Assembly (NCBI RefSeq): GCF_000253055.1
Contig: NC_016070.1
Coordinates: forward strand, 450,001 to 482,000
Length of the DNA: 32,000 nucleotides
Origin: Thermoproteus tenax Kra 1
Lineage (GTDB): Archaea > Thermoproteota > Thermoprotei > Thermoproteales > Thermoproteaceae
Direction of reading: 5' to 3'
The notes under the pieces were generated by a model. That model ran no database searches. It had not been told where the DNA came from and was given only the letters and a program-made list of their open reading frames with translations. The translations under genes were made by a program, and so were the position numbers. Shown here piece after piece: positions 1 to 32,000 of this stretch (positions are counted from its first letter, which is position 1; the number at the start of each line of letters is the position of its first letter).

Positions 1-499
1 CGTACAGCTCGCCGCTCTCCCCGATCTGCAGTAGCTGCCAGCCTGTGCCGTTCAGCTTGAGGACTACCCTCTGTGACACATCGGGATACCAGTCGATCTC
101 CTTGACTTTGACCCACACAGTCTGGAGCCAGCGCATATAGGTAAAATTGACATAGCAAGTCCCTTGGAAGGCCGGCGGCACGACGAGGTTCAAAGTATAC
201 GTCCCGGGGCCCGATAAATAGGGCGGTATACCCAGGGAACAGTTCGTCGCTATATACATATAGGGCCCGTTGACCGCAATCGAGAGGGCGTCTGGGTAGC
301 TCCACGAGCCGTACGGCGAGCTGTACAAGTAGAGCGTCCCATCTCTGATCGCCATGCCGGCGCCCGCGACGTTCAAGCTAACGGAGGCTGGCTCAGTCGC
401 CTTGAACATGCTCCCTCCAGTGGAGGGGGCGGCTATGTAGATGGAGAAGACTAAGAGGGGGAAGAAGGTGATAAAAAAGGCCTTTAGTTTAGCCCTCAC
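1..499 (-). CDS. Hypothetical secreted/cell-surface protein, N-terminal ~166 codons; the C-terminus lies beyond the left window edge
   Basis: An open minus-strand frame runs off the window, so it is absent from the ORF track. The GTG at 499-497 overlaps the TGA stop (498-496) of the upstream gene (GTGA coupling). My translation is MRAKLKAFFITFFPLLVFSIYIAAPSTGGSMFKATEPASVSLNVAG... This has a basic n-region and a hydrophobic core like a signal peptide or anchor. The rest is Gly/Tyr/Asn/Thr-rich beta-type sequence. Confidence 0.5.
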   Translation of the reverse strand, partial: MRAKLKAFFITFFPLLVFSIYIAAPSTGGSMFKATEPASVSLNVAGAGMAIRDGTLYLYSSPYGSWSYPDALSIAVNGPYMYIATNCSLGIPPYLSGPGTYTLNLVVPPAFQGTCYVNFTYMRWLQTVWVKVKEIDWYPDVSQRVVLKLNGTGWQLLQIGESGELY

Positions 500-1092
500 T
501 GAGGCGACATCACTATGTTGATCTGGTAAGTGGCCAATACGGTGTTACCGTTGGCGTACGTAGCGGGCAGAGTTGGATCTACGTCTATATATGCGCCGAG
601 CGTGATACACTGGCCATAGCCGATAGTGCCCAAGTTGGCCGTGCTCTGGACTACGCTGGTGCCTTTGAACTCGACGTACTGTTGAGGATTGGCGCTGTTG
701 TACACCCTGAAGTCGTCCACATAGCTCTCAAGGCCGGTCGAGCCAACTGTGCCGACGGCTTGTAGAGTAACTTGTATATTGCCCTGGTAGTACTTGTTGC
801 AGATCAACAACAAGTTGCTGTAGTTCGTGGGATCGCCCGTGAAGCCTATGATGGATATCCTGGTTATGTTTACGCCGTTGCTGTAGTAGTAGCTCACTTT
901 GGCGAACTGTCCATTGGCGGTTTGTGTGTCCAATCCAGGGTACTTCATGGCGGGAGGCAGAGTGGCGTTTATGACCCAATAGGATACATTAGTGAACGTT
1001 ATCGTCGCCATCGTCAACGCGGCCAGTCCCAGTGCAGCCAGCGCCAGTAGGCCCAGCTTTCCCTTTTCCATGTCCTTCCGCAAGAAGCCCAT
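496..1092 (-). CDS. Hypothetical secreted/cell-surface protein with several N-x-S/T sequons
   Basis: 198-aa ORF. The likely real start is ATG 1071 (MEKGKLGLLALAALGLAALTMA...), because the AT-rich AAAGAATATAT (1093-1103, minus orientation) is about 25 nt upstream of it. It has a signal-peptide-like N-terminus and sequons NVS, NAT, NIT, NYS. The composition is beta-rich and Cys-poor. I recognise no family. Confidence 0.6.
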   Translation of the reverse strand: MGFLRKDMEKGKLGLLALAALGLAALTMATITFTNVSYWVINATLPPAMKYPGLDTQTANGQFAKVSYYYSNGVNITRISIIGFTGDPTNYSNLLLICNKYYQGNIQVTLQAVGTVGSTGLESYVDDFRVYNSANPQQYVEFKGTSVVQSTANLGTIGYGQCITLGAYIDVDPTLPATYANGNTVLATYQINIVMSPQ

Positions 1093-1193
1093 ATATATTC
1101 TTTACGTACCGCTTTTCGGCCGAGCCCCGACTGCTCGTCTGCCCGCAACAGAGGTACAGTCGATCCATACAGCGATGCAGCCGTAGGCGCCGG

Positions 1194-2429
1194 CTATTCC
1201 TCCACTGGCCTCAACAGCTGCACCTCGACCTCCTCCCCCTCGTCGTAGCCCTCTCTATTCTCGGGGACTATTAGGAGTCCGTTCCCTCTGGTCAATGTGG
1301 ACAACACGCCGCTTCCGGTCACAGCCAGAGGCTCAATATACGTCCTGTCCCCGGCCCTATACACGCGGACTCTGGCGTACGTCCTCACGTTTATAGGGGT
1401 GGTCACGCGCCGGGTCAGAACTCCTCTCACAGTGGGGACTGGGTCGGGCCTCCCGCCCACCATTTTGAGGAGCGCAGGCCTTGCGAAGATCTCGAAGCCC
1501 ACTACGGCGGCCACGGGGAAGCCCGAGAGCACCACGACGGGCCTCCCGCGGACTACGGCGGCTCCGTTGGGTCTGCCGGGCCTCGCGGCTATCCCCCTCA
1601 CGTAGAACTCGGCGAGCGCCGAGACGGCCTTGTGCGTTGCATCCGGGTCCCCCACCGAGGCTCCCCCAGTGGTTAAGACTATGTCGTACGTCGAGATAGC
1701 CCTCTCTAGGGCCGACTCGATGGCCTCCACGTCGTCGGGCAGTAGGCCGAGGTATGCCGGCTCTGCCCCCGCCTCCTTCAACAGGCCCCATAGAGCGAAG
1801 CGCGTTGAGTTTATCACTTTGCCAGGCCTGGGCCCTTCCTCCACCTCGACCAGCTCGTCCCCAGTGGACAATATGGCGGCTCTGACCTCGTACACGGGCA
1901 CCCGCGATATGCCGACAGACGCCAACACTCCCAAGTCCCATGGCCTCAGCCTGGTCCCGGCCCTCAATATGCGCTCCCCCCTCGCCACGTCCTCGCCCCT
2001 CCTCGAGACGTAGTAGTACTTGGGCACCGGCCTGTAGATCTCCACTGCCCCCTCCCTCTCGGCCGCCTCCTCGTAGGGCACCACTGCGTCTGCTCCATCG
2101 GGCAGAGGCGTGCCGGTGGCTATCTCCACGGCCTCGCCCTCGCCCACCCTCCCCCGATAGGGCGAGCCAGGCGTGGATCTGCCCACTATCTTTAAGACGG
2201 CGGGGTTCGATCTGGAGGCCCCCGTAGTATCGGCGGATCTCACCGCGTATCCGTCGAAGGCCGCTCTGTCGAACGGAGGGACGTCGACCTCGGCTACTAC
2301 GTCTTGGGCCAGATACTTCCCGAGCGCGTCCTCGAGCTTCACTAACGCCGTGGCCGGCCTGTGAGTCACTCGGGCCAAGAACTCTGAGACGGCCCTATCT
2401 ACGGGCACCAGCGACTTGAACCCCCTCAC
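1194..2429 (-). CDS. moeA: Molybdopterin molybdenumtransferase MoeA
   Basis: 411-aa ORF with MoeA-type motifs (ILSTGDELV, TTGGASVGDPD) and typical length. The start is GTG, with a TATA-like ATTTAATAA (2447-2455, read on the minus strand) about 20-25 nt upstream. Confidence 0.9.
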   Translation of the reverse strand: MRGFKSLVPVDRAVSEFLARVTHRPATALVKLEDALGKYLAQDVVAEVDVPPFDRAAFDGYAVRSADTTGASRSNPAVLKIVGRSTPGSPYRGRVGEGEAVEIATGTPLPDGADAVVPYEEAAEREGAVEIYRPVPKYYYVSRRGEDVARGERILRAGTRLRPWDLGVLASVGISRVPVYEVRAAILSTGDELVEVEEGPRPGKVINSTRFALWGLLKEAGAEPAYLGLLPDDVEAIESALERAISTYDIVLTTGGASVGDPDATHKAVSALAEFYVRGIAARPGRPNGAAVVRGRPVVVLSGFPVAAVVGFEIFARPALLKMVGGRPDPVPTVRGVLTRRVTTPINVRTYARVRVYRAGDRTYIEPLAVTGSGVLSTLTRGNGLLIVPENREGYDEGEEVEVQLLRPVEE

Positions 2430-2565
2430 GGCAGTGTCCTCACTCCAGTTATTAAATGCTATGACTCTCTCCGTCCACCTGCGGAGTTAACGGGTGACCG
2501 CGGCGGACGTTGCGGCGGGACGTCCGGCCTGCTTAAATTCGCCTCAGCCCTAAAGGGCTTGGCTT

Positions 2566-4020
2566 TCAGCTGTACGGCCTCGTCCCCCTCCAGAACTCCT
2601 CCTCTACCTCGGGCGGGAGGTCGTACTCGACGGGATCCCTCACTCCGTTTATCTTGAAGGCCCACCGGCGCATGTAGCAGGGCCCGCATCTGCCGCAGTG
2701 CTTAGGTCCCTTATCGTAGCAACTCCAAGTGAGGTGCAACGGAGCCTTGACCTCGAGCCCTAACTTCACTATCTCGTGTTTGACCAAACCGCCGACAGGC
2801 ATAAGTATCTGAACTCTCCTCTGGGGGCCCGTGGCGTATGGCAGCGCCTTGTTCAAAAGTCTCACGAACTCCATCTCGTTGTCGGGATAGGCGCCTGCCT
2901 CCTCCATATTTATGCCCAAGGCTACGTAGTCGTAGCCCCAAGCCTCGGCGAGTGCCACCGCCAGGGCTATGAAGACGAAGTTCCTCGCGGGCACCCACTC
3001 GTGGGCGAACTCTGCCCCCTCTCTGCCTGCATCTACTCTGTTTATCTCGCCTTGGCCCAGAAGGGGGGATCCGCCGGCCAGCTTGAAGAAGTCCATGTCT
3101 ATCTCTATAAGAGGGACGCCCAAGGCCTTGGAGATCTCCCTCACGGCCCTATCCTCGGGCCCCTCGGCGACATGTCTGTAGTTGAAGTGGAGGAGCGCCA
3201 CCTCATATCCCTGCCTTAAAAGCGCCGTCGCGGCGGTGGTTGAGTCGAGCCCGCCGCTGGCGACCACCAGGACCCTCCTTCCGCCGCTCTTCCTCCAGAG
3301 ACTAACGGTCCGCCACGTCCTATCCACGTCGATCTCGACCGCCGTGTAGGGCTCAAGCCTTTTGACGTAGTTGCCCTCCCACGGCGCGACGTCGCTCTGC
3401 AGATAGTCGTCGGAGCTGGCGAAAAACAGTGCATTCAACTCTTTGTCCCACATATAGTAGAGGGGCTTGAAATTAGCGGCCAGCCAGAGCTTCCCCGGCC
3501 TCGAGGAGTCCAAGATGGCTAGGGCGTAGCTGCCCACTACGACGTCTCTGAGTATCCTCGCGAGGTCCTCCAAAGTGCCGTCCCACAACGTCTCGAGCAG
3601 GGGAGGCAAAATGGCGGTGTCTATCCTCGACCTCCTTCTGAGGCCGTATTTCCTCTCCAGCTCTCCGTCGTTTGCTATCGTGCCGTTGTGGGTCACAGCT
3701 ATCCTCTCCCCGACCATGGGCTGTATATCCTCCTGGCTCTTCTCGGCCACGTGCTCCGTCGTGGGCTCGGCTCTGTCGTTGAAGATGGCCGCCACAGTGT
3801 CGGCAGTTATCATCCTCGGCATATCTCTAAGCGCCTCTGACGCCGATCTTCTGTCCTTATAGGCTCTGAATCTGCCGCCTCTGTCCAGAGCCACAAGCCC
3901 GAAGCTGTCCCTCCCCCTCTCCGAGGCGGCGACTGCTATGGACTTAAGCTTGTCCTCTATTGCGCGGGCCCTCTCGTCGTCCAGATCGCCGAAGATGAGG
4001 ACGCCGCCTATCGAGCACAC
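2566..4020 (-). CDS. GAT-QueC fusion: class-II glutamine amidotransferase domain plus QueC-like PP-loop ATPase, a candidate archaeosine-pathway amidotransferase
   Basis: 484 aa. The N-terminus MCSIGG carries the Cys2 nucleophile of Ntn/class-II amidotransferases. The C-terminal half has VLVVASGGLDSTTAA (SGGxDS PP-loop) and the QueC-type Cys cluster CYDKGPKHCGRCGPCYMRRWAF. GTG start at 4020, with the TATA element GTTTTTAAAG about 25 nt upstream. Confidence 0.85.
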   Translation of the reverse strand: MCSIGGVLIFGDLDDERARAIEDKLKSIAVAASERGRDSFGLVALDRGGRFRAYKDRRSASEALRDMPRMITADTVAAIFNDRAEPTTEHVAEKSQEDIQPMVGERIAVTHNGTIANDGELERKYGLRRRSRIDTAILPPLLETLWDGTLEDLARILRDVVVGSYALAILDSSRPGKLWLAANFKPLYYMWDKELNALFFASSDDYLQSDVAPWEGNYVKRLEPYTAVEIDVDRTWRTVSLWRKSGGRRVLVVASGGLDSTTAATALLRQGYEVALLHFNYRHVAEGPEDRAVREISKALGVPLIEIDMDFFKLAGGSPLLGQGEINRVDAGREGAEFAHEWVPARNFVFIALAVALAEAWGYDYVALGINMEEAGAYPDNEMEFVRLLNKALPYATGPQRRVQILMPVGGLVKHEIVKLGLEVKAPLHLTWSCYDKGPKHCGRCGPCYMRRWAFKINGVRDPVEYDLPPEVEEEFWRGTRPYS

Positions 4021-4050
4021 TAGTGCTGGAGAGTTGCCTCTTTAAAAACA

Positions 4051-4303
4051 TTAAAGTTCGGCGCGGAGAATCTTGGGACAGCGTCCACTCTCAGAGAGCT
4101 TGTAGTAAGTCATGCCTCCCACCGACACTGTAATAACACAGCCCTCCCTCTCCAACACGTAAGTGCCACCTTGCGCTCCCCCAACTGAGGCCTAGCGCCT
4201 TGGCTATCTGCCCCAAGGTCGCCATACCTGTCTCAGAGATGAACTGTATTATGTCGGCCCTCCTGGGATAAGAGATAGCCTTCGCAGACTTAGGCCTAGC
4301 CAT
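4051..4303 (-). pseudogene. Small winged-helix (ArsR/TrmB-like) transcription regulator interrupted by a frameshift near 4153-4156
   Basis: The ORF-track frame (4091..4303) reads ...ADIIQFISETGMATLGQIAKALGLSWGSARWHLRV and then turns into GEGGLCYYSVGGRHDLLQAL. Shifting one nucleotide after CGT G gives LEREGCVITVSVGGMTYYKLSESGRCPKILRAEL, with stop TAA at 4053-4051. That is the canonical HLRxLEREG recognition-helix/wing continuation. The total of 253 nt equals 84 codons plus 1 nt. Confidence 0.7.
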
Positions 4304-4652
4304 AGTGCACCTCCTGCTCGGCCCTCCTCTCCAGCCACCTGGAGAACATTATGAAGAAGACCTCCGCGTTGTGCCTTCCCACCGCCCTCTCCAGCGCGGC
4401 GTACAGCCCCTCCGGCTCCTCCTCGGCGAACTCGGCGAGCCCTCTGCCGAAGAGCCTCCTCAGCCTCACGTCGATGGCGGTGAGGTAGGCTGCGTCGAGG
4501 CTCCTCACGAACTCCGGGAGGAGTCCCGCCTTGAGGGTCAAGGCCATCATGTGCACGCCGTGTGCCCCAGGATAAAAATCCTCCGGAGCGCCGAGAGAAA
4601 CCATCCCATATAAATAACTTACGGAGTTGCGAATAAAAATGGGGGCTACCAC
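4296..4652 (-). CDS. Hypothetical protein, translationally coupled to the wHTH gene
   Basis: 118-aa ORF, more likely starting at ATG 4604 (MVSLGAPEDFYPG..., 102 aa). That start is about 30 nt from the AT-rich element at 4631-4640. Its stop overlaps the wHTH start (ATGGCTAG, 8-nt overlap). I recognise no family. Confidence 0.55.
   Translation of the reverse strand: MVAPIFIRNSVSYLYGMVSLGAPEDFYPGAHGVHMMALTLKAGLLPEFVRSLDAAYLTAIDVRLRRLFGRGLAEFAEEEPEGLYAALERAVGRHNAEVFFIMFSRWLERRAEQEVHYG
4631..4640. promoter_or_regulatory. Shared TATA element for the divergent leaderless genes starting at 4604 (-) and 4659 (+)
   Basis: GAATAAAAAT is the only AT-rich block in the 55-nt gap. It is centred about 31 nt from ATG 4604 and about 23 nt from GTG 4659. 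Confidence 0.5.
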
Positions 4653-4658
4653 GGAGGC

Positions 4659-5240
4659 GTGAGATGTACAATATACTTCGATGGGGCGTGCGAGCCGGTG
4701 AACCCGGGCGGGCTGGGCACCTACGGATTCGTGATATACGGCGAGAATGGCAAAAGGGTCGCCAGAGGCTACGGAGTTGCTTGTAGCGGATCAAGCTGTA
4801 CGAACAACGTGGCGGAGTATACGGCGCTCAGAGAGGCCCTCAAGAGGGCTCTAGAGCTGGGGTGCAGCCAAGTGGTGGTCAAGGGCGACAGCCAACTTGT
4901 GGTGAAACAGATCAGGGGAGAGTGGGGCGTAAACTCGAGCAGGCTCCTCGCTCTGAGAGACGAAGTTGAGGAGCTCCTGGGCAAGTTCGACTCCTGGGAG
5001 ATACAGTGGGTTCCCCGCGAGGAAAATAGAGAGGCGGACGGCCTATCGCAGATAGCCTACGAGCTCCACGCGGCGGAGTACGGCTACGGGAAGGGGGATC
5101 AGACCCAGGAGCTCCTCTCCCAACTCAAGAGGAGCGCCGAGGCTGAGGGCCTCACCTTAGACGAGGCCGCGTCAGTTCTGACGGCCCTCCTCAGGAGGTA
5201 CAAGATCTCCGATCTGAGGGCCCTAGTGGAGGGCGATTGA
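4659..5240 (+). CDS. rnhA: Ribonuclease HI (type 1 RNase H) with a C-terminal tail of about 60 aa
   Basis: GTG start. The sequence shows YFDGAC (Asp), NNVAEYTAL (Glu), KGDSQLVV (Asp) and EENREADGLS (Asp) in the order of the RNase H1 catalytic residues. This resembles the crenarchaeal RNase HI type. Confidence 0.85.
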   Translation: MRCTIYFDGACEPVNPGGLGTYGFVIYGENGKRVARGYGVACSGSSCTNNVAEYTALREALKRALELGCSQVVVKGDSQLVVKQIRGEWGVNSSRLLALRDEVEELLGKFDSWEIQWVPREENREADGLSQIAYELHAAEYGYGKGDQTQELLSQLKRSAEAEGLTLDEAASVLTALLRRYKISDLRALVEGD

Positions 5241-5270
5241 GAATTTATAAACGGGGAGTCCCACAGTGGC

Positions 5271-5867
5271 ATGAGGGCGGTGGTATTTCACGGCAGAGGT
5301 AGCTCGCCCGATAAGGTGGATTGGCTCATATCCCCCCTAGAGAAGTTCGGGCTCAGTGTGTCGGCTCCGCAGATAAAGGACGTGGCCGATGCCTACGAGG
5401 CCGGCGCCTCTCTGCTCCCCCTCGAGGTCGCCGCAGGTCACAGCATGGGCGGCACGGCGGCTCTGCTTCTGGCAGCAAGAAATCCGGGTAAAGTCAAATG
5501 CGTCATCTCAGTCGCAGGCCCCGTGGACAGAAGGCTCCAGCTGCAGTGGCTTGAGAGCAGGGGGGACAAGTTCTCCAAAAGGCTCGCCAACGAGCTGGCC
5601 TCTCTGGGGCACGTGCTCGACGAGACGTCGCCGTCCAGATACATCGGCCCCGGGATGCCCCCGGTGCTCTATATAAGGGGCGAGCGCGACGAGATTGTGC
5701 CGAGGAGCCATGTGGACATCCTAGTGGGCTTGGCCGACAAGTTCAACTTCTATGTCGACGTAGTAGAAATAGCGGGAATGGGGCATACGCCCAAGAGCGA
5801 CGATGAGAAGGAGAAGATAGCCAGAGTAATAACCAACTTCTTGGAGAAACACCTCAGGACACCTTAG
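5271..5867 (+). CDS. Alpha/beta-fold hydrolase (esterase/dienelactone-hydrolase-like)
   Basis: 198 aa. It has the nucleophile elbow GHSMGG, an acidic residue in GERDEIV, and His in GMGHTP near the C-terminus. The TATA element AATTTATAAA (5241-5252) is about 25 nt upstream of the ATG. Confidence 0.7.
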   Translation: MRAVVFHGRGSSPDKVDWLISPLEKFGLSVSAPQIKDVADAYEAGASLLPLEVAAGHSMGGTAALLLAARNPGKVKCVISVAGPVDRRLQLQWLESRGDKFSKRLANELASLGHVLDETSPSRYIGPGMPPVLYIRGERDEIVPRSHVDILVGLADKFNFYVDVVEIAGMGHTPKSDDEKEKIARVITNFLEKHLRTP

Positions 5868-6594
5868 GTATGGCCTCCTTCCCCGTGAGCAGCTTGTTGA
5901 CCCTTCCTCTGTCCACCTTGTAGACGTTAACTGCCACTTCTTTTATCAGCTTGTCCGAGGGCTTGCACCTCTGATATCCCATCTGGAGGCACAGAGTGTA
6001 CTTGTATATCTTCAAATCGTTGGGCCCTCTTATGACGTCGGTGGCGATCAGCTCGGCTATCTTGTACGCAGTATAGAATGCGGCGTAGCGGAGGAACTTC
6101 TCGGACATATCGGAGTACACCGACTCGGCCGTTCTGAGGGACTTGATAAAGAGGGGCTCGTCGAAGAGGCCCAGCACAGTCCCCGTGAAGACGTACCTCA
6201 ACGCTCTAAACACCTTGTCCTCTACGTTCTTCCCCTTTATGTCCGCCACAACCGCCTTTATCTTGTTCTTGGTCTCCTCTGTGAGAACCTCAGTTATGTT
6301 CTTCACTATCTGCAAGAACTCGTGCGCTTTGTTCTCTATATAGAAGATGTCGTCTAAATCGCCGGGAGATATGGCGCCGGCGCCGTAGACCCCCACGAGG
6401 TGCACTGTGGCGAGCTCCTTGTCGTAGATGGACTCAGTTGACAGCCCCCTCAACGGCTCCACGCTCCTCCTTGCGTAGGCCTCCTTGAGCGCCTCTACGG
6501 CGGAGAGCCTGTTGGAAACTTCGCCCTTCAGCGCCTTCTCCAGAACCTCCAGAGCGGCCTCAACTCTGTTACGATGAAGGCGTTTTATCTCCAT
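5854..6594 (-). CDS. Hypothetical alpha-helical protein, possibly a conserved archaeal protein of unknown function
   Basis: 246-aa ORF with no competing ORF. It is Lys/Glu/Ile-rich and visibly less GC-rich than its neighbours. Its start overlaps the rpl10e 3' end by 26 nt on the same strand. Its 3' end overlaps the convergent hydrolase gene by 14 nt. Confidence 0.6.
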   Translation of the reverse strand: MEIKRLHRNRVEAALEVLEKALKGEVSNRLSAVEALKEAYARRSVEPLRGLSTESIYDKELATVHLVGVYGAGAISPGDLDDIFYIENKAHEFLQIVKNITEVLTEETKNKIKAVVADIKGKNVEDKVFRALRYVFTGTVLGLFDEPLFIKSLRTAESVYSDMSEKFLRYAAFYTAYKIAELIATDVIRGPNDLKIYKYTLCLQMGYQRCKPSDKLIKEVAVNVYKVDRGRVNKLLTGKEAIPKVS

Positions 6595-7108
6595 CCTTCG
6601 GCCTCACAATTATTCTTGTCGGTAGCGGCAGTTTGGAGGCCGCTCTCCTCAACGCCTCCTTTATGTGCGGCAGATGCTCCGGCTTAAACTCAAGATACAT
6701 TAGGGTCTGCCCAGCCTCAACTCTGGCGGCTCGGCCGGCGGGGGAGCCGAAGTTCAGCCTCATGCCCTCCTGCAGACGGTCGGCGCCGGCCATAGCCAAC
6801 ATCTTGTTCTCCCTTATGACGTGGTGGGGGTACACCTCCAGCCTGAAGTAGTAGTTTGCGTCTGTAATAGTAGTGGAGAGGTATTTGTAGGCCATCTGGC
6901 GCGCTGCCTCGAGGGCCTGCGCCCTGATCTGGCCCCTCGCCTCCACGATGAGCCTCGCGGTCATAGTGAAGGCTTGTCGGCCAGCTTGCGATGTGTTCCC
7001 CATGTCGAACTTAGGTATCTGGACATATGGGGCTCCGTGGATGTACTTGAGACGCGTGTAGGGAGGCCCCTTTATCCTCCTATAACACCTAGCAGGTCTG
7101 ACGGGCAT
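6569..7108 (-). CDS. rpl10e: 50S ribosomal protein L10e (uL16)
   Basis: MPVRPARCYRRIKGPPYTRLKYIHGAP... is the canonical L10e N-terminus. 179 aa. Confidence 0.95.
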   Translation of the reverse strand: MPVRPARCYRRIKGPPYTRLKYIHGAPYVQIPKFDMGNTSQAGRQAFTMTARLIVEARGQIRAQALEAARQMAYKYLSTTITDANYYFRLEVYPHHVIRENKMLAMAGADRLQEGMRLNFGSPAGRAARVEAGQTLMYLEFKPEHLPHIKEALRRAASKLPLPTRIIVRPKDGDKTPSS

Positions 7109-7125
7109 GGCCTAGAGAGGTGCCG

Positions 7126-7134
7126 TATTTAAAT
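7126..7134. promoter_or_regulatory. TATA box TATTTAAAT upstream of rpl10e; it could also drive a plus-strand RNA
   Basis: This near-palindromic TATA lies 17-26 nt upstream of the rpl10e ATG (7108). It is also about 25-30 nt upstream of the start of the GC-rich element on the plus strand. Confidence 0.6.
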
Positions 7135-7135
7135 C

Positions 7136-7313
7136 TGTTGCGGAGTCTAGCGCCCCCTTAGCGGCGCCCGGCCCTCTCCGGGGGCTCCGAGCCCGCCCCG
7201 GAGTCGCGCGAGGCAACCCCAGGGCGAGGGGGGCCGGCCGTGCCCCGGCGCACGGGCGCGGCTAATCGGCCGCGTCCCTAGAGCCGGGGATGCGGCTCAT
7301 AGTTGAAGGAGAT
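7136..7313. ncRNA. Candidate structured RNA; strand and identity unresolved (TnpB omega-RNA/right-end relic on the minus strand, or a minimal RNase P-like RNA on the plus strand)
   Basis: No ORF of 60 aa or more, and GC content far above the flanking genes. Hand-paired stems are 7176-7183/7196-7203, 7212-7220/7228-7235, 7238-7243/7250-7255 and 7254-7262/7269-7277. These are enclosed by 7167-7172/7283-7288. Details are in the findings. Confidence 0.55.
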
Positions 7314-7949
7314 TTACGAGGTTAAAAGTGTGATGGCCACCAACGAGGAAAAAGCGGGTTGTTTCCGGAGGATCTCCCAGTACCTCCTCTTTGCCCACAA
7401 CAACGGTATGTTGTCTCTGTGGTCTGAGAAGCCGCAGGCGGGACAACGCATTATGCGCTTCTCCTCCTCCATCTTAGCTCCACAACGGGGGCAGATGGCC
7501 GAATACAACCGTACCTCTCTGTATTGTAGCCCATACCACTTGGCGAGCTTCTTCAACCCCTTCCTCAGCTGTCCGAGGCCGTCGTAGAGGTGCTTCTTCA
7601 CGCCGCCTTCGCCGCTCTGCTTCCTCGCAATATACGTCTTGCCATCCATCACGTCTATCACAATGGCGGCGTTGTTCTGTCCGGCGAGCTCGATTATCTC
7701 CTCTGCGACCCGCGCTACGACGTCGCGGATCCTCCTAAACCGCCTGGACTTAAGGCGACGGGCTCTCTCCTCAAGGAGCATCCTTCTGGCGGGATCCGCC
7801 TCCCTTGCGGCCCGCCTTTCAAGGTCGCTTATCCTCTCGTGGAGCCTCCTCACAGAGGGAAAAACGGTTTTTCCCTCCGCCTCTTCCTCCGTATGGACAG
7901 AGGCGCGCTCCCTCCGCCGGCGCTCCTCCTCTCCTACTTGGACGAGCAC
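7314..7949 (-). CDS. TnpB/OrfB-like (IS200/IS605 family) C-terminal fragment: helical linker, RuvC-II/III remnants and zinc ribbon. It is either a 5'-truncated relic or a mini-TnpB
   Basis: RRFRRIRDVVARVAEEIIELAGQNNAAIVIDVMDG...LKKLAKWYGLQYREVRLYSAICPRCG...RCPACGFSDHRDNIP matches the TnpB C-terminal layout. The N-terminal WED/REC lobes and the RuvC-I segment are absent. The GTG start lies 20 nt after the nac stop. Confidence 0.7.
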   Translation of the reverse strand: MLVQVGEEERRRRERASVHTEEEAEGKTVFPSVRRLHERISDLERRAAREADPARRMLLEERARRLKSRRFRRIRDVVARVAEEIIELAGQNNAAIVIDVMDGKTYIARKQSGEGGVKKHLYDGLGQLRKGLKKLAKWYGLQYREVRLYSAICPRCGAKMEEEKRIMRCPACGFSDHRDNIPLLWAKRRYWEILRKQPAFSSLVAITLLTS

Positions 7950-7968
7950 ACGAAGGCGCTCGTTATGG

Positions 7969-8358
7969 CTAAGTTGAAGTAGCTTGCTTCTTTTTGTTCA
8001 TCAACGCCATAACTGCCTGCACCAGATCGCCCTTCGCTTCCACAAGCGCGCGCTCTGCCTCCTCCCTAGTGGCGCCAGTCTGCTCCATGACCAAGGCTAT
8101 GTCTTCATCGCTCGGGGCATATTGGCTCTGTTGCGTCTGCGGCTGTCTCTTCTGGAGCCTCACGGAGGCCTCTTGAGTTTGAACTTGATATATGAGGGTC
8201 TTGTTGGGCATCTTTATCAAAGCGACCGCCGGCGCCTCTATTCTGAGCACGTCGCCGCTCTTGAGCCCTATCTCCACATAGGCGGCATCCACCTCCTCCA
8301 TCTTTATGCCCATCCTCTTGAGGTATCTCTCTATCTCCCTAGGATTTAGGGAGAACAT
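7969..8358 (-). CDS. nac: Nascent polypeptide-associated complex protein (archaeal NAC)
   Basis: 129 aa. The NAC domain reads MGIKMEEVDAAYVEIGLKSGDVLRIEAPAV, and the C-terminal UBA-like helix bundle reads EDIALVMEQTGATREEAERALVEAKGDLVQAV. Its ATG shares one base with the alaS TGA. Confidence 0.9.
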   Translation of the reverse strand: MFSLNPREIERYLKRMGIKMEEVDAAYVEIGLKSGDVLRIEAPAVALIKMPNKTLIYQVQTQEASVRLQKRQPQTQQSQYAPSDEDIALVMEQTGATREEAERALVEAKGDLVQAVMALMNKKKQATST

Positions 8359-11039
8359 CAGCTCAATGCCTCGCGGAGAGCTTTTAATATATCCGCAGCC
8401 GTGCCCTCGAAGACGCCGCCCGCGTAGGTCTTGGAGCCGCCTCCTCTGAAGCCGCGTTTGCGCAACTCGGCGGCGATCGGGCCCAGGTCCACTTGGGAGC
8501 CGCTGTACAGCTCCAGCTTCCTCCCGGAGCGCACGGCCAATATGAGCCTCGGGTTCTGTTCAGTGGCGATAGCCGCTATGGATCTGGCCAGATCGGCGTC
8601 GTCAAGCTCCAACACAGCCAGATCGGCCTTCGGCAGACTCTCTGCCTTCAACGACTTTGCCTGGAGCGTGGCGTATTCGGCCAAAAGCCTCTTGTACTTC
8701 CTCTCTATCTCCGCCCATTTCTCCAGGGCCTTGCCCAGCTGTTGCGCTACGTCGTCTCTGCCGACTCCGAGCGCCTTGGCCGTCGAGGCTAAGTCGCCCT
8801 CGATCCTCTGCACGTACTCCACAGCGTGTCTGCCCGTCGTGAAGATGAACCTCACTACGCCGTCGGCTATACGCTCCACACGCACTATCTTTATGAGGCC
8901 TATCTGGCCTGTGCTCGACAGATGGGTGCCCCCGCACGCCTGTACGTCGTACGGGTCGTCCTCAGGGCCTATCCTCAAGATCCTTATCTCTCTGGCGGGG
9001 ACCACGCCGCCTTGATAGATTATGAAGCCGAACTTTGATTCAGCCTCGTTCCTGGGCATCACGATGGGCCTCACGGGGAGATCCCTCATGACTATCTCGT
9101 TGGCCAACCGCTCTATCTTGGCCACCTCCTCCTCGGTGGGCATCTTGTAGTGTGTGACGTCCAACCTACTGAAGGGTATGTCCTTCTGGGCGCCGGCCTG
9201 CCATATGTGGGGGCCCAACACCCTCCTTATGCTCTGTATAAGCACGTGAGTGCCGGTGTGCATCCTCATCAGCGAGATTCGGCGGTCCCAGTCTATCTCG
9301 CCGTAGACCTCCTCTCCCTCCTTGGGAGGAGGTCCCTCTATCACGTGCACTATAACGCCGCCGAGCCTCTGGACGTCGACGACCTTCGCCTCTCCGCCGC
9401 TGTGCTTTATGACTCCTCTGTCCGCGGGCTGGCCGCCTCCCTCTGGATAAAAGACCGTCGCATCTAGGACTACGTATTTGCCGTCTATGACCCTCAAGAC
9501 CTTAGAGGTTGCAGACCTCCTGTACGGATCCTCGTAGAAGAGCTCGCGCGTCTTGGGCAGATCGGCCACCTTGGACAACCCGAGGGGCAGTTTGCCCGCC
9601 GCTTCCTGCTCCGCCCTCCTCGCCTGATGCCTGGCCGCCAGGCGGGAGTAGAAATCGTCGGGAACCTCGGCCTCTGCGCCTAACTTTCTGGCAACCTCCT
9701 GGGCCACCTCTGGCGGTATCCCGTAGCTGTCGTAGAGTTCCACCAGCTGTTCCGCCTTGAGGGACTTGCCGCCGGCCTTCTCCAGAGCCCTTCGGACCGC
9801 GGCGGGCGCCGACTTTATGACGTCCTTGTACTTCTTCTCCTCGAGGTCTATAAGCTCCAGAATTATATCGCGCGACTGCCAGACCTCGGGGTAGTCGTCC
9901 CTCAAGAAGCCCAGATGTAGGTCGAAGAGGTCCACCAGCGATGTCTCAATGCCGGCTATCCACAGGCTCTTGAGGGCTCTTCTGATGAGGAGCCTCGCGA
10001 GATATCCAGCGCCGGTGTTAGACGGTATAACTCCATCCGCTATCATCCAAGAGACCGTTCTGCTGTGATCCGCCAACACGTACAACGCCTCCTGTGGCCT
10101 CATGATCTCGCGGAACTCTCGGGGGTCTATGCCTATTTTCTCGGCCACAAGGTCGTAGGCTTTGGCGAGGCCGATCACCTCGGGGTCCATCTGGCCGAAG
10201 TACACAGAGGCCTTGCCCAATATGTGGGCCGGGGGCTCGGGCACGCCCAACTTCTTGCGGGCCGCCGAGAGGAACGGGCCGAAGACTGCGTCGTATACAG
10301 TGGGGGAGCCCTTGGCCATCCAGTATATCCTTTCCAGGCCGTAGCCTGTGTCCACGATCTTCAGAGGGAGCTCCACGTATTTCCCGTCCTTTACTTCGTA
10401 GTGCATAAACACCAGAGTGGCCACCTCGAGGCCTCTCACCAACACCTCGAAGCTCTCGCCGGCGTTTCCGCCGCCCTCCCACACAGACTCTTTGAAGGTT
10501 ATCTCGTCCTCGGGAATGCCCAGCTCCTTCGTGAAGAACTCGTAGGCGTACTCCGTGGTCTCGCTTATCCAGTATATATGCTTATCTGGATAGTTGAAAG
10601 CGTGGTGGGCCATCATCTCGAAGCCCGTGAGGTGTCTGCCGCTCCGCCCCACTTTGTCCACATCGGTGAGCCTAATCGACGGCTGAGATATTGTCAATGG
10701 GTTGGCCGGCGGAGGCACGGCGCCGCTCGTGACCCATGGTTGAAAGTCGTAGATAGACGCGCCCACAAGGAAGACGTCCTCGCGCCATCTGGCCACCACG
10801 GGGTACCTCTTGATCCTCGCGTGGCCCCTCTTCTCGAAGAAGGACAGAAACCTCTCCCTCAGATCTCTGATGCTTTCAACAGGCACTCTGACCGGCGAAT
10901 TGCCGATAAAGCCGTATGGAACGCACGGCTGATCGCCGCAGTAGACTTGGTCTTGCCGCAGAGTCCAGAAGTACGATTTGCACATAGGGCACTGTTTCCT
11001 GTGGAAGCCCGCCGTCTCGAATAATTTAGTCGAAAGCAC
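8358..11039 (-). CDS. alaS: Alanine--tRNA ligase (AlaRS)
   Basis: Homology starts at [22 protein letters not shown]. The editing-domain motifs MHTGTHVL and CGGTH are present. The longest ORF reaches 11219. I prefer the in-frame GTG at 11039 (893 aa), which has the TATA-like CTTAATAAATG (11064-11054) 15-25 nt upstream. Confidence 0.95.
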
Positions 11040-11084
11040 GTATACCAGTTCCCATTTATTAAGATACCTGCGCACGTTTTCTCT

Positions 11085-11145
11085 AGAGGTCAGTCCCGCT
11101 GAAGTTTGCTCATCGATCCTCTGAACCCCCTTCTCATCAGCCCGC
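11085..11145 (-). ncRNA. Box C/D sRNA-like element in the alaS upstream region (weak candidate)
   Basis: The minus strand reads GCGGG-CUGAUGA(C, 11139-11134)-GAAGGGGGUU-CAGA(D'-like)-GGA-UCGAUGA(C', 11116-11110)-16 nt-CUGA(D, 11093-11090). Box order is right, but the spacers (10 and 16 nt) deviate from the archaeal norm of about 12 nt. Confidence 0.3.
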
Positions 11146-11465
11146 TTCGCGTCGCAGGCCTCCCGGGAGAGGCCTCCGGCCGCCGGGGCGGCCCAGAGCG
11201 GATAGCGGCTTATTTCCATCAGTTTTAAGAGCTTAAAAGCTCTATGCGGAGTCCCCAGGGGCGGCGCGGCCGACGCTTCGCATGCAGTTTAATGGGGGTT
11301 TCCCAGTACTCCAACGGGCTATGGAGGCTCGACCTTCTGGCGTGCCCTCTTGTCGGCAGATGCCCTCCTCTAGGCCGTGGAGAGAGCTTATTAGCCCCGC
11401 CCTCGTTGTAGCGGACCGCCTCGCGGAGCTGAGTTTAATGCATCATTTCGCTGTAGCCAGGCGCC

Positions 11466-12440
11466 TTAGGGAGGGCTCGGCTGGGCTATATACGGCACCG
11501 ATGTGCAGGGGATGTCTAAGTTGGGGCAGGCGCCTATGGAGTAGAGCCTCTGAGGCTTCACAAGCTCCAAGAAGAGGCGCAGAGGCCGCTCTGGGTCTAA
11601 CAAGGGCGCCTTAGCCACGGCGCCTGCCGCATATCTATGCCCTCCTCCGCCCATTGCGACCGCCACCTTGGTGCAGTCGTAGCCCGAGCCCCTCTCTGCG
11701 CCGCAATAGAGTCTGTAGGTCCTTCTGCTGAGTCTCACTAGGATGTTCACATATATCGCGCCCTTTTTCTGGAGGGCTATGGCTAAGGATCTGTAGGATA
11801 TGGGGAGCTTGACCGGGCTGTATACGGCGAGGGAGCTCTCCGCCGGTATCAGCTCGGCCAGTTTGGCCACCAAGGAGCTCAGCTGGCGCCCTCGCTCCAC
11901 CAGAGGCCTCACGGCCGCATCCTTCAGACAGGCGAGCCCCCTTTCTGCCAGAGCTCTTATCAAAGCCAACTTTTCGTTGTATCTGGCGTAGCGGACTGCG
12001 GCGTCCAGATCCCTCACTGCATCGTCCCTTATATCCGCCGTGTCTGTCTGGCGGGCCGCCTCAGCTATCTGCTCCGCTATGGGGTCGCCTGATAGTCCCA
12101 AAGCCTTGAGCGCCAGAACTGCCGAAGCGGGCGCGTCGGGATCGTAATATTCCCTCTCGGCGCACGGCCTGTTGGTGGCGTGATGGTCGGCTCTGAGCTT
12201 GGCCTTGCCTGGACACGGCAGATCCGCCACGAAGTCCCACTTGAACCACTTGAGCCACCTCCCCCTCTGGACATCCGTCGGATAGGCCAACACGACCACC
12301 CCGTTGGGGAACCTTCTGAGGAAGAGCGCGGCGGAGCCTATGCCGTCTACGTCGTTGGCGTCACAGAGGGCGAGCGGGCTTCCCATGGCCTTTGCCTTAA
12401 GTGCGTCGAGAAACCTCACGGGACGGAGGCCGTGTTTCAT
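11466..12440 (-). CDS. DHH/DHHA1-family phosphoesterase (RecJ/NrnA-like)
   Basis: Motifs are DANDVDGIGSAAL (DxD..DG), LRADHHATN (DHH) and AMGGGGHRYAAGA (DHHA1 GGGH). The start may be GTG 12419 rather than ATG 12440, because the TATA block at 12441-12451 abuts ATG 12440. Confidence 0.8.
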   Translation of the reverse strand: MKHGLRPVRFLDALKAKAMGSPLALCDANDVDGIGSAALFLRRFPNGVVVLAYPTDVQRGRWLKWFKWDFVADLPCPGKAKLRADHHATNRPCAEREYYDPDAPASAVLALKALGLSGDPIAEQIAEAARQTDTADIRDDAVRDLDAAVRYARYNEKLALIRALAERGLACLKDAAVRPLVERGRQLSSLVAKLAELIPAESSLAVYSPVKLPISYRSLAIALQKKGAIYVNILVRLSRRTYRLYCGAERGSGYDCTKVAVAMGGGGHRYAAGAVAKAPLLDPERPLRLFLELVKPQRLYSIGACPNLDIPCTSVPYIAQPSPP

Positions 12441-12451
12441 TTAAAAATATC
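12441..12451. promoter_or_regulatory. Shared TATA element TTAAAAATATC for the divergent DHH gene and the RNase H-fold gene
   Basis: This is the only AT-rich block between the two genes. It lies about 27 nt from GTG 12419 (-) and about 20-35 nt from TTG 12465/12480 (+). Confidence 0.5.
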
Positions 12452-12464
12452 AATTGTTAGCTCG

Positions 12465-13019
12465 TTGGAGCTGGGCTTCTTGGGCCGGAGGAGGTGTTTC
12501 GAGGAGGTCAAGAGATACGTCTTCAGAATAGCCTACGGAAGGCGGGACCTCACCTTGATAGATGCAGCCGTTAGGGAGTCGGACGGAGTGTATATCGATT
12601 GCGCGGGGGATTTGGTGTCTCAACTCTTCTCGGCGTTGGCCAACGCTCTGCCGGGATCCTCGTTGGGCATAGACTTGGGCGAGTCCCGCAACGGAGTAGT
12701 TATGGTCTGGAGGGGGGAGCCCGTGTTGCACGCCGTGGTCTCCGCCCAGAAGCTGAGAGAGCTCCTGCTCCTCATCAACGGCGCAGCTGAGGTCTCGGTC
12801 GGCTATTCGCCCCACGCCGATCCCTCGGCCATATTGCCCGAGCTCAAGAGGCTCTGCGCGGCGGGCGCCAAAATAAGGCTCATCGACGAGATGGGCGCCT
12901 CTAGGGGCAGATTCTGGATGTGGAGGAAGTACCCCTTCTTGAGCGAAGACGAGGTGGACGCGCTTATATTCACGCTGGCCCCAGGTATTTCACTCGATAT
13001 ATGCGGCAAACCTTTTTAA
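12465..13019 (+). CDS. Putative RNase H-fold nuclease (RuvC/YqgF-like)
   Basis: The ORF-track ORF 12180..13019 overlaps the DHH gene, so only the part after 12441 is plausible. There is no in-frame ATG, so the start would be TTG 12465 or 12480. SSLGIDLGESRNGVVMVW resembles the GxDxGxxxxG first-strand motif of YqgF/RuvC. FLSEDEVDALIFTLA resembles the C-terminal acidic D..DA motif. Confidence 0.45.
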   Translation: MELGFLGRRRCFEEVKRYVFRIAYGRRDLTLIDAAVRESDGVYIDCAGDLVSQLFSALANALPGSSLGIDLGESRNGVVMVWRGEPVLHAVVSAQKLRELLLLINGAAEVSVGYSPHADPSAILPELKRLCAAGAKIRLIDEMGASRGRFWMWRKYPFLSEDEVDALIFTLAPGISLDICGKPF

Positions 13020-13048
13020 TTTAAGCGTTCTCTTAATAGGTGTACGTC

Positions 13049-13204
13049 GTGAGGTGCCTCAGCTGCGGCTTCGTGCTTTATCAGGGCGCCGAGCCCAAGA
13101 CGGTGGAGGCCGTTATCAAGATGTGGGGCGGGTATTGCCCCAAGTGCCTCTCCCCCCTTGAGAAAAGGCCTGTTAAAATCGGTCTGAAGCTCTTGGCAAA
13201 ATAA
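13049..13204 (+). CDS. Small zinc-ribbon protein (51 aa, CxxC...CxxC), not in the ORF track
   Basis: The sequence is GTG-MRCLSCGFVLYQGAEPKTVEAVIKMWGGYCPKCLSPLEKRPVKIGLKLLAK-TAA. The TATA-like TTTTTAATTTAAG (13014-13027) is about 25 nt upstream. The gene ends 25 nt before the aglB ATG. Confidence 0.45.
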   Translation: MRCLSCGFVLYQGAEPKTVEAVIKMWGGYCPKCLSPLEKRPVKIGLKLLAK

Positions 13205-13229
13205 TTTATAGAGGGTGCATTCCTTGGCC

Positions 13230-15584
13230 ATGGCTCTTCGGTCAAGCCAGTCTGCCAAGCCTAGGGACTGGCTCTGGACAGGCGTCATGGCCAGCTCCCT
13301 CCTGGCCACCTTCGCCATGGCGCTCTACTTCAGAATGTACAGAGTCTACTACTGGGGCTGGTGGATAGACGAGTTCGACCCATACATCCGCTACTATCTG
13401 GCACAATACACTCTTCAACACGGCATATCTTGGTGGTTCCAAGGCGCGCGCTTCGCGGACTTCTGGTACCCATGGGGCATCGACTGGGCCAGAGTGTTGA
13501 TCCCCGGAGTCTCGTTGTACGGCCTCTCAGTCTACTTCCTGTTGAGGCCGTTCGGCTTCGACCTCTGGCACGCCGTAGTGGTAGCCCCAGCGCTGTACAA
13601 CTCGCTGGCGGTGTTCACTATGTATTACTTCGTCTCAAGATTCAGCGATAAGAAGAACGCGCTTCTGGCCGCCATCTTGGCCGCCTATGCCCCCACCTAT
13701 CTGCAGAGGGGCTTCGGCGGATGGTTTGACGACGAGGCGCTGACTTTGTTCCTAGCGCCGCTGGGGCTCGGGCTCCTCGTCGAGGCCCTCAAGAGGAGAC
13801 CCGTCTTGTACGGTCTGTTGGGCACGGCGGCCATCGGCTTCATCGCTTGGACTTGGGGCGCGCAGTTCTATATATGGAACTTGGTGGGCTTCTCCGCACT
13901 TCTGTTGGCGGCCTACGCCATATTGCGGACGGCGCAGGGCAAGTCGCCGGGCTTCTCTGTCAAGAACTTGGCCATCTCGTACGCCATATTCTACTTCCTG
14001 TTCGCCGCCTTTGAGTCGGCGGTCTTAAGATACGGCCCTCACATGCTCCTTTCGGTCTACAACTTCATCCCCACTCTCGGCCTTGTAGCCACTGTGGGGC
14101 TCTATTTGGCCGAGGCCTACGTGGGATTGGACAGATCCTATAGGATCTTAAGGCGTGTGGCCGTGCCTGTGGCGGTCGCCGTCGCCGCCGTGGCGGCGGC
14201 CATACCTATTTTAGCCTATTTCCACATAATTGGCGGCAAGTTCCTCGCGACCATACTCCCCATAGGCCGTTCGGCGATAGTGCAGAGCGTGGCCGAGCAC
14301 ACATATTCGACCTTCGGCATAGAGGCGGTCTCCTACGGGCCTCTCGTCCCCTTCATCATAGCCTCAGTGCCCTTCCTGGCCAACCCCTACGGTCTGGGGC
14401 TCCTCGCCTACTTAGTCACGGGCAGCTACACCGCTGTGACTGAAGTGCGTTTGTTGATACTATTGGCCCCGGCGGCGGTCGCCGCGGCGGCCGTGGGCAT
14501 GGGCCAACTCATGAGAGTAAGGCGTTTCGGCTGGGCCGCCGCTCTACTCGCGGTCATATCGGCGGCTGTGTTTGTAGGGCTTGGGTGGTCCCAAGCCACA
14601 GCGCCTCAACAGATAGTCGTGTCCGCTACAGCGGGCCCGTCAGTGCCCAGCGCGGACTGGTTGGACGCCCTCATGTGGATGGCGACGCGGCTACCGCCCA
14701 ACGCCTCCGTGGCCGAGTGGTGGGACTATGGATATTGGGTGACGATCTTGGGCCACCGTCCCAGCCTCGCGGATAACTCGACGGTTAACTCGACCCAGAT
14801 AGGCACTATAGGCCTGGCCTTTATGTCCCCCGTGAACATAGGGGAGGAGATCTTCGCGAAGGATCTCAAGACTGACTACGTAGTGGCGTTTATGCCGTGG
14901 TCGGCGCTGTGCACGAACCCAAGCTATAAACAGTTCGGCCTCTGGAGCAACAACGTCGTGCCTCTGGGCAACGCCACCGGTTGGTTCGCCTTGCCCTTCT
15001 GCACTCTGGTACCAGAGATACCGGCCGGCGGCGACTTCCTCAAGTCCTACTGGATGGCCCAGATAGCCTACCAGATATATGGGGAGAACGTGGGCCAGTT
15101 CGGACTGCCCAAGAGCTACGCCCAACATTTGGCCGAACCCTTCGGCTACTTCTTCACAGGCACTTCGCAGACGGGGCCCTTCTTCGCTGTCGGCAACCAG
15201 TTCGTGATAGTCCCCCTCAATTTGACCACTCTGTTGTACACCATGTTGTTCAACCTAGAGAGAGTCTATTGGATGTGGACTCCCAACGCTTACGCCAGCT
15301 ACGGCTATCCCACGTGGATCTTCGCTGGAGTGCCCGCCGTGAATATCTTGACCGGCAACGAGACCTTCCTCCCGTGGCTACAGTACTACTTCTACGCGAA
15401 GATACCGCCGCAAAACCAGCCCATTCTAGGGTCGCTCTGTACTGTGAACAACGCCGGCTTCTGCTACCCTGTGGCCGGCTTAAACGCCACAGGCTTCGTG
15501 GCGGCGAGCCCGCCTCCCAATCTGAAGCTGATATACGTGTCGCACCCCTACGGTTGGGTCGTCGTCTACGAGATAAAGAGCTGA
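13230..15584 (+). CDS. aglB: Archaeal oligosaccharyltransferase AglB (STT3 family)
   Basis: The N-terminal half is multi-TM. Motifs are WIDEFDPYIRYY (first acidic D..D motif) and EWWDYGYW (WWDYG catalytic motif). The ORF opens at 13215 (GTG), but ATG 13230 sits about 25 nt from the TATA element AAAATAATTTATAG. Confidence 0.93.
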   Translation: MALRSSQSAKPRDWLWTGVMASSLLATFAMALYFRMYRVYYWGWWIDEFDPYIRYYLAQYTLQHGISWWFQGARFADFWYPWGIDWARVLIPGVSLYGLSVYFLLRPFGFDLWHAVVVAPALYNSLAVFTMYYFVSRFSDKKNALLAAILAAYAPTYLQRGFGGWFDDEALTLFLAPLGLGLLVEALKRRPVLYGLLGTAAIGFIAWTWGAQFYIWNLVGFSALLLAAYAILRTAQGKSPGFSVKNLAISYAIFYFLFAAFESAVLRYGPHMLLSVYNFIPTLGLVATVGLYLAEAYVGLDRSYRILRRVAVPVAVAVAAVAAAIPILAYFHIIGGKFLATILPIGRSAIVQSVAEHTYSTFGIEAVSYGPLVPFIIASVPFLANPYGLGLLAYLVTGSYTAVTEVRLLILLAPAAVAAAAVGMGQLMRVRRFGWAAALLAVISAAVFVGLGWSQATAPQQIVVSATAGPSVPSADWLDALMWMATRLPPNASVAEWWDYGYWVTILGHRPSLADNSTVNSTQIGTIGLAFMSPVNIGEEIFAKDLKTDYVVAFMPWSALCTNPSYKQFGLWSNNVVPLGNATGWFALPFCTLVPEIPAGGDFLKSYWMAQIAYQIYGENVGQFGLPKSYAQHLAEPFGYFFTGTSQTGPFFAVGNQFVIVPLNLTTLLYTMLFNLERVYWMWTPNAYASYGYPTWIFAGVPAVNILTGNETFLPWLQYYFYAKIPPQNQPILGSLCTVNNAGFCYPVAGLNATGFVAASPPPNLKLIYVSHPYGWVVVYEIKS

Positions 15585-15622
15585 GGGCGCTCAATTTTTA
15601 AACAACATTGAAAGCCTCGGCC

Positions 15623-16420
15623 ATGAAGCTCTCCAGAAAAGATCTTCCAGACGTAGGCGAGTTGGTCATAGGCACTGTGAAGAAGATAGCCGATCACGGA
15701 GCCTACGTCTTCCTAGACGAGTACGATGTAGAGGCCTTCGCGCCCACCCAAGAGCTTGTTCAATCTTGGTTCCACTCCATTAGAGAGTACGTAAAGGAGG
15801 GACAGAAGGCAGTGTTCAAGGTCACATCTGTGAACCCCAAGATGAGGGTCGTCGAGGTATCGCTCAAGAGAGTGAGAGATCAAGACAAAGAGAGAAAGCT
15901 CCTCCAGTGGAGGAGGGGGCTCAGAGCCTACAAACTGTTGGAGCTAGCCGCGTCTAAGGCCGGCGTGTCTCAACAAGAAGTGATAAAATACTACTGGGCG
16001 TTGGAGGACGCCTTCGGGGATCCACTGAGGGCCTTTGAGGATATAGTCAAGGTGGGGCCCGAGGTGATAAAGGGGGCGAGGCTTCCGCCGAAGCTGGAGC
16101 AGGCGGTGATAGAGGTGGCACAACAACATATAGAGCTCCCCGAGGTCAAGATATCGGGGGTGATAAAGGCGGTGAGCATAGAGAGCGATGGAGCAGACAG
16201 GATCAGAGATATGCTCAAGTCCGTGGCCGAGGCCGTGAAAAAGAAACATCCGCAGATAACGATGAAGTTGTACGTGATCGGCCCGCCGAGGTATAGAGTT
16301 GACTTGGCCGGCAAATTGCCCAAACAGCTGGAGGCTGCGTACAACGATCTGGCCACAGCACTTCAGGAGGCGGCCAAAAAGTATAAGGTTATCGCCTCTC
16401 TACAGAGGATCGAGAAATGA
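15623..16420 (+). CDS. eif2a: Translation initiation factor aIF2 alpha subunit
   Basis: The S1 domain LPDVGELVIGTVKKIADHGAYVFLDEY is followed by helical and alpha-beta domains, and the length is typical. ATG 15623 is about 25 nt from the TATA element CAATTTTTAAAC. The ORF-track start TTG 15608 is less likely. Confidence 0.93.
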   Translation: MKLSRKDLPDVGELVIGTVKKIADHGAYVFLDEYDVEAFAPTQELVQSWFHSIREYVKEGQKAVFKVTSVNPKMRVVEVSLKRVRDQDKERKLLQWRRGLRAYKLLELAASKAGVSQQEVIKYYWALEDAFGDPLRAFEDIVKVGPEVIKGARLPPKLEQAVIEVAQQHIELPEVKISGVIKAVSIESDGADRIRDMLKSVAEAVKKKHPQITMKLYVIGPPRYRVDLAGKLPKQLEAAYNDLATALQEAAKKYKVIASLQRIEK

Positions 16421-16638
16421 GGTCTCTGTTGATGCGCTGCACTAGGTGCGGGGCCTACACCCTCCGTAAAGATGTCTGTCCGAAGTGCGGAGGCCTCTGG
16501 AGTGCCCCATCCACCGAAGTACAGCCCGAGGACAAATATCAAGTCTACAGAATCAAGATGAGGGTGATGGCGGGCGAGATAAAAGTCTCCGAGGAGACGA
16601 AAAGAAAACTTTTGGGAGAGGCGCAGTCTACAACCTAA
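16417..16638 (+). CDS. nop10: H/ACA RNP protein Nop10, with an internal 9-codon out-of-frame segment
   Basis: It has the zinc ribbon CTRCGAYTLRKDVCPKCGG and the motif EDKYQVYR. It overlaps the eif2a stop (ATGA) in the usual aIF2a-Nop10 arrangement. The conserved PHPPKYSP is readable only in the +1 frame (16505-16528). Confidence 0.8.
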   Translation: MRSLLMRCTRCGAYTLRKDVCPKCGGLWSAPSTEVQPEDKYQVYRIKMRVMAGEIKVSEETKRKLLGEAQSTT

Positions 16639-16666
16639 GCTCTCCTCGGCCTGGGCAATGACGTAG

Positions 16667-16671
16667 AAAAA
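16667..16671 (-). terminator. Oligo-T tract (T5 on the minus strand) about 40 nt downstream of the dehydrogenase gene
   Basis: The minus strand reads GAGGGCGCGTTTTTC after the stop at 16712. Archaeal termination typically uses oligo-T. Confidence 0.35.
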
Positions 16672-16711
16672 CGCGCCCTCTCTAACGGCTCAACTCTGGC
16701 GCCCCGGGCGT

Positions 16712-17572
16712 TCACGCCGATCTTTTAAAGAGCTCCAAAATTGCCGAGAAGTCCCTCTCAGAGAGGCCCATCCCCTCCGCGAATCTATAGAGCTGGAGCG
16801 CCAATGCCGAGAGCGGCAGAGGGGCTCTGATGCGCCTTGCCTCTTGTTGGACGATCTCCAGGTCCTTCCTCATGTGTTTCATGGCGAACTGCACTGAGTA
16901 GTCCCCCTGGGCCATCTTAGGTGCTTTCAATTCCGCAGTGGGGGATCGCGCGGAGCTGTACTTCGTCAGTAGATCCACTAAGAACCTCGGGTCCAGACCG
17001 GCTTTAAGGCCGAAGTTGAATGCCTCAGCCATGGCCGCCACATAGGCCCCCAACAACAAGTTGTTGACGAGCTTGGCGTACAAGCCATATCCATTGGGCC
17101 CCACGTAGATCACCGAGTTGGACGTATGGGAGAGCACCTCCTTCACTAGGTCGAGCCTCTCTTGAGGGCCTCCCACTAGGATCACGATCTGTCTCCTCTC
17201 AACTGCTATCGATGTGCCGATGACGGGCGCGTCGTACATTAGCCCTCCGGCAGCCATTATCTGTTGGGCAAGGCCCACGGAGGTCGTCGGCGATATAGTG
17301 GACATGTCTATCAGTACTTTGCCCTTCATTTTCTCCCTCAGAGCGCCCACGATGGACAAAACGGCCTCGTCGTCGGACAACATAGTTATGATAACGTCGG
17401 TTCTCTCGGCCAAATCTTGAGGCGTATCGGCGGCAAGTACGCTATATTTCCTCGAGAACTCCTCGGCCTTGTGTCTCGATCTGTTATATACAGCGGCGAG
17501 GAGCCCGTCGGAGGCTAAGTTGGCCGCTATGCGCCAGCCCATAACTCCTAGCCCGATTAAGCCCACTCTCAT
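16712..17572 (-). CDS. NAD(P)-dependent beta-hydroxyacid dehydrogenase (3-hydroxyisobutyrate dehydrogenase family)
   Basis: MRVGLIGLGVMGWRIAANL is the Rossmann GxGxxG motif, and the layout and length fit the HIBADH family. ATG 17572 is preferred over TTG 17593 because the TATA element GCTTTAATTG (17601-17592) is 25 nt upstream of it. Confidence 0.85.
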   Translation of the reverse strand: MRVGLIGLGVMGWRIAANLASDGLLAAVYNRSRHKAEEFSRKYSVLAADTPQDLAERTDVIITMLSDDEAVLSIVGALREKMKGKVLIDMSTISPTTSVGLAQQIMAAGGLMYDAPVIGTSIAVERRQIVILVGGPQERLDLVKEVLSHTSNSVIYVGPNGYGLYAKLVNNLLLGAYVAAMAEAFNFGLKAGLDPRFLVDLLTKYSSARSPTAELKAPKMAQGDYSVQFAMKHMRKDLEIVQQEARRIRAPLPLSALALQLYRFAEGMGLSERDFSAILELFKRSA

Positions 17573-17633
17573 ATACGGCAATGAATACCCCAATTAAAGC
17601 ATGAACGTTTTAATCTAGGTCTCGATCCTTGTC

Positions 17634-18347
17634 GTGATAAAGGCCGTCTTCTTCGACTTGGACGGAACGCTTATCGACGACGTTGAGGCAAGGAAGAGGG
17701 CCCAGTTCGCCGTCGCCAAGTTTATGACGGAACGATACGGCGTGAGGCTACACAAGGCGGCCGAGCTAATCGCCAAAATAGAGGAGGAAATGGATATGGC
17801 GCGCCGCTACAGAAGGGAGGATCGGTGGCGCGCCCTCTTCGAGAGACTCGGCTTCATCTACGATGGAGAAATCGGGGGCCTCCTCACGAAGATCTACTTC
17901 GCAGAACTAATGGAGGCCATGCGCCCCTTCAAGGACGCCAGAGTGCTTCTGAGCTACCTGCGCGGGAGAGTCAGGCTCGGCATCATCACCGACACCGACG
18001 GCGAGCCGGGCCTCAAGAGGGAGAGGATAAAGAGAAGCGGCCTGCCTCTAGATCTCTTCGATATAGTAGTCGTTGCTGGGGAGGACACAGCGGACACCAA
18101 GCCGAGCGCGTCGCCGTTCAGTTTCGCGATGGCCAAGTTGGGATTGGGTCCGTGGCAGGCGGTCTACGTCGGCGATAAGGCGTATGCCGACGTGCCGGGG
18201 GCGCGAGAGGCCGGCATGTATACAGTCATAGTCCACAGAGGGGCGCACAGCGAGCCGAAGTCGCCCGAGCAGCGCCCCGATCTGATGCTGGGCTCTCTTG
18301 CGCAACTCCAGTTTGTATTAAGGTGGCCTGAGCGCGCCCTTCGCTGA
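17634..18347 (+). CDS. HAD-superfamily hydrolase (phosphatase/dehalogenase-like)
   Basis: VFFDLDGTLID is motif I, GIITDT is motif II, and VGDKAYADV is motif IV. GTG start, with the TATA element TTTTAATC about 25 nt upstream. Confidence 0.85.
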   Translation: MIKAVFFDLDGTLIDDVEARKRAQFAVAKFMTERYGVRLHKAAELIAKIEEEMDMARRYRREDRWRALFERLGFIYDGEIGGLLTKIYFAELMEAMRPFKDARVLLSYLRGRVRLGIITDTDGEPGLKRERIKRSGLPLDLFDIVVVAGEDTADTKPSASPFSFAMAKLGLGPWQAVYVGDKAYADVPGAREAGMYTVIVHRGAHSEPKSPEQRPDLMLGSLAQLQFVLRWPERALR

Positions 18348-18953
18348 ACGCTTCAGTCGCACGTTTGAGAGATCCCCCGGCTCGAGGCTTGCCAGAGATA
18401 TTATACCTGCCTTGAGTTGCGCTTGGCCCTTTCGGAGGGCCTCGAACAATTGGCCTATGTCGGCCACCATATCCCTGCGCAAAGCTATCGCGTATACCTC
18501 CCTCAGCCCCGACCCTCTCTCCAAGATCGCCATCGTTGCTCCGTCGCCAGAGATCGCCTCGGCCAGCGCCGTCGCCAAAACGTATGGATCGCCCCTCTTT
18601 AGATATATATCTACAATACTGCCTCGCCGGTCCTCGCTAAAGGCCTCCATCTCTATATAGCTATTCCCCTCTATGCGTACCGACACGATGGCCGGCTCTC
18701 CAAAGGCTCTTCCGAAACCCGCGATCTGGGCGCTTGAGCCCATCGGGAGGCGCTCCAGATCGGAGAACGCGGCCGTGAGATCTGCGTCCATCACAGAGGC
18801 TCCGAAGACCTCGTCGACGGCTAGTACGCCGTAATCCGCCAGGGTCTTGATTATCTTCCTAACGCTATCCGGCGTTATGACGCCGATGAACCGCACGGGC
18901 TTTATCTTGGGGGTATTAATTTGTTTTAATTCTAATGAAGAAACTGAATTCAC
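18318..18953 (-). CDS. Hypothetical protein
   Basis: 211-aa ORF. The first 19 codons lie in an AT-rich promoter-like stretch. GTG 18896 (MRFIGVITPDS..., 192 aa) is 25 nt from AAATTAATAC and is the likelier start. I recognise no family. Confidence 0.5.
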   Translation of the reverse strand: MNSVSSLELKQINTPKIKPVRFIGVITPDSVRKIIKTLADYGVLAVDEVFGASVMDADLTAAFSDLERLPMGSSAQIAGFGRAFGEPAIVSVRIEGNSYIEMEAFSEDRRGSIVDIYLKRGDPYVLATALAEAISGDGATMAILERGSGLREVYAIALRRDMVADIGQLFEALRKGQAQLKAGIISLASLEPGDLSNVRLKRSAKGALRPP

Positions 18954-18977
18954 TTATTGTTGAAATAGGCTTCCGAC

Positions 18978-19796
18978 CTATAGCTCTAATCTACGGCGCC
19001 CTTTATCGTACATGCGCCATTCTTCCTCGGCGGTTCTACAGATCACCCCGAGCGCTGAACACTCACTCTTTATCTCCTGTGTTTTGCTCCTCCACCAACT
19101 GCGATCGGCGCTGGCACTTATTCCCAACGCCGACAACATGGCGTCTGCGCCCGGGCGGGGCCTATATCTGTCAACGAAGACCTCGCTATGGGTCCTCTTT
19201 GCGAGTTCGAGCACGGGGCGGTAGTCCTCGGCGCTGTCGTTAAGCCCCTTGATCAGAGGGCCCAGGAAGATCCACGTCCTCACGCCGAGCTCCGATATTC
19301 TGGTCAACGCGTACGCCCTCGCCTCAGGCGGAGGGGCCTTTGGCTCCAACAACCGCGCCTTATCTCTGTCCATAGTAGTTATAGTGAATCCCACGTCCAC
19401 TCTATCTCTGTAGACGAAGAGCAGATCGGCGTCCTTTAATATGAACGTGGACTTCGTCTGTATAGATGCGTGAAAGCCCGCTGGCAACAGTATCTCCAAC
19501 GAGCTCCTCGTGATGCGGTACTTGGCCTCAACTGGCTGATAGGGGTCCGTGATAGTGGAGATCCCGACTATGCCTGGCCTCAACACTTTCACCTCGCTTC
19601 TCAAGAGGGCCGGGATGTTGACTTTGACGTACACCACTTCGCCCCAACGTCTGCCTGCGTCCCCCCCTGTGAAGTCTCTGGCATAGCAGTAGCGACAGCC
19701 GTGATAGCATCCAAGATAGGGGTTCAAGGCGTATTGGTATTCGGGGAGGCCGGATGGAGTAAGGGCGTGCGATGCCCTTATCTCTATTACCCTCAC
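18978..19796 (-). CDS. Radical SAM protein of the SplB / 'DNA repair photolyase' (COG1533-like) type
   Basis: LNPYLGCYHGCRYCYA contains the CxxxCxxC radical-SAM cluster in the N-terminal context typical of the SPL-related family. 272 aa. Its GTG start overlaps the upstream gene's TGA (GTGA). Confidence 0.75.
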   Translation of the reverse strand: MRVIEIRASHALTPSGLPEYQYALNPYLGCYHGCRYCYARDFTGGDAGRRWGEVVYVKVNIPALLRSEVKVLRPGIVGISTITDPYQPVEAKYRITRSSLEILLPAGFHASIQTKSTFILKDADLLFVYRDRVDVGFTITTMDRDKARLLEPKAPPPEARAYALTRISELGVRTWIFLGPLIKGLNDSAEDYRPVLELAKRTHSEVFVDRYRPRPGADAMLSALGISASADRSWWRSKTQEIKSECSALGVICRTAEEEWRMYDKGRRRLEL

Positions 19797-20947
19797 TGTA
19801 GTCTAAACTTACACGTGGCTATCGTGGACTCGAAGGTAAGCGCCTTCAAGGAGTTGGCCACAATCTCGCCTCCCTCCTCCGAGAGCGCCACAACGTTGTC
19901 CGCGAAGATCGAGACTCCTCTGTCCTCCGATGCCATAAAGATGCCTGGCACTGACGTCTCCCTTAACAGCTTCCTTATCCTCTGGAACATATCCAAGGCC
20001 AGGTCTCTGCCCAACACGACGAAGTCAGCATCGAGCCAGTCCATTATCACTACGTCGGGTCTCGCAAGCTCTATGGCCTTATATAGGCTGTAGAGGTTCT
20101 GCCAATAGGCCTGAGGCCTTGTCTCAAACGCTCTGACTGCGATCCTCCCCCCGAGCTTTTCCACATATGAACTGAATCTGGCGGGGTCTACGGTCCTCGC
20201 CGCCAGAAAGACTCTATAGCCTTGTTTGGACAAATTGGAGGCCAATACTGCGAGGAACCTTAGGAAATACGAGGAGGGCGGCGCCAAGAACACGTTGGCC
20301 ATGCCGCCGGCTAGTCCTCCCAACATTTTGTCGATGCATGATATATTGGTGTTTATCTGCGTCCCCTCGCGCCGCCACGATGGGGATATGTCGTCGAAGA
20401 ACACAATGCCCTCTCCCTCAAGGATGTCGAAGACCTTTATGTAGCCTGCGGGCCTCCCCCTGATCTTCTCGAAGTCGGCATAACGGAGGGAGGTGCCCTT
20501 CTCCGAGGTCCTCCTGATCAAGTGTATTATGTTGTCCGCGATATAGTTTAGAGGAACTGCCGCCTCCTCTTCGGCGATTAGGACTATATCCGTTCCTGTG
20601 GGCCTCAGAGCTCTATAGACTACGTTTGTCAAATGAGTTCTATCTAGGCCTTGGAGCTGGCTTATTGAGTCTATGACCAACATAGATGGTGCATTCTCCG
20701 AGGTCTGAGCCACTATGTAGTTGAACACGCTCTCTGCGTCGGTTAATACGGCGTCCCACACATTGGCCCTTCCTAGGTCGTAGCCCACCTTAAGCATGTT
20801 GTTGACGAGGGTTTCTCTGTCCTCATAAAAGGAGACCCAGAAGACAGACTCGCCGTTCATCAAGCGCCGCGATGCTACCATGGCGGCGAACGTAGTCTTG
20901 CCTGTGCCGGGCTGTCCATAGATCAGAGTAATGCCCTTCAACTCCAC
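19793..20947 (-). CDS. KaiC/RadA-like RecA-superfamily ATPase, with a degenerate second domain
   Basis: The N-terminal domain has Walker A (IYGQPGTGKT) and a Walker B-like MLVIDSIS. Residues from about 200 to 384 repeat the fold without a P-loop. GTG start, with an AT-rich TATA region (20961-20983) in the 42-nt spacer. Confidence 0.75.
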   Translation of the reverse strand: MELKGITLIYGQPGTGKTTFAAMVASRRLMNGESVFWVSFYEDRETLVNNMLKVGYDLGRANVWDAVLTDAESVFNYIVAQTSENAPSMLVIDSISQLQGLDRTHLTNVVYRALRPTGTDIVLIAEEEAAVPLNYIADNIIHLIRRTSEKGTSLRYADFEKIRGRPAGYIKVFDILEGEGIVFFDDISPSWRREGTQINTNISCIDKMLGGLAGGMANVFLAPPSSYFLRFLAVLASNLSKQGYRVFLAARTVDPARFSSYVEKLGGRIAVRAFETRPQAYWQNLYSLYKAIELARPDVVIMDWLDADFVVLGRDLALDMFQRIRKLLRETSVPGIFMASEDRGVSIFADNVVALSEEGGEIVANSLKALTFESTIATCKFRLQ

Positions 20948-20989
20948 GACCAGAAACGTTCGATATATATTTTCTATTTTTACGTCTAC

Positions 20990-22207
20990 TCAGAGCCTTG
21001 CGCTCCTAAGCAATCTGACGATGTGCGACCGCGAGTACCAGAGGTCTAGAGGGAGCTTGAGCTGCGATGCTATAAACTTCAGCGCCTCGCCCAAGTCGTC
21101 GAACTTCTCGGGCCTCTCGCGGAACATAGCTCTCACGTTTTCGCGGACGTACCACACGCCTATCGGCAGATCGAACCCTGGGTATATCTCGCGCCACAAG
21201 ACGGCGGCGGCTTGTCTGCCCATGGCGTGCAACGCCTCGGCCGCAGCCAACCTTGCCGCATAGTAGCACCCTCCTATCGATGGATAAGTCGTCCTACCCC
21301 GGGGCCCTTCCCAGTCCACCTCAACTTCGGGCGAGGCGCCGTATTGATTCCAAGTGGTGCCGGGGAACCACGCCTCCCCCCACTCGTACATGAAACCGCC
21401 CGGCGCCAACAGCGCCACGAAGGTGTTTCCCTTGGTTTTTCTGACATAGACGTAGTATCTATCGATCGGGGGAAGCCTCTTGATCTCCTCCACCAATCTG
21501 TCCGATATCTGTTTATCCACTGCCGTGATGCTCCAGCGTGTCGGCACCAGCCTCCTCCTTCTCCCGACTCCTATGGCGCCCACGCTGAGGAACCTCGAGA
21601 TTCTGTGGACGTCAACGCCGTAGTTATATAATTTCCATACGGCCTCTGCCGCCGGGAGGTCTACGTCCTCGTACGCCTTCTCTACGATCCTCTCGGGCGG
21701 CGGAAGCGAGCCTATCTTTAACGACAGAAGGGGGGAGGAGGGCCCGAGAGGGGGCACGTGTTCGTCCAAGAGGGGCTCTGGCTTCAACGGCCTCTTGAGC
21801 GTCAGCTCCACATCGGCCGGTCTGGGCGATAGAGCCAGCGCCTGTACATCGCTGAGGGCTCTCCCAGGCGATCTGGCCGAGCGAACGTCCAACTCCAGCG
21901 ATCCCCTCGCCAATATGAGCCTCGAGGCTAGGAAGTCCTCCAAGCTCATATGGAGCCAGGCCTTGGGGTCCTCCAAGCTCGAAGTATCGCCCGAGATGGG
22001 GGGCACCGACGGATAGACTCTGACCTTAGGCCATCCAACTCTCCCAACGAAGACGCTGGGAGGGGAGGAGCCGCTGACCTCTCTTCTGCCCGCGACAGCC
22101 TCGGAATACGCCTTCACTTTGGCCTTGACGAACACGGGACAATATGGAAGACCGCAGAGCCCCTTGGCCCCCCTACATCTGATGCAGAGCGATGGATCTA
22201 TTCTCAC
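20990..22207 (-). CDS. nreA: NreA-like protein (archaeal Nre family, DNA-repair associated)
   Basis: The N-terminus LCIRCRGAKGLCGLPYCP, followed by PPSVFVGRVGWPKV, matches my memory of the Nre_N domain. 405 aa. GTG start, with the TATA element GAATTAATTAATTC 25 nt upstream. Not verified by search. Confidence 0.6.
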   Translation of the reverse strand: MRIDPSLCIRCRGAKGLCGLPYCPVFVKAKVKAYSEAVAGRREVSGSSPPSVFVGRVGWPKVRVYPSVPPISGDTSSLEDPKAWLHMSLEDFLASRLILARGSLELDVRSARSPGRALSDVQALALSPRPADVELTLKRPLKPEPLLDEHVPPLGPSSPLLSLKIGSLPPPERIVEKAYEDVDLPAAEAVWKLYNYGVDVHRISRFLSVGAIGVGRRRRLVPTRWSITAVDKQISDRLVEEIKRLPPIDRYYVYVRKTKGNTFVALLAPGGFMYEWGEAWFPGTTWNQYGASPEVEVDWEGPRGRTTYPSIGGCYYAARLAAAEALHAMGRQAAAVLWREIYPGFDLPIGVWYVRENVRAMFRERPEKFDDLGEALKFIASQLKLPLDLWYSRSHIVRLLRSARL

Positions 22208-22268
22208 GGAGGTTTATCGCTGAATTAATTAATTCCTTAGACGAAATCCTTAAATCGATCCCCTTGGC

Positions 22269-23177
22269 ATGCCCTATGGATTGCGAGGGGTTCACGATCT
22301 GGAGCTCAAGATAGCGGAATTAATTGAGGAAAGGGCGTCCTGCCCTCAGCCTCCTCGCGTCGGCGGCGACTTGGGCCGGTTCCTCGCCGAGCTTATATCC
22401 AGGAGGAGCAAGCCCACGGTGGCCTATCTGGGCCCAGAGAAGTCGTTCACATGGGAGGCCGCTGCCGCATATCTCCCCGGAGCCCGTCTCGCGCCCTTGA
22501 GGGCCATATCCGAGGTATTCGACGCAGTTGAATCAGGCGCCGCCGACTTGGGGGTGGTGCCCTTCATAAACTCGCTTGAGGGGCCAGTGGGAGAGACAGT
22601 GGATTCGCTCGCCACGCGCTCCTTGAGCATATCTGTAGTGCTGGAGCTCAAGATAGTGTTGTGCTTCGCCGCGCGCGGAACGCCGAAGGTCATATATTCC
22701 CACCCCTACGCTATAGCGCAGGCCAGACGCCTCGTAGCCTCGCTCGGAGCACAAATAGTGTACACAAACAGCACAGCCGAGGCTGTCGAGGTGTTCAAGA
22801 GCTGTGAAAACTGTGGAGTCATAGCGTCCCCCAGAGCGCTAGAGGGCTTCGAGGCTAAATGCGGCGTGCAGGACGCAGACAGCTTCACGCGCTTCGCAGT
22901 AGTGTCCAGAGAGGCGCCCAAGGCTGGGAGCTATGCCGCATTGATATTCGCAGTGCCCAACGTCCCCGGCGCTTTGTACAAGGCGCTGGAGCCTATAGCT
23001 CAAGCCGGAGTGAACATGACTCTGATATATTCTAGGCCCACCCGGCTGTCGCCCTGGGACTATTTCTTCCTAGTGGAGCTTCAGATACGCGACGGCTTGG
23101 GCGAGCTTGTGGAGAGGCTGAGGCCTAGGACCACTCTGCTCAAAGTGGTCGGCAGATACGAGATAGTTCGCATTTAA
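22269..23177 (+). CDS. pheA: Prephenate dehydratase (PDT + ACT domains) with an N-terminal extension of about 45 aa
   Basis: VAYLGPEKSFTWEAA marks the PDT start. The ACT domain reads IFAVPNVPGALYKALEPIAQAGVNMTLIYSRP. Confidence 0.88.
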   Translation: MPYGLRGVHDLELKIAELIEERASCPQPPRVGGDLGRFLAELISRRSKPTVAYLGPEKSFTWEAAAAYLPGARLAPLRAISEVFDAVESGAADLGVVPFINSLEGPVGETVDSLATRSLSISVVLELKIVLCFAARGTPKVIYSHPYAIAQARRLVASLGAQIVYTNSTAEAVEVFKSCENCGVIASPRALEGFEAKCGVQDADSFTRFAVVSREAPKAGSYAALIFAVPNVPGALYKALEPIAQAGVNMTLIYSRPTRLSPWDYFFLVELQIRDGLGELVERLRPRTTLLKVVGRYEIVRI

Positions 23178-23221
23178 TCGATATCGAAAAATTTTTATAT
23201 TTTCGATTTCGTAATCGATAC

Positions 23222-23467
23222 ATGGCCTGGCGGAGTTGGTGGTATGGAATGCCGCCGTGGCTTAGACATGGAGGATGTGGCGGATGGAGGAGCTGGCCGC
23301 CCCTCTGGGGCGACTACGATACATGGCTGGACTTCCATTTGAGGGCCGCCGTGTGGCAGATTAGAGGGCTGGCTCAGTTCGTGAGGGAGAACGCGAGTAA
23401 GCTGGATCCTCAGACCAAGGAGGCTCTGGCGAGAGATCTCGAGGAGCTACTGAGGCTCCTCAAATAG
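23222..23467 (+). CDS. Small Trp-rich hypothetical protein (81 aa)
   Basis: The N-terminus is MAWRSWWYGMPPWLRHGGCGGWRSWPPLWGDYDTW..., followed by an amphipathic C-terminal helix. The ATG is 24 nt from the centre of the AT-rich TATA region 23190-23206. A T7 tract follows the stop codon. Confidence 0.5.
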   Translation: MAWRSWWYGMPPWLRHGGCGGWRSWPPLWGDYDTWLDFHLRAAVWQIRGLAQFVRENASKLDPQTKEALARDLEELLRLLK

Positions 23468-25604
23468 CCTTTTTTTCTTGGAGCAGGCCGCGGGCCTGCT
23501 CCACTATTCCTCTCGCCAGCTTTTCTCCAAAGCCTGGCAATTTGGCGATCTCTCTGGGCTCCGCCTTGGCTATATCTTCGAGCGTTCTGTAGCCGTGTTG
23601 ATACAGAGTTCTGGCGCGAACTCTTCCCACGCCCTTCAAGTTGAGCACTAGGGGAAGGAGCTCCTCCCTCACGCCGTAGACTACTCTGAGGGTCACTTTG
23701 GCCATCGCCTCGCCCCTCTGGGGGAGCCCAACAGCCCTCGCCAGCTTGGCGGCGGCAGAGCCCAGCCAGTCGAAGAGGTCCACATAGACTCTAATATCGC
23801 CGGGGCCCACGCCGTATTTCTCATAAAGCTTGTCCTCGGGCACCTCGTTCGCCCACTCCCACAACATCTGCACAGTCTTTACCTCCTCTCTGAACTCCTC
23901 GTCGTCTTCGTCCACGACGTCTGGGAAGGATCTGGCTATCTCGGCCGCCAGCTTTTTGTCGAATCTGCCCCGCCAGATCTTGGGTACGTCGGACGCCTTC
24001 GCCACTATATAGATATAGGCAGGTTGGCTCTCGCCCCTCATTCTCCTTATTAGGTCTATGTAGAGCGCGGCCACCTCGGGGTCTACGTAGAGCCGCGCCA
24101 CGAGTTTGCCGAGCTCTGTGGCGTAGTACGCGTCCCCCTCTCCCTCAAGAAAGCCCCACGAGGTCAACTGCTCCAACGCCTTCTCGGCCTTGCCTCTGGC
24201 AATAGACATCGCGGCCGGCCCGAGCTGTGAGTAAGCAAGTGTGGAGGAGAGGTAGTCCAGCACTTCGTCGAGCGAGGACGCATACCTGCTTCCCACAACG
24301 CCGAGCAGGTGGCCTCTGAGGTTGGCCTCGGAGAACAGCTGGGACCTCACAGACTCCACTGGCCCGCGGATATAGTGCTCCTCGATATACTCGGCCTCTC
24401 TCCCGTTCGAGGCGATGGCTATCGCCTCCCCATAGGGGTCGAGGCCGGGCCTCCCAGCTCTTCCGGCCATCTGTCTGTACTCCATCACAGGTATCTCCTC
24501 GTTTCCCACCAAGGGGTCGTAGCGTTTAACCTCTGTTATGATCACGCGCCTTGCTGGCAGGTTGACGCCGGCGGCCAGAGTCGTCGTGGAGACCACGACC
24601 TTAACGACCCCGCTCCGAAATCCATCCTCAACGAGGCGCCTCAACTCCAGCTCGAGGCCTGCGTTGTGGAAGGCGACCCCTCTGGCGACAGTGGAGGCCA
24701 GCTCGCTCCCTATTATCCTGCTCGCCGAAGTAGACTCTATCTCTGCCGCGAGCTTTGCAGCCGAGCTCGCGTCGATGAGCTTGCTCTCGCTTGAGGCGAT
24801 CGCCTCCGCTATCCTCTTCGCCGTGTTGACCGTCGCCGCCCTGCTGTTGACGAAGACCAACGCCTGTCCGCCGTCGGCAAGGGCGTCTAGGGCCAATGCG
24901 ACCTCGGGGTCGTGGAACCTCGGCACTCGCCTAGTTGAACCGTCGGCGTAGCGTATTAATCCATCGAAATAGACGCCCTCTTTAAGGGGAACAGGCCTCC
25001 AGCTCGATTTTATGAGCTTGGCGCCGAGCCAGTGGGCGAGCACCTCGGGGTTCCCTATAGTTGCGCTCATGGCCACCAGCTGGGCGCGGAGCCCCAGATA
25101 CTTCGCCTTGGCTATTATGGACTCTAAAACGGGGCCCCTCTTCGGGTCCCCCACGTAGTGCACTTCGTCGAGTATCAACGCGCCTACTCTATTCAGCCAT
25201 CTCGGCCTATGTCTCAACAAGCTGTCCAACTTCTCGTAGGTAGTTACAACTACATCGTATTTATGCAACCACGCGTCCTCTGAGTCGTATTCGCCCGTGG
25301 ATACTGCCACGTCCACAAGGTCGCCATAATAGGAGAAGTGCAGCTGCTTCTCGTACGCCAACGCTTTCAGAGGGACTGCAAACACGGCCATTCTGCCTTC
25401 CAGAGCCGTCTTCACTGCGACGATCTCGGCGAGCAGCGTCTTGCCCGACGCAGTCGCCGTGGTCATCAAAATGTTCTCCCCCTCCAAGATCCCGGCCTTG
25501 ACGGCCTCCTCTTGTGGAGGAAACAGAGTACGTATGCCGCGCCTCTTGAGCGATTCTCTGAGCTCCGGCGGTATAGACAAGGAGGATATGTCCACGTAGC
25601 GCAA
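23460..25604 (-). CDS. hel308: Ski2-like DNA helicase Hel308/Hjm
   Basis: 714 aa. Motifs include FPPQEEAV, TATASGKT (Walker A) and LILDEVHYVG (DEVH), with a C-terminal HhH-type domain. TTG start 10 nt after the upstream zinc-ribbon gene. Confidence 0.93.
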   Translation of the reverse strand: MRYVDISSLSIPPELRESLKRRGIRTLFPPQEEAVKAGILEGENILMTTATASGKTLLAEIVAVKTALEGRMAVFAVPLKALAYEKQLHFSYYGDLVDVAVSTGEYDSEDAWLHKYDVVVTTYEKLDSLLRHRPRWLNRVGALILDEVHYVGDPKRGPVLESIIAKAKYLGLRAQLVAMSATIGNPEVLAHWLGAKLIKSSWRPVPLKEGVYFDGLIRYADGSTRRVPRFHDPEVALALDALADGGQALVFVNSRAATVNTAKRIAEAIASSESKLIDASSAAKLAAEIESTSASRIIGSELASTVARGVAFHNAGLELELRRLVEDGFRSGVVKVVVSTTTLAAGVNLPARRVIITEVKRYDPLVGNEEIPVMEYRQMAGRAGRPGLDPYGEAIAIASNGREAEYIEEHYIRGPVESVRSQLFSEANLRGHLLGVVGSRYASSLDEVLDYLSSTLAYSQLGPAAMSIARGKAEKALEQLTSWGFLEGEGDAYYATELGKLVARLYVDPEVAALYIDLIRRMRGESQPAYIYIVAKASDVPKIWRGRFDKKLAAEIARSFPDVVDEDDEEFREEVKTVQMLWEWANEVPEDKLYEKYGVGPGDIRVYVDLFDWLGSAAAKLARAVGLPQRGEAMAKVTLRVVYGVREELLPLVLNLKGVGRVRARTLYQHGYRTLEDIAKAEPREIAKLPGFGEKLARGIVEQARGLLQEKKAI
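23470..23476 (+). terminator. T7 tract 3 nt after the stop of the Trp-rich ORF, embedded in the hel308 3' coding end
   Basis: The sequence is TAG-CC-TTTTTTT. It is followed by a perfect 10-bp inverted repeat, GGAGCAGGCC-GCG-GGCCTGCTCC (23480-23502). Confidence 0.45.
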
Positions 25605-25613
25605 GTCCCATTC

Positions 25614-25859
25614 CTATAAAGCCTTTCCCTCCAGGAGGGCGCTACGCACTACGTAGGCGAGGTGGAGGCTAGCCATCAACTCTCTCCACATAAAGGCTCC
25701 GTCTCTGTTGAACTGCCTCACAGAGCTTTCGCTCATCCAGACGGAGATGCCGCAGTTTCTACACGAGAGGACGATGCGGCCGTTGGACTCTGCAAACACT
25801 AGGGGCGAGCCGCATCTGGCGCATCTATACGTCGTATAGAGCCACAGTACTCCGCCCAA
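25614..25859 (-). CDS. Small zinc-ribbon protein (81 aa) upstream of hel308
   Basis: YRCARCGSPLVFAESNGRIVLSCRNCG is a CxxC...CxxC motif. TTG start, with the TATA-like CTTTTTAAC about 25 nt upstream. Confidence 0.55.
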   Translation of the reverse strand: MGGVLWLYTTYRCARCGSPLVFAESNGRIVLSCRNCGISVWMSESSVRQFNRDGAFMWRELMASLHLAYVVRSALLEGKAL

Positions 25860-25891
25860 CGGACAATAAAAAGGTGTTAGTTAAAAAGGGC

Positions 25892-26323
25892 TCAGTCGGC
25901 CGCGGGCCCCCTCTCCTCTATCTTCTCTCCGTATTCCATCAAACCGCGGAGGACGCTCTCCTCCCCTATTAGATCCCTGATCGATATCACGCCGTAGAGC
26001 TTTCCGCCCTTTGTAACAACTACATGTCTGATGTTGTGGCTCCTCATAACCTCGGCGACCTTCCAGAGAGGCTCTGAGGCCTCGACGGTGATAACAGGGC
26101 TAGTCATGTACTTCTCGGCAGGCGAGTTGAGATCGACGCCTGTGGCCAAAAATCTAACGATATCTCTCTCCGAGATCACACCGAGCGGAGTGTCGGGGGC
26201 GTTTTTGTCGACTACGACGACGATCCCTATCTTCTTCTCAGCCAAGGTCTTGGCGACGTCCTTCAGAGTGGTCGCCTTATCAACTGTTATGGGGGGTTTT
26301 CTGGCCAACGTCTCTGCGTTCAT
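25892..26323 (-). CDS. CBS-domain pair protein
   Basis: 143 aa with two CBS repeats: VGVISERDIVRF and LYGVISIRDLI. Confidence 0.85.
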   Translation of the reverse strand: MNAETLARKPPITVDKATTLKDVAKTLAEKKIGIVVVVDKNAPDTPLGVISERDIVRFLATGVDLNSPAEKYMTSPVITVEASEPLWKVAEVMRSHNIRHVVVTKGGKLYGVISIRDLIGEESVLRGLMEYGEKIEERGPAAD

Positions 26324-26485
26324 AATGTCTCGATTCTTGATGATATAAAAATTTTTTGTAAATTATAAATATAACAATTAGAAGCAATGTTTTAGATACA
26401 TTACAGTAAAAGAGCTAATATTCAGGAACCTTTTTGAGGCTGTACCTTTTAGTTAACTACAAAAATTATTCAGATAGACTGCTAT

Positions 26486-26986
26486 ATGCCTCTCACAGGC
26501 GGCGTCGCCGAGTCTGTGAAGCTGAGGGTTATCATAACCAAGGACTTGCCCTCAATTATCGGGCTAGGCCCATTTAAGGCCGGCTCCGCGGCCGCGCTGC
26601 CGGCCTCAGTAGCGTTGAGGCTTGTCGACATGGGCGCTGCACAGCTCGACGAGACCGAGCTGCTAAAGCCGCAAGATGTACAGAGCTTCAAATACTCCGA
26701 GGAGAAAGATCAATGGCCAATTCAACTCCCCGAGGACTTTTACGCAAGAGCGAAGGCCTCCATACTCCAGCTCAAGAGAGAGGGCGACTCGCGCACTATG
26801 GGCCAACTGATTAGCGCCACTAGAGACCTCTTGATAAAGAGGGTGGAAAAGATAGCCCGCCTCTTGGCCGCCTCGCCGGACCTAGTGGAGAACAACGACT
26901 TTATGGCGAGGCTGACGCCCGAGGAGAGAGCGCTTGCCCGGGCTATAGACCTAGAGTTGATATCACTTCTGCGGGAGGTGCTCTAG
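26486..26986 (+). CDS. gins23: GINS complex subunit, Gins23-type (B-domain N-terminal, A-domain C-terminal)
   Basis: GLGPFKAGSAAALPASVALRLVDMGAAQL parallels the Psf2 segment GPFxPGxxxxVPxWLAxxL. The helical part reads LPEDFYARAKASILQLK...TRDLLIKRVEKI...LTPEER. Confidence 0.65.
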   Translation: MPLTGGVAESVKLRVIITKDLPSIIGLGPFKAGSAAALPASVALRLVDMGAAQLDETELLKPQDVQSFKYSEEKDQWPIQLPEDFYARAKASILQLKREGDSRTMGQLISATRDLLIKRVEKIARLLAASPDLVENNDFMARLTPEERALARAIDLELISLLREVL

Positions 26987-27023
26987 GAATCCCTTTGTCG
27001 CCGGCCCCCGAGGGCTCCGAGAC

Positions 27024-27029
27024 TTTTTT
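27024..27029 (+). terminator. T6 tract about 40 nt after the gins23 stop
   Basis: The sequence is GGGCTCCGAGACTTTTTTGAGCTCGG. The oligo-T is flanked by CCGAG/CTCGG complementarity. Confidence 0.45.
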
Positions 27030-27057
27030 GAGCTCGGTGGACTGCGGCAGAGATCAT

Positions 27058-28062
27058 TTAGGGGCCCAACTTCGCCCTCCTCAGATCAATCGTCTGCTCA
27101 GGCTCGGGGCCCGTCCCTATGAGGGTCACCGGCCTCCCCAGCGCAGCCTCTATATCATCGATCCACTTCTTGGCATCAGCTGGTAGATCCTCAAACCTAG
27201 TCTTGCCGGCGGCCTCCTTGAACACGGCGTCTAACTTAGTTATTGCTATCTGGGTCGGCGAGTTCAACATGACGGCTCTCTTAGCAAGCTCCAGATTGAA
27301 GGGGGCGGCCCTACGGGGCCTGCCGGTAACAGCGCCTCTCTCGACCCATCCCAAGCGGGCGACCTCATCCTGCGGCAGCTCGCCAGGGAGCGGGCCGTTG
27401 CCCACCCTCGTTACGAAGGACTTAAAGACGAGGATGACCTCGTCCACGTCTTTGGGGCCTACGCCCGCCTCGCTGAGTATGCCAGAGGCCGTCGTGTCTC
27501 TGCTGGTCACATAGGGATAGGTCCCGTGGTATAGCGAGAGGAAGGTGCCCTGAGTCCCCTCGATTATTACGCCGTCCCTCTTCCTCTCTTGAATCAGCCC
27601 AGGCACGTCGGCCAGATAGGGTCTCAGCTCCTCCACGTCCTTGGCAAGCCTAAGCCGCCGCAAGACTCTCTCCACCATGGCAGCGCCCACTCCTTGGCCC
27701 GTAGAGCCGACGGTCTTCATCAGATGCTCATCGCTCCTCTCCATCTCTACGTGCCGCTCCTCGATCACGCCTGCGTTGTAGTCGACTCTCGCTCTATCGG
27801 CTCCATGCGCCTTTGCCTCAGCCAGAAAGACGTCTGTCTTTATTAGGGCGCCGGGCGCTACGGCGAGAAGAGAGGAGGGGTTCACGAAGCAGCTGGGTAG
27901 AGTCCTCAATACGTATTGAGCTCCCCTAAACACTACAGTATGGCCGGCGTTGGGAGCGCCGGTTCTAACGCACAGAGAGGGAGAGTCCCTCAGGGCTAGA
28001 TACGCCGTTATTTTCCCCTTGCCAACGTCCCCGAAGAACCCGTCAACAATTACAGAGATCAC
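27058..28062 (-). CDS. purA: Adenylosuccinate synthetase (short archaeal form)
   Basis: GDVGKGK is the P-loop, NAGHTV is also present, and 334 aa is typical of archaeal PurA. GTG start, with the TATA element CTATATAAAC 27 nt upstream. Confidence 0.9.
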   Translation of the reverse strand: MISVIVDGFFGDVGKGKITAYLALRDSPSLCVRTGAPNAGHTVVFRGAQYVLRTLPSCFVNPSSLLAVAPGALIKTDVFLAEAKAHGADRARVDYNAGVIEERHVEMERSDEHLMKTVGSTGQGVGAAMVERVLRRLRLAKDVEELRPYLADVPGLIQERKRDGVIIEGTQGTFLSLYHGTYPYVTSRDTTASGILSEAGVGPKDVDEVILVFKSFVTRVGNGPLPGELPQDEVARLGWVERGAVTGRPRRAAPFNLELAKRAVMLNSPTQIAITKLDAVFKEAAGKTRFEDLPADAKKWIDDIEAALGRPVTLIGTGPEPEQTIDLRRAKLGP

Positions 28063-28132
28063 ATAAATCCAATAGAGGACTAGTTTATATAGTTATGCTT
28101 CTAATTTTAAATGTTCTATTAAATGCCATACG

Positions 28133-28195
28133 GCCGCCGGCCTCCTCGTCCATAGTATCTGTACCTGGGCGGAACGAGGAACTTTTTTCGGCGGC
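28133..28195 (+). ncRNA. Orphan nested-helix element with an internal U6 tract (candidate small RNA or regulatory structure)
   Basis: The outer helix is GCCGCCG 28133-28139 / CGGCGGC 28189-28195 (7 GC pairs). The inner helix is CCUCGUCC 28144-28151 / GGAACGAGG 28171-28179 (8 bp with one bulge). T6 lies at 28183-28188. AT-rich TATA-like blocks at 28101-28127 are upstream. The strand call is tentative. Confidence 0.35.
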
Positions 28196-28213
28196 AGGTT
28201 TATATAGAGTTTA

Positions 28214-29665
28214 ATGGAGCATTCGGTGATAAGGCAGTATCTATCCCGCCTCAAGACTCTGGACGCGTATATTGGGAGATTTGATGTCGTTATAGTTGGA
28301 GCGGGGCCCGCGGGGCTCTTCGCCGCATACGAGCTGGCCGAGGCCGGAGGCCTAAGGATCGCCCTAATTGACGGCGGCCTGAGGGCTTCGCAGAGGGTCT
28401 GTCCACTGCAGACTCCTCTCGAGAAGTGTACCTTCTGTGTGCCGTGCCACATAATGTATGGAGTGGGCGGGGCGGGGACCCTCAGCTCCGGCTTGATCAA
28501 TCTTAGGCCCGATGTGGGCGGAGATCTCCACGAGCTGGTGGGAGATTGGGACAAAGCCGCGGCTCTGATAAACTACATAGACTCTATATTTGTAAAATTT
28601 GGAGCGCCCGACAACATGTACGAGCCCAACATGGAGGCTATACAGAAGCTTTCCACTATCGCGGCGAGGGTCAACGCCAGGATAATCCCGATAAGGCAGC
28701 GCCATATGGGCACCGATGGATCCCGGAAGGTCGTTGAGTCCATTACTCAATATCTAGAGGGAAGGGGGGTCTCTCTGTACACCTCTACGTGGGCTCTCGA
28801 CGTCGAGAAGAACGAGGGGGGCTTCGTGGTCAAAACTAACAGGGGGGTCCTCCAAGCCCCCGCTCTCCTATTGGCCCCAGGGAGAGGCGGCGCTGAGTGG
28901 TTGGTCAACACTATCAAGAAGTTGGGCGCCGAGCTGTCCTACGGCCCCATTGATATAGGCGTAAGAGTCGAGGTGCCCTACCAGGTCATGAGGCCTCTGA
29001 CGGATGCCGTCCATGACCCTAAAGTCATATTGTATACCTCAAAATACGACGACAAAGTGAGGACTTTCTGTACGAACCCCAGAGGCTTCGTGGTGAAGGA
29101 GGTGTACTCAGACGGCACAGTGGGGGTGAACGGCGAGGCGTATCTGGAGAGGAAGAGCGACAACACCAACTTCGCCTTCTTAGTGACGCTGAAACTGACC
29201 GACCCCATGGAGGACACCATAGAGTATGGAAAATCTATAGCACGTCTTGCGACCAAGCTGGGAGGCGGCAAGCCGTTGATACAGCGCCTCTACGACTTAG
29301 AGAGAGGCCAGCGCTCTACGTGGGAGCGCATAAGGAGGTCGAGCATATCGCCCACGTTGAAGGACGTAACTCCAGGCGATATCTCCCTCGCCCTCCCTCA
29401 CAGAGTAGTTGAGGACATCATAGAGGGGCTGAAAAAACTCGACGAGCTGGCGCCGGGCGTGGCGAGCCCTCAGACGTTGATATATGCCCCGGAGATAAAG
29501 TTCTACTCGGCCCGGCCCGCCGTCGATAAAGACCTCCAGACCACCGTGAGGGGCCTCTTCGTCGCCGGCGATGGGGCCGGTCTGTCCCGCGGCATAAATG
29601 TGGCCGCGGCAACCGGGGTGATCGCCGCCAGAGGTATACTCAAGTATCTATCGGGCAAGGGCTAG
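28214..29665 (+). CDS. FAD-dependent protein (COG2509-like uncharacterised FAD-dependent dehydrogenase)
   Basis: [21 protein letters not shown] is the dinucleotide-binding GxGxxG motif, with a C-terminal [10 protein letters not shown] motif. About 480 aa. The start may be GTG 28226, which is 24 nt from the TATA element GTTTATATAG. Confidence 0.75.
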
Positions 29666-30085
29666 GTACATCGAGCCTATCCCCAGGAGGACGGCGAGGG
29701 CGTTCGCCAGAGGGTCGTTGTACCTCACATGAGCCAACGCGAACCTACGACATTTTGGATTGCAGATATAGATCCCGTGCTCAGTCACAACATCTAACGC
29801 CAAATGCAGAGGGCCCGCCAACGCCCCGGCCAACAGAGGGAGGTAGGAGTGGGCCAAATAGACGGCGGGCGCCGACGACAACGCTCCCCACGCGAGCGAG
29901 CGCAGAGGAGTGTGCGTGAGAGGGGACCTCCGCCTTCCGCGGTGTCCCAGAAAGTCTATGACGACGTTCGCGAGGATGGACACGGCCCACGCCTCCCACA
30001 GCGCACGCCACGGCTCTACGCCGACTGCCCGCAAGATCAAGGCGAGGGTCCCTGCTGTGAACACCGCGTGTGTCGCCAGCTTCAC
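29648..30085 (-). CDS. Small integral membrane protein, possibly a YdjM/DUF457-like metal-dependent hydrolase
   Basis: 145 aa with 3-4 hydrophobic helices and His-rich loops (THAVF, GHRGRR, THTP, EHG). GTG start 25 nt from the shared TATA at 30104-30112. Confidence 0.45.
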
Positions 30086-30103
30086 AACGCGGAATTGACA
30101 TGA

Positions 30104-30112
30104 CTTAAATAC
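30104..30112. promoter_or_regulatory. Shared TATA element CTTAAATAC for the membrane-protein gene (-) and pelota (+)
   Basis: It is centred about 23 nt from GTG 30085 (-) and about 25 nt from GTG 30133 (+). Confidence 0.5.
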
Positions 30113-30120
30113 TGTGCGGC

Positions 30121-31143
30121 GTGCATAACGGCGTGCAGATAGCTGTGAATAGGAGGAGGCGGACTATAGTAGTAGTCCCCGAGAGGGGGGACGACCTCTA
30201 CTTTGTCTACCTCTTGGTGGATAGGGGGGATGTAGTGAGGGGCTGGACAGTCCGGGAGTACAAGCCTGAGGGAGCCAAGGAGGGCCAGAGGATAAAGGTC
30301 TATCTAGCCGTCAGAGTGGAGGCGCTGGAGTATCATAAATTTAGAGGCAGCCTCAGAATACGCGGCGTAGTAGTGGAGGCCCAACAAGACCTCGAGGGAG
30401 TGAAAGGGAGGAGACATACGTTCGACGTATTGCCGGGAAGAGAGATAGAGATTGAGAAGCCCGAGGGCTACCCAATGGAGCTCGTCGACGAGGTGGCGCG
30501 GCTCGCGGCGGCCTCGATGCCCCGCGCACTGTTGGTCTCTGTGGACGACGAGGAGGCGGCTATCGCCTACGTCACGGCCCTCGGCGTGGAGATCTTGGCG
30601 GTGTTGGAGAACAGGCGCGGCAGAGGGGATGCGGCCGAATCTAAACAAGAGGCCCTGGGCCCCTTCCTTAAAGATGTAGCTAAGGTCGCAGAACAGTACA
30701 GAGTCAGGCTCAAGCCGGACAGAGTGGTTCTTGCGGGACCTCACCTCTACATCGATATGTTGTCCTCCTTCCTCAAGGGAGTTCTGTCTCCGCAGTCCTC
30801 CGGCGGCGTAGCGGGAGTCTACGAGTTCCAGAGGAGCGGAAAATTTGAGGAGCTCAGAAGGGCGTTGGGATCGGAGGCCATGGACGAACTGATGAGGACG
30901 GCCTCGGACAGACCGGAGCTAATCGCCGTGGGGATAGAGGCGGTGGCCGAGGCGGCCAGAGAGGGGAGGGTCCGGCTCCTCTTGGTGGTCGACCAAGAAC
31001 TGAAGGAGATGGCGGAACAGCTCAGCGAGATCCTGAGGTTGGTCTTTGCTGCCAAGGGGGAGATCAAGATAGTGCCCGCCGAGGGCGAGGCCGGCGAGAG
31101 GCTAAAGGCCATGGGGGGCGTAGCGGCGGTCCTTCGATATTAA
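30121..31143 (+). CDS. pelA: Pelota (Dom34-like mRNA surveillance/ribosome rescue factor)
   Basis: PERGDDLYFVYLLVDRGDVVRGWTVRE...LRIRGVVVEA is the Pelota N-domain, and the C-terminal part is eRF1-like. The likely start is GTG 30133 (MQIAVNRRRRTIVVVPE). Confidence 0.9.
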   Translation: MHNGVQIAVNRRRRTIVVVPERGDDLYFVYLLVDRGDVVRGWTVREYKPEGAKEGQRIKVYLAVRVEALEYHKFRGSLRIRGVVVEAQQDLEGVKGRRHTFDVLPGREIEIEKPEGYPMELVDEVARLAAASMPRALLVSVDDEEAAIAYVTALGVEILAVLENRRGRGDAAESKQEALGPFLKDVAKVAEQYRVRLKPDRVVLAGPHLYIDMLSSFLKGVLSPQSSGGVAGVYEFQRSGKFEELRRALGSEAMDELMRTASDRPELIAVGIEAVAEAAREGRVRLLLVVDQELKEMAEQLSEILRLVFAAKGEIKIVPAEGEAGERLKAMGGVAAVLRY

Positions 31144-31171
31144 AAATTTAAATTTAGATCCAAACTGAGTT

Positions 31172-31339
31172 ATGGTGAAATGGGCTCTGCCCGCGCTACT
31201 CTACGTCCTCAGCGCCGTGGCGGTGGCGATGGGCATCCTCATCCTCTACTACGATAGAAAGGCGGCCGAGCTCGCCGTGGGCGGGATAGCTGTGGGCCTC
31301 GCGGCGCCGGCGGTCTACGCCGTATTGAGGAAGAGATAA
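31172..31339 (+). CDS. Micro membrane protein (55 aa, two predicted TM helices), not in the ORF track
   Basis: The sequence is ATG-MVKWALPALLYVLSAVAVAMGILILYYDRKAAELAVGGIAVGLAAPAVYAVLRKR-TAA. The TATA element AAAAATTTAAATTTA (31142-31156) is about 22 nt upstream. Confidence 0.45.
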   Translation: MVKWALPALLYVLSAVAVAMGILILYYDRKAAELAVGGIAVGLAAPAVYAVLRKR

Positions 31340-31362
31340 ATTGTTGTACATAACATCCTTAT

Positions 31363-32000
31363 ATGAGGCTCGAGGGGGTCATTGCTGCCACCGTAACGCC
31401 GTTTACTAAGGACGGCGTAAACTACGAGGCCCTCAAGCTTCTCTTGGAGCGCCTTGCGTCGCAGGGCTACGGCCTGTTTCCCTCCTCCTCCACGGGCGAG
31501 GTGACGAAGCTCAAGCCCGAGGAGAGAATAAGGGTGGCCGAGCTCGCCGTAGATGTCGCCAGAGGCAGAGTGCCCGTCATAGCGGGGACTGGGACCGGCG
31601 ACCACCTCAGCACGATCGAGATGGCGAGGAAGTATAAAGACGTCGGAGTAGACGCAGTCCTGGTCACTCCGCCCTACTATATCCAAGGCGATTGGGCGGG
31701 CATATACGCGTTCTATAAAAAGGTCTTGGACGCAGTAGACGTCCCAGTGGTTCTCTACACAATACCTCTGGCCGTCGGCTACAATATACCCGCCGAGGTC
31801 TTCGACTTAGTTACGACGGAATACAGCAACGTAGTTGCCGTTAAAGACAGCTCGGGGGACTTCAGATACCACATGGAGTTGATCTACTTAATAGGCAATA
31901 GGACTTCGGTCCTACAGGGAGTCGATATGTTCTTCGTCCCCAGCTTGATTGTCGGCGCTAGGGGCGGCATACTGGGCGGGCCAAACTTCTTGGGCCAGCT
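31363..32000 (+). CDS. DapA/KDG-aldolase family class-I aldolase (N-terminal 212 codons; continues beyond the right window edge)
   Basis: My translation is MRLEGVIAATVTPFTKDG...SSSTGEVTKL...PVIAGTGTG...VLVTPPYY...VAVKDSSGD, with the Schiff-base Lys in VKDSSG. The TATA-like GATAAATTG is about 22 nt upstream. It is absent from the ORF track because there is no stop in the window. Confidence 0.85.
   Translation, partial: MRLEGVIAATVTPFTKDGVNYEALKLLLERLASQGYGLFPSSSTGEVTKLKPEERIRVAELAVDVARGRVPVIAGTGTGDHLSTIEMARKYKDVGVDAVLVTPPYYIQGDWAGIYAFYKKVLDAVDVPVVLYTIPLAVGYNIPAEVFDLVTTEYSNVVAVKDSSGDFRYHMELIYLIGNRTSVLQGVDMFFVPSLIVGARGGILGGPNFLGQ

Follow-up and report, generated by a model that had tools for sequence, protein, structure and literature searches.

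The 32-kb stretch of Thermoproteus tenax DNA analysed here (the window) carries, in reading order on its minus strand, nac, a 211-aa open reading frame (ORF) and rpl10e, and between the ORF and rpl10e lies a GC-rich segment (Table 1). In a preliminary description, this segment had been noticed as a very GC-rich, hairpin-dense, non-coding element, and the present analysis confirmed it in each of these respects. When composition was determined over 100-nt stretches, G+C was 0.85 at 7150-7249 and 0.79 at 7200-7299, compared with 0.5-0.65 in the flanks (about 57% around the segment), and 7150-7249 was the sole 100-nt stretch in the window with a G+C of at least 0.80. No ORF of 40 aa or more was found inside 7136-7296, the edges of which were touched by ORF ends only. 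Many helices could be drawn, and every stem that had been paired by hand in the preliminary description was present in the sequence where it had been placed. The predicted fold of the minus strand had an energy of -108.2 kcal/mol (z = -2.96), which was equalled by none of 200 shuffles; that of the plus strand came to -103.1 kcal/mol, with z = -1.5 against its own shuffles. A tRNA/tmRNA scan gave no match, and a repeat search within the window did not find a second copy of the element.

The spacer between nac and rpl10e

A set of 60 loci around rpl10e orthologues was compared. In the Thermoproteus and Pyrobaculum relatives, nac was located directly upstream of rpl10e, and the gap measured 30-50 nt in three of them (L001, L014 and L006). 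When 6500-8400 was used as a blastn query, only nac and rpl10e were matched, in 15 relatives, and 7109-7968 had no match in the nac-rpl10e loci of the Thermoproteus and Pyrobaculum relatives. A comparison of the syntenic rpl10e-nac spacers had been proposed in the preliminary description, and the element was absent from them. Because nac and rpl10e are adjacent in the other Thermoproteus and Pyrobaculum genomes, 7138-7968 was taken to be an insertion, the site being occupied in T. tenax and empty in L001, L014, L006 and others.

The TATA box at 7126-7134 had been put forward as the promoter of a plus-strand RNA that reads into the element. The box is real, and it was found at an equal distance from the rpl10e ATG in five relatives (L001, L003, L004, L006 and L014), all without the element. 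Likewise, relatives without the element keep the motif AGATTTAAATA about 20 nt ahead of the rpl10e ATG. Since the box is conserved where the element is missing, it belongs to the rpl10e promoter on the minus strand and not to a plus-strand RNA.

Table 1. Features of the nac-rpl10e region of T. tenax (positions in the window)
Feature	Position	Strand	Basis or remark
rpl10e (ribosomal protein L10e/L16), downstream neighbour	6569-7108	minus	Pfam PF00252, E 1.2e-30
rpl10e TATA box ATTTAAATA	7126-7134	minus	kept in relatives without the element
Would-be guide flank CUAGACUCCGCAACAGAUUU, host spacer overlapping the rpl10e TATA box	7131-7150	minus	proposed because it lies 3′ of the scaffold, where omega RNAs have their guide
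Insertion, about 830 nt, 5′-truncated remnant of a TnpB-type insertion sequence between nac and rpl10e	7138-7968	minus	absent in relatives
Omega-RNA-like scaffold, about 140-150 nt: H1, H2 (with inner hairpin), M, pseudoknot T	7152-7300	minus	covariance model (CM R1), covariation, RNAalifold
T 3′ arm GGGGGC, last conserved bases	7152-7157	minus	abuts the variable flank
H1 3′ arm AGGGCCGGG	7167-7175	minus	pairs with 7280-7288
T 5′ arm GCCCCC	7180-7185	minus	pairs with 7152-7157
M stem-loop CUCGCCCUGGGGUUGC / GCGACUCCGGGGCGGG	7192-7228	minus	7228-7213 with 7207-7192; 16 bp, 4 of them G-U
H2 3′ arm CGGCCGGCCC	7231-7240	minus	pairs with 7267-7278; small inner hairpin enclosed
H2 5′ arm GGGACGCGGCCG	7267-7278	minus	alternative: local 9-bp hairpin with 7254-7262
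H1 5′ arm CCCGGCUCU	7280-7288	minus	pairs with 7167-7175; all 9 pairs canonical
CAUGA-type motif just past the stop codon, candidate RNA 5′ end	7297-7301	minus	YAUGR in 9/9 copies
211-aa ORF; residues 29-211 (7314-7865) = C-terminal part of TnpB, RuvC-II/III and zinc ribbon	7314-7949	minus	Pfam, NCBIfam, paralogues
TTTTAA, resembling a TATA box, within the final tnpB codons; candidate internal promoter	7322-7327	minus	conserved in copies
Left 120 nt of the insertion, containing the palindrome 7855-7877	7849-7968	minus	resembles neither tnpB nor the left end of the family
nac (nascent polypeptide-associated complex, UBA domain), upstream neighbour	7969-8358	minus	Pfam UBA_HYPK

The TnpB fragment and homologous copies of the element

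The 211-aa ORF was matched by Pfam PF07282 (Cas12f1-like/TnpB TNB domain) with an E value of 3.8e-9 and by NCBIfam guided_TnpB at profile positions 225-380 of 389. Identity was 76% both to an intact T. tenax paralogue of 418 aa (P0028), over its residues 232-418, and to a Pyrobaculum islandicum protein (P0017), over residues 237-413; P0017 itself matched guided_TnpB at E 2e-24. What the insertion retains of the nuclease is 187 C-terminal residues; the N-terminal half, about 231 aa with the RuvC-I aspartate motif, is missing from the window ORF. The protein family scored below the curated NCBIfam cut-off for guided_TnpB (86 vs 100 bits). A profile built from 27 family members matched the structures of ISDra2 TnpB (8BF8/8H1J, E about 6e-4), Cas12g and TnpB-like proteins. 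By the family-level profile and Pfam, the ORF beside the element therefore belongs to a family of RuvC-like nucleases with a zinc ribbon, homologous to TnpB and Cas12.

Protein searches returned about 25 intact members of the family in P. islandicum, three in P. neutrophilum and two in T. tenax (P0015 and P0028), together with fragments. Six tnpB loci were analysed, and in each of them a GC-rich homologue of the window element came after the tnpB stop codon. Nine copies of the element were obtained in all, from three genomes. The eight homologues, from P. islandicum and P. neutrophilum, stand directly after tnpB, five of them after intact genes of 413-421 aa, so that similar sequence downstream of intact tnpB genes, for which the preliminary description had proposed to search, was found. 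A functional cognate TnpB appears to be encoded in cis at these five (L062b and L063-L066), and the window ORF covers residues 232-418 only.

In the window, the element directly follows the stop codon of the TnpB fragment on the same strand. Moreover, 7848 to 7168 was aligned by blastn without interruption to 3423-4117 of a P. islandicum locus (L061), running from the tnpB end into the element at 68% identity; DNA homology to that locus ends at 7848. Compared with the closest copy (L066), identity was 77% in the ORF, 75.6% in the scaffold and 38.8% in the next 40 nt. The copies lose their likeness 0-2 nt after a conserved A(A/U)AGGGG(G)NN motif and after the 3′ arm of helix T described below, and the right end of the element was accordingly placed at about 7150-7151. 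The scaffold thus ends at the transposon right end and is followed by variable sequence, as in omega RNAs. The flank 7131-7150 showed no likeness to the other copies. No tnpA gene was seen in the six loci. Relatives in metagenome and viral contigs were not found by protein-guided scans; 120 metagenome matches to a 16-nt DNA pattern were set aside as chance, none of them being accompanied by TnpB similarity.

The left side of the insertion is different. The intact copies have a common left-end palindrome, CTCACCTGCCTGAC...GTCAGGCAGGTGAG, and local alignment of 7849-7968 to five such left ends was no better than alignment of shuffles. A left end with a subterminal hairpin, which belongs to complete IS200/IS605 elements of the IS1341 type, was accordingly not recognised in the window copy. 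The upstream flanks of the intact copies were themselves repeated or rearranged. On the other hand, the scaffold of the window copy is intact, with 45 of 47 model pairs forming. Having lost its left end and, with RuvC-I, the first 231 residues of TnpB, the window copy is a non-autonomous relic; judged from its sequence, it is a truncated orphan relic of a TnpB-type insertion sequence. The word orphan, used for the element in the preliminary description, is apt in the sense that the adjacent tnpB is truncated, but the element itself has eight homologues beside tnpB genes.

A covarying fold on the tnpB-sense strand

MAFFT alignment of the raw sequences followed by RNAalifold gave a poor consensus fold. 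The helices were therefore derived by hand, by comparing single-sequence folds, and the order and spacing of their arms were the same in all nine copies. A covariance model was then trained on five copies; it described H1, M and H2 with its inner hairpin and left T out. The model found the four other copies with E values of 3e-12 to 3e-8, all on the tnpB-sense strand, and nothing further in the 239 kb of Thermoproteaceae DNA searched, to which the remainder of the window belonged. Its match in the window, the single one in the 32 kb, was at 7140-7303 on the minus strand with 122 bits.

Covariation was counted on a nine-sequence alignment fitted to the nested helices of the model, to which T was added by hand as a pseudoknot. 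Among these nine copies from three genomes, standard pairs occupied 91.0% of cells, compared with 53% when the partners were slid by one column, and 25 of 48 pairs had changes on both sides, compared with 7 when slid. None of 500 shuffles reached the observed covariation values. RNAalifold, run on the model-fitted alignment, independently recovered H1, H2 and M (37 pairs, 24 with compensatory changes). The secondary structure is thus conserved with support from covariation across nine copies in the model-fitted alignment, as is expected of an omega RNA.

The enclosing stem 7167-7172 / 7283-7288 of the preliminary description proved to be the conserved helix H1. Compensatory changes in H1 were seen in L061, L064, L065 and L062b; the arms read CUUGGCCCC / GGGGCCAAG in L062b and CCCGGCCUC / GAGGCCGGG in L065. 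H2 was present in 9/9 copies with differing sequences, for example GGAGUCCGG / CCGGGCUCC in L065. The 9-bp hairpin 7254-7262 / 7269-7277, which the preliminary description had also drawn, is a plausible local alternative to H2 in the window and L066, and the stem 7176-7183 / 7196-7203 was not kept in the homologues. In M, 13 of the 16 modelled pairs (helices 5 and 6) were changed on both sides across the copies. T paired in all nine copies, and compensatory changes were found there as well (GCUCCCC/GGGGAGC in L061, GUCCCCC/GGGGGAU in L062b and GUCCCCC/GGGGGAC in L065b). Because T crosses H1, the two helices would form a pseudoknot, and because T was absent from the model, its pairing is not an artefact of model fitting. 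A pseudoknot that engages the guide-adjacent nucleotides is a property of omega RNAs, although its detail here differs from that in ISDra2. Two further readings were tried and rejected. In one, AAACAACCC, conserved in the ORF, would pair with GGGUUG of stem M, but three copies without GGGUUG keep AAACAACCC; the other, a kink-turn reading of the AUGA/CCGA motifs, failed on topology.

With regard to strand, 27 G-U pairs were counted on the tnpB-sense strand, and standard pairs amounted to 91.0% in the sense direction vs 87.5% in the antisense direction. The G-U pairs, modest evidence when taken alone, the fold z-scores and the fixed orientation of the element to tnpB together favour the minus strand.

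A probable guide-RNA scaffold and the competing readings

The TnpB fragment, its contiguity with the element, the homologues after intact tnpB genes and the fold that covaries on the tnpB-sense strand all support the proposal of the preliminary description that the minus strand encodes an omega (right-end) RNA scaffold. These results suggest that the segment is very probably the right-end module of a Thermoproteaceae tnpB-only (IS1341-like) insertion sequence of the IS200/IS605 type, with the scaffold of an omega guide RNA on its minus strand. In ISDra2, four stems and a pseudoknot make up the 116-nt scaffold of the omega RNA; the pseudoknot engages the residues directly preceding the guide, the guide itself comes from beyond the transposon end, and TnpB proteins need such an RNA (PMC10097598). 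In haloarchaea, structured sense RNAs have been mapped at the 3′ end of IS1341-type tnpB genes, orphan intergenic copies included (PMC4615843).

How such an RNA might arise was considered from the motifs around the tnpB stop codon. TTTTAA lies 24-27 nt upstream of YAUGR in 8/9 copies, and the sequence between them is variable. This spacing would fit an archaeal TATA box with its start site, suggesting an internal promoter; processing of the tnpB mRNA is the alternative. In the intact copies, the RNA would start near CAUGA just after the tnpB stop codon by one of these two routes. It would then fold so that H1 encloses H2 and stem-loop M, and the G-run that closes the element would pair with the internal C-run as a pseudoknot. 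Running on into the flanking DNA, the RNA would take its guide from there, and TnpB would bind the scaffold RNA and cut guide-matching DNA beside a target-adjacent motif.

The element was compared with known systems. Like the omega RNA of ISDra2 from Deinococcus radiodurans, it lies at the 3′ end of tnpB and in the orientation of that gene, forms a predicted multi-stem scaffold of comparable size (116 nt there vs about 140-150 nt here; PMC10097598), ends at the transposon right end so that the flank would supply the guide, and places in a pseudoknot the nucleotides immediately 5′ of the guide (PMC10097598). Unlike ISDra2, with which it shares no sequence similarity, it has a very high G+C, the window copy has no functional TnpB, and the element is known from sequence alone. 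The T. tenax-type scaffold lies entirely after the stop codon, whereas that of ISDra2 overlaps the ORF, and the 5′ strand of the pseudoknot is about 25 nt upstream and within the loop that H1 closes, whereas in ISDra2 it is about 100 nt upstream in the loop of the 5′ stem. The sotRNAs (sense-overlapping transcripts) of Halobacterium salinarum and other archaea are likewise structured RNAs read in the sense direction at the 3′ end of genes of tnpB-only elements, and orphan intergenic copies occur among them (PMC4615843). They were mapped experimentally and share a right-end-like tetraloop hairpin, whereas the fold given here was derived from sequences and is different and lineage-specific. Non-autonomous IS200/IS605 derivatives, among them PATE and MITE-like elements and orphan right ends, resemble the window copy in being transposon ends without a working nuclease or transposase gene, but the window copy retains half of tnpB and has no recognisable left end, which points to truncation and not to a mobilisable miniature.

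The element was also searched against Rfam 15, and no match was found, RNase P included, either with the whole window at gathering score or with 7000-7450 at E <=10; two P. islandicum loci searched at E <=1 gave no relevant match. A Pyrobaculum small-RNA sequencing paper does not mention these tnpB loci, and a literature search found no paper linking TnpB with Pyrobaculum or Thermoproteus RNAs. The kind of element is known, and the specific scaffold family is new to Rfam.

A more ambitious claim may be built on the same evidence: that the omega RNA of this lineage has an unusual layout (a scaffold wholly past the stop codon, a possible TATA-like promoter in the last codons, and a pseudoknot between the guide-adjacent G-run and a C-run inside the main multi-helix loop) and that the T. 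tenax orphan may be expressed and loaded in trans by P0028. We regard this combination as unlikely; if true, the orphan copy would have a regulatory or homing-related role at a ribosomal-protein promoter. Alternatively, the helices could act at the DNA level only, as right-end single-stranded hairpins for a Y1 transposase and without any functional RNA. The ends of IS200/IS605 elements do bear subterminal hairpins used in single-strand transposition (PMC4615843), and the antisense pairing was nearly as good as the sense pairing. However, a right-end hairpin is far smaller than this structure of about 140 nt with four helices and a pseudoknot, G-U pairs are in excess over the reverse case, the six loci lack a visible tnpA and TnpB proteins require an RNA of this sort, making an action through DNA alone quite unlikely.

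The idea that the orphan scaffold has been exapted, so that it would influence the rpl10e promoter either after loading in trans by an intact TnpB paralogue of T. tenax or by read-through, draws on the intact scaffold, on the presence of P0015 and P0028 (the latter 76% identical to the fragment), on the overlap of the flank 7131-7150 with the rpl10e TATA box and on the co-directional arrangement of element and rpl10e. Nevertheless, any right-end flank is a "guide" by construction, the truncated ORF is without RNA- and DNA-binding domains, and, the relatives having no such insertion, conservation does not speak for such a role, which we consider very improbable. An independent host non-coding RNA gene, on either strand and beside the transposase fragment by chance, is scarcely credible: its high G+C and stable fold would be typical of hyperthermophile structural RNAs, but the DNA homology with the tnpB copies is continuous, 8/8 homologues directly follow tnpB, no homologue was found in syntenic or other regions of 18 related loci and the whole block is an insertion.

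Practically no weight is left for the other proposal of the preliminary description, a plus-strand type T (S-domain-less) RNase P RNA read from the TATA box at 7126-7134: although a small GC-rich structured RNA in a Thermoproteaceae genome would agree with it and an 8-bp P4-like pairing (7200-7209 / 7256-7263) can be drawn, the P4-like strands do not pair with each other in the homologues and fall in stem-loop M and the interior of H2 of the conserved fold. The element has no match to an RNase P covariance model, is absent from the syntenic spacers and, unlike a single-copy conserved gene, occurs in multiple copies beside tnpB in P. islandicum and P. neutrophilum. The TATA box stays with rpl10e where the element is missing, and Chan et al. 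have identified a type T RNase P RNA of T. tenax that scored well above threshold, close to the 124-167 bits reached by their training sequences (PMC3579882). By the criteria that the preliminary description had itself set, among them a bona fide RNase P RNA elsewhere in the genome, this proposal is refuted. A false lead is thereby removed, the element being neither RNase P RNA nor a new housekeeping RNA.

As biology, an omega-RNA-like scaffold is an expected feature of TnpB elements. What the present analysis adds is a guide-RNA scaffold, defined by covariation, for a TnpB lineage of hyperthermophilic archaea that is without a family in Rfam. Such a scaffold may be of practical use if thermostable TnpB editors of this clade are tried, and the covariance model offers a means of annotating orphan right ends in genomes of the Thermoproteaceae. 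For T. tenax itself, the nac-rpl10e spacer is the site of a transposon relic.

Variable spacer between nac and rpl10e

The spacer between nac and rpl10e, in which the truncated TnpB-type element of T. tenax is inserted, differed in length among relatives (loci L001, L002, L003, L004, L006, L007, L009 and L014 around rpl10e orthologues). The gap was 30-50 nt in L001, L014 and L006 and 160-300 nt in other genomes, with L003, L004, L007 and L009 also among the loci that vary, and it reached ~1.37 kb in Thermoproteus sp. UBA157, where it encodes an unrelated 328-aa ORF. The spacer seems to be an insertion-prone site. A perfect 10-bp palindrome, AGGGAAAAAC-CG-GTTTTTCCCT, was observed in the left part of the T. 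tenax insertion, within a 120-nt segment that matched neither tnpB nor the left end of the family, and might form a terminator-like hairpin following nac.

AUGA-type motifs of the putative scaffold RNA

The motif YAUGR directly after the tnpB stop codon was kept in all nine scaffold copies and may mark the 5′ end of the RNA. A second AUGA was located directly 5′ of the H2 helix 3′ arm in four copies (L063, L065, L062b and L065b). No pairing partner accounting for either motif was found among the nine copies.

Rearranged family copies

In the P. islandicum locus L061, a family copy lies between rps3 and rpl22, within a ribosomal-protein gene cluster. Its tnpB is broken into two ORFs, and an inverted N-terminal tnpB fragment stands immediately upstream; the same head-to-head arrangement was seen in L066. 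In L062, also from P. islandicum, ~190 nt interrupt one copy between the tnpB end and the scaffold; this interruption includes an antisense piece of a tnpB N-terminus and has the direct repeat ACAACCCG(T/C)TTTTCCAACCC on both sides. A called short-chain dehydrogenase gene in L066 crosses the omega-RNA scaffold antisense, so that its final ~60 codons come from the transposon, which on inserting probably took the place of the gene's original 3′ end.

Features of the spacer, scaffold and rearranged copies
Feature	Locus	Coordinates	Strand
nac-rpl10e spacer, UBA157	L002	1635-3000	
328-aa ORF	L002	1891-2877	
Palindrome	window	7855-7877	
YAUGR	window	7297-7301	
Region of the family copy and upstream fragment	L061	2100-4170	
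Broken tnpB	L061	2727-2984, 3001-3981	
Inverted tnpB fragment	L061	2299-2129	
Head-to-head tnpB fragment	L066	9564-9325	
Region of the interruption	L062	3340-3545	
tnpB N-terminus piece	L062	3477-3346	antisense
Dehydrogenase gene	L066	11246-12043	minus
Region of the overlap with the scaffold	L066	11246-11430	

Truncation and range of the TnpB lineage

A second T. tenax TnpB fragment outside the window, P0003 (183 aa), is 65% identical to the window fragment P0001. Their start residues nearly coincide, which may reflect either ORF-calling chance or a common truncated ancestor. In family proteins such as the intact P. islandicum TnpB P0017, residues 1 to ~140 gave no TnpB profile match, and the NCBIfam match begins only at residue 142. 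One fragment from this lineage carries the source-database name PaREP12. With 39 matches among 5.8 billion proteins, the lineage appears to be confined to Thermoproteaceae.
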